This document shows positions 1 to 64,000 of a DNA stretch of 64,000 nucleotides, piece after piece. The stretch is from Desulfomicrobium sp. (GTDB taxonomy: Bacteria; Desulfobacterota; Desulfovibrionia; Desulfovibrionales; Desulfomicrobiaceae). Location of the stretch: the NCBI GenBank assembly GCA_040768745.1, contig JAXGMI010000001.1:480001-544000 (forward strand), given 5' to 3'. The position numbers and the translations under genes were made by a program. The notes beneath the pieces were generated by a model. That model did not search any database, was not told where the DNA came from, and was given only the letters and a program-made list of their open reading frames with translations. The stretch's first letter is position 1. The number at the start of each line of letters is the position of its first letter.

Positions 1-544
1 GGGGATGGGCGGCCTTGTCGCAACGGAGTTTGAAAATATGCCGCCATTCTCTGATGTTGGCCGTGGTCACGATTTCGGTCTTGAGGCTGTTGGGCAGGAC
101 ACTCCGCGCTTCCTGGGCCGTGGCGCCGGCTTCCACCAGGCGCAGATAGGCGTCCTCGCAGGCCTGCATGGCCGCAAGCCACAGGGCGTAACGCCGGTCA
201 TCCTCTTTCCAGAAAAAAGGCCGGATGACCGTGATCTCGCTCCCGAACTTGTCGTGGGCGTAGTTGGCGTACCTGGTGCTCTCCTGAGAAAACGAGCACA
301 GCCGGTGGCGGACCAGCTCGTGGGTCACTCCCCGATCGCAGACGATGCGCACGGTTACCGAGATGTGTTCGAGCACGCTGTCGTGCCCCAGCCGGACGAT
401 CCGCTCCAACAACCTGCGGGCGGAATCGGCGTCGGCCTTGTCCTCGGACTTGTAGCAGGTCCGGGCGGCCAGCTCCAGATGACGCAGGACAAATTCCCCG
501 CCCGGGAGGTGCATGAAGGAGAAACTCGGATCGATGACTTTCAT
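1..544 (-). CDS. thyX: FAD-dependent thymidylate synthase (3' end runs off window)
   Basis: Manual translation from ATG at 544: MKVIDPSF...AARTCYKSE...GHDSVLEH...DRGVTHELVRHRLCSFSQESTRY, the ThyX RHR-x-SQES-RY signature. Not in the ORF track because it is open at the window edge. Confidence 0.92.
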   Translation of the reverse strand, partial: MKVIDPSFSFMHLPGGEFVLRHLELAARTCYKSEDKADADSARRLLERIVRLGHDSVLEHISVTVRIVCDRGVTHELVRHRLCSFSQESTRYANYAHDKFGSEITVIRPFFWKEDDRRYALWLAAMQACEDAYLRLVEAGATAQEARSVLPNSLKTEIVTTANIREWRHIFKLRCDKAAHP

Positions 545-553
545 GGTGCTTCC

Positions 554-1525
554 TTAGCTGCGCAGCTTGAGTCCGCCGTCGATATGCTGATAGGCCTTGG
601 CCGTTACCACCCGCCCCCTGGGCGTGCGTTTCAGGAACCCGCACTGGATCAGGTACGGTTCGTAAATATCCTCGATGGTCCGCACTTCCTCGGAGCAGGC
701 CGCCGCAATGGTCTTCACCCCCACTGGCCCGCCCCCAAAATTGTCGATGATGCACTCCAGGATCTTGCGGTCCATCATGTCCAGCCCCCGGGAATCCACA
801 TCCATGATGTCCAGTCCCTTGGCCGCCACCGTGGCGTCGATGACCGCACACCCGGCCACCTGGGCATAGTCGGCCACCCTGCGCAAAAGCCGATTGGCGA
901 TGCGCGGGGTGCCCCGGGATCGGCGCCCGATCTCCACGGCCCCCTCGCGGGAAATCTCCACGCCCAGGATGCGGGCCGCCCGGATGACGATCTGGGACAG
1001 TTCCGCGGGGTTGTAGAACTCCAGGCGGCAGATGACCCCGAAGCGGTCCCGCAGGGGCGAGGTCAAAAGTCCAATGCGGGTCGTGGCCCCGACCAGGGTG
1101 AAGGGCTCCAGCTCGATCTTGACCGTGCGCGCCCCAGGCCCCTGCCCGACAATGAGGTCCAGCTTGAAATCTTCCATGCCCGGATACAGGATCTCCTCCA
1201 CCACTGCGGGCAAACGGTGGATCTCGTCGATGAAAAGCAGATCGTGCCTGTTCAGGCTGGTCAGGATGGCGGCCAGGTCTCCGCTGCGCTCCAGCACCGG
1301 CCCGGAGGTGGAAATCAGGTTCACCCCCAGCTCGCTGGCCATGATCTGGGCCAGGGTGGTCTTGCCCAACCCGGGGTTCCCGTAGAGCAGGCAATGGTCC
1401 AGATGCTGGCCGCGTTCCTTGGCGGCCTGCAGATAGATTTTCAGATTCCCGCGCACATCGTCCTGACCGATGAAATCGTCCAGGGTCCGGGGCCGGATGT
1501 GTTCTTCGCTGGCGTTCAGACTCAT
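554..1525 (-). CDS. ruvB: Holliday junction branch migration helicase RuvB
   Basis: [12 protein letters not shown], Walker [34 protein letters not shown]; likely start MSLNA at 1525. Confidence 0.97.
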
Positions 1526-1526
1526 C

Positions 1527-2123
1527 TCATTTCGCGGCAAAGAGTTTGAGGGCCTGGCGGATGGCGCTGCCTGTGTCGAGATCCGCGTCGTTCTCGAAGA
1601 CCTGCCTGGTCACGTCTTCGGCCTCCTGCCGTCCGTAACCAAGGGAGAGCAGCGCGGACACGGTGTCGGCATAGGCTGAAACCGGAGCTGACGGGGAGGG
1701 CGACAGTGTCGCGCCAGACGCGGACATCTTGTCCTTCAGATCCAGGACCAGACGTTTGGCCGTCTTCAGCCCGATGCCCGGCACCCGGGCCAGGGAGGCT
1801 GCGTCCTCCTTGACCACGCACCCGGCCAGCTCCGATGGCGTGAACACGCCGAGCATGGCCAATGCCGTCTTGGGGCCCAGCTTGGGCGCGGACAGAAGCG
1901 TGGAGAAAGTCCGCTGCTCCTCCCAGGAAGCAAATCCGAAGAGGGCCAGGGCATCCTCGCGGACCAGGGTGTGCACGAACAGACGGGCGTTCTCGCCCGT
2001 ACTGGGCAGGGCCGACAGACCGCGCGTGGTCAGGAAAACCTTGTAGCCCACCCCGCCCTGGGTCAGGACCACGCACGAGTCCTCGTCATGGTGCAGGACG
2101 GTTCCTTCGAGATAGGCGATCAT
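1527..2123 (-). CDS. ruvA: Holliday junction DNA-binding protein RuvA
   Basis: MIAYLEG...GGVGYKV...[11 protein letters not shown]...HhH motifs LGPKTA and VPGIGLKTA; between ruvC and ruvB. Confidence 0.96.
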
Positions 2124-2132
2124 GGTCCTGAC

Positions 2133-2654
2133 CTATAACCGAGAAACACCGGCTTGACCAGCGGCCGCCGCCGCGAGGAAACGGCAATGGTTGTGGTGGC
2201 AGATGGCCACGGCCAGGGCGTCGCCGGCGTCCTCGGCCCAGTCCGGCCGCACTCCCAGGAGCTGGCCGACCATGAACGAGACCTGGGACTTCTCGGCCCG
2301 CCCCGCGCCGACCAGGGACTTCTTGACCAGGGTGGGCTCGTAGCCGAAGACCTCCACCCCGTGCACCCCGCAGGCGGCCAGGACCGCCCCGCGGGCCTGC
2401 CCGAGCTTGAGAGCCGAATCCGAATTGCGCGCAAAAAAAACATTCTCCACGGCCACGGCCTGTGGAGAATGGGTTTGCAGCAACTGCACGACGCGGGAGT
2501 ACATCAGGCCCAGCCTGGCGCTCATGGATTCCCCGTCCGGGCGGACAGTGCCGGCCTCCACCAGGGTCAGGACTCCGGAACGCTCCCGGACCAGACCATA
2601 GCCCATGCACCGGGAGCCGGGATCGATGCCGAGAACGAGGCGGTCATGGGGCAT
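2133..2654 (-). CDS. ruvC: Crossover junction endodeoxyribonuclease RuvC
   Basis: VLGIDPGS, AVENVFF, KLGQARG, DAGDALAVAICH. Confidence 0.96.
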   Translation of the reverse strand: MPHDRLVLGIDPGSRCMGYGLVRERSGVLTLVEAGTVRPDGESMSARLGLMYSRVVQLLQTHSPQAVAVENVFFARNSDSALKLGQARGAVLAACGVHGVEVFGYEPTLVKKSLVGAGRAEKSQVSFMVGQLLGVRPDWAEDAGDALAVAICHHNHCRFLAAAAAGQAGVSRL

Positions 2655-2659
2655 GGCCC

Positions 2660-3400
2660 TTACATCTCGGCCAGAAGTTCAGGAGGCAGTTCGAAATTCG
2701 CGTAGACGTTCTGCACGTCGTCGTTGTCGTCCAGCGCGTCGTAGAGCCTCAGGACCTTGCGTCCTGTCTCCACGTCCACGGCCACGGTATTCTGCGGGAT
2801 GCGGTTCAGTTCTGCGCTCAGAAACTGGATGCCCGCCGCCTCGAAGGCGGCCCTGGCTGTCTGGAAGTCCTCCACGGCGCACTGGACCTGCCAGGAATCG
2901 TCGTCGTCCAGCACGTCCTCGATCCCGGCCTCGATCCCCACTTCCAGAAGCTGGTCCTCGGAGTACTTTTCCTTGTCAAAGGAGAACACGCCCTTCTTGT
3001 CGAACATCCAGGCCACGCACCCGGCCGCGCCCATGGACCCGCCGTTCTTGCTCAGGATGTGGCGGACCTCGGCCACGGTCCTGTTCTTGTTGTCCGTCAC
3101 AGCCTCGACCAGAATGGCGACTCCGCCGGGCGCATAGCCCTCGTAGGTGATCTCTTCCAGGGCTTCCGACGCCAGTTCGCCCGTGCCCTTCTTGATGGCC
3201 GTGTCGATCTTGTCCTTGGGCAGGTTGACCGCCTTGGCCGCGTCAATGGCGGCGCGCAGCCGGGCATTCATGTCCGGGTCCCCGCCGCCCTTGGCCGCCA
3301 GGATGATTTCCTTGGTCACTTTGGTGAAAACCTTGCCCCTCTTGGCATCCTGGCGTCCCTTGCGGTGCTGGATGTTCTTCCATTTACTGTGTCCTGCCAT
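2660..3400 (-). CDS. yebC: YebC/PmpR family protein
   Basis: MAGHSKWKNIQHRKG, YEGYAPGGVA, DDNDDVQNVYAN; usual position upstream of ruvC. Confidence 0.95.
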   Translation of the reverse strand: MAGHSKWKNIQHRKGRQDAKRGKVFTKVTKEIILAAKGGGDPDMNARLRAAIDAAKAVNLPKDKIDTAIKKGTGELASEALEEITYEGYAPGGVAILVEAVTDNKNRTVAEVRHILSKNGGSMGAAGCVAWMFDKKGVFSFDKEKYSEDQLLEVGIEAGIEDVLDDDDSWQVQCAVEDFQTARAAFEAAGIQFLSAELNRIPQNTVAVDVETGRKVLRLYDALDDNDDVQNVYANFELPPELLAEM

Positions 3401-3417
3401 GTCGTCCTCCAAAAAAA

Positions 3418-4032
3418 TTATGTGGCTATTGTTCCCCGCTCAGCGGGGGCGAAACCCAGGCCCAGGATGAAGATTTCCTTGCTCTCTGCCCGGCTGCTCT
3501 TGGGTTTGACCATGCCCACCTTGGCAAATCTTGGCCGCAGGGTCTGCACGAAGGGCTGCACGTCCGGCCCCTCGAAGACCTTGGCGATGAACGTGCCGCC
3601 CGCGGCGAGCCATTCCTCGGCCACGGCAAAGGCCGCCTCCACCAGCTGGATGGAGCGGGCCTGATCGGTGAACCTGGAGCCCGTGGTCTTGGGCGCCATG
3701 TCGCTCATGACCACGTCGAACGGACCCAGCTCACGCAGATGCCCGAGAAACAGGGGCGAACGGGCGAAGATGTCTTCCTGCAGAAAAATCACCTGGGCCG
3801 GAAACGCCGTGTCAGGCATGTTCAGGTCGATGCCGAGCACCCGTCCGCCCGGACCAACCCGTTCAGCCGCGTACAGGGTCCAGGAACCCGGACAGGCCCC
3901 CAGATCGAGCACCTTCTGTCCGGCCCGCAGCAGCTTGTGCGCCTTGTCCATTTCCTGCAGCTTGTAAACGGAACGGGCGGGATAGTTTTCCTGTTTGGCC
4001 TTTTTGAAATAGTAATCGCGGTATTGTTTCAT
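3418..4032 (-). CDS. rlmE: 23S rRNA Um2552 methyltransferase RlmE/FtsJ
   Basis: YPARSVYKLQE, VLDLGACPGSW, VMSDMAP, KPKSSRAESKE. Confidence 0.93.
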   Translation of the reverse strand: MKQYRDYYFKKAKQENYPARSVYKLQEMDKAHKLLRAGQKVLDLGACPGSWTLYAAERVGPGGRVLGIDLNMPDTAFPAQVIFLQEDIFARSPLFLGHLRELGPFDVVMSDMAPKTTGSRFTDQARSIQLVEAAFAVAEEWLAAGGTFIAKVFEGPDVQPFVQTLRPRFAKVGMVKPKSSRAESKEIFILGLGFAPAERGTIAT

Positions 4033-4477
4033 GCGTTCCATGACCGGGCGGCACCCCGACGGCCCGAGCGAGCGCCTTCATGCCAGCCGGCCCTGCAGGT
4101 GTAAAGATGAAAATCAGGCATGGTTTCTCTACATCGCTCCCCGGGAGAGAGCAATATCCCGGACTTTTGGCCCAGGGCTGGCCGGGTCTCTCCGCCTCAC
4201 GTGGCCCGGACTGTCTGGCGAAAATCCGGCCCCGCTCCAAGGCCTGCCACATGCCCATCCGCCGTGTGGCAGGCACGGGTCACAGGGGTGACGAACCGAT
4301 GATGCAGGCCGGGACCGACCCGCCCGGCACCGTGCTTCGAGGGAGATCTTCCTTGTCTTCCTCCCCTCTCTTTCGGATGCCGGGTGGCGGCGGCCACTTG
4401 CCACCCATTTCTCTATGGTTATAGATTTCAGCCCGCAAGAAATTCCCTGCGGCCCAAAATTCTGCCCAGAGCCTGCC

Positions 4478-7219
4478 ATGCATACCAAAGTCATCCACAT
4501 TGCCGGAGCGCGCGAACACAACCTGAAGAACCTGACCCTGGACATCCCCCGGGACCAGCTCGTGGTGGTCTGCGGCCCCTCCGGCTCGGGCAAATCCACC
4601 CTGGCCTTCGACATCGTCTATGCCGAGGGCCAGCGCCGTTACGTGGAGTCCCTTTCGGCCTACGCCCGGCAGTTTCTGCCCCAGATGGACAAGCCGGCCA
4701 TCGACCTCATCGAGGGACTGACCCCGGCCATTTCCCTGGAGCAGCAGACCGTGTCCAGGAATCCCCGCTCCACCGTGGGCACGGTCACGGAAATCCACGA
4801 CTTTCTGCGCGTCTTCTACGCGCGCCTGGGCGTGCCCTCCTGCCCGGTCTGCGGCGACCCCATCCAGGCCCAGACCACCGACGAAATCATCGCCCGCATC
4901 CTGGACCTGCCCGAAGGGACCAGATTCATGCTCCTGGCCCCCCTGGTGAGCCACAAAAAGGGCACCCACGCCGATCTGTTCAAGAAGCTCAAGTCCCAGG
5001 GATTCGCCCGGGTGCGGGTCAACGGCGAGGTCGCGCCCCTGGATCCCATGCCTGAGCTGGCCAAGAACCTGAAGCACTGCGTGGACCTGGTCGTGGACCG
5101 GCTCGTGCTGAAGCCCGACATCCGCAAACGCCTGGCCGATTCCGTGGAACTGGGCATCAAGGCCGGGGACGGGCGGATCGTGGCCGCGGTCGTGGACGGG
5201 GAGGAGATCTTCTTTTCCACCGAGGCGGTCTGCCCCAGGTGCAGCATCAGCCTGCCCAAACCCAGCCCCCAGCTCTTCTCCTTCAACGCCCCCCAGGGCG
5301 CCTGCCCGCACTGCGCGGGTCTCGGAACCGTGGAGTACTACGAGCCGTCCCTCCTGGCCCCCAACAACGGGTTGTCCCTGCGCCAGGGGGCCGTCCTGCC
5401 CTGGAGGGGACGCGGCCTTGACCGGGTCGCCCCGGGACTGGAAGCCCTGGGCCAGGAATTGGGGTTCACCCTGGACACCTCCCTGGGCGATTTCTCCGCC
5501 CCGGCCCGCCACGCCCTCTTCCATGGCCACGCATCCTGGCCCGGCGTGATCCACTTCCTGGAACAGGGGCAGAACCTGGGCTCCATCTGGCGGGACGAAC
5601 TGGCCCGCTTCCGCCAGACCATGGACTGCCCGGCCTGCCGGGGAGCGCGGCTCAGGCCCGAATCCCTGGCCGTGCGCATCGACGGGCTGAATATTTTCGA
5701 GTTCTGCTCCCTGCCCATTTCCCGGGCCCTGGCCTGGCTGGAGGGACGGACGTTCAGCGGCGTGGCCGCCGAAATCGCCACCCCCCTCCTGAAGGAGCTG
5801 CGCCATCGTCTGGAATTTCTGGTCAACGTCGGCCTGGAGTACATCAGCCTGGCCCGGAACATGTCCACCCTGTCCGGCGGCGAGGCCCAGCGCATCCGCC
5901 TGGCCGGGCAGCTGGGATCCGGGCTGGTCGGGGTGACCTACGTGCTGGACGAGCCGAGCATCGGCCTGCACCCGCGGGACAACCAGCGCCTGATCAACAC
6001 CCTGCGCCAGCTTCAGGGCCGGGGCAACACGGTCCTGGTGGTGGAGCACGACGAGCCGACCATCCGGGCCGCCGACCACGTGCTGGAGCTGGGCCCAGGG
6101 TCGGGCCTTCTCGGCGGAGAGCTGGTTTTCAGCGGCACCCCGCGCGAACTGGTGGAAAAGTCGTCCTCCCTGACCGGCAAATACCTGCGCGGAGACCTGC
6201 GCATCGCCCGTCCCCCCCGGCGCAGGGTGTCCCGCCGGCGCATCACCCTGCGCGGGGTGACCACCAACAACCTGCGCGACATCGACGCCTCTTTCCCCCT
6301 GGACGCCCTGGTCTGCATCACCGGGGTTTCCGGTTCCGGCAAGAGCTCCCTGGTCATGGACAGCCTGTACAAGCACCTGGCCCTGGCCCAGGGCCTGAAA
6401 GTCGAGTCCCCCGGGTCCATCAAGGGCATGGATGGTGCCGAGGCGGTGGAGAAGGTCATCTCCATCGACCAGAGCCCCATCGGACGCACGCCCCGCTCCA
6501 ACCCGGCCACCTACACCAAGGTCTTCGACGAGATCCGGGACATCTTCGCCGGCAGCAAGGATGCCAAGAAGCGCGGATACGCCCCTGGCCGGTTCAGCTT
6601 CAACGTGCGCGGCGGCCGGTGCGAGGCCTGTCAGGGGGACGGGCAGATCCGGGTGGAGATGCATTTCCTGCCCGACGTCTTCGTCACCTGCGAGGTGTGC
6701 GGGGGGAAGCGCTACAACCGCGAAACCTTGGACATCCTGTACCGGGACAAATCCATCGCCGACGTGCTGGACATGTCCGTCAGCGAGGCGCGGGCCTTTT
6801 TCGCCAACCATCCGGCCCTGGAGCGCAGGCTCGGGGTGCTGGAAGAGGTGGGTCTGGAGTACATCCGCCTGGGCCAGCCGGCCACCACCCTGTCCGGCGG
6901 CGAGGCCCAGCGCATCAAGCTCTCCCGTGAACTGGGCAAGCGCAGCCTGCCCGGCACCCTGTACATCCTGGACGAGCCGACCACGGGCCTGCACATGCAC
7001 GAGGTCGGCAAGCTCATCGCCGTCCTGCACTCTCTGGTGGACAAGGGCGCGTCGGTGATCGTCATCGAGCACAACCTGGACGTGGTGGCCGCCGCCGACC
7101 ATGTCATGGACCTGGGCCCCGGCGGCGGCGACAACGGCGGGATCATCGTGGCCCAGGGCACGCCGGAGGAATTGCGCAACAACTCCGGCTCCATCACCGG
7201 GCCTTTCCTGGCCCTGTAG
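4478..7219 (+). CDS. uvrA: Excinuclease ABC subunit A
   Basis: GAREHNLKN, two GxSGSGKS Walker A motifs, two LSGGEAQRI signatures, Zn fingers; start MHTK at 4478. Confidence 0.97.
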   Translation: MHTKVIHIAGAREHNLKNLTLDIPRDQLVVVCGPSGSGKSTLAFDIVYAEGQRRYVESLSAYARQFLPQMDKPAIDLIEGLTPAISLEQQTVSRNPRSTVGTVTEIHDFLRVFYARLGVPSCPVCGDPIQAQTTDEIIARILDLPEGTRFMLLAPLVSHKKGTHADLFKKLKSQGFARVRVNGEVAPLDPMPELAKNLKHCVDLVVDRLVLKPDIRKRLADSVELGIKAGDGRIVAAVVDGEEIFFSTEAVCPRCSISLPKPSPQLFSFNAPQGACPHCAGLGTVEYYEPSLLAPNNGLSLRQGAVLPWRGRGLDRVAPGLEALGQELGFTLDTSLGDFSAPARHALFHGHASWPGVIHFLEQGQNLGSIWRDELARFRQTMDCPACRGARLRPESLAVRIDGLNIFEFCSLPISRALAWLEGRTFSGVAAEIATPLLKELRHRLEFLVNVGLEYISLARNMSTLSGGEAQRIRLAGQLGSGLVGVTYVLDEPSIGLHPRDNQRLINTLRQLQGRGNTVLVVEHDEPTIRAADHVLELGPGSGLLGGELVFSGTPRELVEKSSSLTGKYLRGDLRIARPPRRRVSRRRITLRGVTTNNLRDIDASFPLDALVCITGVSGSGKSSLVMDSLYKHLALAQGLKVESPGSIKGMDGAEAVEKVISIDQSPIGRTPRSNPATYTKVFDEIRDIFAGSKDAKKRGYAPGRFSFNVRGGRCEACQGDGQIRVEMHFLPDVFVTCEVCGGKRYNRETLDILYRDKSIADVLDMSVSEARAFFANHPALERRLGVLEEVGLEYIRLGQPATTLSGGEAQRIKLSRELGKRSLPGTLYILDEPTTGLHMHEVGKLIAVLHSLVDKGASVIVIEHNLDVVAAADHVMDLGPGGGDNGGIIVAQGTPEELRNNSGSITGPFLAL

Positions 7220-7294
7220 CCGCATGTCCCCCCATACGGAGAAAGGCGGCCAGGTTCCCCCGGTCGCCTTCCCTTCCGTCCGATCCGCCCATCC

Positions 7295-8278
7295 TCAATA
7301 CCGGGAGGTCAAGTGGGCCGATCCCCGCATCAGGTAGTTGTGCACATAGTCCTGCACGCCCTCTTCCAGGGAGCCGAAACCCACGTCGCATCCCCGTCCG
7401 GCCAGCTTGGTCAGGTCGGCGCAGGTGTAGTACTGGTACTTGTCCCGGATTGATTCGGGCATGTCCACGTATTCGATCCGCGGCTCCCGGCCCATGGCCG
7501 CGAACACGGCCCGGGCCAGATCGTTCCAGGTCCGGGCCTGTCCCGTGCCCACGTTGAAGATCCCGCCCACGTCCGGACGCTTGAGCAGCCAGTCCATGAC
7601 CCGCACGCAGTCCTTGATGTACACGAAGTCCCGGCGCTGCTCGCCGTCGGCGTAGTCGGGCCGGTGGGACCTGAACAGCTGCAGCCGTCCTGTCTGGCTG
7701 ATCTGGGCAAAGGCCTTGCAGACCACGGACTTCATGTCGCCCTTGTGGTACTCGTTGGGTCCGAACACGTTGAAGAACTTCAGGCCGGCCACCTTGTCCA
7801 GCAGCTTTTCGCGGGCCAGCCACAGGTCGAACAGGTGCTTGGAATAGCCGTACATGTTCATGGGCTGCAATGCGTCCATGACCTCGTCGGCGTCGTCAAA
7901 GCCCCGGCTGCCGTCCCCATAGGTGGCGGCGGAGCTGGCGTGGATGAACCGGGCCCCGTGCATCTGAGCAAAACGGCACATGGCCTTGGAGTACTCCAGA
8001 TTGTTGCGCATGAGGTAGTCGCAATCGGTTTCCGTGGTGGAGGAGCAGGCCCCCATGTGGATGACCGCCTCGATGGAACCCTCCTGGTCCAGGGTGTGCA
8101 GATTGGCCAGGAAGGCATCCTTGTGCGCGTAGCGCAGATAGGACAGGCCGACCAGGTTCCGCCACTTCATGCTGGTGGACAGGTTGTCCACCACCACGAT
8201 GTCCGTGTACCCCTGCCGGTTCAGCTCCCAGACCATGGCGCTGCCGATGAATCCCGCGCCGCCGGTGATGATGATCAT
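7295..8278 (-). CDS. hldD: ADP-L-glycero-D-manno-heptose 6-epimerase
   Basis: MIIITGGAGFIGS, HMGACSSTTE, YGYSK, FFNVFGPNEYHKG. Confidence 0.93.
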   Translation of the reverse strand: MIIITGGAGFIGSAMVWELNRQGYTDIVVVDNLSTSMKWRNLVGLSYLRYAHKDAFLANLHTLDQEGSIEAVIHMGACSSTTETDCDYLMRNNLEYSKAMCRFAQMHGARFIHASSAATYGDGSRGFDDADEVMDALQPMNMYGYSKHLFDLWLAREKLLDKVAGLKFFNVFGPNEYHKGDMKSVVCKAFAQISQTGRLQLFRSHRPDYADGEQRRDFVYIKDCVRVMDWLLKRPDVGGIFNVGTGQARTWNDLARAVFAAMGREPRIEYVDMPESIRDKYQYYTCADLTKLAGRGCDVGFGSLEEGVQDYVHNYLMRGSAHLTSRY

Positions 8279-8424
8279 AGCCCCTCCTTGAAGGAGGGTT
8301 CAACCTAGCCGGATTTCGGCATGGCGGCAAGGGCGGCCGGCGCACCACTCTGGAAAACCTTGGATTTTGGAACTTCTTTGGCTACAGTGCCTCTTTCCTT
8401 TCACCCTCTGTCTGAGGAGCGTTC

Positions 8425-9066
8425 ATGCTCGCCATCCTGGACTACGAGGCTGGCAATCTGACCAGCGTCAAGCGGGCCCTGGACCATCTGTCCATCCCGG
8501 CCACCATCACGGCGGAAAAGGGCGTCATTGCCCGCAGCCAGGGCCTCATCTTTCCCGGCGTGGGGGCTGCCGGGTCGGCCATGGCCAACCTGCGCCGGTC
8601 CGGCCTGGACATGGTTATGGCCGCGGAAATCGCGGCCGGCAAGCCCATGCTGGGCATCTGCCTGGGCTGCCAGATCCTCCTGGACTACAGCCCTGAAAAC
8701 GACACCCCCACCCTGGGCCTCATCCCTGGCCAATGCGGCGTGTTCACCCCGGACCTGACCGAGGAGGACGGCCTGCCCATCAACATCCCGCACATGGGCT
8801 GGAACACGGTAAAGCTGAAAAAGGAATGCCGCCTTTTCGCCGGAATCGCGCCCGAGAGCGAATTCTATTTCGTGCACAGCTTTTTCCCGGCTCCTGACCC
8901 GGAATTCGTCATCGGCACGACCCGATACGGCCGGGAATTCTGCTCCGTCCACGGCCGCGACGGGCTGTGGGCCACCCAGTTCCACCCGGAGAAGAGCGGC
9001 CGCCCTGGCCTGCAGCTGCTCTCCAACTTCTTCGCGTACTGCCGGGAGGTGGCCCATGCTCAGTAA
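8425..9066 (+). CDS. hisH: Imidazole glycerol phosphate synthase, amidotransferase subunit
   Basis: [32 protein letters not shown]. Confidence 0.95.
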
Positions 9067-9835
9067 GCGTGTCATCCCCTGCCTGGACGTGCGCAACGGC
9101 AAATTGACCAAGGGCGTCAAGTTCCTGGGCAACGTGGACATCGGCGACCCCGTGGAGACGGCCCGCTGCTACTACGAGGATGGGGCCGACGAGATCGTCT
9201 TCTACGACATCACCGCGTCCCACGAAGGCCGGGGCATCATGCTCAAAGTCGTGGAGCGGGTGGCCTCCCAGATCTTCATCCCCTTTTCCGTGGGGGGCGG
9301 CATCTCCACCGTGGCCGACATGCGCGACGTGCTCCTGGCCGGGGCGGAGAAAATCTCGGTCAACTCCGCGGCCGTGAAGACCCCGCACATCATTTCCGAT
9401 GGCGCGGCGGCCTTCGGGTCCCAGTGCATCGTCGTCGGCATGGACGTGCTGCGCGTGCCCACAAGCGAGGCCATCCCCTCGGGCTACGAGATCGTCATCC
9501 ACGGCGGCCGCAGGCACATGGGCATCGACGCCCTGTGGTGGGCCCGGGAGGTGGAGCGGCTGGGCGCGGGGGAGCTGTGCATCAATTCCATCGACGCCGA
9601 CGGCACCAAGGACGGGTACGAGCTGACCCTGACCCGGCTCATCGCCGACAGCGTGCGCATCCCGGTCATCGCCTCGGGCGGGGCGGGCACCCCCCAGCAC
9701 ATGGTCGACGCCGTGACGGCGGGCAGGGCCTCGGCCGCCCTGATCGCCTCCATCGTGCACTACGGGGAATACACGGTGGCGGACTTGAAGGCCTTCATGG
9801 CCCGGCAAGGAGTCAAGGTGCGGCAGGTCTGGTAG
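9056..9835 (+). CDS. hisF: Imidazole glycerol phosphate synthase, cyclase subunit
   Basis: [45 protein letters not shown]. Confidence 0.96.
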
Positions 9836-9854
9836 CCTGCCGCGGCGGCCTCAC

Positions 9855-12164
9855 GTGAACCATCGTCCGCAGGAGGCGTTCACCATGGACCACGCGCGTC
9901 TTTCCCAGGAAGAATACGAGTTCCTCTCCTCGCCCCTCGAAAACAACGCACGCTGGAGGGAAACCCTGCCCTTGCGCCGCGTGCATCCCGATCTCGGCGC
10001 CTTCCTCCGGGACATGCCCGTGGGCCAGTGCGCCCTGATCTGCACCACCCCGGAACACGCCCGGGCCACCCTGGAACTCCTGCGCCGGGGCAGCCTGGAC
10101 GCCCAGATCCCCCTCCTGGGCTATGTCGAGGCCATGCCTGATCCGGACTTCGCCCCGGCCTGCGCCATGCTGCCCCGCACCGGCATCTCCCTTTTCGCCG
10201 CCGACGCCATGGTCCCGGAGCAGCTCGCCCTGCTCGCCCCGGCCCAGGGCCGGCCTGTCCGGTACGTGCATTCGGTGGACAGCCGCACCCTCCCGGCGGA
10301 ATCCCTGTACCGCCGGGCCGTGTCCCTGTCCCGCCTGGAGCACGGGGCCGTGACGGTCCTCACCCTGCTGTGCGGGCCCGTGCCTCCGGCGACCCTGGCC
10401 TGCGCGTTCCTCTCCTACCCCGCGGTGGTCGTGGATTCCGTGCTCTACCTCATGGACCAGCCCCGGCCGGAGGCCTGGACCTCCCAGGCCGCGGTGCCCG
10501 AGGCGTGGGATGTCGTGGCCGTCTTCCGGGACCAGCACCGCCTGCAGCAGAAAAGCCGGCTACTGGAGGGAATCCTGGATTGCGTGGATCTGCCCCTTGT
10601 GGCCGGATACGCCGACGGCGAACTCATGGGCGGGAACCAGGCCTTCCTGCGCCTGAGCGGCTATCAACGCGCCGACCTGCATGCCCATTTCCTGCGCGAT
10701 CTGGTCAGCAGGGAGTACGAGGCCGCGCAGGAAACTGTGTTCGAGGCCTTGCTGGCCACGGGCAGGGGCCAGGACCTGCGCACGGAGCTGCTTTCCGCCT
10801 CGGGCGCGCGCATCCCGTGCAGGTTGCAGCTGTTCGTGCACGCCGAAGACGGGCGGCCCCTTTTCTTCTGGGCCCTCTATGCCCCGGAGCAGATGGCCGC
10901 CGAGCCGGAGCAGGAACAGCTGACCGGCAGGGAACAGTTCCTCATCCGCCTGCAGGGCGCCCTGCAACGCTCCATCCGCCAGAAGGACTACGCCTTTGCC
11001 GTGCTGGTCATGGGCATCGACAACCACGGCATGGTCATGGAGCAGGTCGGAACCAGGGACAGGGACGAGTTTGCAGGCCTCCTGGCCAAGCGCGTGGACC
11101 GCTGCCTGCGCAGTCTGGACGTGCGCGCCCATCTCGACCCGCACCATTTCTTCATCCTGCTGGACGACGTGACCGACGTCATCGGGGCCGTGCGCGTCGC
11201 CCAGCGCATCCAGGAGGAAACCCGCAAGCCCTTCCGGTTGGGCCAGCGGGAGATGCTCATCACCTGCAGCATCGGCATGGTCCTGGCCCCCTTTTCCTAT
11301 GAGAACCCCGAGGAGATCCTGCGCGACGGGGAAACGGCCCTGCAGCGGGCCATGCAGCGCGGGGAGCGCCAGACCGTCGTGTTCGACGACCGGCAGAACA
11401 ACAGGGCCATGCAGTTCCTGCGCATCGAGACGGAGCTGCGCGGCGCCCTGCTGAACAACGAGGTGTGCATGCACTACCAGCCGGTCATGTCCCTGCAATC
11501 CGGGGCCATGCTCGGCATGGAGGCCTTCATGCGCTGGGAGCGCAAACACCGGGGGCTGGTCCGGGCCGAGCGGTTCCTGCCCTTTGCCGAGCACAGCGAC
11601 ATCATGTTCGAGCTGGAAGGCTGGGCCATCCGCCAGACCTGCAAGACCCTGGCCCTCATGCAGCGGCTGTGCGGGCCCGGTTTTTTCCTGGGCCTGAACG
11701 TGTCCCTGAAGAACATGCTCCGCATCGGTTTTCTGGAGGAGCTGGCCGCCGTGATCCAGGCCCACGACATCGACCCCGGCACCATCCTGCTGGAAGTGCG
11801 GGAGGCCTGGCTCCCGCAATTCGCGGAACGCTTTCCCGTGGTCCTCGGGCAGGTGGCCCGCCACGGCCTGGGCGTTGTCCTGGACCACTTCAACGCCAGG
11901 CGCACGTCCCTGCTGGACCTGCACCATCTCCCCCTGCGCGGGGTCAAGCTCGCGCCGTCCCTGATCGAGGACACGAACGTGGTCAAGAGCCTGGTGGCCA
12001 TCGCCAAGGCCGCGGGGATGCACATCCACGTCCCTGGCCTGGAACAGGCCGGCCAGATCGCGACCTTCCGGGATCTGGGCTGCGACTTCGCCCAGGGCGA
12101 AGCCCTGGCCCCGTCCATGACCGCCGAAAAGATCCAGGATTTCGCGGCGGAACGCTTCCGCTAG
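9855..12164 (+). CDS. Sensor (MEDS-like)-PAS-degenerate GGDEF-degenerate EAL protein
   Basis: PAS-like NQAFLRLSGY; GGDEF fold with LDPHHF in place of GGDEF; EAL domain HYQP..MEAFMRW with LDHFNA in place of DDFGTG; CDFAQG. Confidence 0.8.
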   Translation: MNHRPQEAFTMDHARLSQEEYEFLSSPLENNARWRETLPLRRVHPDLGAFLRDMPVGQCALICTTPEHARATLELLRRGSLDAQIPLLGYVEAMPDPDFAPACAMLPRTGISLFAADAMVPEQLALLAPAQGRPVRYVHSVDSRTLPAESLYRRAVSLSRLEHGAVTVLTLLCGPVPPATLACAFLSYPAVVVDSVLYLMDQPRPEAWTSQAAVPEAWDVVAVFRDQHRLQQKSRLLEGILDCVDLPLVAGYADGELMGGNQAFLRLSGYQRADLHAHFLRDLVSREYEAAQETVFEALLATGRGQDLRTELLSASGARIPCRLQLFVHAEDGRPLFFWALYAPEQMAAEPEQEQLTGREQFLIRLQGALQRSIRQKDYAFAVLVMGIDNHGMVMEQVGTRDRDEFAGLLAKRVDRCLRSLDVRAHLDPHHFFILLDDVTDVIGAVRVAQRIQEETRKPFRLGQREMLITCSIGMVLAPFSYENPEEILRDGETALQRAMQRGERQTVVFDDRQNNRAMQFLRIETELRGALLNNEVCMHYQPVMSLQSGAMLGMEAFMRWERKHRGLVRAERFLPFAEHSDIMFELEGWAIRQTCKTLALMQRLCGPGFFLGLNVSLKNMLRIGFLEELAAVIQAHDIDPGTILLEVREAWLPQFAERFPVVLGQVARHGLGVVLDHFNARRTSLLDLHHLPLRGVKLAPSLIEDTNVVKSLVAIAKAAGMHIHVPGLEQAGQIATFRDLGCDFAQGEALAPSMTAEKIQDFAAERFR

Positions 12165-12193
12165 GGAAAAACTGGTCAGATCCCTCTTGTTCT

Positions 12194-12545
12194 TGGTTCG
12201 ACACCTCCCGCTCGTGGTTCGACAAGCTCACCACGAACGGCGATAGTATCTCCGCTCAGGACACATGGTAATTCGTTGTTCCCGTTTATTGTGAGCCTCT
12301 CCGTTCCGTTCGTGGTGAGCCTCTCCGTTCCGTTCGTGGTGAGCCTCTCCGTTCCGTTCGTGGTGAGTCCCCGTTCGTGGTGAGTCCCCGTTCGTGGTGA
12401 GTCCCCGTTCGTGGTGAGCCTGTCGAACCATGGACGGAATCGTACATTTGCCGTTCGTGGTGAGCCTGTCGAACCATGGACGCAATCATGCATTTCCCGC
12501 TCGTGGCGAGCCTCTCCGTTCGTGGTGAGCCTGTCGAACCATGAA
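12194..12545. repeat. Cluster of REP-like CCGTTCGTGGTGAG(CCTGTCGAACCA) repeats with tandem expansions
   Basis: Full 26-mer at 12405, 12451, 12516; inverted copy 12215-12240; 3x24-bp (12291-12362) and 3x17-bp (12363-12413) tandem truncated units. Confidence 0.9.
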
Positions 12546-12717
12546 CGCAATCAGGGCGGCACCGACAGACGGCCCGGTTTGGAGCCGTTCTTCCAACCCC
12601 TCGAAATTACGCCTTGTGCCCTGCGCTGCCCCTGGGCTATGTCCAGAGCGTTTTGTGGCTTGGCCCGTCCGGGCCTGACCCCCCGTCCCTGCATCCCCCG
12701 CTCTGGAGGCTATTTTC

Positions 12718-14409
12718 ATGGCTCGTCCCAAAAAGAATGCCGCCGCACCCACCGCCACCATTGGCTTCGAGGCCAAGCTCTGGCTCGCGGCCGACAAGCT
12801 GCGCAACAACATGGACGCGGCGGAATACAAGCACGTTGTCCTTGGGCTCATCTTTCTCAAATATATTTCAGATACTTTTGAAGAGCACCGCGCCAAACTC
12901 CTGGCCGGAGAAGGCGACTACGCCGGGGCCAATCCCGGGGATGCCGACGAGTACCGCGCCGAAAACGTGTTCTGGGTTCCGGCCGAGGCCCGGTGGTCCC
13001 ATCTTCAAGCAAATGCCAAGCAGCCCACCATCGGCAAGATCGTGGATGATGCCATGGTCGCCATCGAGCGTGACAATCCGCGCCTCAAAGGAGTGCTGCC
13101 CAAGGATTACGCCAGGCCCGGTCTCGACAAGCACCGCCTGGGCGAACTCATCGACCTGATCGCCACCATCACTCTCACGGCAGCCAGCGAGGGCGAACAG
13201 ACGCACCGTTCCGTTGATCTGCTCGGGCGCGTGTACGAATATTTCCTGACCCGCTTTGCCAGCGCCGAGGGCAAGAACGGCGGGCAGTTCTACACGCCAT
13301 CCTGTGTCGTGCGCTGTCTGGTCGAGATGCTCGCGCCGTACAAGGGGCGCATTTATGACCCCTGTTGCGGCTCTGGCGGCATGTTCGTGCAGTCCGAAAA
13401 ATTCGTGGAAGCCCACGGCGGCAAGGTTGGGGACATCAGCATCTACGGGCAGGAGAGCAATTCGACCACCCGGCGCCTGGCCGTCATGAACCTGGCCCTG
13501 CGCGGCATCGAGGCCGACTTCGGCCCTGAACACGCCGACACCTTCCGCCGAGACCTGCATCCTGACCTGCGAGCCGACTATGTTCTGGCCAATCCGCCCT
13601 TCAATGATTCGGACTGGTTCCGCAAGGACGATGACGTGCGATGGCAGTTCGGCATCCCGCCCAAGGGCAACGCCAACTTTGCCTGGGTGCAGCACTTTAT
13701 CCACCATCTTGCGCCCCAGGGCATGGCCGGTTTTGTCCTGGCCAATGGCAGCATGTCTTCCAACCAGTCAGGCGAAGGCGACATACGCCGCGCCCTGATC
13801 GAGGCCGACCTTGTGGACTGCATGGTGGCGCTGCCCGGTCAACTCTTCTACAGCACGCAGATTCCGGTCTGCTTGTGGTTTATTTCCCGCGACAAATCAG
13901 GCGGGAAACCCTCAACCCGTCCTCTCGGCCACCCTTCTCCCACTGGGAGAAGGGCTGGGGATGAGGGGCGTTTGCGCGACCGAAGGAAGCAAACGCTGTT
14001 CATAGACGCCCGCAAACTCGGCACTTTGATCGACCGCGTTCACCGAGAACTGACCGACGCTGATTTGGAGAAAATCGCCACTACCTATCACCGTTGGCGA
14101 CGGGCAGGATGCCCAAGTGCCGCGGAGGCCAGGACGGCCGAGAGCGGCCGAGGAGACAACGGCGCGACCGAATACGAAGACATCGCCGGTTTCTGTAAAT
14201 CCGCCACTACTGCCGAAATTGCTGCGCATGGTTTTGTGCTGACGCCGGGGCGTTATGTCGGGGCTGAGGAGGTTGAAGATGATGGGGAGCCCTTTGAGGA
14301 CAAGATGAAGCGGTTGGTGGCTGAGTTGACGGGATATTTCGAGGAGTCGGCGAAATTAGAGCTAAGTATACGCAACAACCTAGCAAGTATTGGATTCAAA
14401 TTGAAATGA
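12718..14409 (+). CDS. hsdM: Type I restriction-modification methyltransferase subunit M
   Basis: [31 protein letters not shown] (N6-adenine MTase motif IV), LTPGRYVG. Confidence 0.96.
13909..13968. repeat. Palindromic repeat (CCCTTCTCCC-N3-GGGAGAAGGG family) in-frame inside hsdM
   Basis: 13932-13968 matches 20354-20390 at 35 of 37 nt; encodes [12 protein letters not shown]. Confidence 0.85.
14102..14149. repeat. Double-hairpin element in-frame inside hsdM
   Basis: GGGC-AGGAT-GCCC then GCCGC..GGCC-AGGAC-GGCC..GCGGC; encodes [15 protein letters not shown]. Confidence 0.55.
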
Positions 14410-14639
14410 GTGCACCGAAACAACGACAACGAGGGGTGTTCCACGAACCACTCCGCCCGAAGGATACTGCGACTCAAACCGAAGGATGTCGACATACTAA
14501 TCCCGATATTTGTTCCAACAATCAATTGTTCGATGTCTGTGCTTTCGTTCGGGCTGATAAAATGTGCATGCGTCCTCCTCGCTCATGGGCAAGGCAATAC
14601 GAAGTGTTGAAGACTCTTAAAATGAGATCAACAATATGA
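14406..14639 (+). CDS. Small Cys-rich hypothetical protein (77 aa)
   Basis: ATGA overlap with hsdM stop; [10 protein letters not shown]...[11 protein letters not shown]; fills the hsdM-hsdS gap. Confidence 0.65.
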
Positions 14640-14669
14640 TGCTGCAGTCCGAAATAATCATTAGGAGAT

Positions 14670-15971
14670 TTGGGCATGGCGGGTGATTGGCAAACAGCAC
14701 CTCTTTCAGAACTCTGTGAGCAAATTGTTGACTGCCCACATTCGACCCCCTTGTGGACGAACTCCGGCGTTATTGTTTTGCGAAATCAAAACATCCGCAA
14801 TGGTAGGCTGGACCTCAGTTCTCCAAGCTTCACGGACGAAGCTCATTTCGAGCAACGAAGTCGACGAGCCAAATTGAAAGCTGGTGACCTCGTACTTACG
14901 CGTGAAGCACCGATGGGTGAGGTATGTCTAATTCCCGAAGGGCTGCGCTGCTGTCTCGGTCAACGTATGGTCATGCTCAGACCTGATCAGAAAAAGTGCG
15001 ATTCACGTTTTTTGCTCTATTCGATTCAATCTGACGTAGTTCAGCATGAAATCAAAGTGAACGAAGGAACTGGCTCGACGGTAAGCAATCTGCGGATTCC
15101 TTTGCTGGAGGCTTTGCCTATCTTCTTCCCATCGCTCACCGAACAAAAAACCATCGCGGCCGTGCTTGGGGCGCTGGACGACAAGATCGAATTGAACCGG
15201 CGGATGAATGCGACGCTGGAAGCGATGGCGCGGGCGCTGTTCCAGAGCTGGTTCGTGGATTTCGACCCCGTCCGCGCCAAACTTGATGGCCGCCAGCCTG
15301 TGGGGATGGATGAGGCTACGGCGGCGTTGTTTCCGGAGCACTTGGAAGATTCACCACTCGGACATATTCCCAAGGGCTGGGCGGCAGGCAGACTCGGCGA
15401 CATTGGCACGAACTTACGGCGCGGCGTACAGCCTAGCGACATTGCACCGAACACGCCATACATCGCCTTGGAACACATGCCGCGCCGAAGCATCGCGCTC
15501 GGCGATTGGGACGGCTCACCCGCCGTGGCAAGCGGCAAGTCCATTTTTAAGAAAGGCGAAATCCTCTTCGGCAAGCTACGGCCCTACTTCCATAAAGTCG
15601 GTGTTGCCCCGTTCGATGGCGTCTGTTCCACCGATATTCTCGTCCTCGCACCGAAAAGTCCCGAGTGGTTCGGCTTCCTCCTCGGCCACGCAAGCAGCGA
15701 CGAACTGATTCAATTCACCGATCTTGCCTCCACCGGAACTAAGATGCCGCGTACGAACTGGAGAGACATCAGTTCCTTCAGAGTCGTCCTGCCGCCGAAG
15801 TCCATCGCCACCACCTACACGCGTAACATTCAACCGATGCTCGACCGCATTTACGCCAACCTCCACCAATCCCGCACCCTCGCCACCCTGCGCGACACGC
15901 TGCTGCCGAAGCTGCTGAGCGGGGAGTTGAGTGTGGCGGCCTTGGAATCCAAATTGGCGGCAACCCAATGA
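14670..15971 (+). CDS. hsdS: Type I R-M specificity subunit S
   Basis: Two TRDs; central conserved PSLTEQKTIAAVLGALDDKIELNRRMNATLEAMARALFQSWFVDF; C-terminal LATLRDTLLPKLLSGEL. Confidence 0.95.
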   Translation: MGMAGDWQTAPLSELCEQIVDCPHSTPLWTNSGVIVLRNQNIRNGRLDLSSPSFTDEAHFEQRSRRAKLKAGDLVLTREAPMGEVCLIPEGLRCCLGQRMVMLRPDQKKCDSRFLLYSIQSDVVQHEIKVNEGTGSTVSNLRIPLLEALPIFFPSLTEQKTIAAVLGALDDKIELNRRMNATLEAMARALFQSWFVDFDPVRAKLDGRQPVGMDEATAALFPEHLEDSPLGHIPKGWAAGRLGDIGTNLRRGVQPSDIAPNTPYIALEHMPRRSIALGDWDGSPAVASGKSIFKKGEILFGKLRPYFHKVGVAPFDGVCSTDILVLAPKSPEWFGFLLGHASSDELIQFTDLASTGTKMPRTNWRDISSFRVVLPPKSIATTYTRNIQPMLDRIYANLHQSRTLATLRDTLLPKLLSGELSVAALESKLAATQ

Positions 15972-17627
15972 ACCGTATGTTTCCAGCCCCAACGGGGCAT
16001 TATGCGATAGCCCAGGGCAACGCCCTGGGTTCATGGGCACACCCATTCGCAAGCCCTGAAGGGGCGGCATGGTTTTACGGGACCATGGATGGATCGACAC
16101 ACAATATTCCGCCCCTTCAGGGCGGGATTTCCTATGGGCCTTGTTCTTGTTCCCAGGGCGTTGCCCTGGGCTTTCACCGTACGCCCCGTTGGGGCTTTGA
16201 ATCATTTGGCGGCGATCCAATGAACCGCTTGCTTCCAACCCCTTCGGGGTATCATGCGACGGCAATCCAATTGAACCGTTTGGCTACAATCCAATGAACC
16301 GTCTGTTTCCAACCCCAACGGGGTATCATGCGATAGCCCAAGGCAACGCCCTGGGTTCATGGGATATACGTCCCACCAATTTCCCAAGCCCTGAAAGGGC
16401 GACATGGTTTTTCGCATCAACCGATGATCCCCCGCACAATATTCCGCCCCTTCAGGGCGGGACTTCGTATGGTCATGTTCTTGTTCCCAGGGCGTTGCCC
16501 TGGGCTTTCACCGTACGCCCCGATGGGGCTTTGAACCATTTGGAGGCAACCCAATGAACGGTTTGTTTCCACCCCCAATGGGGTGTCGTCATACATCGGC
16601 AATCCGATTGAATCATTTGGCGGCAACCCAATGAACCGCATGTTTCCAGCCCCAACGGGGCACCATGCGATAGCCCAGGGCAACGCCCTGGGTATTGGGG
16701 CACACACATTTCCAAGCCCTGAAGGGGCGATATGTTTTTACGGGACCATGGATGGATCGGCCAATATTCCGCCCCTTCAGGGCGGGATTTCGGGCCTTGT
16801 CCCCAGGGCAACGCCCTGGGTTCATGGGATATACGTCCCACCAATTTTCCAAGCCCTGAAAGGGCGACATGGTTTTACGAGATCATGGATGGATCGACAC
16901 ACAATATTCCGCCCCTTCAGGGCGGGACTTCGATGGGCGTTGTTCTTGTCCCCAGGGCGTTGCCCTGGCGGCCCCGTTGGGGCTTTGAATCATTTGGCGG
17001 CAACCCAATGAACGGTTTGTTTCCGCCCCCAATGGGGTGTCGTCATACATCGGCAATCCGATTGAATCATTTGGCGGCAACCAAATGAACCGTTTGCGTC
17101 CAGCCCCAACGGGGCATTACGCCCAGGGCAACGCCCTGGGTGCATGGGCACACACATTTCCAAGCCCTGAAGGGGCGACATGGTTTTACGGGACCATGGA
17201 TGGATCGGCACGCAATATTCCACCCCTTCAGGGCAGGATTTCATATGGACCTTGTTCTTGTTCCCAGGGCGTTGCCCTGGGCTTTTCACCGTACGCCCCG
17301 ATGGGGCTTTGAACCATTTGGGGGCAACCCAATGAACGGTTTGTTTCCACCTCCAATGGGGTGTCGTCATACATCGGCAATCCGATTGAATCATTTGGCG
17401 GCAACCCAATGAACCGCATGTTTCCATTTGCGATAGCCCAGGGCAACGCCCTGGGTACACACACATTTCCAAGCCCTGAAGGGGCGGCATGGTTTTACGG
17501 GACCATGGATGGATCGGCACGCAATATTCCGCCCCTTCAGGGCGGGACTTCCTATGCGCCATGTTCTTGTTCCCAGGGCGTTGCCCTGGGTATTTGGGTA
17601 CACACATTTCCAAGCCCTGAAGGGGCG
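15954..17627. repeat. Tandem array of six nested fold-back (REPIN-like) units plus the left arm of a seventh
   Basis: Unit A(GCCCCAACGGGGC)-B(CCCAGGGCAACGCCCTGGG)-C(AGCCCTGAAGGGGCG)-~40 bp-C'-B'-A'; C at 16052, 16387, 16715, 16852, 17163, 17472, 17613. Confidence 0.93.
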
Positions 17628-17634
17628 TAATCTT

Positions 17635-18087
17635 ATGCCGCAATCCCTCGCCCAAATCCTCGCACATCTGGTCTTCTCGACGAAAAACCGGGAACCGTCA
17701 CTGGCTGATGACATCCGCGATGAACTTCACGCGTACATCGGCGGCATTGTTGGAAACCAAAAAGGGACGCTGCTCAAAGCTGGCTCGGTTGCCGATCATA
17801 TCCACCTGCTGATCGCCATGCCCCGCACCTGCGCACCTGCCGATCTGGTTCAGGAAATCAAAACCAGCTCGTCAAAATGGCTGAAAACAAAATCGTCCTG
17901 TTCCACTTCTTTTCACTGGCAGGGTGGATACGGCATTTTTTCGATCAGCCCGTCCCATCGTCCGACACTAGAGAAATACATTGAAAATCAGGCAGAGCAT
18001 CACCGCGCGGTGACGTTTCAAGAGGAATACCGGCATTTGCTGCTCAAATACGGCATTGAATACGACGAACGATATGTCTGGGATTAA
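17635..18087 (+). CDS. tnpA: IS200/IS605-type HUH Y1 transposase, REP-associated (RAYT-like), 150 aa
   Basis: MPQSLAQILAHLVFSTKNR, HUH motif DHIHLL, WQGGYGIFSIS, catalytic Tyr in KYIENQAEHH; no tnpB; flanked by palindromes. Confidence 0.92.
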   Translation: MPQSLAQILAHLVFSTKNREPSLADDIRDELHAYIGGIVGNQKGTLLKAGSVADHIHLLIAMPRTCAPADLVQEIKTSSSKWLKTKSSCSTSFHWQGGYGIFSISPSHRPTLEKYIENQAEHHRAVTFQEEYRHLLLKYGIEYDERYVWD

Positions 18088-18096
18088 AGAAGATTT

Positions 18097-18178
18097 CGCC
18101 CTTTCAGGGCTTGGTTTGTCTGGTGACATTGCCCCCAGGGCGTTGCCCTGGGCTATCGCTTTGTGCCCCTTTGGGGCT
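18097..18178. repeat. Right arm (C'-B'-A') of the repeat unit enclosing tnpA
   Basis: CGCCCTTTCAGGGCT at 18097, CCCAGGGCGTTGCCCTGGGCTATCGC at ~18134, GCCCCTTTGGGGCT at 18165. Confidence 0.9.
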
Positions 18179-18201
18179 GTGAATTGGAAGGAATAAAACC
18201 C

Positions 18202-19254
18202 ATGAGCAAAGATTCCGAGACACCACCGCCACCGGGCGGCCAGTTCCTCGTTTACCAGGCGGAAGACGGAAAGCTGAAGATCGACGTGCGGTTTGACGGC
18301 GAGACCGTCTGGCTGACGCAGCAGCACATGGCCGAGCTGTTCCAGACGACCCAGCAAAACATCAGTCTGCATCTCCAGAACATTTACGCAGAGAATGAAC
18401 TGCAGCTTGAGGCAACTCACAAGGAATCCTTGTCAGTTCGGCAGGAAGGCGCACGATCCGTCCGGCGACGTTTGGATTTCTACAATTTGGACGCCATTCT
18501 TTCCGTTGGCTACCGGGTGAAAAGCGTCGTAGCCACCCGCTTTCGCATCTGGGCCACCCAGCGACTTCGGGAATACATCGTCAAGGGTTTTATCCTCGAC
18601 GATGAGCGGTTGAAGAATCCGGACCAGCCCTTCGACTATTTCGAGGAGTTGATGCGGCGGATTCAGGACATCCGCACTTCGGAGCGGCGGTTCTACCAGA
18701 AAATCACGGACATCTACGCGACGAGTATCGACTACGATCCCACCCAAGAGGTCAGCCTGCAATTTTTCAAGACGGTGCAAAACAAGATTCATTGGGCCAT
18801 CACCGGGCAGACGGCCGCCGAGATCGTCCATGAACGAGTGGATGCGACGAAGCCCAACCTCGGCCTGACGAACTGGCGGGGCGCGGTGGTCCGCAAGCAT
18901 GATGTCGTCATCGCCAAGAACTATCTGAGTGAGCCGGAGTTGGAGGCGCTGAACAATCTCGTGGAGCAATACCTGATCTTCGCCCAGGGTCAGGCCATGC
19001 GGCGGGTTCCGATGCATATGGCGGACTGGATCGAGAAGTTGAACGGGTTTCTGACCTTGAATGACCGCGATATTCTCACCCATGCCGGACGTATTTCGCA
19101 CGAGATGGCGCAAACCAAGGCCGAGTTGGAATACGATAAGTTCAAGGCGCTCGCCGCCAGTGCCCCAAGACCCGTGGACGCGCATTTCGAACAGGCCACC
19201 AAAGACCTCAAGAAACTGCCGAAGCCGAAGAAACCCAAGCCCCAACAGCCATGA
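18202..19254 (+). CDS. rhuM: Virulence RhuM family protein
   Basis: [74 protein letters not shown] overlap with hsdR. Confidence 0.9.
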
Positions 19255-22200
19255 CCATCAACGAATCCCTCATCGAAGAAGCAACCCTCCAATGGTTAGG
19301 GGAACTGGGCTATGCCGCTTTGCACGGCCCGATGCTCGCGCCCGGTGAACCGGCGACTGAGCGGGATTCGTTTGGTGATGTGGCGCTTGTCGGACGTCTG
19401 CGTGAAGCAATCCGGCGTCTGAATCCGGCCATGCCCGAAGAGGCTTGGGAAGATGCCGTACGCAAGGTTTTACTGGTGGCAACGCCATCCTTGACGCAGA
19501 CCAACCGTGCTTTTCACAAGATGCTGCGCGACGGGGTGCCGGTGGAGTATTCCCGGCCAGATGGCAGCATTGCTGGTGATCACGCCCGGCTGGTGGATTT
19601 CGACGACGTCTCGGCGAACGACTGGCTGGCGGTCAATCAGTTCACGGTCATTGAGGGCGCGCTCTCCTCTACCTCTGGGAGAGGCGGGGGTGAGGGTATC
19701 GGGGCGCACCGCCGCCCCGATATAGTGATTTTCGTCAACGGGCTGCCGCTGGGTCTGATCGAACTCAAAAACGCGGCGGATGAGGACGCGACGATCTGGA
19801 GCGCGTATGCACAGCTCCAAACCTACAAGAGTCAGATCCCATCACTATTGCAGTACAACGCGCTGCTTGTGGTCAGTGACGGCTTGCAGGCCCGCATGGG
19901 CTCGCTGACGGCCAATCAGGAATGGTTCAAGGTATGGAGGGAGCCGGATGTCTCGCCTCCACCCTCACCCCAACCCTTTCCCGCTGGGAGAGGGAGTGAA
20001 CATTATCGCGGAGGGTTCGGTTTTGCCGGATTGACAGACAAAGCGAGGAAATTGCGGCGGCACCAAACTTCGGCGGAAGAGTTGCTTTGGGACTTGCTGC
20101 GGGATCGACAGTTGATGGGGGCGAAATTCCGGAGGCAACACCAGTTCGGCGAATACATCTGCGATTTCTTCTGCCACGACGCAAAGCTGGTCGTGGAATG
20201 CGATGGCGAGCCGCACTCCGAAGCCGCACGCATGAAGCACGACGCCAAACGGGATGCTTATCTCAGGTCTCGGGGACTTACGGTTGTCCGGTTTGCAAAC
20301 GAACGGGTCTTGAATGACACCGACGCTGTTCTTCAGGAAATCGCCTCCCATTTCCCTTCTCCCGCTGGGAGAAGGGCCGGGGATGAGGGGCAGCAGCGAC
20401 CCAAAACCACGCTCGAACTCCAAACGTTGATTTACGGCGTCTTCGAGCGGGAACGCTTTCTCAAGCTGCTGCTACATTTCATTGTTTTCGAGGAGGACCC
20501 GGACTCCGGTGCGTTGCACAAGATCATCGCGGGCTACCATCAATTCCATGCCGTGAACGCGGCGGTGGAAGAGACCATTCGCGCCTCGCTCACTCCGCAT
20601 GATTTCGCGGGAAAGAACGCAACGCTCAGCGAGAACGCGGGCACCTACTGGGCGGGTCGCATGCATGGCGGCAAGCCGGGCGATCGACGTGCGGGAGTTG
20701 TCTGGCACACGCAGGGTAGCGGCAAGAGTTTCACCATGCTGTTCTTTGCCGCTCGCGTGATCCGCGAGAGTGCGATGCAAAACCCTACCCTAGTGGTCTT
20801 GACCGACCGCAATGACCTTGACGACCAGCTTTTCGGCCAATTTCAGCGCTGTCACGACATTCTCGGCCAGACTCCGGTACAGGCCGCGAATCGTGAGAAG
20901 ATGCGCGAATTGCTGGCCGTGGCGAGCGGGGGAGTGGTCTTCACCACGATCCAGAAATTTTTGCCCGAGCGGGGAGAGCGGATGCCCTGCCTGAGCGAGC
21001 GCCGGAACATCATCGTCATCGCCGACGAAGCGCACCGCAGCCAATACGATCTCATCGACGGCCTGGCCCGGCATATGCGCGATGCCTTGCCAAACGCCTC
21101 CTTCATTGGTTTCACCGGCACGCCCATCGAGAAGACCGACGCCAACACGCGGGCGGTCTTTGGCGATTACATTTCCATCTACGACATCCAGCGTGCCGTT
21201 GCCGACAAGGCCACGGTGCCGATCTACTACGAGAGCCGCATCTCCAAACTTGGCCTGAACGCCAGCGAACTGCCGACGCTCGACGCGGATTTTGAAGAGA
21301 TCACCGAAGGCGAAGAAGAGACGAAGAAGGAAAAACTCAAGTCCAAGTGGGCAGCGCTGGAAGCGTTGGTGGGTGATCCCAAGCGCGTCGCCCTCATCGC
21401 CGCCGATCTGGTGACGCATTTCGAGAAGCGCGTGGAGGCCATGGACGGCAAGGCCATGATCGTGTGCATGAGCCGCCGCATCTGCGTGGATATGTACGAA
21501 GCGCTCATCAAGCTTCGGCCAGACTGGGCCAGCGCCACGAATGACGACATTGAGGCCGAGAAGGGTAAGGACTGCGTGGTGAAGGTGGTCATGACCGGCA
21601 GTGCCGAAGACGGCCCGGACTGGCAACCCCACATCCGCAACAAGGACAAGCGCCGCAAGCTGGCCAACCGTTTCAAGGACAGCAAAGACCCCTTCCGGAT
21701 CGTGATCGTGCGCGACATGTGGCTGACCGGTTTTGACGCGCCTTGCCTGCACACCATGTATGCCGACAAGCCCATGCAGGGACACGGCCTCATGCAGGCC
21801 ATCGCCCGCGTGAACCGTGTCTTTCGTGACAAGCCGGGCGGTCTGGTGGTGGATTATCTGGGTCTGGCCGATCAGCTTAAAAATGCCCTGGCCAACTACA
21901 CCGAGAGCGGGGGCAAGGGTGACCCGACCTTTGACACTCGGCAGGCCATCGCCGTGATGCTGGAAAAGCACAATATCGCCTGCGACATCATGCACGGTTT
22001 CAATTGGAAATTGTGGACCACTGGCAAGCCTTCCGAGCGCCTGGCCCTCATCCCTGCCGGTCAGGAGCACATCCTGAGCCAGGAAGACGGCAAGAAGCGC
22101 TGGGTGCAGGTGGTGACCGAACTTTCTCGCGCCTTTGCCCTCTGCGCCGCGAGCGATGAAGCCACCGAAATTCGCGAAGACGTTTCCTTCTTCCAGGCCC

Positions 22201-22904
22201 TGCAAGCCGCGCTGAACAAGCAAAACGGCACCAGCCGCAAGACCCCTGAGCAGATCGACGCGGCCATCCGCCAGCTCGTGTCCAAGGCCATCACCACCGA
22301 AGGCCAGGTCATCGACGTCTTCACCGCCGCCGGACTTCCGAGGCCGGACATATCCATCCTGAGCGACCAATTCCTGGCCGAAGTGCGCGGCCTCAAACAC
22401 AAGAACGTCGCCGCCGAGTTGCTGGAGAAACTGCTCAAGGATGAACTGAAGGTCCGCGCCAAGCGGAACATCGTCCAGAGCCAGGTGTTCAGCGAGAAGC
22501 TCAAGAAGACGCTCAATTCCTATCATAACCGGGCCATCTCGACGATGGAGGTTATCGAGGAACTCATCACCCTGGCCAAGGAAATGGAAGCCGCGACAAA
22601 GCGGGGTGAACATCTCGGCCTGACGGATAATGAGATTGCGTTTTACGACGCTCTCGCCGCCAACGAATCCGCCGTGAAAGCAATGGGCGACGACAAGCTC
22701 AAGGTCATCGCCACGGAACTCATCACCCAGATCCGCAAGAGCGTGACCATTGACTGGACTTTGCGCGAAGGCGCGCGGGCAAAGATGCGCGTGATGGTCA
22801 AGCGCATCCTGAACAAGTACGGCTATCCGCCGGACCTCCAGGCAGAAGCGGTGAAGACGGTGCTTATGCAGGCGGAGTTGTTGTGCAGGGAGTGGGCGGC
22901 GTGA
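19251..22904 (+). CDS. hsdR: Type I restriction endonuclease subunit R with an internal DUF559-like insertion
   Basis: RRPD..NGLPL..IELK nuclease motif, [49 protein letters not shown]. Confidence 0.96.
19662..19696. repeat. Degenerate palindromic repeat in-frame in hsdR nuclease domain
   Basis: CCTCTACC-TCT-GGGAGAGG-CGGGGGTGAGGG; encodes [12 protein letters not shown] just before RRPD. Confidence 0.7.
19962..20390 (+). mobile_element. Inverted-repeat-flanked DUF559/Vsr-like endonuclease cassette, in-frame in hsdR
   Basis: [20 protein letters not shown]...[28 protein letters not shown]...[18 protein letters not shown]; left repeat 19962-19994 and right repeat 20354-20390 in inverted orientation. 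Confidence 0.75.
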
Positions 22905-22940
22905 GTTCCGCGCGCGAGCGCCGGCCCCCTGGCGAGAGCT

Positions 22941-22983
22941 GGCCCCTTGCGGGGGCAGGCGTGCGGCGTTCCCCCGCAGGGCC
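22941..22983. terminator. GC-rich hairpin between convergent hsdR and hlyD-like gene
   Basis: GGCCCCTTGCGGGGG ... CCCCCGCAGGGCC inverted repeat; no U-tract. Confidence 0.4.
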
Positions 22984-24318
22984 TCAGCGCTCCCGACACG
23001 CCTCCAGCACGGCCTTGGTCACCGGCGAGAGCAGATATTCCAGCACGGACCGCTGGCCGAGCCTGATCTCGGCCGAAACCTGCATCCCCGGCAGCAGGGG
23101 ATAGCTCTGGCCCCCGTGGAGCAGATGCTGCGTGGCCAGGCCGATGGTTGATTTGTAGACCAGGGGCGCCCCTTCCCCTCTCTCCCCCTGACCCGCGCCT
23201 TCCCCCACGGCGTTCGCGTCCGGCCCGACCCGTTCCACCATGCCGTCCAGCATCCCGTATTTCTGGAAGGCAAAGGCCCCCAGCTTCACCACCGCGGGCT
23301 GTCCCGGGGCGACAAACCCGATGTCCTCATTCTGGATCCACACCTCGGCCAGCAATTCCTCTTTCCCGGGCACCAGGGTCATGACAATGGTGCCGGGGCT
23401 GACCACCGTGCCCACCGTATGGGTGGCCAGGTCCTTGACCACCCCGTCCTGGGGCGCGGTCAGCTCCAGCAGTTCATTGCGTCGATCCTCCTTGGTCAGG
23501 GCCTGTTCCACCGCGGCCAGCCTGGACATGGTCTCCACCCGTTCCGCGCGCAGATTGCGCTGATCATCCGCCCGGACTTGGATAATCCGCTTTTCGACCC
23601 GCACAATGTCGGCCTTCAGGCCCTGCACGGCGAACTCCTGCGCGTTCAGCTCCCGCTCCTTTTCCTGGCGTTCCCGGTGCTTGTCCGTGACCAGCAGGCG
23701 GGGCACATGCCCGTCCCGGCCCAGACGGCCGTATGCCTCGTCCTGATCCCGGTAATGGGCCAGGGAGTCCACCATGCGCGTCCTGGTCTCCACCGCCCCG
23801 GACAGCTCATGCCGGGCCTTTTCCAGCAGGGCCCGCTGTTCGGCCACGGCATTGGCCAGGGCCAGGCGATTGGCCTGGAACTGGGCCTGCACCCCGGCAA
23901 AGAGATCCGCCGGATCGTCCTGGTGCCGGAAAAACGGCGAATCCGCCAACTCCGCGTCGATGCGGCGCAAGGTCAAAGTCAGGCGGTGCCTGTCCGCCAC
24001 CAGGGTCGCGCGGTCCGCCCGCACGTCGGTGCCGTCCAGGCGCATGAGGGGCTGCCCCTGACGGACCGCATCGCCCTCCCGCACCAGAATCTCCTTGACG
24101 ATGCCGCTCTCGGCAGGCTGCACGATCTTGAGATACGTTCTGGGCACCAGCCTGCCCTGGGCCACGGCCACGATATCCAGTTGCCCGAAGATGCCCCAGA
24201 CCAGCATTGTGGCGCAAAACGCCAGGAGGGTGCCAAGCAGTTTCCGGCCCAGGGGCGAAGGCGGAGTTTCCCGCACACGACGGTGCCCGGGCCAAAATTC
24301 CAGAAATTCGTCGGTCAT
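22984..24318 (-). CDS. HlyD family T1SS periplasmic adaptor
   Basis: N-terminal TM, LDIVAVAQGRLVP, GIVKEILVREGD, LTAPQDGVV, AFAFQKYGMLDG, PGMQVSAEIRLGQRSVLEYLLSP. Confidence 0.93.
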   Translation of the reverse strand: MTDEFLEFWPGHRRVRETPPSPLGRKLLGTLLAFCATMLVWGIFGQLDIVAVAQGRLVPRTYLKIVQPAESGIVKEILVREGDAVRQGQPLMRLDGTDVRADRATLVADRHRLTLTLRRIDAELADSPFFRHQDDPADLFAGVQAQFQANRLALANAVAEQRALLEKARHELSGAVETRTRMVDSLAHYRDQDEAYGRLGRDGHVPRLLVTDKHRERQEKERELNAQEFAVQGLKADIVRVEKRIIQVRADDQRNLRAERVETMSRLAAVEQALTKEDRRNELLELTAPQDGVVKDLATHTVGTVVSPGTIVMTLVPGKEELLAEVWIQNEDIGFVAPGQPAVVKLGAFAFQKYGMLDGMVERVGPDANAVGEGAGQGERGEGAPLVYKSTIGLATQHLLHGGQSYPLLPGMQVSAEIRLGQRSVLEYLLSPVTKAVLEACRER

Positions 24319-24355
24319 GACCCAACCCGTGGGGGTTTGCCCCCTTCAACCGCAT

Positions 24356-24394
24356 CGGCAGGGCGGGAGAATGCGCATGCCCCCCGCCCTGCCG
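24356..24394 (-). terminator. Hairpin just 3' of the RTX gene
   Basis: CGGCAGGGCGGG/CCCGCCCTGCCG 12-bp stem between the RTX gene and hlyD-like gene. Confidence 0.5.
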
Positions 24395-24397
24395 CGT

Positions 24398-27300
24398 TCA
24401 TCCAAGACGGACCGCGCCGGTCTGCAGACCGGAGAATGGCCGCAGGGCTTGCAAAGATGCGCCGAAGTCCGCACCCCCCACCACCTCCTGGGCGGCCAGG
24501 ACGTCCATGCCCGTCAGACTGCCATTCCTGCCGTACCAGTAGGCCAGATCACCGCCCACGGCCTCGCTGTCGCTGCCGCCGAGATGGTACTGCCCCAGGG
24601 CGTTCAGCAGGTCCCAGCTTGTCAGCCCGGGATCGGCCTGCCTGGCCTGGTCGAACTGGCCCACCAGACCCATGAAATCGAACCGCTCCACCCTGTGGTC
24701 CAGAATGGGGCTCGTCGAGGTGGGATCGTACTCGTCCGTGGAGTCCAGAACGACCTGCAGCGTTCCGACACTCTGGCCCGAACGCGCATACCAATCCCTG
24801 AACAGCACCGACTCCGCGTTGCCCACGTCCAGGATCAGATCCTTGCCCTGCACGCGAAACGAGAGGTCGGAGTATCCGATCCCGTTGCCCAGGGACAGGG
24901 TGTTGTCCCCGCCCTTGGACGCCCCGACGATGTCCGCCCCGTCACCGCGGTTGAAGGCGATGACGTCCGTCCCCGTGCCCGTGATCACTGTGTCGTTCCC
25001 GCTGCCGCCGATGAACAGTTCCGCACCGGCGCCGCCGGTCACGGCGTCGTCGCCGGAACCGCCATGCAGCAGGGCGTTGCCCGAGGTGTCGGTCAGGACG
25101 TCGTTCCCCGCCCCTCCCTCCAGGATGTCGTTGCCCCGGCCGCCGTTCAGGGCATTGGTGGAGCTGTTCCCGCGCAGATAATTGGCCAGGGCGTTGCCCG
25201 ACCCATCCAGGGCCGCCTCCCCGCTCAGCATCAAGTATTCGACGCTGCGGGGCAAGGTCAGGGAGACCGCGGAGTGGAGAAGATCCATGCCCTCGTCCGC
25301 GTTTTCCGTGATCTTGTCCGAGGTCGTGTCCACATGGTAGGCGTCGTCGCCGGTTCCCCCGGCCATGGTGTCCGCACCCCCGCCGCCATCGAGCACGTCG
25401 TCCCCCGCGCCTCCGGTCAGGACGTTCTTCGCGCTGTTGCCCACGAGCACATTGTCCAGGGCATTGCCTGTTGCGCTGGTGGCGGCCGTGCCGGTCAGGG
25501 TCAGGTTTTCGACATGGTCGGGCAGGGTGTAGCCCACAGAACTGACCACCTGATCCGCGCCTTCCCCTGCATTCTCCATGACCACATCCCCTGTGTTGTC
25601 CACGAGGTACGTGTCGTTGCCAGGCCCTCCGCCCATGGTGTCCAGACCCGCGCCGCCGTCGAGGAGGTCGTCGCCGGCCTTGCCGATGAGGGCGTCGTCG
25701 CCGGCCAGGGCAAAAACCCGGTCATTGCCCGAACCGCCCTGCAGTGTGTCCGCATCCGCCGTGCCGGTGAGGATCAGGTCCTGTACCGTGACCGTGACGT
25801 CGAAAACGTCGCTGGCGCTGAGCCCCCCCGCATCCCGGGCAGTGACCCGCACGCTCAGGGTGCCCGATGCCCCCTCGGGAGGAATGCCCTCAAATGCGCG
25901 GCTCCGGCTGTCAAAGGTCAGCCATGCGGGCAGGTCCGATCCATCCACCAGGGTCGCCGAGTAGGACAGGGGATCGGCATCCGGATCGACAAAGGCCCCG
26001 GCTGGAATGACGTGACTGAAGGCCGCCCCCTCGGCCACGGCCAGGTCCTCCAGAGGCTCGGCCAGGGCGGGGGCCCGGTTGGGAGCGTCCACCACGATGG
26101 TCACGGGGGTGCCCGCCGCAAGCCCGTATGTGTCCGTCCCCCACAGCACGAAGTCCAGGATGCCGGCGTCTGGAGCCAGCGGGGTGCCTTCGAAAATCCG
26201 CAGGTTCGCGTCGAACTGCAGCCATGGGGGCAGCGGGGAGCCGTCGCTCATGCTGGCGCTGTAGGTCAGTCTGTCCCACGCATCGGGATCAGCCATGATC
26301 CCATCCCGCACGACATACGAGAAAGGCATGCCGATGGTGGCCTGCAGTTCCGGCACGGGCTGAACCGAAACCGGGGCCTGGTTGGAGGCGACCCGGTTGA
26401 CCACGGTGTCGATCATGGAACCATCCCAGGCCGCGCCGTTCTCGAAGCAAACCTGTTCGATCCTGTAGTCCTGAAAGCCCATTCCTTGCAGAACAGCCGG
26501 GGCGTAGTGGTTGAACACGACCACCTGGTCCAGGCCCTCCGTGAGGGTGAACACCAGATGTTCGCCGACGCGGAAGGCCCTCACGTCCTGCTCGCCGATG
26601 CCCGACCCGAAGCGCAGGGTGTCATTGCCCCCGGCAAGATCATGGTCATCAATGGTGTCCTGGCCGTCCCCCCGCCGGAAGACGTAGATGTCCTGACCAC
26701 CTCCGCCCTGCAGGTAATCGCTTCCCACATCCCCGTGCAGTGCATCGTCCCCGTCATCCCCATACAGCACGTCATCCCCGTCTCCTCCGGACAGATCGTC
26801 TGCATCTTCCCCCCCTGACAGATGATCGTCTCCGATCCCGCCATGAAGGGTATCACCCCCCTCCTGGCCAAGCAGGACATCGCTGCCGTCTCCTCCAAGG
26901 AGAACGTCGCTGCCTGCCCCGGCCTGCAGATGGTCATCCCCGTCCCCGCCCAGCAGGGTGTCGTCGCCGGAGTCCCCCTGCAGCAAGTCGTTCCCCTCAC
27001 CGCCGTCAAGGATGTCTTTGGCGTCACCGCCAAGCAGGGTATCGTGTCCGCTGCCGCCGGACAGGACATCGTCGCCAACACCTCCATAGAGCATGTCCTG
27101 CCCGCTGCCGCCGCTGAGCATGTCGTTGCCCCCGTCCGGGGCGTCATGGTTGAGGACGAAATTCAGGGTCGTGTAGCCTGTATGAAAACCTTTTTCGTGG
27201 GTCTGGAACTCAACGCCCAGGCTGGGCAGATTGTCCAGATTCAGAGATATGGGCAGGGTCAGGTAGCCATCCCCGACCAGGATGTCGTCGCCATCTCCCC

Positions 27301-29857
27301 CGGACAGCTTGTCCGCATGGGAGGCCCCGGCCAGCACATCATTTCCAGCCAGTCCCTGCATCTGGTCGTCGCCGTTCAACCCATCCAGAAAATCATTGTC
27401 CTCCCCGCCAGCGATCCGGTCCGCCCCGCCGCTGCCGCTGATCCAGTCGTTGCCAGCGCCTCCGTCCAGCTGGTCCCCCTCCACGGGTCCGGCCATGGAG
27501 ATGGGCTTGTTGTTCCAGGCGGTGATGTTGCCCATGAGGATATCCGATCCGTTCCCTCCAAGAATTTCGTCCCGGCTCTGGAATCCGAACAGAAAGTCCC
27601 CGGAATCCCCGCCGTTGACATGCAGACGCGGGGCCGTGGCCGGAAAGGGCTGCTCGAAAATGAACGAGCCTTCCGTCGCACCGGGCGGAAAGGTGGCCAG
27701 GTACAGTTTCCAGTTGGCCGGGTCGGAGCTGAAATTGAGAATGCCCATTTCGTCCCGGTCCTGCGTTCCGTTCAGGACCAGGTCCGAAGCCGGAGGCTCG
27801 TCCTGCAGGACAAAGCCGAAGTCCTGCCCTGCGAAGTCGGCTGCCGAGGTTTGCCGGTCAAACGTGACGCTGTCAGTGGGGCCCAGGTTCAGGACCCCGG
27901 GGGAATGGAAGGTCAGGGGCCGGAGGCTGCCGTCATCGCTGATGAACGTGTAGGTGTCCTCGTCGACTTTCATGAACACGCCGGCGATGAGCTGCCCGTT
28001 GTACAGGATATTGTTGCGCCCTTCGTCGATGACGTGGTCGTTTCCCTGAATGGAGTAGGTGTCCACCCCGGCGCCGCCAGACATGACATCATCCCCGACC
28101 CCACCGTCCAGAACGTCGTCGCCAGGACCGCCTTCGAGATAATCGTTGCCGGCGTATGTCCGGAGGATGTCGTTCCCGCCGCCGCCAAAAACGTGATCGT
28201 CGAATCCGGCGTCCGGGTTCAGCGGATCACGGGCCACGTCTATTGTGTCCGCCTGTTCGGACCCGAAAACGTACTCCGGCGAGGGTGTGCGGTAGGGAGC
28301 AGAGTTGGGCACTGTGTTGTTGATGGACACCCCCGTCCCCCTGTCCTCGAAATAACAATAAAGGTCCGGCGAAATCGTGTCCTGCCTGTCCAGATCACGG
28401 ACAGCCAGCTCATTCTTCAGGGCCAGAAACCTGGCCCGCGCCTCCAGATATTCCCCGGTCAAGCCCTGCCCGGTCTGGGCATCGAACAGGTCAAGCTGGC
28501 CCTGATGGTTGAACCGGTCATACAGCCCCCCTTCCCCGCTGACCATGAACGGATTCAGATTGACCAGTGCGTAGCGGGCGGCCACTGAGGCTTGGGCAAG
28601 GCTGGCCAGCTGGGCAGCACTCTGGTTCACCAGGGGCGTAATGGTCCGGGACGTGCCAGCCAACGCTTGGTGAATCATCGAAATCCGCTGATAGAGCGCT
28701 TCACGAATGCTCCCGTCCACGGCCTCGTCCTTGTGCACATCCTGATAGCCGGGAACCAGCATCCTGCCGAAGACATTGACCAGGGATTCGAAGGTGGAAT
28801 TCGTGTCACCAGAGGCTCCCTCGAAAATGGGGCTCAACTCGGCCATGACGGCGTCGGCGCTGGCCGTTTGCAACCGGCTGTCCGCCCTGATGAAAAGATC
28901 GTACACGGCCAGAGCGTCGGTCATCTGCTCGATGCCATGCCCAAAGGAACCGTTCCATGCTGTCTCGATGAAAATCCCGGTATGGGATCCGGGCTGGGCC
29001 AACAACCCTCCTGGCGAATCCTGGGTGACCAGCTCCGGTCCCTTTGTCCCGTACAGGTTGAGGATGCTGGCCTGGTCAAAAGACCCGCCGCCCAGCGTGG
29101 AAAAAAGGTGCTCGATGTTTGCCGTCTTCCACGAGTCCGCGCCCAGGGAAAACCCGGCCCCGTTGATTGCCACGGCATCCTCGACCAGACCCGGGAAAAG
29201 GCGGGACGCGGCCATGGCCAAATGCCCACCCAGGCTATGCCCCGTGGTGATGATGTCTGCCGCGGCCTTGAGGGCGCCGTCCTCTGTGGCGATGACGGAC
29301 TGCAATTGGATCGCGTATACGCCCGAGCCTGGCCCATCAAAAATCAGGTCGGTCCTGGCCATGAGTTCCGATTTGACCTGCGCGTACAGCACCGGGTCAT
29401 GAGCGGCCTGGAGCAGCCGATCCGTGGAGGCCTGGTCAAACTCCAGCGCCGCCACGGTATATGTGGAGCCTTGGGCCGAGCGCAGACGCTGCATGTCGTT
29501 GAACAGGTCGAGAATCTGCTTGATGGCCACCCCGTCGGCAATGATGTCCCCGAAATCCGCGGACGTGGTGTCTTGGGAGAGAAACTCGGTCCCGCGACAG
29601 GCGTAGACAAATTCTCCGCTGACCTTGTTCTGAAAGAGTGTGGCGGAAAACCCGGTACCGGTGTTCGGCAGATGGTACACAACAGACCATGTTCCCACAA
29701 AGTCTGCGGCCTGGGTGGGGGAAAAGGAGCCATTAAGGTTTGAATTTTGGAGAGCAGCTTCGATTCGCTCTTTTGAAAAATCTGGCAACTTGTCGAATGC
29801 GATATAAACTGCATCACTCAACGATGCCATATCATACAAGTTTTTTGTATTAATCAT
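24398..29857 (-). CDS. RTX Ca-binding T1SS substrate with N-terminal lipase-like domain and two cadherin/He_PIG-like repeats (1819 aa)
   Basis: YACRGTE and TGHSLGG near the N-terminus; many GGxGxD nonapeptides; two LTYSA...DGS.LP.WL.FD repeats. Confidence 0.9.
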   Translation of the reverse strand: MINTKNLYDMASLSDAVYIAFDKLPDFSKERIEAALQNSNLNGSFSPTQAADFVGTWSVVYHLPNTGTGFSATLFQNKVSGEFVYACRGTEFLSQDTTSADFGDIIADGVAIKQILDLFNDMQRLRSAQGSTYTVAALEFDQASTDRLLQAAHDPVLYAQVKSELMARTDLIFDGPGSGVYAIQLQSVIATEDGALKAAADIITTGHSLGGHLAMAASRLFPGLVEDAVAINGAGFSLGADSWKTANIEHLFSTLGGGSFDQASILNLYGTKGPELVTQDSPGGLLAQPGSHTGIFIETAWNGSFGHGIEQMTDALAVYDLFIRADSRLQTASADAVMAELSPIFEGASGDTNSTFESLVNVFGRMLVPGYQDVHKDEAVDGSIREALYQRISMIHQALAGTSRTITPLVNQSAAQLASLAQASVAARYALVNLNPFMVSGEGGLYDRFNHQGQLDLFDAQTGQGLTGEYLEARARFLALKNELAVRDLDRQDTISPDLYCYFEDRGTGVSINNTVPNSAPYRTPSPEYVFGSEQADTIDVARDPLNPDAGFDDHVFGGGGNDILRTYAGNDYLEGGPGDDVLDGGVGDDVMSGGAGVDTYSIQGNDHVIDEGRNNILYNGQLIAGVFMKVDEDTYTFISDDGSLRPLTFHSPGVLNLGPTDSVTFDRQTSAADFAGQDFGFVLQDEPPASDLVLNGTQDRDEMGILNFSSDPANWKLYLATFPPGATEGSFIFEQPFPATAPRLHVNGGDSGDFLFGFQSRDEILGGNGSDILMGNITAWNNKPISMAGPVEGDQLDGGAGNDWISGSGGADRIAGGEDNDFLDGLNGDDQMQGLAGNDVLAGASHADKLSGGDGDDILVGDGYLTLPISLNLDNLPSLGVEFQTHEKGFHTGYTTLNFVLNHDAPDGGNDMLSGGSGQDMLYGGVGDDVLSGGSGHDTLLGGDAKDILDGGEGNDLLQGDSGDDTLLGGDGDDHLQAGAGSDVLLGGDGSDVLLGQEGGDTLHGGIGDDHLSGGEDADDLSGGDGDDVLYGDDGDDALHGDVGSDYLQGGGGQDIYVFRRGDGQDTIDDHDLAGGNDTLRFGSGIGEQDVRAFRVGEHLVFTLTEGLDQVVVFNHYAPAVLQGMGFQDYRIEQVCFENGAAWDGSMIDTVVNRVASNQAPVSVQPVPELQATIGMPFSYVVRDGIMADPDAWDRLTYSASMSDGSPLPPWLQFDANLRIFEGTPLAPDAGILDFVLWGTDTYGLAAGTPVTIVVDAPNRAPALAEPLEDLAVAEGAAFSHVIPAGAFVDPDADPLSYSATLVDGSDLPAWLTFDSRSRAFEGIPPEGASGTLSVRVTARDAGGLSASDVFDVTVTVQDLILTGTADADTLQGGSGNDRVFALAGDDALIGKAGDDLLDGGAGLDTMGGGPGNDTYLVDNTGDVVMENAGEGADQVVSSVGYTLPDHVENLTLTGTAATSATGNALDNVLVGNSAKNVLTGGAGDDVLDGGGGADTMAGGTGDDAYHVDTTSDKITENADEGMDLLHSAVSLTLPRSVEYLMLSGEAALDGSGNALANYLRGNSSTNALNGGRGNDILEGGAGNDVLTDTSGNALLHGGSGDDAVTGGAGAELFIGGSGNDTVITGTGTDVIAFNRGDGADIVGASKGGDNTLSLGNGIGYSDLSFRVQGKDLILDVGNAESVLFRDWYARSGQSVGTLQVVLDSTDEYDPTSTSPILDHRVERFDFMGLVGQFDQARQADPGLTSWDLLNALGQYHLGGSDSEAVGGDLAYWYGRNGSLTGMDVLAAQEVVGGADFGASLQALRPFSGLQTGAVRLG

Positions 29858-30100
29858 TCTTTTCTCCTCCCTAACTGTTTGAATTCATTTTGATAATTTC
29901 CAAATTCATTAATATTCGGAATGCATAATTCAGATTGGACCCAAAATTTTAACGTCTTCCAATCTCCTTGATTTTTTTTAGTATTATATCCAGATCCAAC
30001 GCTGATTCTCTCAACCATCTTTTTCCCAGTAATAACGTAAGCGCTCAGGCATCCGCATCTTCCTGGGACGTGCCTGTGATGTGTGATATGAGCAGAAGTC

Positions 30101-31702
30101 TTACTTTTTGCGAGGCTTGGGCTTGGGAAGGCTTGGGAGAAGGGATTTGTCCACGTGCTGCGGCATGAGCGCCCGCATGTCTTCCGTGGTCCGTGCTGCG
30201 GGGAAGCGTTCGAAGAGGAATTTCAGGTAGGCTTGGGGCTCGATCTCGTTGGCCTTGGCGGTTTCCACCAGGGAAAAGAGCATGGCGCTGGCGTCAGCGC
30301 CCTTGGGGACTCCGGCAAAGAGCCAGTTCTTCCGGCCCAGGGCCACGGGGCGGATGGCGTTCTCGGCCGTGTTGTTGTCGGGCGTGAGCAATCCGCAGTC
30401 CACGTAGCGCACGGCCCGGCTCCACTGGTTGCGGGCGTAGGTCATGGCCTGTCCGAGCAGGCTTTTGGGCGGGACGTGGTCGATGCGCTCGTCGAGGATG
30501 GCCCGTATTGCGTTGAGGATGGGAACTGCTTGCTCCAAGCGCATTGGTACCTTTTCCTCCGGCTCCAGTTCTTTGATATTGTGCTCGACCTTGTAGAGCA
30601 GACCGATGAGATCCAGGATTTCCTTGGCCGTCCCGTGCGTGATCTTCTTTGAGGTCGCTTTCTGGACGTCCATGAACTTACGACGGATGTGGGCCATGCA
30701 ACCGACATGGATGATGCCGTCCGATTCGCCGAGAGCCTGGTACCCGGAGTAGCCGTCGGTCTGGATGTAGCCCTTGTACTCGCCCAGATACTCCTTGGGG
30801 ACAGAGCCCGACCTGGTCGGGTCGTAGCAATAGACCACGGTCGGCCGATCTGGATTGCCGCCACGGAAGAGCCACAGATACGATGTGGAAGTATCGGATC
30901 GCCCTGGTTCGTTGAGTACTTGCAGTGTGGTTTCGTCCATGTTGATGACCGGGCCGGAGCGGATTTCCGCCTGGAACAGTTCATGGAGCGGCTCCAGCGC
31001 CTTGGCCACGGCCATGGCCCATCCGGACATGGAATGACGCGGGATGTCCACGCCCAAGCGGGCAAACTGCTTGGTCTGGCGGTAGAACGGCATGGCATCG
31101 ACGAACTTGGCGGTAATGACCTGGGCCAAGAGGCTCGGCGTGGCGATGCCCTTGGGGATGATCTGCGGCGGCATGGGTGCGATACGCACCACCGGCATAC
31201 CCTCCTCTCCGTCGCAGGCCGGACAGGCGTACTTCGGGCGGATATGGCGTTCTACCCGCATGACGGCCGGGACGTAATCGAGCTTTTCGGAGACTTCTTC
31301 GCCGATGCGCTTCAGGCAGGCTCCGCAAGAGCAGAGTTTCTGGTCTTCGGGCAGATCGTGAACGACTTCGATGCGCGGCAGGTGATCCGGCAGAGGCTTG
31401 CGTCCCCGCTTGGCTCTGGTGTGGGCCGGGACTTCGACGACGGGCATTTCCGCAGGCTTCGCCTCTGCGATCCTAACCAAGGGCAGAGGTAGGATGCCTT
31501 GGTAGAGGTCTTTGGATTTCTCGGACTTGGGAGCATACAGGGCGGCCTGCAACAGGGCCACGCGATCCTGGAGATGGCGGTTTTGCTGGTAGTAATCCCA
31601 GACCAGATGCTTGAGTTGCCCGATGTCATCGGGAAGGTTCTCGATGTCTCCCATGCAAGAATATTTAGCAATAATATCTTGAAATAGCAAGATATTTGTC
31701 AC
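30101..31702 (-). CDS. tnpC: IS66 DDE transposase TnpC
   Basis: RKPLPDHLPR, Zn finger CSCG..CPAC, MDETTLQVL, QTDGYSGY, CMAHIRRKF, DNNTAENAIRPVALGRKNWLF; start may be 31654. Confidence 0.95.
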   Translation of the reverse strand: MTNILLFQDIIAKYSCMGDIENLPDDIGQLKHLVWDYYQQNRHLQDRVALLQAALYAPKSEKSKDLYQGILPLPLVRIAEAKPAEMPVVEVPAHTRAKRGRKPLPDHLPRIEVVHDLPEDQKLCSCGACLKRIGEEVSEKLDYVPAVMRVERHIRPKYACPACDGEEGMPVVRIAPMPPQIIPKGIATPSLLAQVITAKFVDAMPFYRQTKQFARLGVDIPRHSMSGWAMAVAKALEPLHELFQAEIRSGPVINMDETTLQVLNEPGRSDTSTSYLWLFRGGNPDRPTVVYCYDPTRSGSVPKEYLGEYKGYIQTDGYSGYQALGESDGIIHVGCMAHIRRKFMDVQKATSKKITHGTAKEILDLIGLLYKVEHNIKELEPEEKVPMRLEQAVPILNAIRAILDERIDHVPPKSLLGQAMTYARNQWSRAVRYVDCGLLTPDNNTAENAIRPVALGRKNWLFAGVPKGADASAMLFSLVETAKANEIEPQAYLKFLFERFPAARTTEDMRALMPQHVDKSLLPSLPKPKPRKK

Positions 31703-32052
31703 TATAGAACCGATCTGTAGTACAACCGCTGATGTGCTCCTTGCGGCGTGAGCGTGAGTCCATCGAGGAGCCAGCCAAGCTGTTGCGGGGTGATATTCAT
31801 GACCTCTGACGCCCGCTCGGGCCAGCAGAATCGATGCTTCTCCAGGCGCTTGTGCCAGAGGCAGAAGCCGTTGCGATCCCAGTACAGCACCTTGATGGCG
31901 TCGCGCCTGCGGTTGCAGAAGACAAAGAGGTGTCCGGAAAAGGGGTCCAGATCGAGAATGCCCTGGGCCGTCATGCTCAGTCTGTCGATGCCGGCGCGCA
32001 TGTCCGTGGTACCGGGGGCGAGATAGACCTTGGCCGCGGGCACCCTCAGCAT
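31702..32052 (-). CDS. tnpB: IS66 accessory protein TnpB (Orf2)
   Basis: TDMRAGIDRL, LFVFCNRRRDAIKVLYWDRNGFCLWHKRLE. Confidence 0.95.
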   Translation of the reverse strand: MLRVPAAKVYLAPGTTDMRAGIDRLSMTAQGILDLDPFSGHLFVFCNRRRDAIKVLYWDRNGFCLWHKRLEKHRFCWPERASEVMNITPQQLGWLLDGLTLTPQGAHQRLYYRSVL

Positions 32053-32372
32053 CGGGCTTCCAGCACGGTCAGCAGCTTGGTCAGCGTGGCTTCGTCGAAG
32101 TCAGCCGGGATATCGAGAGCGTAACGCTTACCGACCAGCAGGCCAATGGACGGGGCTTTCGAGGCGAACGTAAGCGGCAACGCCACAAGAGCAGGAATTG
32201 AGGTGGATTCGCCACCAGAAGATGATCGGGACTTTGTTATCCAGTATTGGAACGTGCTCAAAGCCAAACCATTTTCGCGACAGTATCGGGTCTTGCCGAG
32301 GCCACTCTCCCGCCATTGCCGGACATGCGCCATCCAGCGTGCCGCGTGATTCTGTGCAAATTGAGATTTCAT
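32046..32372 (-). CDS. tnpA: IS66 accessory protein TnpA (Orf1, HTH)
   Basis: WRESGLGKTRYCRENGLALSTFQYW; start MKSQ after GGAGG. Confidence 0.88.
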   Translation of the reverse strand: MKSQFAQNHAARWMAHVRQWRESGLGKTRYCRENGLALSTFQYWITKSRSSSGGESTSIPALVALPLTFASKAPSIGLLVGKRYALDIPADFDEATLTKLLTVLEARC

Positions 32373-32883
32373 GAAGACCTCCTTGAATTGGAGGCCCATT
32401 ATCTCACATGAAAAATTTATGGATAGATGCGGACAGGTGAGCGCTTACGTAATAACGTCAATTACTGATTCTTTATGAATTAAAATAGGTAGTATTGGAT
32501 TAACTTCATATTTATTTTCCCAATTGAAACGTTCATTCACATTAAATCCCCATGTCCCATCTATGTGATGAAAACTCGGAGATTCTTCCATCCATGTCAG
32601 TGTCTCTGCAACACCAGGATTTTCCGCTTTCCACTGCTCCGGAGTCTTGTACACCCAGAAACCAGCCTTGGTGGCGCAATAGTATTTGTGCAACAGAATG
32701 GTCGGTACATGATCCCAGAATACCAGGAGATACATGCACAACGCCGCGGCGACGCCCCAGCGCTTAGGGTTCCGGCCGGTCATCCTGGCCCAGCGCACCG
32801 TCCCCCAGACCACGCAGACGGAAACCGCCAGGTATGCGGAAAATGCAGCCATCATGATGAGAAGGATCATCGCACCTCCCTGG

Positions 32884-35067
32884 TTAGGATTGACATCCCG
32901 AGCCCTGCTCTGCCCTTCCCGGCTCGAAACGGAACAACTCATCCGCCTGCAGTCCCGTGGGCACCTGATGGGTGATAAAAATCACGGTCGCCTGACCTTT
33001 GAGGCTGTTCACCGTGGCCGCGAAACGTTCCGCGGCAAGCTGGTCCAGACCTGAAGTGGCCTCGTCGAAAATCAGAATGCGGGGTCGCTTGAGCAGGGCC
33101 CGGGCAATGGCGATGCGCTGGCGTTGCCCGCCGGAGAGGCCCACGCCATGCTCGCCCAACTCTGTCTGATACCCCTGGGGCAGTGCTTCGATGACCTCAT
33201 GAATCCCGGCGTGCCTGCAGGCCATGACCACATCCGCGAACCCGGCATGAGGATTGGGGTGGAGAAGGTTGTCGTAGATGGTCCCGGAAAAAAGCACCGT
33301 GTCCTGGGGGACTACGCCAAAGAGCATGCGCAGCTCGTTGGCGCTCATGTGCCGAATATCCCGGCCGTCGATGCTGACCCGTCCGTCCGCTGGCGGCCAG
33401 AACCCCAGCAGCAGTTTGGCCAGGGTGCTTTTCCCGCATCCCGAGGGTCCCATGAGCACGTTCAGCTTTCCGGACTCAAAGGCCAGACTCAGGTTGCGGA
33501 ACACATACGGCTGCCCCGGCCCATACCGAAAACTCACGTCCCTGAATTCCACCCGCCCAGGCTGGGTGTTCCGCAGCCGGGACGGAACCAGTCCATGAGG
33601 CTCCGCAGGCATGTCCATGATATCGCCCAGACGTTTCACCGCGATGTTCGCCTGCTGGAACTCCTGCCACAAACCGACCAACCGGAGCATGGGCTGGCTC
33701 ATGCGGGCGGCGAACATCTGGAAGGCCACCAACTGTCCGATGGTGAAGCCGTTGTGACCCATGACCAGCAGCGCGCCCACTCCGAGAATGGACAAGGTCA
33801 TCGTCTGCTCCAACAGATTGGCAGCCACGTTGTAGGAGTTGGCCAGCTGCCGGGTGGCGAATCCCGCCCCCAGGTAGGCGGCCAGGTATTCGCCGTAGCG
33901 TTCCTCCAGTCCGGATTCCATCTGCAGGGCTTTGACCGTGTCCATGCCGGCCAGGTACTCGGTCATGAAGGCCTGGTTGCGCGCCCCGAGCAGAAACTGC
34001 CTGTTCACGCGCCTGCGAAAGACCGGGGTGACCAGCGCGCTCAGGAGGGCAATGAGGAGCAGAATGCCCAGGGCGACGAGGGACAACTGCCAGCTGTACC
34101 AGAACATCACGGCCATGAAGACGAGCAGAAACGGGCAGTCCAGAAGAAGGGTGACCGCTGCGCCGCTGACAAACTGGCGGATGCTTTCGACCCCCTGGAT
34201 GCGGGCCACCAGCGTACCGGTGGGCCGGGCCTCGAAATAGGGCATGGGCAGGCGCACCAGGTGCGCGAAAACCTTGCAGCAGAGGGTGGCGTCGATACGG
34301 GTGCCCGTGTGCAGGATCAGGTATTGACGCAGCCAGGTCATGAGGGAGCCGAAGGCCATGAACACGGCCATACCCGTAGCGACCACGAACAGGGTGTTTC
34401 TGGCCTGGTGGGCCACGACCTTGTCGATGACCACCTGGGTGAAAAGCGGTGTACCCAGGCCGATGAGCTGGATGAACAGGGAAGCGGTGAGCACGTCACG
34501 CCAGATGCATTTGAAGTTGAGGAGTTCGGGAATGAACCAGCGAAAACCAAATTTCGTGTCCCCCAGTGCGTTCACCCTGGCCTCGGGATCCAGGCCTGCA
34601 TCGACAGGGAGTTTCCGACCCAGCAGCAGGACATGGCTGTCCAGGGATGTACCAGCCTCGGACAGGGGCAGGGTTTCAGGATGGTGGGAGCCGGGGCGGA
34701 ACAGGAGAAGATTTTCCTGATCCGCCCGGACGATAAGGACGGGGATGCCCCGCTCCACCTCAGCATTTGGTTTGGACCCCGGATCATGGCCTGGACGCTG
34801 CTGATCAGAGCCGCGCAGAAATCCGATGACGGGCATGGGCGCCGTCGCCAGCTTGCCGGGAGACATGGACCGCATGCCCGCAGTGAACCCGAACGCCTGC
34901 AGCATCCGCTGCAGATGTTCCTCGCCGCAGCAAGGCGGGCAGTGGAGCGCGGCCAAACCCTGGTCAAAAGGAATCCGGAACATCTGGCACAGACTGCCCA
35001 GAATCCACAAGGCGTGCTCTCCGCGACAACGCACTGTCCGAGCACCTGGTTGCATCATGCTGCCCAT
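32884..35067 (-). CDS. HlyB-like T1SS ABC transporter with C39-like N-terminal domain
   Basis: FGFRWFIPEL, PLFTQVVIDKV, GPSGCGKST, LSGGQRQRIAIARAL, IFDEATS. Confidence 0.93.
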   Translation of the reverse strand: MGSMMQPGARTVRCRGEHALWILGSLCQMFRIPFDQGLAALHCPPCCGEEHLQRMLQAFGFTAGMRSMSPGKLATAPMPVIGFLRGSDQQRPGHDPGSKPNAEVERGIPVLIVRADQENLLLFRPGSHHPETLPLSEAGTSLDSHVLLLGRKLPVDAGLDPEARVNALGDTKFGFRWFIPELLNFKCIWRDVLTASLFIQLIGLGTPLFTQVVIDKVVAHQARNTLFVVATGMAVFMAFGSLMTWLRQYLILHTGTRIDATLCCKVFAHLVRLPMPYFEARPTGTLVARIQGVESIRQFVSGAAVTLLLDCPFLLVFMAVMFWYSWQLSLVALGILLLIALLSALVTPVFRRRVNRQFLLGARNQAFMTEYLAGMDTVKALQMESGLEERYGEYLAAYLGAGFATRQLANSYNVAANLLEQTMTLSILGVGALLVMGHNGFTIGQLVAFQMFAARMSQPMLRLVGLWQEFQQANIAVKRLGDIMDMPAEPHGLVPSRLRNTQPGRVEFRDVSFRYGPGQPYVFRNLSLAFESGKLNVLMGPSGCGKSTLAKLLLGFWPPADGRVSIDGRDIRHMSANELRMLFGVVPQDTVLFSGTIYDNLLHPNPHAGFADVVMACRHAGIHEVIEALPQGYQTELGEHGVGLSGGQRQRIAIARALLKRPRILIFDEATSGLDQLAAERFAATVNSLKGQATVIFITHQVPTGLQADELFRFEPGRAEQGSGCQS

Positions 35068-35387
35068 GACAACGCCCTTTGCTATTTGTGGTGAGCCTCA
35101 GGCCCCCTGCCCAAGCATCACACGCTGAAGACTGCTCATCCTGACCATATCATTCCAGATCTCACTGCAAAAAGTAGTCACCCCTTGGAGAAGGGAATCC
35201 ATGCCTTTTTAACTATCTGAAAAGAATGGATCACGCCTACCCTGACGTGCACACGTTCGCGGGCTTGTGCCCATCAGGGTGAATGACACTTTGACTCATT
35301 TGCGACTTTTTGCAGTAACGTCATTCCATGCAGAACTATATGCGGAATGCATACTGCTTCTGATTTTTTTTTGTCAATGCGGAAATA

Positions 35388-35513
35388 ATGTAAGACAAAT
35401 TGTTGTAAGACACGCAATACATCGTACAATGAACTGCGGAGAGGACATCGATTATACGTTGTTCATGGATTGACACGACTGTTGGCAACACCTATTCGTT
35501 GCATGTCTTACAT
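35388..35513. promoter_or_regulatory. Repeated TGTAAGACA motif in divergent promoter region (candidate operator)
   Basis: Copies at 35389 and 35404, inverted copy at 35504-35512. Confidence 0.4.
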
Positions 35514-35607
35514 GTTCAGGGGCATATAGTATGAAAATATTCTTCCTTATCCACTGCACATTCCCAGTGGATCGAGGTGAAATTTTCGGTGAAAACTCTT
35601 TCAACGC

Positions 35608-36636
35608 ATGGGCGGCGAAACCGCCTGCATCATGACCCTTCAGCACGGCCGTCACATTCTGGCCTCGGGCCAGCTCGACTGCTTTGACGCCAGAGGACGT
35701 CCCGTGGACTGCGCGGGAAGCGGCCAGGACGGGGAATTCCGGCCCGGCGTGGCATGGCCTGAACCGCGTTTCGCCCTTTTGGGTCATGACCTGATCCAGG
35801 ATCTGCTCACGGGCCTCTTCTGGACCCGTGTGGCTGGGCTGGGAGATTTCCCCATGTCCTGGGCCGAGGCCCTGTCCGCCGTGGCCGGCATGAACCGGGA
35901 CAAAGCTCTGGGCCATGCCGACTGGCGACTGCCCAACCGCCGGGAGCTGGCCAGCCTTGTCAGCCCGGCCCACCAACGCCCGGCCCTGCCCAGCGGGCAC
36001 CCCTTCATCGTGAGCCAGACCTGGTACTGGACCTCCACCACGGCTAGCCTGGCTCCCCGCTACGCATGGCATGTGCACCTGGAGGGAGGGCGCATGTTCT
36101 ACGGGGACAAGGGCCGGGATGCCATGGTCTGGCCGGTGCGGGGCGTGGGCGCAGTCCTGCCGCGCACAGGGCAGCGCCGCTGCTGGGATGCCGGCGGCGT
36201 TGCCGTGGCGTGCCTGGGGACCGGACAAGACGGGGAGCTGCGTCAGGGCGTTCCCTGGCCCGAGCCGCGCTTCACGCGGGAAAAAGGCGGGGTGCACGAT
36301 GCGCTGACCGGCCTGTTGTGGACGCTCTCGGCGGACCAGGCAGGGCCGTGCTCCTGGGAACAGGCCCTCCACGCTGCACAAGGCTGCCGCGAAGGCGGAC
36401 GGAACTGGCGTCTGCCGACCATCCGGGAGCTGGAATCCCTGGTGGACGCGGATGAGCACAGCCCCGCCCTGCCCAGGGATCATCCCTTCAGGGACCCGCG
36501 CGAGGCATACTGGTCCTCCACGTCCAGCGCCTTTGCCCCGGACTGGGCCTATTGTCTGTACCTGCACAAGGGGGCCGTGGGCGTTGGGTTCAAAGCCAAA
36601 CGTGAATTCCACGCATGGTTCGTCGCTTTGGAGTGA
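35608..36636 (+). CDS. Tandem DUF1566 (Lcl-type) domain protein
   Basis: Two modules GQDGE.R.GV.WPEPRF..D.LTGL.W..SW..AL..WRLP..REL.SLV..PALP..HPF..YW.ST. Confidence 0.8.
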   Translation: MGGETACIMTLQHGRHILASGQLDCFDARGRPVDCAGSGQDGEFRPGVAWPEPRFALLGHDLIQDLLTGLFWTRVAGLGDFPMSWAEALSAVAGMNRDKALGHADWRLPNRRELASLVSPAHQRPALPSGHPFIVSQTWYWTSTTASLAPRYAWHVHLEGGRMFYGDKGRDAMVWPVRGVGAVLPRTGQRRCWDAGGVAVACLGTGQDGELRQGVPWPEPRFTREKGGVHDALTGLLWTLSADQAGPCSWEQALHAAQGCREGGRNWRLPTIRELESLVDADEHSPALPRDHPFRDPREAYWSSTSSAFAPDWAYCLYLHKGAVGVGFKAKREFHAWFVALE

Positions 36637-36801
36637 AAAACTCCTGCTCACTGTTGCCATTCCGCCCTGGCGCTTGTATCCTGCATAAAAGATTTTTCCG
36701 ATCCTGGCGCGTTCCAGCCCCAGCACGCAGCACGCGTGCAGAACGGCGTCCCGCCAGGGGCACACCCGAAACATCTTCGTCAAAACAAGGAGACAGACAC
36801 A

Positions 36802-37299
36802 ATGGCGACAAAAGCCTCATTCACAGCCGATGAATGGACCCTGATCAGGATCGTACCCTCACTGGTGGCCAGCGGGGTCTGCGCCTCTGATCCGAGCGGC
36901 ATTTTCGGCGCCATCAAGGAATCCGCCGCCGGGGCCATGGAGATGGTGGAAGCCCTGAAGGAAAACGCGAACATGGAACTGCTGAACGCCATGAAGGAGG
37001 ACAGGAGCTTCCCGAGCATGCCCGATGCCAAGTCTTTGACCGGCGAGGGCACCCGCGAACAGCAGATGGCGAACCTCAAAAACTCCGTCCTGGCCAAAAT
37101 CACGGAAGCCGTGAACCTGGTCAGCCAGAAGGCCAGCCCCGAAGAAACGAACGCCTACAAGAAGATGCTTCTGGATATCGCCGAAAGGGCCGCGAATGCG
37201 TCCAAGGAAGGCGGATTCCTGGGCTTCGGCGGGGTGCGGGTCAGCACGGCGGAACAGACGTACATCAATGAGGTCAAGTCCGCGTTGCAGCTGGCCTGA
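36802..37299 (+). CDS. Hypothetical protein
   Basis: AAGGAG RBS, good codon bias, C-terminal ASKEGGFLGFGGVRVS, followed by terminator. Confidence 0.8.
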   Translation: MATKASFTADEWTLIRIVPSLVASGVCASDPSGIFGAIKESAAGAMEMVEALKENANMELLNAMKEDRSFPSMPDAKSLTGEGTREQQMANLKNSVLAKITEAVNLVSQKASPEETNAYKKMLLDIAERAANASKEGGFLGFGGVRVSTAEQTYINEVKSALQLA

Positions 37300-37343
37300 A
37301 CATGAGGGCGCTGGATGCGCGGAAACCCTGACGTTTCCTCACT

Positions 37344-37376
37344 GCCCCGGCCGATCTTTCCCGGCCGGGGCTTTTT
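37344..37376 (+). terminator. Rho-independent terminator
   Basis: GCCCCGGCCG/CGGCCGGGGC stem plus T5. Confidence 0.8.
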
Positions 37377-37601
37377 CGTCGCGACATCCCCGAGTTGGCC
37401 TCTGCCCAAGGGAAATCCGCGGCACGTCAATCGCGGGCCGGCCTGATAGTCCCCGGCCATTCTCCCCGATCTGCAGGCATGCAGGGGTGGCCAGCCCTTG
37501 CCAAGATCTTCCCTCTGGATTTACACAAAACCAGCTGGATGCGGACCATGCCCTCCAGTCCGGGGACAAGTCCCCACTCGTGAGCAACCCTGGAGAAATC
37601 C

Positions 37602-38321
37602 ATGCCCCGTCCCAAGTCGCCCGATACGCCTCTGCGGTCCACCATCCTCCTCATCGACGACAACCGTGAACTCTGCCTCGCCTTGCAGGAATACTGCGCT
37701 CTGGAAGGAATGGACATGCATCTGGCCCACAGCGGCGAGGAAGGTTTGCCCCTGGTCTTGAGCGGAAGATTCGATCTGGTGGTCCTGGACGTACGCATGC
37801 CGGGCATGTCCGGCATGGACATGCTGCGGAAGATCCGGACCAGGACCATGGTTCCCGTGCTCATGCTGACGGCCATGGGCGCCGACATGGATCGCATCCA
37901 GGGCCTGGAATTGGGGGCGGACGACTATGTCGCCAAACCCTGCTCCCCTCGGGAGCTTGTGGCCCGCATCAGGGCCATCCTGCGCCGCTCGGGCTTGTCA
38001 CAGGACGCCAGCCCCGGAATGCTGTCCTTCGGGGAACTGGCCCTGTGGCCTGACAAACACATGGCCACCTTCAACAGCCAACCCTTGCACCTGACCGGGG
38101 TGGAATTTTCTGTCCTCAGGATCCTGCTCCAGCATGCCGGAAGACCCGTCAGCAGGGAAACCTTGTACCAGGAAGCCTTGGGACGACCAGCCACCCCGTT
38201 TGACCGCGCCCTGGACGTGCACCTTTCAAACATCCGCCGCAAAATGGGCCAGTTCGACGAGGGCTGGTCCCCTATCAAGGCCCTGCGCGGGCAGGGCTAT
38301 CAGCTCGTGGTCAGATATTAA
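37602..38321 (+). CDS. OmpR/CpxR family response regulator (orphan)
   Basis: ILLIDDN, VVLDVRMP, LELGADDYVAKP, wHTH DRALDVHLSNIRRK..LRGQGY. Confidence 0.92.
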   Translation: MPRPKSPDTPLRSTILLIDDNRELCLALQEYCALEGMDMHLAHSGEEGLPLVLSGRFDLVVLDVRMPGMSGMDMLRKIRTRTMVPVLMLTAMGADMDRIQGLELGADDYVAKPCSPRELVARIRAILRRSGLSQDASPGMLSFGELALWPDKHMATFNSQPLHLTGVEFSVLRILLQHAGRPVSRETLYQEALGRPATPFDRALDVHLSNIRRKMGQFDEGWSPIKALRGQGYQLVVRY

Positions 38322-38729
38322 TCCGAGCCCTAACTTGTTAACATTTTGTCGCCGCCCCTCCGACCAGCAAGCGTTAGCGGGTAAGTGGCGTTAACTATTT
38401 CTTCGTCGGAGTAATAACAGTCTGTCCCGACGGCTCCATGATCCCTCGCGACGGGGGGTGGAACATCATCCCTGGGGAATTGAACAACAGCTCCCCACAG
38501 CTCACTCCCCGATGCCGCCAGACCTGCCGCCACCTGTCCCTCGCCACGCGGAAATCGGTGGGACGGCGCGGATGGGCCCTTTCCATGCTTTATGCAGCGG
38601 AATCCCTGCCCATGCTGTGCAATCAACCGTGCCGGCAATTTTATTAAGGAAAGTAAATTTCATTGCATTTCTTTCACCACTCTCGTTATGTAGAATTGTT
38701 CGCAAATCCTCTGTTCCGGAGTGCACAAG

Positions 38730-39044
38730 ATGTTTGAAAAACGACAATATCCTCGGCATGCAAGTCTTGAACGATGCAGCGTCGAACATTTTTTGCAGAA
38801 AGACGAATTCACTTTTGAATCCAGAATAATCAACTACAGCGCTGGTGGACTCATGCTTGAGTCTGACTATTCTCTCCCCGAATGGACCCCGGTCAGGATC
38901 AGGCTCAATCACGGCTCAGATGTTCAGGAACGCACGGGAAATGGAATCCTGGTAGGCGGTGTGAGATGGTGTGCGGAGCAGGACGGCTCCTATTCCGGTT
39001 CCTTCGGCATCGGCGTGGCATTCGCGAAGCAGACGACACATTGA
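38730..39044 (+). CDS. Single-domain PilZ protein
   Basis: KRQYPR (RxxxR), NYSAGG (D/NxSxxG), VRWC, GIGVAF. Confidence 0.8.
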   Translation: MFEKRQYPRHASLERCSVEHFLQKDEFTFESRIINYSAGGLMLESDYSLPEWTPVRIRLNHGSDVQERTGNGILVGGVRWCAEQDGSYSGSFGIGVAFAKQTTH

Positions 39045-39083
39045 TCCGCTGACCACGCATCCAAGAACAGATTTTCCAAGACA

Positions 39084-39109
39084 AAGGGGCGTCCTTCGGG
39101 GCGCCCCTT
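39084..39109. terminator. Hairpin terminator, possibly bidirectional
   Basis: AAGGGGCGTCC-TTCG-GGGCGCCCCTT. Confidence 0.65.
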
Positions 39110-39299
39110 CTGGTTGCCTCCCTGGCAGGCGGAGCATGGACAGAGCCTGTCAGCCTATGACGGCGGCACTACGGCGGAAAGCATCCTGCCAGACGTTCCC
39201 GTCCCAGAGCAGAATTAGAAATCCACCTCACAAAGAAAGATCTTTTCCGCAGGGGACTCCGGCCGGATTGTCAGTTGCAAAGGCGCCCACCGCTATCGG

Positions 39300-40721
39300 C
39301 TAGCTCCGGGGACCGAGACGTTTGGTCTGGCGGACGGAACCCTTGTCGCTCTTCATGATCCCCAAACCAGTCAGGGCGCAGGCCAGTGCGATCACGGGGG
39401 TACTCCAGTTGAAAAACGCGTAGGGCAGAAAATCAACCGCCTCAACGCCAAGGATGCCCAGGATGTAAAACGCGTGCACGCTCCACGGAACCAGCGGGCA
39501 GCCGAGAGTGCCTGCGTCCTCACATGTCCTGGAAAGCACCCGGAGGTCGAACCCCGCCTCTTTGAAAGGCCTGGAGAGTGCCCGCCCGGTCACCACAACA
39601 GCGAGAATCTGGCTGCCGGTGCCGAGCAGGATGATATAGGCCGAAGCAAGGGCGACTCCGATCAGGGAAATGGCGGAGTTCGCTCCGCGAAGCATGGCGT
39701 CCAGCAACACCTCAAGGACGCGGGCTTTTTCAAGGACGCCGCCGAAAGCCATGCCGCAGGTCAGCAACAGGATGGTAACCATGATACTCATGAGTCCGCC
39801 GCGGGAGAGCAGCTTGTTCAGCTCGGGAGAGGAAGTGCTTGCCTCGTATCCGTTGGTCATGAACTTGGCGAGGGAAGCGACGGAGGCGCCTTCAAAGAGG
39901 GCGATTCCCAAAGCGCTCACCACGCAGATGACCATGACCGGAAGCACCGGCAACCGTTTGTAGGCCAGGGCTATCATGAGAATCGGCGGCAGGAAGGCGA
40001 TGGGCGACAGAGAAAAAGAGGACTCCAGGGTGGCCAGGATGGTGTTGATGTTGCCCAAGCCGCTCACGTTTCCGGTATGCATGGAGCCCAGGATGGCATA
40101 GCCGATTGCTGCGACGACGGAAGCGGGCAAGGTGGTCCACAGCATGGACGAAATGTGGGTGAACAGCGGGACCTCGCAGACCGTGGCCGCGATGTTCGTG
40201 GAATCGGAAACGGGCGACATCTTGTCGCCGAAATACGCTCCGGAAACAATGGCCCCAACGGTCCAGGCCGGGTTGTAGCCCATTGCCCCGCCGACACCCA
40301 GCAGGGCCACGCCGATGGTTCCCATGGTCCCAAAAGAGGTGCCGGTAGCAAGGGAGGCAATGGAACACAGGACAAATGTTGACACGAGGAAATGTTGCGG
40401 GGCGATGAGCTTGAGCCCCCAGTAGATGATGGCAGGGATGGTTCCTGACGCCATCCAGGAAGCGATGATGATGCCCACGAGCATGAGAATGGCCACGGCA
40501 ATTTGAATCCTCCCCACGGCCGAGAGCATCCCGTCCTGGAGTTCTTCCCAGTTGTAACCGATCCTCAGGCACATGAGAGCGGCAACGACAAGGGCGACAA
40601 GCAAGGGCAGGACTGGCGGCCTGACACCGACGACAACCGTACCGTAGAGGATGATCGCAACGGGGATGGAAAAAGTCAGTAACGCCCATGTCAATGATGG
40701 CTTCCGAGCATCAGAACTCAT
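39300..40721 (-). CDS. nhaC: NhaC family Na+/H+ antiporter or amino acid transporter
   Basis: WMASGTIP, TGTSFGTMGTIGVAL, GAYFGDKMSPVSDSTN, LSRTCEDAGT. Confidence 0.9.
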   Translation of the reverse strand: MSSDARKPSLTWALLTFSIPVAIILYGTVVVGVRPPVLPLLVALVVAALMCLRIGYNWEELQDGMLSAVGRIQIAVAILMLVGIIIASWMASGTIPAIIYWGLKLIAPQHFLVSTFVLCSIASLATGTSFGTMGTIGVALLGVGGAMGYNPAWTVGAIVSGAYFGDKMSPVSDSTNIAATVCEVPLFTHISSMLWTTLPASVVAAIGYAILGSMHTGNVSGLGNINTILATLESSFSLSPIAFLPPILMIALAYKRLPVLPVMVICVVSALGIALFEGASVASLAKFMTNGYEASTSSPELNKLLSRGGLMSIMVTILLLTCGMAFGGVLEKARVLEVLLDAMLRGANSAISLIGVALASAYIILLGTGSQILAVVVTGRALSRPFKEAGFDLRVLSRTCEDAGTLGCPLVPWSVHAFYILGILGVEAVDFLPYAFFNWSTPVIALACALTGLGIMKSDKGSVRQTKRLGPRS

Positions 40722-40926
40722 GAATCCTCCTCGATAATCTGATTATGCAGAGATTTTTTACATGATGAAAGATGAATAAGAATATATAAGTTCAAAATAT
40801 TAACATTATATAAAATATTACGTTAAATAATTATTTGTACATACATATTGCATATTGACAATATTTTCATAAAATTTTATCGAAAATATGTTTTTAAATA
40901 TGTAAAAATTTTTATAATATATTAAA

Positions 40927-41763
40927 ATGTCAATTTCCATTTTGCTTCTGATTTTATTTTCAGCATTATTGCATGCTTCCTGGAATATCATCGTCAAAAA
41001 TGGTGAAAACAAGCTGTTTGAAGCAGGATTGAACGCTCTTGGTGGCGGACTGGGAGCGATATGTATCGTTTTTTTTCTTCCGCCTCTTTCTCCGTCAGCA
41101 TGGCCTTACTTGGGTATATCCTGCCTCTGTCATCTCGCATATTATATTTGCATCGCAGAAGCATACAAAAAGGTTGACTTGTCTTTCGGATATACCATCA
41201 TGCGTGGCTGTGCGCCACTGCTGACATCCCTTGCCATGTTTTTTCTCGGATCTTCTCTGCGTCTGGGCGCATGGGTCGGCGTGGTTATCCTGTGTTGCGG
41301 CATTTTTTGCCTCGCTCGTGACAACATGCGGCGTGGTGCGGGATGGAGCGCCATCTTCATCTCTGTGCGGACTTCTTTCGTCATCATGGGCTACACCCTG
41401 GCAGATGGTCTGGGGGCCCAGCACAACGGCAATGCCGTAAGTTATGCGTGCTGGATTTTTGTACTCAACGTGTTTCCGCTGCATTTCTACATCCTTGCGC
41501 GGTCCGGGAAAAGTTATCTGCCTTATGTGCGCGGGCGGATCATCCCGGGGCTTTGCGGCGGACTGGCCGGGCTGGGGTCATACGGGATCGCCATTTGGGC
41601 CATGACGCGCGCTCCCATCGCTTTGGTGGCCGCCCTGCGCGAGACATCGGTCGTCTTCGGCATGCTGTTGGCGGTGCTCCTCCTGCACGAAAGATTCACC
41701 CTTTGGCGCGCAGCCGCTGTGACGCTGGTGGCTGGCGGGGCCATGCTTATCAAACTGGCCTGA
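40927..41763 (+). CDS. EamA/DMT family transporter
   Basis: SALLHASWN, DLSFGYTIMRG, VAALRETSVVF; about 10 TM segments. Confidence 0.88.
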   Translation: MSISILLLILFSALLHASWNIIVKNGENKLFEAGLNALGGGLGAICIVFFLPPLSPSAWPYLGISCLCHLAYYICIAEAYKKVDLSFGYTIMRGCAPLLTSLAMFFLGSSLRLGAWVGVVILCCGIFCLARDNMRRGAGWSAIFISVRTSFVIMGYTLADGLGAQHNGNAVSYACWIFVLNVFPLHFYILARSGKSYLPYVRGRIIPGLCGGLAGLGSYGIAIWAMTRAPIALVAALRETSVVFGMLLAVLLLHERFTLWRAAAVTLVAGGAMLIKLA

Positions 41764-41840
41764 GCTCTGAAAAGCAGCCCTGAAGCCCTCCCCGAAATCC
41801 GGACAGGCGTCACAGGAAACGGTGGCAGGGTCCATCCACC

Positions 41841-41875
41841 AAAAAAACAAGGGTCTGGATTTTACATCCAAACCC
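41841..41875 (-). terminator. Terminator after tRNA-Ser
   Basis: Minus strand GGGTTTGGAT-GTAAA-ATCCAGACCC-TTGTTTTTTT. Confidence 0.75.
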
Positions 41876-41891
41876 ATGATTTTCAATGAAA

Positions 41892-41987
41892 TGGCGGAGA
41901 GGGTGGGATTTGAACCCACGTACGGATTATTAGTCCGTAACCCGATTTCGAGTCGGGCGCGTTACGACCGGACTTCGCTACCTCTCC
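41892..41987 (-). tRNA. tRNA-Ser (CGA)
   Basis: GGAGAGG acceptor stem, anticodon arm CCCGA-CTCGAAA-TCGGG, long variable arm, GGTTCAAATCC T-loop, encoded CCA. Confidence 0.96.
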
Positions 41988-42511
41988 GCGAGGTTTTTTG
42001 AAATTTTCTTTTCCTGGCGCCGGCGCTGGAAAAAGCCGCTCAGCATCGCGCTGCACTCCTCTTCCAAAACCCCGCCCAGAGTCCAGAAGTGGTGGTTGCT
42101 CCAGGGAACCCTGGATCCGTCCATGCGACTGACCAGACATCCGGCCTTGGGGTCCGTGGCGGCGAACACAACTCCGGCCAGCCTGGCCTGAATGACCGCG
42201 CCCAGGCACATGATGCAGGGCTCCAGGGTGACCACCAGTACCGCCTGGGTCAGGCGGTAATTCCCGATCCTGGAACTGGCTTCCCTCAGGGCCAGGATCT
42301 CGGCGTGGGCCGTGGGGTCGTTTCTGAAAATCGTCCGGTTCTCGCCCTGCCCCAGAATGCGGCCACACTCATCGACCACCACCGCGCCCACGGGCACATC
42401 ACCCCGTTCCTCGGCCAGCACAGCCAGCTGCAGGGCCTCGTGCATGTACGGTTCCCACATGGGCCAGTCCTCGGGGGCCGGCGGCTGGGAGACGGCAACG
42501 TAGAAACTCAT
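41978..42511 (-). CDS. tadA: tRNA adenosine(34) deaminase
   Basis: DVPVGAVVV, DPTAHAE, TLEPCIMC, DPKAG. Confidence 0.93.
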   Translation of the reverse strand: MSFYVAVSQPPAPEDWPMWEPYMHEALQLAVLAEERGDVPVGAVVVDECGRILGQGENRTIFRNDPTAHAEILALREASSRIGNYRLTQAVLVVTLEPCIMCLGAVIQARLAGVVFAATDPKAGCLVSRMDGSRVPWSNHHFWTLGGVLEEECSAMLSGFFQRRRQEKKISKNLAER

Positions 42512-42572
42512 GGCGTTGCTGTCAATGCCCTTTGCTCTTCTTCCCCATCGCGATCGCCCCTTGCCACGCAGG

Positions 42573-43382
42573 TCATCTCGTTTTCAGGTAATCTATGCCG
42601 CCCTTGAACAGGGCCGTGCCCAGCGTGGAGGTTTCCCCCCTGGTCCAGCGCGGGTGATTGGTTGGATGGTTGTAGGCTTCCGGATGGGGCATGAGGCCCA
42701 GAATCCGTCCCGAGGGATCGGTCAGCCCCGCGATGCCCAGAGGCGAGCCGTTGGGGTTGGCCGGATAGGCATGGGTCACTTCCAGGGTCCCGGGGTCCAC
42801 GTACTGCAGGGCGATGAGGTTCTGCTCCTGCATCCGGACCAGGGTGGCTTGGTCCGCGGGCACGAGCTTGCCTTCGCCATGGCGGACCGGAACGTAAAGA
42901 TAGTCGAGCCCCCTGGTGAACACACACGGGGAATTCCGGTTGATCTTCAGAGTCACCCAACGGTCTTCGTACTTGGCCGAGTCATTGTGGCTCAATGACA
43001 CCTGCCGGGTGAAATACTGGCCGTCCAGAGCCGGCAGAAGCCCCAGCTTGACCAGAAGCTGAAACCCGTTGCAGATGCCCAGGACGATGCTGCCCGCATC
43101 CAGAAAGGCGCGCAGTTCCTCCATGAGGGACGTGCCGCTTTTGGTGCGCATGTGCCTCCAGCGCAAGGCAGCCGCCTGGGCCGAACCCAGGTCATCACCA
43201 TCCAGAAAACCGCCGGGCAGGATCAAAAAATTATACTCACCAAGCCGGACCTTGTCCGCAGTCAGGTCCGAGAAATAGGCGACGGTGGTCAGGTCCGAAC
43301 CGGCCTGGTCGGCCGCAAAAGCGCACTCCCGTTCGCAATTCGTACCGTATCCGGTGATCACCAGTGTCTTGACCTGCGCCAT
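42573..43382 (-). CDS. purQ: Phosphoribosylformylglycinamidine synthase subunit I
   Basis: GYGTNCERE, PGGFLDGD, LGICNGFQ, RHGEGK, NPNGS, LMPHPE. Confidence 0.93.
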   Translation of the reverse strand: MAQVKTLVITGYGTNCERECAFAADQAGSDLTTVAYFSDLTADKVRLGEYNFLILPGGFLDGDDLGSAQAAALRWRHMRTKSGTSLMEELRAFLDAGSIVLGICNGFQLLVKLGLLPALDGQYFTRQVSLSHNDSAKYEDRWVTLKINRNSPCVFTRGLDYLYVPVRHGEGKLVPADQATLVRMQEQNLIALQYVDPGTLEVTHAYPANPNGSPLGIAGLTDPSGRILGLMPHPEAYNHPTNHPRWTRGETSTLGTALFKGGIDYLKTR

Positions 43383-43552
43383 CATCCCTCCAAAAAACGT
43401 CCGTTGCCGCCCGATATGTTGAATACCAGAGCCCATTACAGGCCAAGCAGGGCCGGCGCAAGCCTGAAATTGCCCTCATCAAGCGCTTTGCACTCCGTTC
43501 TCATTCTGGTATGTTCCCCTGCGGCATGTGCAGGAACACCAGGGCCGCTTGA

Positions 43553-46144
<2,592 letters not shown>

Positions 46145-46155
<11 letters not shown>

Positions 46156-46669
46156 AACGGCTGCCCGGGATATCCGCCTGGTAGTCCTGGATGTAGATGG
46201 CGTGCTGACCGATGGCGGCCTCTACTATGACCTCTCGGGCTGCGCCATAAAACGCTTCAATGTCCAGGACGGGCTGGGAATCAAGATGGCCGCAGCCCTT
46301 GGCCTGGAGTTCGCCGTGATCACCGGCCTGGAGTCCCCGGCTGTGCGCCGGAGGATCACGGAACTGGGCATCCGGCACTATTATGCTGGACATCACCGCA
46401 AGATCCCGCTTCTGGTTGATATCGCCGAAAAAACGGGCATTCCCTTCGCGCACATGGCCTATGTCGGCGACGATTGGGTCGATGCCGCGCCCATGTCCAA
46501 GGTGGGTCTGCCCATCGCCGTGTCCAATGCCCGGCCTGAGATCCAACGTCTGGCCGCATGGACCACACAGGCCCAGGGTGGCCACGGCGCTGTTCGGGAA
46601 GCCATCGAATTCATCCTCCGGGCCCAGGACAAACTTGAAACCCTGTGGCAGGAATGGCTGCACGCATGA
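46145..46669 (+). CDS. kdsC: KDO 8-phosphate phosphatase
   Basis: [34 protein letters not shown]. Confidence 0.94.
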
Positions 46670-47202
46670 AGCGCGTCGTGGTCCTGCTGGCCGCCCTCGG
46701 CCTCATGGCCGGGGCCCTTGTCCTGGGGAAATACGTGCTTTGGCCCGAGCAGCCGGACAAGAACATCACGGAAAATTTGGATGTGGACCTGAGTCTCCAC
46801 GGCGTGAGATTGAGCCAGGGCCGGGACGGCAGAAAAACCTGGGACCTGGAGGCTGCGGGAGCCAGCTACGCCGAGGCCGGGGACGAACTGATCCTGACCG
46901 ACCCGCTCATTACGTATTGGGGGGAAAGCGATGGCGCCCCCATCCGGGTCATGGCCCCCAAGGGGCAAGTCTGGCAGAAAAAAGACCGGGCGCGGATGTG
47001 GGAAGGCGTGAACGCCAGCCAAGGCGATTACCAGATGCGGGCGCATTTCCTGGACTACGAGGGTCAGAACCGCACCCTGGTCCTCACCGGCGAGGTGGAA
47101 ATCCAGGGCAAAACCATGCAGGGCCGTACAGACCTTTTGACCTACTTCCTGCATTCCGGCGACTTTCTGGCTCAGGGCAATGTCCGGGTCACCTTAAACT
47201 GA
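46666..47202 (+). CDS. lptC: LPS export protein LptC
   Basis: N-terminal TM plus beta-rich body; between kdsC and lptA. Confidence 0.8.
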   Translation: MKRVVVLLAALGLMAGALVLGKYVLWPEQPDKNITENLDVDLSLHGVRLSQGRDGRKTWDLEAAGASYAEAGDELILTDPLITYWGESDGAPIRVMAPKGQVWQKKDRARMWEGVNASQGDYQMRAHFLDYEGQNRTLVLTGEVEIQGKTMQGRTDLLTYFLHSGDFLAQGNVRVTLN

Positions 47203-47215
47203 CACGAAGGTATTC

Positions 47216-47728
47216 ATGCGTTCTTTTCTTCTTTTCGTCCTTCTTGCCGCAGCCATCCCGGCTTGGGGAGCCCAGTCCATCCCGGTCAAGATCACATCTG
47301 ATGCCATGGAATATTCCCAGAAAGCAGACCAGGTGGTCTTTACCGGCAACGTCCATGTCGTCCGGGACAACATGGAGATGTGGTCCGAGACCCTGACCGT
47401 CCTGCTGGAACGGCAGAAAAACACAGGCAACGCCACTGCTCCCATCACGGACCAGCAGGGCTCCATCAAGAAAATCATCGCCCAGGGCAATGTCCGTCTC
47501 AAGTCCGAGAACGACCGGTCCGGCACCTGTGGCAAGGCTACGTACGACGCCAAAGCCGACCTGCTGACCCTGGAGGACAATCCCGTGCTCATGGAAGGGC
47601 GGAACAAAATCCAGGGCGAGATCATCAAGCTGTACGTCAACGAAAACCGCAGCGAGGTGATCGGAGGCAAGAAGCGGGTGGAAGCCATTTTCATCACCCC
47701 CGCCGGCAAGGGGGGACTCGGACAGTGA
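47216..47728 (+). CDS. lptA: LPS transport periplasmic protein LptA
   Basis: Signal peptide, PVKITSD, VFTGNV, IIAQGNV (OstA-like). Confidence 0.88.
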   Translation: MRSFLLFVLLAAAIPAWGAQSIPVKITSDAMEYSQKADQVVFTGNVHVVRDNMEMWSETLTVLLERQKNTGNATAPITDQQGSIKKIIAQGNVRLKSENDRSGTCGKATYDAKADLLTLEDNPVLMEGRNKIQGEIIKLYVNENRSEVIGGKKRVEAIFITPAGKGGLGQ

Positions 47729-48447
47729 TCAGCCTGACCGGTCAGGGACTGGCCAAGCGGTACGGAACCCGTGACGTTGTCCACGACATCGATCTCAAGG
47801 TCCTCCAGGGGGAAGTGGTCGGGGTGCTTGGCCCCAACGGGGCTGGCAAGACCACGACGTTCTACATGCTGGCCGGCATCATCAAGCCGACCCGGGGGAC
47901 GGTCCATCTGGATCAGACGGACATCACGGACTGGCCCCTGCACAGGCGCGCCCGGCAAGGCATGAGTTACCTGCCCCAGGAAAGTTCGATCTTCCGCAAA
48001 TTGTCCGTGCGCCAGAACCTGGAGCTCATTCTTGAATATTCGGGTCAATCCAAAAAGGCCCAGCGCGAGACAGCGGACCGCCTCCTGGAGGAACTGGGCA
48101 TCCGCCGCCTGGAAAGTCAGCTGGCCGCATATCTTTCAGGTGGAGAGCGCCGGAGGCTTGAAATTGCCCGGGCCTTGATCCAGGACCCGAAATTCATTCT
48201 CCTGGATGAACCCTTTGCCGGCATCGACCCCCTGGCCGTGGACGATATCCAGGGCATCATTCAGAACTTGCGCTCCAAGGGAATTGGCGTGCTCATTTCC
48301 GACCATAACGTCCGCGAAACACTGCAGATCTGCGACCGGGCCTATCTGGTGTACGACGGTCGCATCATTCTCAGCGGCAGCCCGACCCAGATCGTCGCCG
48401 ACCCGAAAGCACGCAAGGTCTACCTGGGGGAGGGTTTCAGCCTGTAG
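47725..48447 (+). CDS. lptB: LPS export ABC ATPase LptB
   Basis: GTG start; GPNGAGKTT, YLPQESSIFRKL, LSGGERRRLEIARAL, LDEPFAGIDP. Confidence 0.95.
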   Translation: MISLTGQGLAKRYGTRDVVHDIDLKVLQGEVVGVLGPNGAGKTTTFYMLAGIIKPTRGTVHLDQTDITDWPLHRRARQGMSYLPQESSIFRKLSVRQNLELILEYSGQSKKAQRETADRLLEELGIRRLESQLAAYLSGGERRRLEIARALIQDPKFILLDEPFAGIDPLAVDDIQGIIQNLRSKGIGVLISDHNVRETLQICDRAYLVYDGRIILSGSPTQIVADPKARKVYLGEGFSL

Positions 48448-48552
48448 GGGTATATCTCCAAGGATTGCCAGCCCCTGGGATCTGTGGCAGGTTTCTTTCC
48501 GGCATCTCGCCCCGTTTCACCTTGTACGCCATCGCAGGATCATTACGAATTT

Positions 48553-49983
48553 ATGGGCCTCGAACTCCGACAAAACCTCAAACTGACGCAGCAGCTGGTC
48601 ATGACACCGCAGCTGCAGCAGGCCATCAAGTTGCTGCAGCTGTCCCGCTTCGAACTGCTCGAAGCCGTGCAGCAGGAAATGTTGGAAAACCCCATGCTGG
48701 AAGAAGCCCCCAAGGATGTCTCCGAGGAGTCGGAGACGCCTGTGCAGACCGACGATCATCGTCCTGACGTGGCCTACGACGACGCGGACCTGATGCGCAA
48801 TGCGGACTGGGAAAACTATCTGGGCGATTTTTCGAGTACCTCCAAGCAAGTCCAGTACAAGGAGACCGAAGCCCTGGAAGAAATGATGTCCTACGAGGCC
48901 AGACTGGCCGGAAAGCCGTCTCTGGAAGGACATCTCCTGTGGCAGCTCTGCCTGTCCAACATCACGGACGAGGAGGAAATGATCGGGGAAATGATCATCG
49001 GAAACCTCGATTCCCAGGGCTATCTGACCACCACCGTGGAAGCCATCGCCTCGGAATCGCTGAGCCCCAAGAGTCAAGTCGAATCGGTACTGCGGCTCAT
49101 CCAGCGCTTCGACCCTGTGGGCGTGGCGGCCCGTTCTCCCAGGGAATGCCTGCTCATCCAGCTGGAAATGCTCGGGCAGGACGACCCGATTCTCCTGTCC
49201 CTGGTGGACGAACATCTGGAGGATATCGAAAAGCGGCGCTACAAGCCCCTTCTGCGCAAGTTCAAGATCCTGATGGAAGATCTGAAGGCCTACCTGGACA
49301 TCATCCAGTCCCTGGACCCCATGCCCGGAGCGAGTTACGGGAGCGAGAGCACGGTCTATGTCAGCCCCGACGTCTTTGTGTATGAATACGAGGGAGATTT
49401 CGTCATTGTCATGAACGATGACGGGCTGCCCAAACTCCAGCTCAGCCCCTACTACATGGACGACATGAGCCTCTCGGTCAAAGGCCCGGACCGGGAATAC
49501 CTGCACGATAAAATGCGTTCGGCCATGTGGCTCATGAAGAGCTTGCACCAAAGGCAAAGAACTCTGTATAAAGTGGTCGAAAGCATTGTCCGATTCCAGC
49601 GCGGCTTTTTTGAACACGGCGTGACCAAACTCAAACCGCTCATTCTCAAGGATGTGGCCGATGACATCGAGATGCACGAGTCCACAGTCAGCCGCATCAC
49701 GACCAACAAGTACGTGGCCACGCCGCATGGGATTTTCGAACTGAAATTTTTCTTCAACTCCGCGTTGGAGCTGGACGACGGCACCCAGGTGGGCTCGGAA
49801 TCGGTCAAGGCCATCATCAAGAAGATGGTCAGCGAGGAGGATCCCAAGAAACCCTACAGCGATGAAAAAATCGCCGCGGTGCTGAAGGAAAAACTGGATG
49901 TGAACATCGCGCGCAGGACCGTGGCCAAATACCGGGCTGTGCTGGGCATCGACTCCTCATCCAAACGCAAGCAGGTTTTTTGA
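48553..49983 (+). CDS. rpoN: RNA polymerase sigma-54
   Basis: MTPQLQQAIKLLQL, HESTVSR, RpoN box ARRTVAKYR. Confidence 0.98.
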   Translation: MGLELRQNLKLTQQLVMTPQLQQAIKLLQLSRFELLEAVQQEMLENPMLEEAPKDVSEESETPVQTDDHRPDVAYDDADLMRNADWENYLGDFSSTSKQVQYKETEALEEMMSYEARLAGKPSLEGHLLWQLCLSNITDEEEMIGEMIIGNLDSQGYLTTTVEAIASESLSPKSQVESVLRLIQRFDPVGVAARSPRECLLIQLEMLGQDDPILLSLVDEHLEDIEKRRYKPLLRKFKILMEDLKAYLDIIQSLDPMPGASYGSESTVYVSPDVFVYEYEGDFVIVMNDDGLPKLQLSPYYMDDMSLSVKGPDREYLHDKMRSAMWLMKSLHQRQRTLYKVVESIVRFQRGFFEHGVTKLKPLILKDVADDIEMHESTVSRITTNKYVATPHGIFELKFFFNSALELDDGTQVGSESVKAIIKKMVSEEDPKKPYSDEKIAAVLKEKLDVNIARRTVAKYRAVLGIDSSSKRKQVF

Positions 49984-50054
49984 CACCCCGCCCCTCCGCC
50001 ACTGGGCGAGCCAAGGCGGATCAGGGCTGACCAACAACTCACGAGGAGGCTTCC

Positions 50055-50597
50055 ATGAGGATTACCTTCAACTTCAAAAACTTCGACCCCTCTGACCATT
50101 TGCGGAAGTACGCCAGGGACCGGTTCGGAAAGCTGGCTAAATTCATGCCCGGGGCCGAGAACACCGAACTCCAGGTCAACCTCGAAGTGGAAAAGTTCCG
50201 GCATATCGCCGATATCGTACTGACTGGCAAAAACCTCCACATCTCTGCCCGGGAAGACAGCGAGGACATGTACTCCACCGTGGATATGGTCTGGGACAAA
50301 CTTGAAGCCCAGATGCGCAAACTGCGGGACAAAGACAAGACCAAGAGACGGGGCATGGGTGAAACCGTGCGCATGGACATCCTCACCTTTGAAGAAGACA
50401 AGGCCGGCAGGCGCAGGCCCAATATCGAAAAGACCGACCATTTTGAGCCCAAGCCCATGGTCGTCGAGGAAGCGGCCATGCAGCTGGGCAACACGGATAA
50501 CGAGTTCCTGGTCTTCCTGAACGCTGAAAATGAGCGGGTCAATGTCATCTATCGCCGCAAAACTGGCGACTTCGGCCTGATCGATCCCGGGGTGTAA
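50055..50597 (+). CDS. hpf: Ribosome hibernation promoting factor (long HPF/RaiA)
   Basis: DMYSTVD..KLEAQ, KPMVVEEAAMQL, VIYRR..GDFGLI. Confidence 0.92.
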   Translation: MRITFNFKNFDPSDHLRKYARDRFGKLAKFMPGAENTELQVNLEVEKFRHIADIVLTGKNLHISAREDSEDMYSTVDMVWDKLEAQMRKLRDKDKTKRRGMGETVRMDILTFEEDKAGRRRPNIEKTDHFEPKPMVVEEAAMQLGNTDNEFLVFLNAENERVNVIYRRKTGDFGLIDPGV

Positions 50598-50600
50598 GGG

Positions 50601-51050
50601 ATGAGGCTCGCGGATTATCTGGACAAGGATCTGATCATTTCCGACCTGTCGGCCAGGACCAAATCCGAGGTCCTGGCCGAACTCGTTTCCGTCCTGGCCG
50701 TCAAATATCCTGATCTCGACCTCAGGCATGTGACCGAAATCCTCATGGACAGGGAGAAACTCGGAACCACGGGCATTGGCAACGGGGTTGCCATCCCCCA
50801 CGGCAAAATGGACAGCATCAAGAACGTCTTGATCATTGTCGGCCGCAGCCACCAGGGCGTGGATTTCGCCAGTCTCGATCACCGTCCAGCCAACATTTTC
50901 TTCACTGTCCTGGCCCCGTCCAGCGTTGTTGGCCTGCATCTCAAACTGCTCGCCAGCGTGTCCCGCTTGCTCAAGGACGACACGTTCCGCCGCAACTTCA
51001 TCACCTCCGTGGGTAAGGACGGATTGTGGGAGCTGTTGCAGGAAGTCTAG
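50601..51050 (+). CDS. ptsN: PTS IIA-Ntr
   Basis: REKLGTTGIGNGVAIPHGK; in rpoN operon. Confidence 0.92.
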   Translation: MRLADYLDKDLIISDLSARTKSEVLAELVSVLAVKYPDLDLRHVTEILMDREKLGTTGIGNGVAIPHGKMDSIKNVLIIVGRSHQGVDFASLDHRPANIFFTVLAPSSVVGLHLKLLASVSRLLKDDTFRRNFITSVGKDGLWELLQEV

Positions 51051-51072
51051 CTCCAGGGGATTGGAGAAATCC

Positions 51073-51954
51073 ATGCATACTGAACAGAAAAATGTGGTCG
51101 TCGTGTCCGGCATGTCCGGATCGGGCAAAAGCACGGCCTTGAACGTCTTTGAGGACCTGGGTTTTTTGTGCGTGGATGGGCTGCCGGCTCGTATGGCGCC
51201 GGCTCTCATTGACCTCTTCCTCAGTTCCAGAAGTGGAGAGCAGTCGGGCCTGGCCATGGGTATGGACCTTCGCCAACCTGATTTTGCCGGGCAATGGCAG
51301 CAGGCCTTGCGAGACATCCACAAATTTTCTCTCCGCCCTACGGTTGTCTTTGTGGACGCATCAAGCCAGGTTCTGTTGCGCCGCTACGCCACAACCCGCC
51401 GCCCCCATCCTCTGGCCACCGGCGGCCTCGGGCTGGAACAGGCCGTGGAGCGGGAGCGGCAAATCCTGGATCCCATACGCAATCTGGCTGATGTGGTCAT
51501 CGACACCACGCACTATTCAGTCCATGACCTGCGCAGGATCATCCAGGACAAATGGGTCGGTCTGTCCTCCCACGCCCAGGGCATGCGCGTGCACCTCATC
51601 TCGTTCGGCTTCAAATACGGCGCCCCGGCCGAAGCGGACATGATCACCGATCTCCGCTTTCTGCCCAACCCCTATTTTGATGAAGCACTGCGCCCCCTGT
51701 CCGGGAAAGACAACGTCATTGGGCAGTACGTGTTGGGCGGGGATCCAGGGAGGGAATACGTCCGGCGGTTTCTCGAATTTCTGGATTTCACCCTGCCCCT
51801 GTACGCCGCCGAAGGCCGCTACCGCCTGACCATGGCCTTTGGCTGCACCGGCGGCAGGCACAGGTCCGTGGCCATGACCGAGGCGGTCCTTGCCCATCTG
51901 CGTAAGGGGAATTATTCAGTAACTGTGGAACATCGTCACTTGAGTTTAGGTTGA
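51073..51954 (+). CDS. rapZ: RNase adapter RapZ (P-loop)
   Basis: SGMSGSGKS, TRRPHPL, SFGFKYG, RFLPNPY, GCTGGRHRSV. Confidence 0.95.
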   Translation: MHTEQKNVVVVSGMSGSGKSTALNVFEDLGFLCVDGLPARMAPALIDLFLSSRSGEQSGLAMGMDLRQPDFAGQWQQALRDIHKFSLRPTVVFVDASSQVLLRRYATTRRPHPLATGGLGLEQAVERERQILDPIRNLADVVIDTTHYSVHDLRRIIQDKWVGLSSHAQGMRVHLISFGFKYGAPAEADMITDLRFLPNPYFDEALRPLSGKDNVIGQYVLGGDPGREYVRRFLEFLDFTLPLYAAEGRYRLTMAFGCTGGRHRSVAMTEAVLAHLRKGNYSVTVEHRHLSLG

Positions 51955-51965
51955 TGTACGGAGGA

Positions 51966-52379
51966 ATGATGGTTGGTGTGATCGTGGTGACTCATGGCCA
52001 GTTCGGCAAACATTTGCTGGAAGCGGCGCAGATCATTCTGGGCCCGCAGGAGCAATGCGCCCATATCGCCGTGGAGGGCACCGTGGAAATGAGCGGACTT
52101 CTTGCAGACTTGAAAAACACAGTCAAACGCATGGAGACCGGCGAAGGCGTGCTCATCCTGACCGACATGTTCGGCGGCACCCCTTCCAACATCAGTCTTT
52201 CCCTTCTGCAACCCGGCAAAGTTGACGTCCTGACCGGGGCCAACCTGCCCATGTTGCTCCGCATCCTGGGTTCGCGCAACAAAAGCCTGAATGAACTGGC
52301 CCAGGAAGCCAAAAACGCAGCCATCCAGGGCATTGTCGTGGCGGGCGAGGTTCTGTCCCGGAAAATAACCGAGGTCTGA
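51966..52379 (+). CDS. PTS mannose-type IIA component
   Basis: VVTHGQ, LTDMFGGTPSN, TGANLPML. Confidence 0.92.
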   Translation: MMVGVIVVTHGQFGKHLLEAAQIILGPQEQCAHIAVEGTVEMSGLLADLKNTVKRMETGEGVLILTDMFGGTPSNISLSLLQPGKVDVLTGANLPMLLRILGSRNKSLNELAQEAKNAAIQGIVVAGEVLSRKITEV

Positions 52380-52383
52380 AGCC

Positions 52384-52848
52384 GTGCAATGGTTCCGCAT
52401 TGACAACCGCCTGGTTCATGGCCAGGTCATTGAGGCATGGCTTCCCCATGTCCGGGCCAAGACTTTGGTTGTGGCCAACGACGATCTCGCTGCAGATGAA
52501 CTGCGCCAGGAAATCATGAGCTTGGCTGTGCCCAGCGGCGTCACATTCCTGTGCTGTCCCCTGCAAAACGTCGCCGCGGAGCTTGAACGCCTGCAGACGG
52601 AAGACCCTGGCCAGCACATGCTCGTCCTTTTCGCCACCTGCGCAGACGCCCGCGCAGCCCACCACGCAGGTGTGGCTTTTTCCGTGGTCAACATCGGCAA
52701 TTTGCACTATGGTCCTGGCAAGGAGCAGATTTGCGAATACATCGCCCTGGGCCCAGACGATCGGGCCTGTCTCAAGTATTTCAGCGACCACGGGGTTGAA
52801 CTCGATTTTCGCTGCGTCCCCTCGGCCACGGCCAGGATACATCTATGA
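52384..52848 (+). CDS. PTS mannose/sorbose-type IIB component
   Basis: RIDNRLVHGQV, VNIGNLH. Confidence 0.9.
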   Translation: MQWFRIDNRLVHGQVIEAWLPHVRAKTLVVANDDLAADELRQEIMSLAVPSGVTFLCCPLQNVAAELERLQTEDPGQHMLVLFATCADARAAHHAGVAFSVVNIGNLHYGPGKEQICEYIALGPDDRACLKYFSDHGVELDFRCVPSATARIHL

Positions 52849-52873
52849 TCAATCACCAGAGCGTTTCCCGTCC

Positions 52874-53553
52874 ATGATCACATTCACTGACCTTTTGCTC
52901 CTGACCGGGGGCGGTTTTTTTTTGCCCTGTTCTCCCTGACCCGGACTGCCCTGAACATCGGGTTCATCCAGCGCCCTTTTTTCGCTTCCCTCATTTGGGC
53001 ATTGCTCAGCTTCAACCTGCACCCGGCAGTCAGCGTCGGTATTTTCTTCGAACTCCTCTGGCTTGATCTTTTTCCGGCCGGGACCTTCATCCCGCCACAA
53101 TCCCTGCTGACCTTGAGTGCGACCCTGACCCTGCTGGCCTGCCTGCCTGGGGCGGATATGCGTCTGACCAGCATCATTCTTGTCGGCACCCTGCCGCTGG
53201 CCTATATCGGAGCATGGGTCGAGCAAAGCTACCGCAAAAGGCAGAATCTCAGCTACAATGCCCTTCTCAGCTGGAACCGCCGACACCCCGGCCATGCCTA
53301 CAGGCCCGAAACGTTGACCATCAGGGCGGTCGTGGAGCAGTCAATCCTCCATTTCGGCCTCTTCCTGCTCTGCGTCACCCCCCTGCTGCCCCTCTTGCGG
53401 TTAGCCCAGCCCTGGCTTGGAAGCAGTCCCCAGCCCACTTGGCCCATGCTCTGGATCCTGGCCTGCTGCGGAGCGATTCTGTCTCTGCGCATACGCAAAG
53501 CTTACGCCTGCGCCGCTGTCACCTTCGTCCTCGGGGTCTTCGCAACCTTGTGA
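52874..53553 (+). CDS. PTS mannose-type IIC-like membrane protein; needs a -1 shift at the T9 tract 52915-52923
   Basis: Downstream frame IQRP...GIFFELLWLDLFPAGTFIPP is IIC-like; upstream ATG frame stops at 52939. Confidence 0.7.
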
Positions 53554-53643
53554 CGCCCCAAGTTAGGACTTGGCAACCGCGAATAATTGTGATATTTGGC
53601 ACAAACTATTTGTTCGCCAACAAACCCTTGTAGGAGGAATACC

Positions 53644-54564
53644 ATGTCCGTTTTTGTTTTCGGTCACAAGAATCCCGATTCCGACACCATTTGCAGCGCC
53701 ATTGCCCTGGCTGACCTGAAAAGCAAGCTGGGTGTCGCCTGCACCCCGGCCGCTCAGGGCGAACTGCCCCCCGAGACCAAGTTCATCTTGCAGAAGTTCG
53801 GCGTTGCCGCTCCGGCCGTCAAAACGTCCTATGCCGGTGAAAAAGTCTTCCTGGTCGATACCTCCGACCTGGCTCAGCTGCCCGAAGACATCAAGCAGGC
53901 TGAAGTGCTCGGTATCGTCGACCACCACAAACTGGGCGACCTAACCACCTCCAGCCCTCTGGAATGCTGGATCTGGCCTGTGGGCTGCACCGCCACCGTG
54001 CTCAACGCCATGTACAAATACTTCGGCATCGAGATTCCCAAGAACATCGCCGGCATCATGCTGTGCGCCATCCTGAGCGACACGGTCATCTTCAAGTCCC
54101 CGACCTGCACCCCGGCCGACAAGGAAGCCGCCGCCGAGCTGGCCAAGATCGCCGGAGTATCCGACCTGGCCGCCCTGGGTATGGAAATGTTCAAGGTCAA
54201 GTCCGCCGTTGAAGGCACCCCGGCCCGCGAGCTGGTCCTGCGCGACTACAAGGACTTCAACATGAACGGCACCAAGGTCGGCATCGGCCAGCTGGAAGTC
54301 GTCGATCTGTCCATCCTCGACGCCGTCAAGGCCGACCTGGCCGCCGACATCGTCAAGCTGAAGGCCGAGAAGGGCAACCACTCCATCTTCCTGCTGCTGA
54401 CCGACATTATGAAGGAAGGCTCCGAGATCCTGATCGCCTCCGACGACCCCTCCGTGGTCGAGAAAGCGTTCAGCGTCAAACCCGTCGACGGGAAGGCTTG
54501 GCTGCCCAAGGTCATGTCCCGCAAAAAGGACGTCGTGCCCAAGTTCGAGAAGGTTTTCGCCTAA
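53644..54564 (+). CDS. ppaC: Mn-dependent inorganic pyrophosphatase (family II)
   Basis: FGHKNPDSDTICS, VDHH, AILSDT, MSRKK. Confidence 0.96.
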   Translation: MSVFVFGHKNPDSDTICSAIALADLKSKLGVACTPAAQGELPPETKFILQKFGVAAPAVKTSYAGEKVFLVDTSDLAQLPEDIKQAEVLGIVDHHKLGDLTTSSPLECWIWPVGCTATVLNAMYKYFGIEIPKNIAGIMLCAILSDTVIFKSPTCTPADKEAAAELAKIAGVSDLAALGMEMFKVKSAVEGTPARELVLRDYKDFNMNGTKVGIGQLEVVDLSILDAVKADLAADIVKLKAEKGNHSIFLLLTDIMKEGSEILIASDDPSVVEKAFSVKPVDGKAWLPKVMSRKKDVVPKFEKVFA

Positions 54565-54587
54565 GCCGCGACTTCCCCAGTAACGAC

Positions 54588-54621
54588 AAAGCCCGTCCAG
54601 GTTCGCCTAGGCGGGCTTTTT
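54588..54621 (+). terminator. Rho-independent terminator
   Basis: AAAGCCCGTC...GGCGGGCTTTTT. Confidence 0.75.
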
Positions 54622-54845
54622 GTGTTCTGGCTTCATCCAGGGTTGGCCAAACCGGATCGACATCTGAACGTGGAATGGCCTCAAGATAGACACGATACGT
54701 TTTCGAGGAAAGTTAAAATCAAGCGTTAGAGGCTGAAACGTCCATGTTATTCAAAAAAACAAAGGTATTGCGTTGACATATTGAGATTTGAGGCGGCAAT
54801 CAAGGCTCATCCGTGCTGACACGTGCTTCAACATTGAGCTGCATT

Positions 54846-55376
54846 ATGAAAGATGACAAAGCAGGCACGAGTTTTCGGCTGGCCCCGATGTCTCCGCTGA
54901 GTCGGACATGCACGCTGTTTCTTCTGGCGCTGCCACCCACATTCCTCATTGCCGCGCTCTACCTGACAAGTGTCCTCACCGAACTCACCCTAATCACCCT
55001 GCTCTTCACCGCCACATACATTTGGATTTGGCTCTGGTTCCGCCCCACCCGGTTCATCGTCCATCGCGGAGGGATCGAGGTGTGCTGGCCCCTCAAACGC
55101 CGTGAGATCGCCCAGGAGGACATTTCGAATGTGCGGTTGATGGACGTACAGCAGCTGAAAAGGGAAATCGGCTGGGGCGTGCGAATCGGTGCCGGTGGAC
55201 TTTGGGGCGGCTTCGGTTGGCTGTGGACAAAGCGGCGGGGAGTCGTTCAAATGTATGTCTCGCGTACAGACGGGTACGTGTGGCTCGACTGCACTGGCAA
55301 ACGGCCGTGGCTCATTACCCCGGAACAGCCAGAAACGTTCGTGCGCGCGTTGTCGCGTTTGTACCCGTTGGAATGA
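54846..55376 (+). CDS. Membrane protein with bacterial PH-like domain
   Basis: Two TM segments, RIGAGGLWGGFG, LITPEQPETFV. Confidence 0.7.
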   Translation: MKDDKAGTSFRLAPMSPLSRTCTLFLLALPPTFLIAALYLTSVLTELTLITLLFTATYIWIWLWFRPTRFIVHRGGIEVCWPLKRREIAQEDISNVRLMDVQQLKREIGWGVRIGAGGLWGGFGWLWTKRRGVVQMYVSRTDGYVWLDCTGKRPWLITPEQPETFVRALSRLYPLE

Positions 55377-55531
55377 GCGCCCGAGCTGTTGGACCAGCAG
55401 GTTGCGTCCAGCAACACGTGCGACGGATGCGGCTGGGACCCGCCGCAAAAGGCGGTCCTGAGCTGCAGGGGAGAGGGAAAGAGATTATTTATCGGAATTA
55501 CAGGGAAGTTTCCAGAAGTGACATGCACAGG

Positions 55532-56020
55532 TCATGAGCCTGTCTGCTGAGCCGTGGTCTTGACCGAGCCTCCGACCTCCTGCCGCAGGGCATCGACCTT
55601 GCCACGCAGGTAGGCGGCCACCAGATCACCCATGTCCTCGCTGCCCGAATACCTGCCCGCGTATTCCCGCAGATCCTCCTCTGCCTCCTTCTCCATGCGC
55701 TCGGACTCCATGAACATGAGGAAAACCAGCCCCAGGGCAGCGTTGTTCTCCACGCTGCCGTCGCAGAGATGCTGCAGCTGTTCGCCGGGCACGGTCTCGA
55801 ACAGCCGGTCCGCGAACTGGCCGATCCACTTGGCATACAGGTCTGGCATGAGGTCCGGGATGAGTTCGGCCAGGCGCCGGGCGGCATCCTCCGGCACGTT
55901 GGGCATGGTCACCAGCAGGTATTCGGTCAGGGCCTCCTGGCGGCGCTCCCTGCTGTTCGAGAATTTGTCCAGGATGACGAGATAGATATGGGCCCGCAGC
56001 TGGGCCTGGGTCAGGGGCAT
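55532..56020 (-). CDS. Hypothetical protein
   Basis: GGAG RBS before MPLTQAQ; host-like codon usage. Confidence 0.75.
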   Translation of the reverse strand: MPLTQAQLRAHIYLVILDKFSNSRERRQEALTEYLLVTMPNVPEDAARRLAELIPDLMPDLYAKWIGQFADRLFETVPGEQLQHLCDGSVENNAALGLVFLMFMESERMEKEAEEDLREYAGRYSGSEDMGDLVAAYLRGKVDALRQEVGGSVKTTAQQTGS

Positions 56021-56054
56021 ACGTTCTCCGTGATACCGCTTTGCCGAAACCGCC

Positions 56055-56588
56055 CTAGACCCCGAACGGGCAGAGGCAGCGAGGGTTTTCAACCACTGCG
56101 GCCATGACGATGCGGGCGCAGGCCTCGGCATCGGACGCGGCATTGTGATGATTCAGTTCAAGACCGAGATAGCGGCAGACGTCGGGGAGCTTGGTCGGCC
56201 GCAGTCCCCACTGGTTGCGGGCCAGGTCCACAGTGCAGACGAAGGGCAGGCGTGGCGCGGGCAGACTGGCCATGGCGCAGCAGGCCCCGAGCACCGCGCG
56301 GTCGAAACGCGCGTTATGGGCGGCCAGGAAATCCGCACCCTCCAGGAACTGGGCGTTGTCGATCCAGAAGTCCTTGAAGCCCGGGCAATCCTTGACGTCG
56401 GACCAGCGGATGCCGTGCACGCCGACGCAAAATGGCGAAAATCGGGAACGCGGCGGACGGATCAGGGCGTAGAGTCTGTCGACGATGGACCCGTCACGGA
56501 CCTTGGCCAGGCCCACGGCGCAGGCGCTGTCCCGCTGGGCGTCCGCGGTCTCGAAATCGATGGCAACGTAGGTCTTGGGAAACGCCAT
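56055..56588 (-). CDS. DEDDh 3'-5' exonuclease (DnaQ-like)
   Basis: VAIDFETA, AHNARFD, HHNAASDAEAC. Confidence 0.9.
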   Translation of the reverse strand: MAFPKTYVAIDFETADAQRDSACAVGLAKVRDGSIVDRLYALIRPPRSRFSPFCVGVHGIRWSDVKDCPGFKDFWIDNAQFLEGADFLAAHNARFDRAVLGACCAMASLPAPRLPFVCTVDLARNQWGLRPTKLPDVCRYLGLELNHHNAASDAEACARIVMAAVVENPRCLCPFGV

Positions 56589-56589
56589 T

Positions 56590-57597
56590 TCAGCAGATGC
56601 GCGGCAGTTGTTCGCCTTCGAGCATGTCCATGAGCCTGGTGCCCCCAAGCGGCGTCTCCAGCACGACCTTGCCGGGGTGTCCGGCCCGCACCTCCCCGAT
56701 GCGGGCCGCGTCGCGGCCCAGGGGGTCGGCCTGCATGATATCCAGGGCCTGTCTGGCATGTTCTGCGGGCAGAATGCACAAAAACTTGCCCTCGTTGGCC
56801 AGGTACAGGGGATCCAGCCCCAGAAAGGAGCACCCGCCGCTGACCTCGGGCCGGACCGGCACGCGGTCCTCGAAGATCCGGCACTCCACGCCGGACTGTC
56901 CGGCGATCTCGTTCAGGGTCGTGGCCAGACCGCCGCGGGTCGGGTCACGCAGAACATGCACCTCGGGAACCGCCTCCAACAGCCGGACCACGAGATGATT
57001 CAGCGAGGCGCAGTCCGAAAGCACCGGCGCATCGAAGTTCAGCCCTTCACGCCGGGACAGGATGGCCAGGCCATGGTCCCCCACGAATCCGCTGACCAGA
57101 ATGACGTCGCCAGGCCTGGCCCGATGCCCGCTGGGCGCCACAGGCACGAAAATCTCGCCGATCCCGGTGGTGTTGATGAAGATCTTGTCCACCATCCCTC
57201 TGGGCACGACCTTGGTGTCGCCCGTGACGACCAGCACCCCGGCCTCGCGGGCGGCCCGTCCCATGGACTGGACGATGCGTTCCAGGTCAGCCATGGGCAG
57301 GCCCTCTTCGAGGATGAACCCGCAGGTCAGATAGCGGGGCCGGGCCCCGAGCATGGCCACGTCGTTGACGGTGCCGTGCACGGCCAGAGCTCCGATGTCG
57401 CCTCCGGGAAAAAAGATGGGGTCAACGGTAAAGGAGTCGGTGCTGACGGAGATGGGGCCGGAGATGTTCAGGACAGCCGCATCATCCAGGCGGTTCAGGA
57501 CCTCGTTGCCCAGGTGCCTGACGAACAGTTCCCCGATGAGCCTGTGCGAAGCCTTGCCGCCGCTGCCGTAGTCAAGAAGAACCCTTTCCACACGCAT
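56590..57597 (-). CDS. hypE: Hydrogenase maturation protein HypE
   Basis: GSGGKA, STDSFTVDPIFFPGGDIG, RDPTRGG, C-terminal QLPRIC. Confidence 0.97.
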   Translation of the reverse strand: MRVERVLLDYGSGGKASHRLIGELFVRHLGNEVLNRLDDAAVLNISGPISVSTDSFTVDPIFFPGGDIGALAVHGTVNDVAMLGARPRYLTCGFILEEGLPMADLERIVQSMGRAAREAGVLVVTGDTKVVPRGMVDKIFINTTGIGEIFVPVAPSGHRARPGDVILVSGFVGDHGLAILSRREGLNFDAPVLSDCASLNHLVVRLLEAVPEVHVLRDPTRGGLATTLNEIAGQSGVECRIFEDRVPVRPEVSGGCSFLGLDPLYLANEGKFLCILPAEHARQALDIMQADPLGRDAARIGEVRAGHPGKVVLETPLGGTRLMDMLEGEQLPRIC

Positions 57598-57647
57598 CCC
57601 CTTTGAAGTGCTGAAGATCGTCCTGGCCGCGAAGCATTCAGGGCCGC

Positions 57648-58730
57648 CTAGACATGGTATTTATAGTATGCGGCGCAAGACCCCTCGGTGGAAACCATGC
57701 ACGGTCCCACCGGCGCGGCCGGCGTGCAGGCCTTGCCGAAAAGGGGGCATTTGTTCGGAGAGAGTTTGCCCTTGAGCACGTCGCCGCATCGACAGCCCTT
57801 GATGGCAGGCACATCGCGCAACGTGAGACCGAAGACGCGCATGGCGTCAAAGGCTGCGAACTCCTCTCGCACGGCCAGACCGCTGTTCGGAATCATGCCG
57901 ATGCCCCGCCACAGGGCGTCGCAGGGGGCAAAAACCTCGTCCATGACAGACATGGCCTTGGGGTTGCCGGTGTCTGACACCACCCGGGTATACGCGTTGA
58001 CCACGTCAACACACCCCTGCTTGCGCATGGTCACGAAAAGGTGCAGGGCCTGCAGAATATCCACAGGCTCGAATCCCGCGATGACCGCAGGGAGCCCGTG
58101 CTTCCGGGCCAGAAAGCGATACGGCTCCACGCCGATGATGGCAGAGACGTGCCCGGGCAGGAGGAACGCCTGGACCCGCAACTCAGGATCGCCCACCAAT
58201 GCCTCCAGGGCCGGCGGGACCAGCTTGTGGAAGCAGAGCACGGAGAAATTGGTCACCCCCTCCTCGCGGGCGGCTTTGACCGTCGCGGCGATGGCCGGGG
58301 CAGTTGTCTCGAAACCCACGCCCAGGAACACGACCTTGTCGCCAGGATTGTCCTGGGCGATCTTCAAGGCATCGAACGGGGAATAGACGACCTTGACACG
58401 GGCCCCTTCGGCCTGGGCCCCCTTCAGGGTCTTCCTGTCCGGACCAGGCACGCGCATCAGGTCCCCGAATGTGGTGATGACCGCGTCCCTGCCGGCCAGG
58501 TCCAGAAACGCGGCCACCTCGCTGTCATGGGTCACGCAGACCGGGCAGCCGGGCCCTGAAAGGTGCACGACCTTGTCGGACAGCAGAGAGCGCACCCCGC
58601 TGCGGAAAATGGAGACCGTATGCGTTCCGCATACCTCCATGAAGCGGAGCTCCCCGTCCAGTTCGGAATGAATCCGTTCCAGCAACGCCTTGCACAGCTG
58701 GGGATCCTTGAAATTGTCAAGTAAGCGCAA
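57648..58730 (-). CDS. hypD: Hydrogenase maturation protein HypD
   Basis: MEVCGTH, GPGCPVC, GFETT, PGHVS, CMVSTEGSC. Confidence 0.97.
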   Translation of the reverse strand: MRLLDNFKDPQLCKALLERIHSELDGELRFMEVCGTHTVSIFRSGVRSLLSDKVVHLSGPGCPVCVTHDSEVAAFLDLAGRDAVITTFGDLMRVPGPDRKTLKGAQAEGARVKVVYSPFDALKIAQDNPGDKVVFLGVGFETTAPAIAATVKAAREEGVTNFSVLCFHKLVPPALEALVGDPELRVQAFLLPGHVSAIIGVEPYRFLARKHGLPAVIAGFEPVDILQALHLFVTMRKQGCVDVVNAYTRVVSDTGNPKAMSVMDEVFAPCDALWRGIGMIPNSGLAVREEFAAFDAMRVFGLTLRDVPAIKGCRCGDVLKGKLSPNKCPLFGKACTPAAPVGPCMVSTEGSCAAYYKYHV

Positions 58731-58944
58731 TGTTCAGTCCTTCCTCGAAAAGTTTCAGCGTTGCGATGGCCTCCTCCCGGTCCAGACGGGTCAGGGCGAA
58801 TCCAGCGTGGACAATGACGAAGTCTCCCACCTCCAGAGTCTCTGGCAACACATCCAGCCGCACGTTCTGATACGTGCCCGCAATCTGCACTTCAGCTGTT
58901 TTTCCATCAATTTTGACAACTTCCATTGGAACGGCCAAGCACAT
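58717..58944 (-). CDS. hypC: Hydrogenase chaperone HypC
   Basis: MCLAVP, VGDFVIVHAGFA. Confidence 0.96.
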   Translation of the reverse strand: MCLAVPMEVVKIDGKTAEVQIAGTYQNVRLDVLPETLEVGDFVIVHAGFALTRLDREEAIATLKLFEEGLNIALT

Positions 58945-59032
58945 GAGCCAAATCTCCCGCTTTGCTTTTTGTCACCGCTGTTGCTAAATCCCTGTCTGTT
59001 CCGTGTCAATGAACTCTTCCCGAGCCAGAACT

Positions 59033-59662
59033 ATGACCCAGCAGGAAATCCCCCTCTCCCCCATTGCCACTGGCTTATCCGGCTCCATCCCCACCGATGC
59101 GCTCTGCCGGACATGGTGGGAACAGTGCGACATGCTCGACAATATCAAACAGCATAGCCAGCTGGTGGCCGAGGTGGCCACGACACTGGCCATGCTGGCC
59201 GTGGAATGTGGCCGGGGAAACACAACGGACCTGCCCGGCGCGGACTTCGTGCAGGCCGTGCGCGCTGCCGGACTCCTGCACGACCTGGGCAAGACCTACA
59301 CCATTGTCCACGGCGGCAACCACAGCCAGATTGGCGCGGCCTGGACCATGGAGCTGACCAGGAATCCGGCCATCGCCCAGGGCGTCATGCACCACGTGTA
59401 CTGGCCAGGGCAGCTGGATCTCAACATGCATTTTCTGCCTTTGGCCATCATCTACGCGGACAAAAGGGTCAGACACGACGCCCTGGTCTGCGTTGAGGAA
59501 CGTTTTGCGGACCTGATGGATCGATACGGCACCAACGAGCGCAGCCGGGGCTGGATCGAGCGGTCCAGACGCCAGAACATTGAACTCGAGCACCTTTTGA
59601 GCATCTTTTTGGAGGAAGACATCCATGCATATCCTTTTGATCGCCGGCGGCTGGTCGGGTGA
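59033..59662 (+). CDS. HD-domain protein
   Basis: HSQLVA, LLHDLGK, YADKRV. Confidence 0.85.
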   Translation: MTQQEIPLSPIATGLSGSIPTDALCRTWWEQCDMLDNIKQHSQLVAEVATTLAMLAVECGRGNTTDLPGADFVQAVRAAGLLHDLGKTYTIVHGGNHSQIGAAWTMELTRNPAIAQGVMHHVYWPGQLDLNMHFLPLAIIYADKRVRHDALVCVEERFADLMDRYGTNERSRGWIERSRRQNIELEHLLSIFLEEDIHAYPFDRRRLVG

Positions 59663-60533
59663 ACGCGAAGTCGCCCTGAGCGGGGCCAGGCAAATAGAAA
59701 AAGGCTTGCAGGCTCTGGGCCACACCGTCACCCTGTTCGATCCCGCCAGGGATCTGCGTGGTCTCCCTGCCGCGGCCCAAGGCAAAGATTTCGCCTTCAT
59801 CAACCTGCATGGCTCTCCCGGGGAGGATGGGCTGGTCCAGTGTCTTCTGGAACGCATGGGCCTGCCCTTTCAGGGCTCGGATTCCCGGTCTTCACTCTTG
59901 GCCCTGAACAAGGCCGTGTCCAAACAGATTTTCGAGGCCGCCGGGCTGGCCACGCCAGCCTGGGAATTCGTGCCCGCCAGTCATGTGGCCGAATGGCGCC
60001 CTCTGCTGCCCTTTCCGCTGGTGGTCAAGCCGAACACGGGCGGGTCGAGCCTTGGCGTGGGTGTGATCAGATCCGAAGAGGAACTGGAAGCCTATCTTCT
60101 GCAGCCGGAAATCGCAGGCCAGGACCTGCTGGCCGAAACCCTGATCCACGGCCAGGAATTGACCTGCGGGGTGCTGGAGGGCGAAACCCTGCCCCCCATC
60201 CTCATCCGCCCCAAGCATGGAAAATTCTTCGATTATGAAAGCAAATATGTCGCCGGAGCGTCGGAAGAAGTCTGTCCCGCTCCCATTTCCCCGGAGTTGA
60301 CCGCCACCCTTCAGCGTATGGCCCGCATTGCCCACGATGCGCTGGAACTGAGCGATTACAGCCGGGCTGACTTCATCGTCACGGACAAAGACGTGCCGTA
60401 CATCCTGGAGGTCAACACCCTGCCCGGCATGACCGCCACCAGCTTGCTGCCGCAGGAGGCCCAGGCCGTGGGCCTGCCTTTTGAGCAACTCCTGGCTCGG
60501 CTCATCGGACTGGGCCTGCGCAAGAAATCCTGA
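59625..60533 (+). CDS. ddl: D-alanine-D-alanine ligase
   Basis: GGWSGEREVAL, LHGSPGEDG, GSSLGV, FDYESKY, LEVNTLPGMT. Confidence 0.96.
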   Translation: MHILLIAGGWSGEREVALSGARQIEKGLQALGHTVTLFDPARDLRGLPAAAQGKDFAFINLHGSPGEDGLVQCLLERMGLPFQGSDSRSSLLALNKAVSKQIFEAAGLATPAWEFVPASHVAEWRPLLPFPLVVKPNTGGSSLGVGVIRSEEELEAYLLQPEIAGQDLLAETLIHGQELTCGVLEGETLPPILIRPKHGKFFDYESKYVAGASEEVCPAPISPELTATLQRMARIAHDALELSDYSRADFIVTDKDVPYILEVNTLPGMTATSLLPQEAQAVGLPFEQLLARLIGLGLRKKS

Positions 60534-61786
60534 TGCCTCGCCTTCACCCGGGGCTGCGGCTGGGGTTCAACCTCCTGTACACCCTGCTCTGGTGCATGGC
60601 TGGCCCGGCGCTTTTCCTTTGGACCCGCATGCGCCTGGGATGGAAGGAGCGCCTTGGATTGAACCTCCCCGGACCAGCCGAAATCTGGGTCCAAGGGGCC
60701 TCAGCAGGGGAATGCGCCCTGGTGGACAGCCTGGTCCGCCATCTGCCGGACTGCTCCATCCTGGCCACGACATGCACGGCGCAGGGGAGGGAGGTTCTCG
60801 AAAGAATCCAGGACAAGCAGGGGCTTGCCATCCGCATGTTCCCCCTTGACCTCCCTCTGCTCCAGCGCCGGATGCTGGAATGCGTTCGACCCCGGGTGGT
60901 CATCCTGCTTGAAACCGAGATCTGGCCTGGCTTGCTCCTCTCCTGCGCGGCCCTGGCTATCCCTGTCGTGTTCATCAACGCCCGCATGAGCAGCGCATCC
61001 CTGGCCGGGTACCTCTGGCTCCGCCCCCTTCTGGCGGCCTGCGCGCCGGCGGCCATCGGCGCCATTTCCCCGGCGGACGCCCTCCGCTTCAGGCTGGTTT
61101 TCGGCCCAGTCCAGACCCGCGTCACGGGCAACATCAAATTCGACCGGGCCCTGGGCACACCCTTTTTGGACCGGAAGGACAACCCCCTGGCCGCCCTGAT
61201 CCCGCAGGATGCCCCTTTTTTGGTCCTCGGATCGGTGCGCCAGGAAGAGGAATCCATGGTCCTCACCCTGCTCCAGTCCCTCCTGACCGAGCAGCCGGAC
61301 TGTGTCGTCGGGATCTTTCCCCGACACATGAGCCGCATACAGGCCTGGGCGGACCGTCTTGCCATGGCTCGGATTCCCTCTGTGTTGCGCAGTGAACTCG
61401 GCACTGCGGCCACACCCGGCAGCGTGGTCCTGTGGGACAGGTTCGGGGAACTGGGGATGGTTTACGGGCTGGCCAGCCGCGCCTTTGTTGGCGGGAGCCT
61501 GGCCAGGCTTGGAGGTCAGAACTTCCTGGAACCCCTGGCCCAGGGGGTCCTCCCTGTCGTGGGGCCCCATACACGCAATTTCGATTGGGTCGGGGACGGC
61601 ATATTCGAAAACCTGGTGTTCAGAAACGCCGACATCTCCAAACTGGCCAAGGAACTTGTCAAGCCAGCGCCCAGCCGACCAGCGGTGCGGGACAGGGCCC
61701 TCGCCTACATCCGCTCCCGGCAGGGGGCCACGGCCGCGTCCGCAGCTCTGATTATTCACCATTTTCCCCGGAGTTCCCATGCCTGA
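60533..61786 (+). CDS. waaA: KDO transferase
   Basis: WVQGASAGE, LETEIWPG, INARMS, TGNIKFD, GGQNFLEP. Confidence 0.92.
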   Translation: MPRLHPGLRLGFNLLYTLLWCMAGPALFLWTRMRLGWKERLGLNLPGPAEIWVQGASAGECALVDSLVRHLPDCSILATTCTAQGREVLERIQDKQGLAIRMFPLDLPLLQRRMLECVRPRVVILLETEIWPGLLLSCAALAIPVVFINARMSSASLAGYLWLRPLLAACAPAAIGAISPADALRFRLVFGPVQTRVTGNIKFDRALGTPFLDRKDNPLAALIPQDAPFLVLGSVRQEEESMVLTLLQSLLTEQPDCVVGIFPRHMSRIQAWADRLAMARIPSVLRSELGTAATPGSVVLWDRFGELGMVYGLASRAFVGGSLARLGGQNFLEPLAQGVLPVVGPHTRNFDWVGDGIFENLVFRNADISKLAKELVKPAPSRPAVRDRALAYIRSRQGATAASAALIIHHFPRSSHA

Positions 61787-62498
61787 CGTCATCGCCATCA
61801 TTCCGGCCAGATATGAAAGCTCGCGATTTCCAGGCAAACCCCTGGCCCTCATCCACGGCAAGCCCATGTTCTGGCACGTCATGCACCGCGCCTCCCTCTG
61901 CCCTCAGGTCCAGTCTGTTGTCCTGGCCACGGATGACGAACGCATCCTGAACGCGGCCCAGGAGCTGGCCATGCCCGCGCTGATGACGAGCCCATACCAC
62001 GCCAGCGGCACGGACCGGGTGCTGGAAGCCGCGCGCAAGTTGCAGGCCGGTCCTGACAGTGTCATCCTCAATGTGCAGGGTGACGAACCGGCCCTCAATC
62101 CCGAAATGCTTTCCGAACTGATCCTCCCCTTCAGGGACCCGGCCACGCAGGTCACCACCCTGGGACACCCCATTTCAGCAGAGGAAGCATTGCACCCGGA
62201 CCGGGTCAAGATCGTCCGCGCGGCCAGCGGCTTGGCCCTCTATTTTTCCCGTGCCCCCGTACCCTATGGACGTGACGACCAGCCCAATTTTCTGGGGCAC
62301 ATCGGCATCTACGGACTACGCATGCGCGTTCTTGAAAAATTCAACGCTTTGGGAGAAAGTCCCCTTGAGCGGTTGGAAAAACTGGAGCAGTTGCGCCTGC
62401 TGGAAGCCGGAGTGCCCGTCCACGTGGTCACCACCCGGCACAAGAGCCACGGCGTGGACCGCCCTGAAGACCTGGAAACAGTCATCGCATTGATGTGA
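61779..62498 (+). CDS. kdsB: CMP-KDO synthetase
   Basis: [38 protein letters not shown]. Confidence 0.96.
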
Positions 62499-62512
62499 GG
62501 AGATCAGCATAT

Positions 62513-63646
62513 ATGAAAGCAATTCTGGCCCTCGAGGACGGCACCTGGTTCACGGGGCAGTCCTTCACCGGCCATGGCGAGGCAGGCGGAGAAGTCATTT
62601 TCAACACCGGCATGTCCGGCTACCAGGAGATTCTGACCGACCCTTCCTATTATGGCCAGATGGTCTGCATGACGTACCCCCTCATCGGCAACTACGGCGT
62701 CAATCTGGAGGATGTTGAATCGTCGCGCATCCATTGTCCGGCCCTCATCGTCAAGGAGTGCTGCAAGAAGCCCTCGAACTGGCGGGCCAAGGAAAGCCTG
62801 CCTGACTATCTGACCAGACATGGCGTCATGGGACTGGAAGGGATCGACACCCGCGCCCTGACCCGGCACCTGCGCATCCATGGGGCCATGCGCGGGATCA
62901 TTTCGACAACCGCGGTGCCTCCTGGGGACCTGGTGGCCAAGGCCAGGGCCCTGCCCTCCATGGAAGGGGCCAATCTGATCGACTTCGTGGCCCCCACGGA
63001 GCCGTACTATTGGACCGCAGCAGGCCCGGCCCCGGCGCACATGGACGGCGACATGCCGCTCTGGCCCGCGGGTGGCGGAGATTTCAGGGTCATTGTCTAT
63101 GACTATGGCATCAAGTGGAACATCCTGCGCTTGCTGAAAGCCCAGAATCTGGCCATCCTGGTCGTCCCCCCGAACTTTGCGGTGGAGGCTGTCAAAAAGC
63201 TGTCGCCGCACGGTATTTTCCTGTCCAACGGGCCCGGCGACCCGGCCACACTGACCGAGGCCGTCGCCATCATCAAGGAAATCTGCGAACTCTATCCCGT
63301 GGCTGGGATCTGCCTCGGTCATCAACTCCTGGGCATTGCCCTGGGCGGATCAAGCTTCAAACTCAAGTTCGGGCACCATGGCATCAACCATCCCGTCCGC
63401 GACGACATAACCGGAAAAATAGAGATTTCTTCACAAAACCATGGGTTCTGCGTCGACATTTCCCGCCTCGCCTTCCTGGAGCAAACCCACCTCAACCTGA
63501 ACGACCAGACCCTGGAAGGTTTCCGGCACCGGACAAAGCCCATTTTCAGTGTCCAGCACCATCCCGAGGCCGGGCCAGGCCCCCATGACAGCCAGTATTT
63601 CTTCGGCAGATTCCGACGCATGCTGGAGACGGGCCAGGTCCAGTAA
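62513..63646 (+). CDS. carA: Carbamoyl-phosphate synthase small subunit
   Basis: [44 protein letters not shown]. Confidence 0.97.
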
Positions 63647-63673
63647 CAACCGCGATCCAGGCAGGGAGCGTCC

Positions 63674-64000
63674 ATGTCCGCAGATATTCTCAAGGCCAAA
63701 AAGCAGCTTGGGGAAATCAGCATGCTGCTCAAACAGGGGAAGCTCCTTGCCGCCGTGGCCACGCTGCACGAGGCCGTGAACTTCATCCTGACCGCGGCCC
63801 TCATGAAACATGAACTGCAGTCCTTCACCGAAGCCTTGGACAAGGCCGCGTATCTGCTGGTCAACGATCGCGGACTCAAGAAGATCTATCCCCTGCAGCT
63901 CCTCTACAAGCCCGGCCAGGAGAGGGAATTCTTCACCGCTCTGACCGACCTCTATGCCTTCCTGCAGGAAAATCTTGCCGACGAGGCCAATGCCCACCTG
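63674..64000 (+). CDS. Hypothetical helical protein (runs off window)
   Basis: GGGAG RBS; open frame MSADILKAKKQLGEISMLLKQGK... to the window end. Confidence 0.7.
   Translation, partial: MSADILKAKKQLGEISMLLKQGKLLAAVATLHEAVNFILTAALMKHELQSFTEALDKAAYLLVNDRGLKKIYPLQLLYKPGQEREFFTALTDLYAFLQENLADEANAHL

Follow-up and report, generated by a model that had tools for sequence, protein, structure and literature searches.

BoxC/PIT/TMECO repeats consist of a C-rich stem, a loop, a G-rich stem, a 3-nt loop and a second G-rich strand (Holder et al. 2015, PMC4666352). In the accessible text of that paper, the copies of TMECO in MG1655 are always intergenic, their sites are associated with local variability but not with mobility genes, and the origin of the family is stated as an unanswered question. 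A layout in which one enzyme gene lies between inverted hairpins, with solo and paired copies elsewhere, is described for REP/RAYT systems in the available sections of PMC3733652. Palindromes are also described in frame, often in genes of DNA metabolism and, it is argued there, tolerated in loops, both as Rickettsia palindromic elements (RPEs) and as intragenic GTAG/CGTC REPs (PMC10969869, PMC3733652, in part); RPEs appear in the former source as resident genome-wide families of about 150 bp. The EDxHD homing endonuclease I-Bth0305I (PMC3239194, accessible part) shares its Vsr-like catalytic fold and motif with DUF559. Finally, recombination at conserved flanking motifs moves segments of restriction-modification (R-M) genes, the cargo being the target-recognition domain in the account of Furuta and Kobayashi (2012, PMC3467074).

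The window considered here, the whole 64-kb stretch of DNA that was analysed, contains an R-M operon made up of hsdM, hsdS, a Y1 transposase gene, rhuM and hsdR. It carries four hairpin copies (Table 1) with the strand order of BoxC/PIT/TMECO. Unlike TMECO, all four lie inside open reading frames, and two of them cap a nuclease gene. As with RPEs and intragenic REPs, the palindromes are in frame in DNA-metabolism genes and sit in loops; however, they measure 35–60 nt, are not resident in the genome, are confined to R-M loops and are tied to DUF559. The cassette recalls REP/RAYT in having one enzyme gene between inverted hairpins and solo copies elsewhere, but its enzyme is a Vsr-fold PD-(D/E)xK-type nuclease and not a Y1 transposase, there is no GTAG or CGTC tag, and the cassette is translated as part of its host protein. 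With EDxHD homing endonucleases and inteins it has in common site-specific lineages, movement between host alleles and co-converted flanks. In contrast to them it has no intron or intein, no NUMOD in the 116-aa domain and a continuous frame; its empty sites lack a common target, and solos free of the nuclease move too. The segment movement of Furuta and Kobayashi is found here as well, with selfish-looking repeat or nuclease DNA in loops as cargo in place of a target-recognition domain. In-frame palindromes are already known; the present locus adds a candidate for the enzyme involved and a route. No paper connecting DUF559 with the repeats, or with loops of R-M proteins, was found in the literature searched, most subscription papers lying beyond the reach of that search.

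Table 1. Coordinates of the features in the window.
Feature	Position	Strand	Remarks
hsdM, type I methyltransferase	12718..14409	+	563 aa, open frame; PF12161, PF02384; PDB 3khk, E 2e-135
Approximate imported patch	13880..14000	+	M1 insert and flanks like distant alleles L087/L089 (89–92%), unlike empty backbone alleles
Solo two-armed repeat, HsdM loop M1	13909..13968	+	in frame, 60 nt; left arm, small hairpin, 10-bp hairpin, right arm; +18 aa relative to the empty 20-aa loop
Second in-frame insert, HsdM loop M2	14098..14148	+	51 nt; unrelated sequence, single copy in the genome; same insert in P0144
hsdR	19251..22904	+	1217 aa, open frame; catalytic D157, E171, K173 present
Solo one-armed repeat, site RA	19662..19696	+	in frame, +14 aa; tip of a beta-hairpin before RRPD; cassette right-end subtype
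Left end of DUF559 cassette	19961..19997	-	inverted; one substitution from the TMECO consensus
DUF559 Vsr-fold nuclease domain, site RB	20034..20348	+	in frame in HsdR (aa 262–366); ExDGxxH motif intact
Right end of DUF559 cassette	20354..20390	+	10-bp-stem variant

The left cassette end differs from the TMECO consensus (CCCTCNCCC N3-6 GGGNGAGGG N3 GGGNGAGGG) by a single substitution. At M1 and at the right end of the cassette, every one of the three strands is a base longer, and the RA copy is degenerate, with 3 edits, so that three of the four window copies are variants (10-nt strands or degenerate). By strand length and edits, the window repeat is a variant of TMECO/BoxC rather than a strict member, and exact matches to the consensus are present among homologous R-M copies. 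Within 1.86 Mb of R-M loci, 41 distinct copies were collected, whose strand lengths co-vary (9/9/9, 10/10/10). In most of them the third strand is by sequence 0–1 from the mirror of the second, as predicted for a purine-motif triplex, in a set gathered by a repeat finder that selected for the mirrored-strand pattern. The reversed-sequence control of this finder gave 0 matches. The repeat occurs in both orientations and is read as three different peptides. Its conservation is therefore at the DNA level, and conservation of the peptide was rejected on the same grounds.

Thirty of the 41 copies fall in hsdM or hsdR frames, and such frames account for about 30% of the R-M locus DNA. Of the 11 copies elsewhere, one is in a probable hsdS and two are in parts of hsdM that the pattern failed to pick up. 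Such a concentration would be expected if the inserts were kept for a benefit to the R-M enzyme, whether by adding an accessory nuclease or by varying the enzyme surface in defence against anti-restriction proteins of phages. Moreover, the HsdR residues D157, E171 and K173, invariant in the alignment, are intact in 16 of 16 RA carriers. However, the inserts occupy seven unrelated sites in two subunits, in both orientations and with variable peptides; they are frequently truncated and most alleles are empty, which makes a selected benefit highly improbable.

Alignment confirmed that both solos are true in-frame insertions of the BoxC/TMECO-like three-strand repeat that caps DUF559 cassettes. 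The set of loci was fetched with the HsdR N-terminus, and its row counts include the window itself. In it the M1 loop has 20 aa in 50 of 74 rows, the RA loop 6 aa in 146 of 161 and the RB loop 14 aa in 139 of 156; most alleles are thus empty at these sites. Empty homologues have neither the peptide nor the palindrome, as the first-pass annotation had anticipated in calling the peptides insertions, and PDB 3khk lacks the M1 peptide. At M1 this repeat is found in the same set only in L087, L089 and the window. At RA, the loop between VNQFTV and RRPD grows from 6 to 20 aa in the window HsdR, in agreement with the roughly 14 residues first reported; the copy is 3 nt shorter than the intact 21-aa allele of L129, P0016, P0024 and P0031. 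The proposed location in surface loops is also borne out, by alignment to 3khk for HsdM and by a predicted structure for HsdR. The latter was built from a 51-sequence alignment (pLDDT 80), a single-sequence model with a pLDDT of 38 having been set aside. In this model the RA insert is a low-confidence loop between strands 133–135 and 152–154, and the cassette repeat peptides are disordered linkers flanking a folded domain. An assembly artefact is unlikely, because the hsdM and hsdR inserts are unchanged in contigs from sequencing runs of 4 studies, although these runs may include the source sample. No joint skipping the inserts appears in the RNA-library contigs that cover them, a weak negative because the count of bridging contigs was zero and the libraries may contain DNA. 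Rfam gave no match for the hairpin repeat and no intron family at the cassette.

The solos had also been taken for derivatives of the cassette that support its mobility. Their relation to the cassette ends stands: on recomputation, hsdM 13932–13968 is identical to the right end at 35 of 37 positions and encodes a nearly identical peptide, as claimed, the next best 37-mer in the window scoring 24 once the self-complementary reads of both hairpins (27 and 25) are set aside. The cassette family is also mobile in the long term, across seven sites. It is local spread that is not supported. If non-autonomous, MITE-like copies had been mobilised in place by the neighbouring cassette, the 35/37 identity and the shared operon would be readily explained, and the 44 pattern matches to one-armed right-end solos, a few of them still cassette-linked, indicate that single ends may be copied somewhere. 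However, a genome-wide search (3.09 Mb) found only 4 copies, all in this operon. The RA copy has the PSTSGRGAGGEG end, the commonest right-end subtype (50 of 111 cassettes), which differs from that of the local cassette, and an identity of about 35/37 is also common to same-subtype copies in unrelated loci. In-frame insertions absent from homologues are present, as for RPEs and MITEs, but a resident multi-copy family is not. Neither a target-site duplication nor a clean junction was seen at M1, RA or RB in alignments read by eye; the flanks are instead replaced, and are donor-like and common to unrelated loci. Mobilisation in place is largely refuted for this locus and we give it very little credence; the solos probably did not spread here from the neighbouring cassette. 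Copies of this subtype in other places differ only at bases of the loop, so there is no need to invoke a recent conversion event linking the local right end with the hsdM copy. Two of 18 congeners carry the repeat, at one site each, and the sole match in the order-level relative G027 is again in an N6-methylase frame.

The alignments suggest rather that the solos likely came in from distant hsdM and hsdR genes as ready-made versions of the loops, carried by homologous recombination over short patches. Outside the inserts, the window genes are 85–99% like the empty alleles L083–L086 and L004. At each insert, flanks included, they switch to distant alleles: L087/L089 at M1, L129 at RA and L010 at RB. 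Compared with P0144, which is empty at M1, HsdM has 14 of its 32 differences within 15 aa of the M1 insert, and a single difference between residues 109 and 379. The host tree was calculated from 105 HsdR C-terminal regions (FastTree, unrooted; 15 of 120 hits dropped as short or unparsed). It places the window HsdR in a clade of support 100 together with 14 rows that all lack inserts at both RA and RB, identity reaching 98% across 604 C-terminal columns. The inserts are scattered on this tree, with 12 changes for 13 rows at RA and 26 changes for 35 filled rows at RB. Flank divergence is larger between filled and empty alleles than between empty ones (0.243 against 0.041 at RB, 0.110 against 0.052 at M1, 0.098 against 0.037 at RA), the excess being modest at M1 (1.2x the rest of the gene) and RA (1.1x). 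Lateral spread as short recombination patches is thus supported for this locus. Foreign patches without inserts are present as well (12886–12980, 22659–22730, and a population variant at 19811–19853). Therefore ordinary mosaic recombination can move these alleles without drive.

A wider sample comprised 300 homologous proteins ranked by similarity to insert-bearing queries, and insert frequencies are therefore biased. The 109 cassette ORFs occupy seven R-M sites (R408 44, RB 24, M154 23, R100 10, R290 4, M1 3, M2 1), with 0 at RA. Their nuclease tree groups by site, with 13 changes compared to a shuffled mean of 57 and minimum of 50, and cassette ORF identity is at most 79% across sites and up to 88% within them. 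Because the nucleases group by site while the inserts scatter on the host-gene tree, insertion at a new site looks like a rare and ancient event and spread between alleles like a common one, as with inteins except that nothing is spliced. Intein alleles form site-specific lineages that pass between host alleles with co-converted flanks.

All solos could in principle be scars, if a full cassette once occupied every site and collapsed between its hairpins, with no solo insertion at all. The two hairpins of the window cassette do share a 13-nt same-frame direct repeat. Full cassettes are found at M1 in P0250, P0253 and P0267, with the same derived flanks as the solos; an initial impression that neither M1 nor M2 ever carries a full cassette was overturned. 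At RB, M154 and M1 the full, double-end and solo forms have derived flanks in common, so these forms interconvert. Moreover, the ends of the P0250 cassette predict the solos in P0150 and P0154, and the RA insert of P0022 resembles an internally deleted cassette. However, the collapse product expected from the commonest cassette type was seen once in 300 proteins; the left-end type of the window M1 copy is found in 38 solos (the window's own included) but on 0 of 111 cassettes; RA holds none of the 109 cassettes; and no collapse joint occurs among the matches listed in contigs of 8 runs. Simple hairpin collapse is therefore weak as the main source of solos, and a scar origin for all of them seems unlikely. 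As the expected product was seen once and the window M1 left end is on no cassette, the solos may be of mixed origins, and simple collapse explains only a few.

The cassette domain belongs to DUF559 (PF04480), with a Vsr-like fold; Pfam gives only DUF559 and MTES_1575 for it, and its structure matches 3hrl as well as the catalytic domain of I-Bth0305I (3r3p, TM 0.75). The nuclease motif is kept in 85 of 86 parsed DUF559 cassettes. The dN/dS of the window domain relative to L010 is 0.056, from the one usable pair, with dS near saturation and other distant pairs saturated. By these measures the DUF559 nuclease is under purifying selection. A plasmid search for DUF559 returned distant genes only, below 60% identity. 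Motif retention and the low dN/dS argue against a reading in which the repeat spreads because its triplex or hairpin is unstable and undergoes host repair, with DUF559 as a passenger trapped between copies and the alleles drifting by neutral recombination. So does the recurrence of the end-ORF-end layout, at seven sites and also free-standing, as in G002, where DUF559 lies on its own between two such hairpins. A passenger role would fit the tie of TMECO sites to local variability without mobility genes (PMC4666352, accessible text) and the insert-free patches. It would also fit the many unrelated repeat families that occupy the same R-M loops in the locus alignments, needing no DUF559, and G003, which has a repeat copy but no DUF559 match (incomplete genome). 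On balance we doubt that DUF559 is a mere passenger.

The explanation that we prefer as a whole, with a probability of about 0.6, combines pre-existing loop alleles moved by short-patch recombination with a nuclease-linked origin, filtering, trimming and spread. In other hosts, the DUF559 nuclease would nick at or near the hairpin ends and, rarely, the whole cassette or one end would be copied elsewhere, in a manner like that proposed for RAYT and its REPs. Among the copies that land in R-M genes, survival would be limited to those in frame in a few tolerant surface loops, a filter supported by the unrelated repeats that these loops also hold, and internal deletions would reduce some cassettes to a single end or a pair of ends. 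The resulting loop alleles, whether full, trimmed or solo, would next pass from one homologous R-M gene to another in patches that include about 30–80 nt of flank, with no splicing, and breaks at the hairpin may favour their transfer as a putative drive. More tentatively, and at less than even odds, DUF559 with BoxC/TMECO ends might constitute a self-propagating, splicing-free class, in which nuclease breaks would home the cassette and, in trans, nuclease-free ends across R-M alleles and phyla; DUF559 would then be the missing BoxC mobiliser. DUF559 is a family with no assigned role, and its pairing with BoxC/TMECO offers a direct in vitro test of the candidate enzyme. Type I R-M loops, for their part, apparently pass between distant alleles in the form of short patches and gather repeats of several families, one such loop being six residues away from the active-site aspartate of the nuclease.

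Of 20 copies sampled from hosts with a resident repeat, 4 lie in Pfam-recognised frames. In E. coli, the DUF559-annotated gene ycjD is located about 170 nt from TMECO no. 9, with a degenerate copy at the ycjD 3′ end.

Across homologous loci, loop M2 of HsdM, one of its two loops with in-frame inserts, is occupied by many unrelated peptides derived from repeats. Three related loci (L006, L038 and L072) match the family of tandem repeats found upstream of hsdM in the window, and there the family is translated in frame within loop M2. The same family is also clustered elsewhere in the genome, at C1:900258-901908.

Features of the window and of the second DUF559 locus
Feature	Position	Pfam
Tandem repeats upstream of hsdM	window 12170-12560	
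Third in-frame insert, of a different kind, in loop M2 of HsdM	window 14098-14148	
Region with Y1 transposase gene and repeat units	window 15970-18180	
Y1 transposase gene, RAYT-like	window 17635-18087	PF01797
HlyD-family secretion gene and gene for a 1819-aa protein, directly downstream of hsdR	window 22984-29857	
Second DUF559 gene of the genome	L002 1250-1900 (G000:C3:102233-102532)	

The palindrome flanking the second DUF559 gene differs from that of the window cassette. As judged by eye from its neighbours, this gene apparently sits between the end of hsdS and the start of hsdM. GIY-YIG domains (PF01541) are also carried in frame in HsdR and HsdM homologues (P0117 and P0267), with flanking repeats of their own, and P0267 contains two DUF559 cassettes together with its single GIY-YIG domain. 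The BoxC/TMECO-like hairpin repeat that caps DUF559 cassettes was observed inside reading frames in two other genomes, namely those of an oxidoreductase, a zinc dehydrogenase and an NADH dehydrogenase subunit (L168, L171 and L181).

The Y1 transposase gene lies with hsdS on one side and rhuM on the other. It is preceded by about six repeat units of 310-335 nt each, which reuse the 3′ end of hsdS. A genome-wide search detected no further occurrence of the hairpins of this region in the rest of the genome; they match Rfam Acido-Lenti-1 with a score slightly under the gathering score. Finally, the 1819-aa protein encoded immediately 3′ of hsdR contains glycine-rich nonapeptide repeats.
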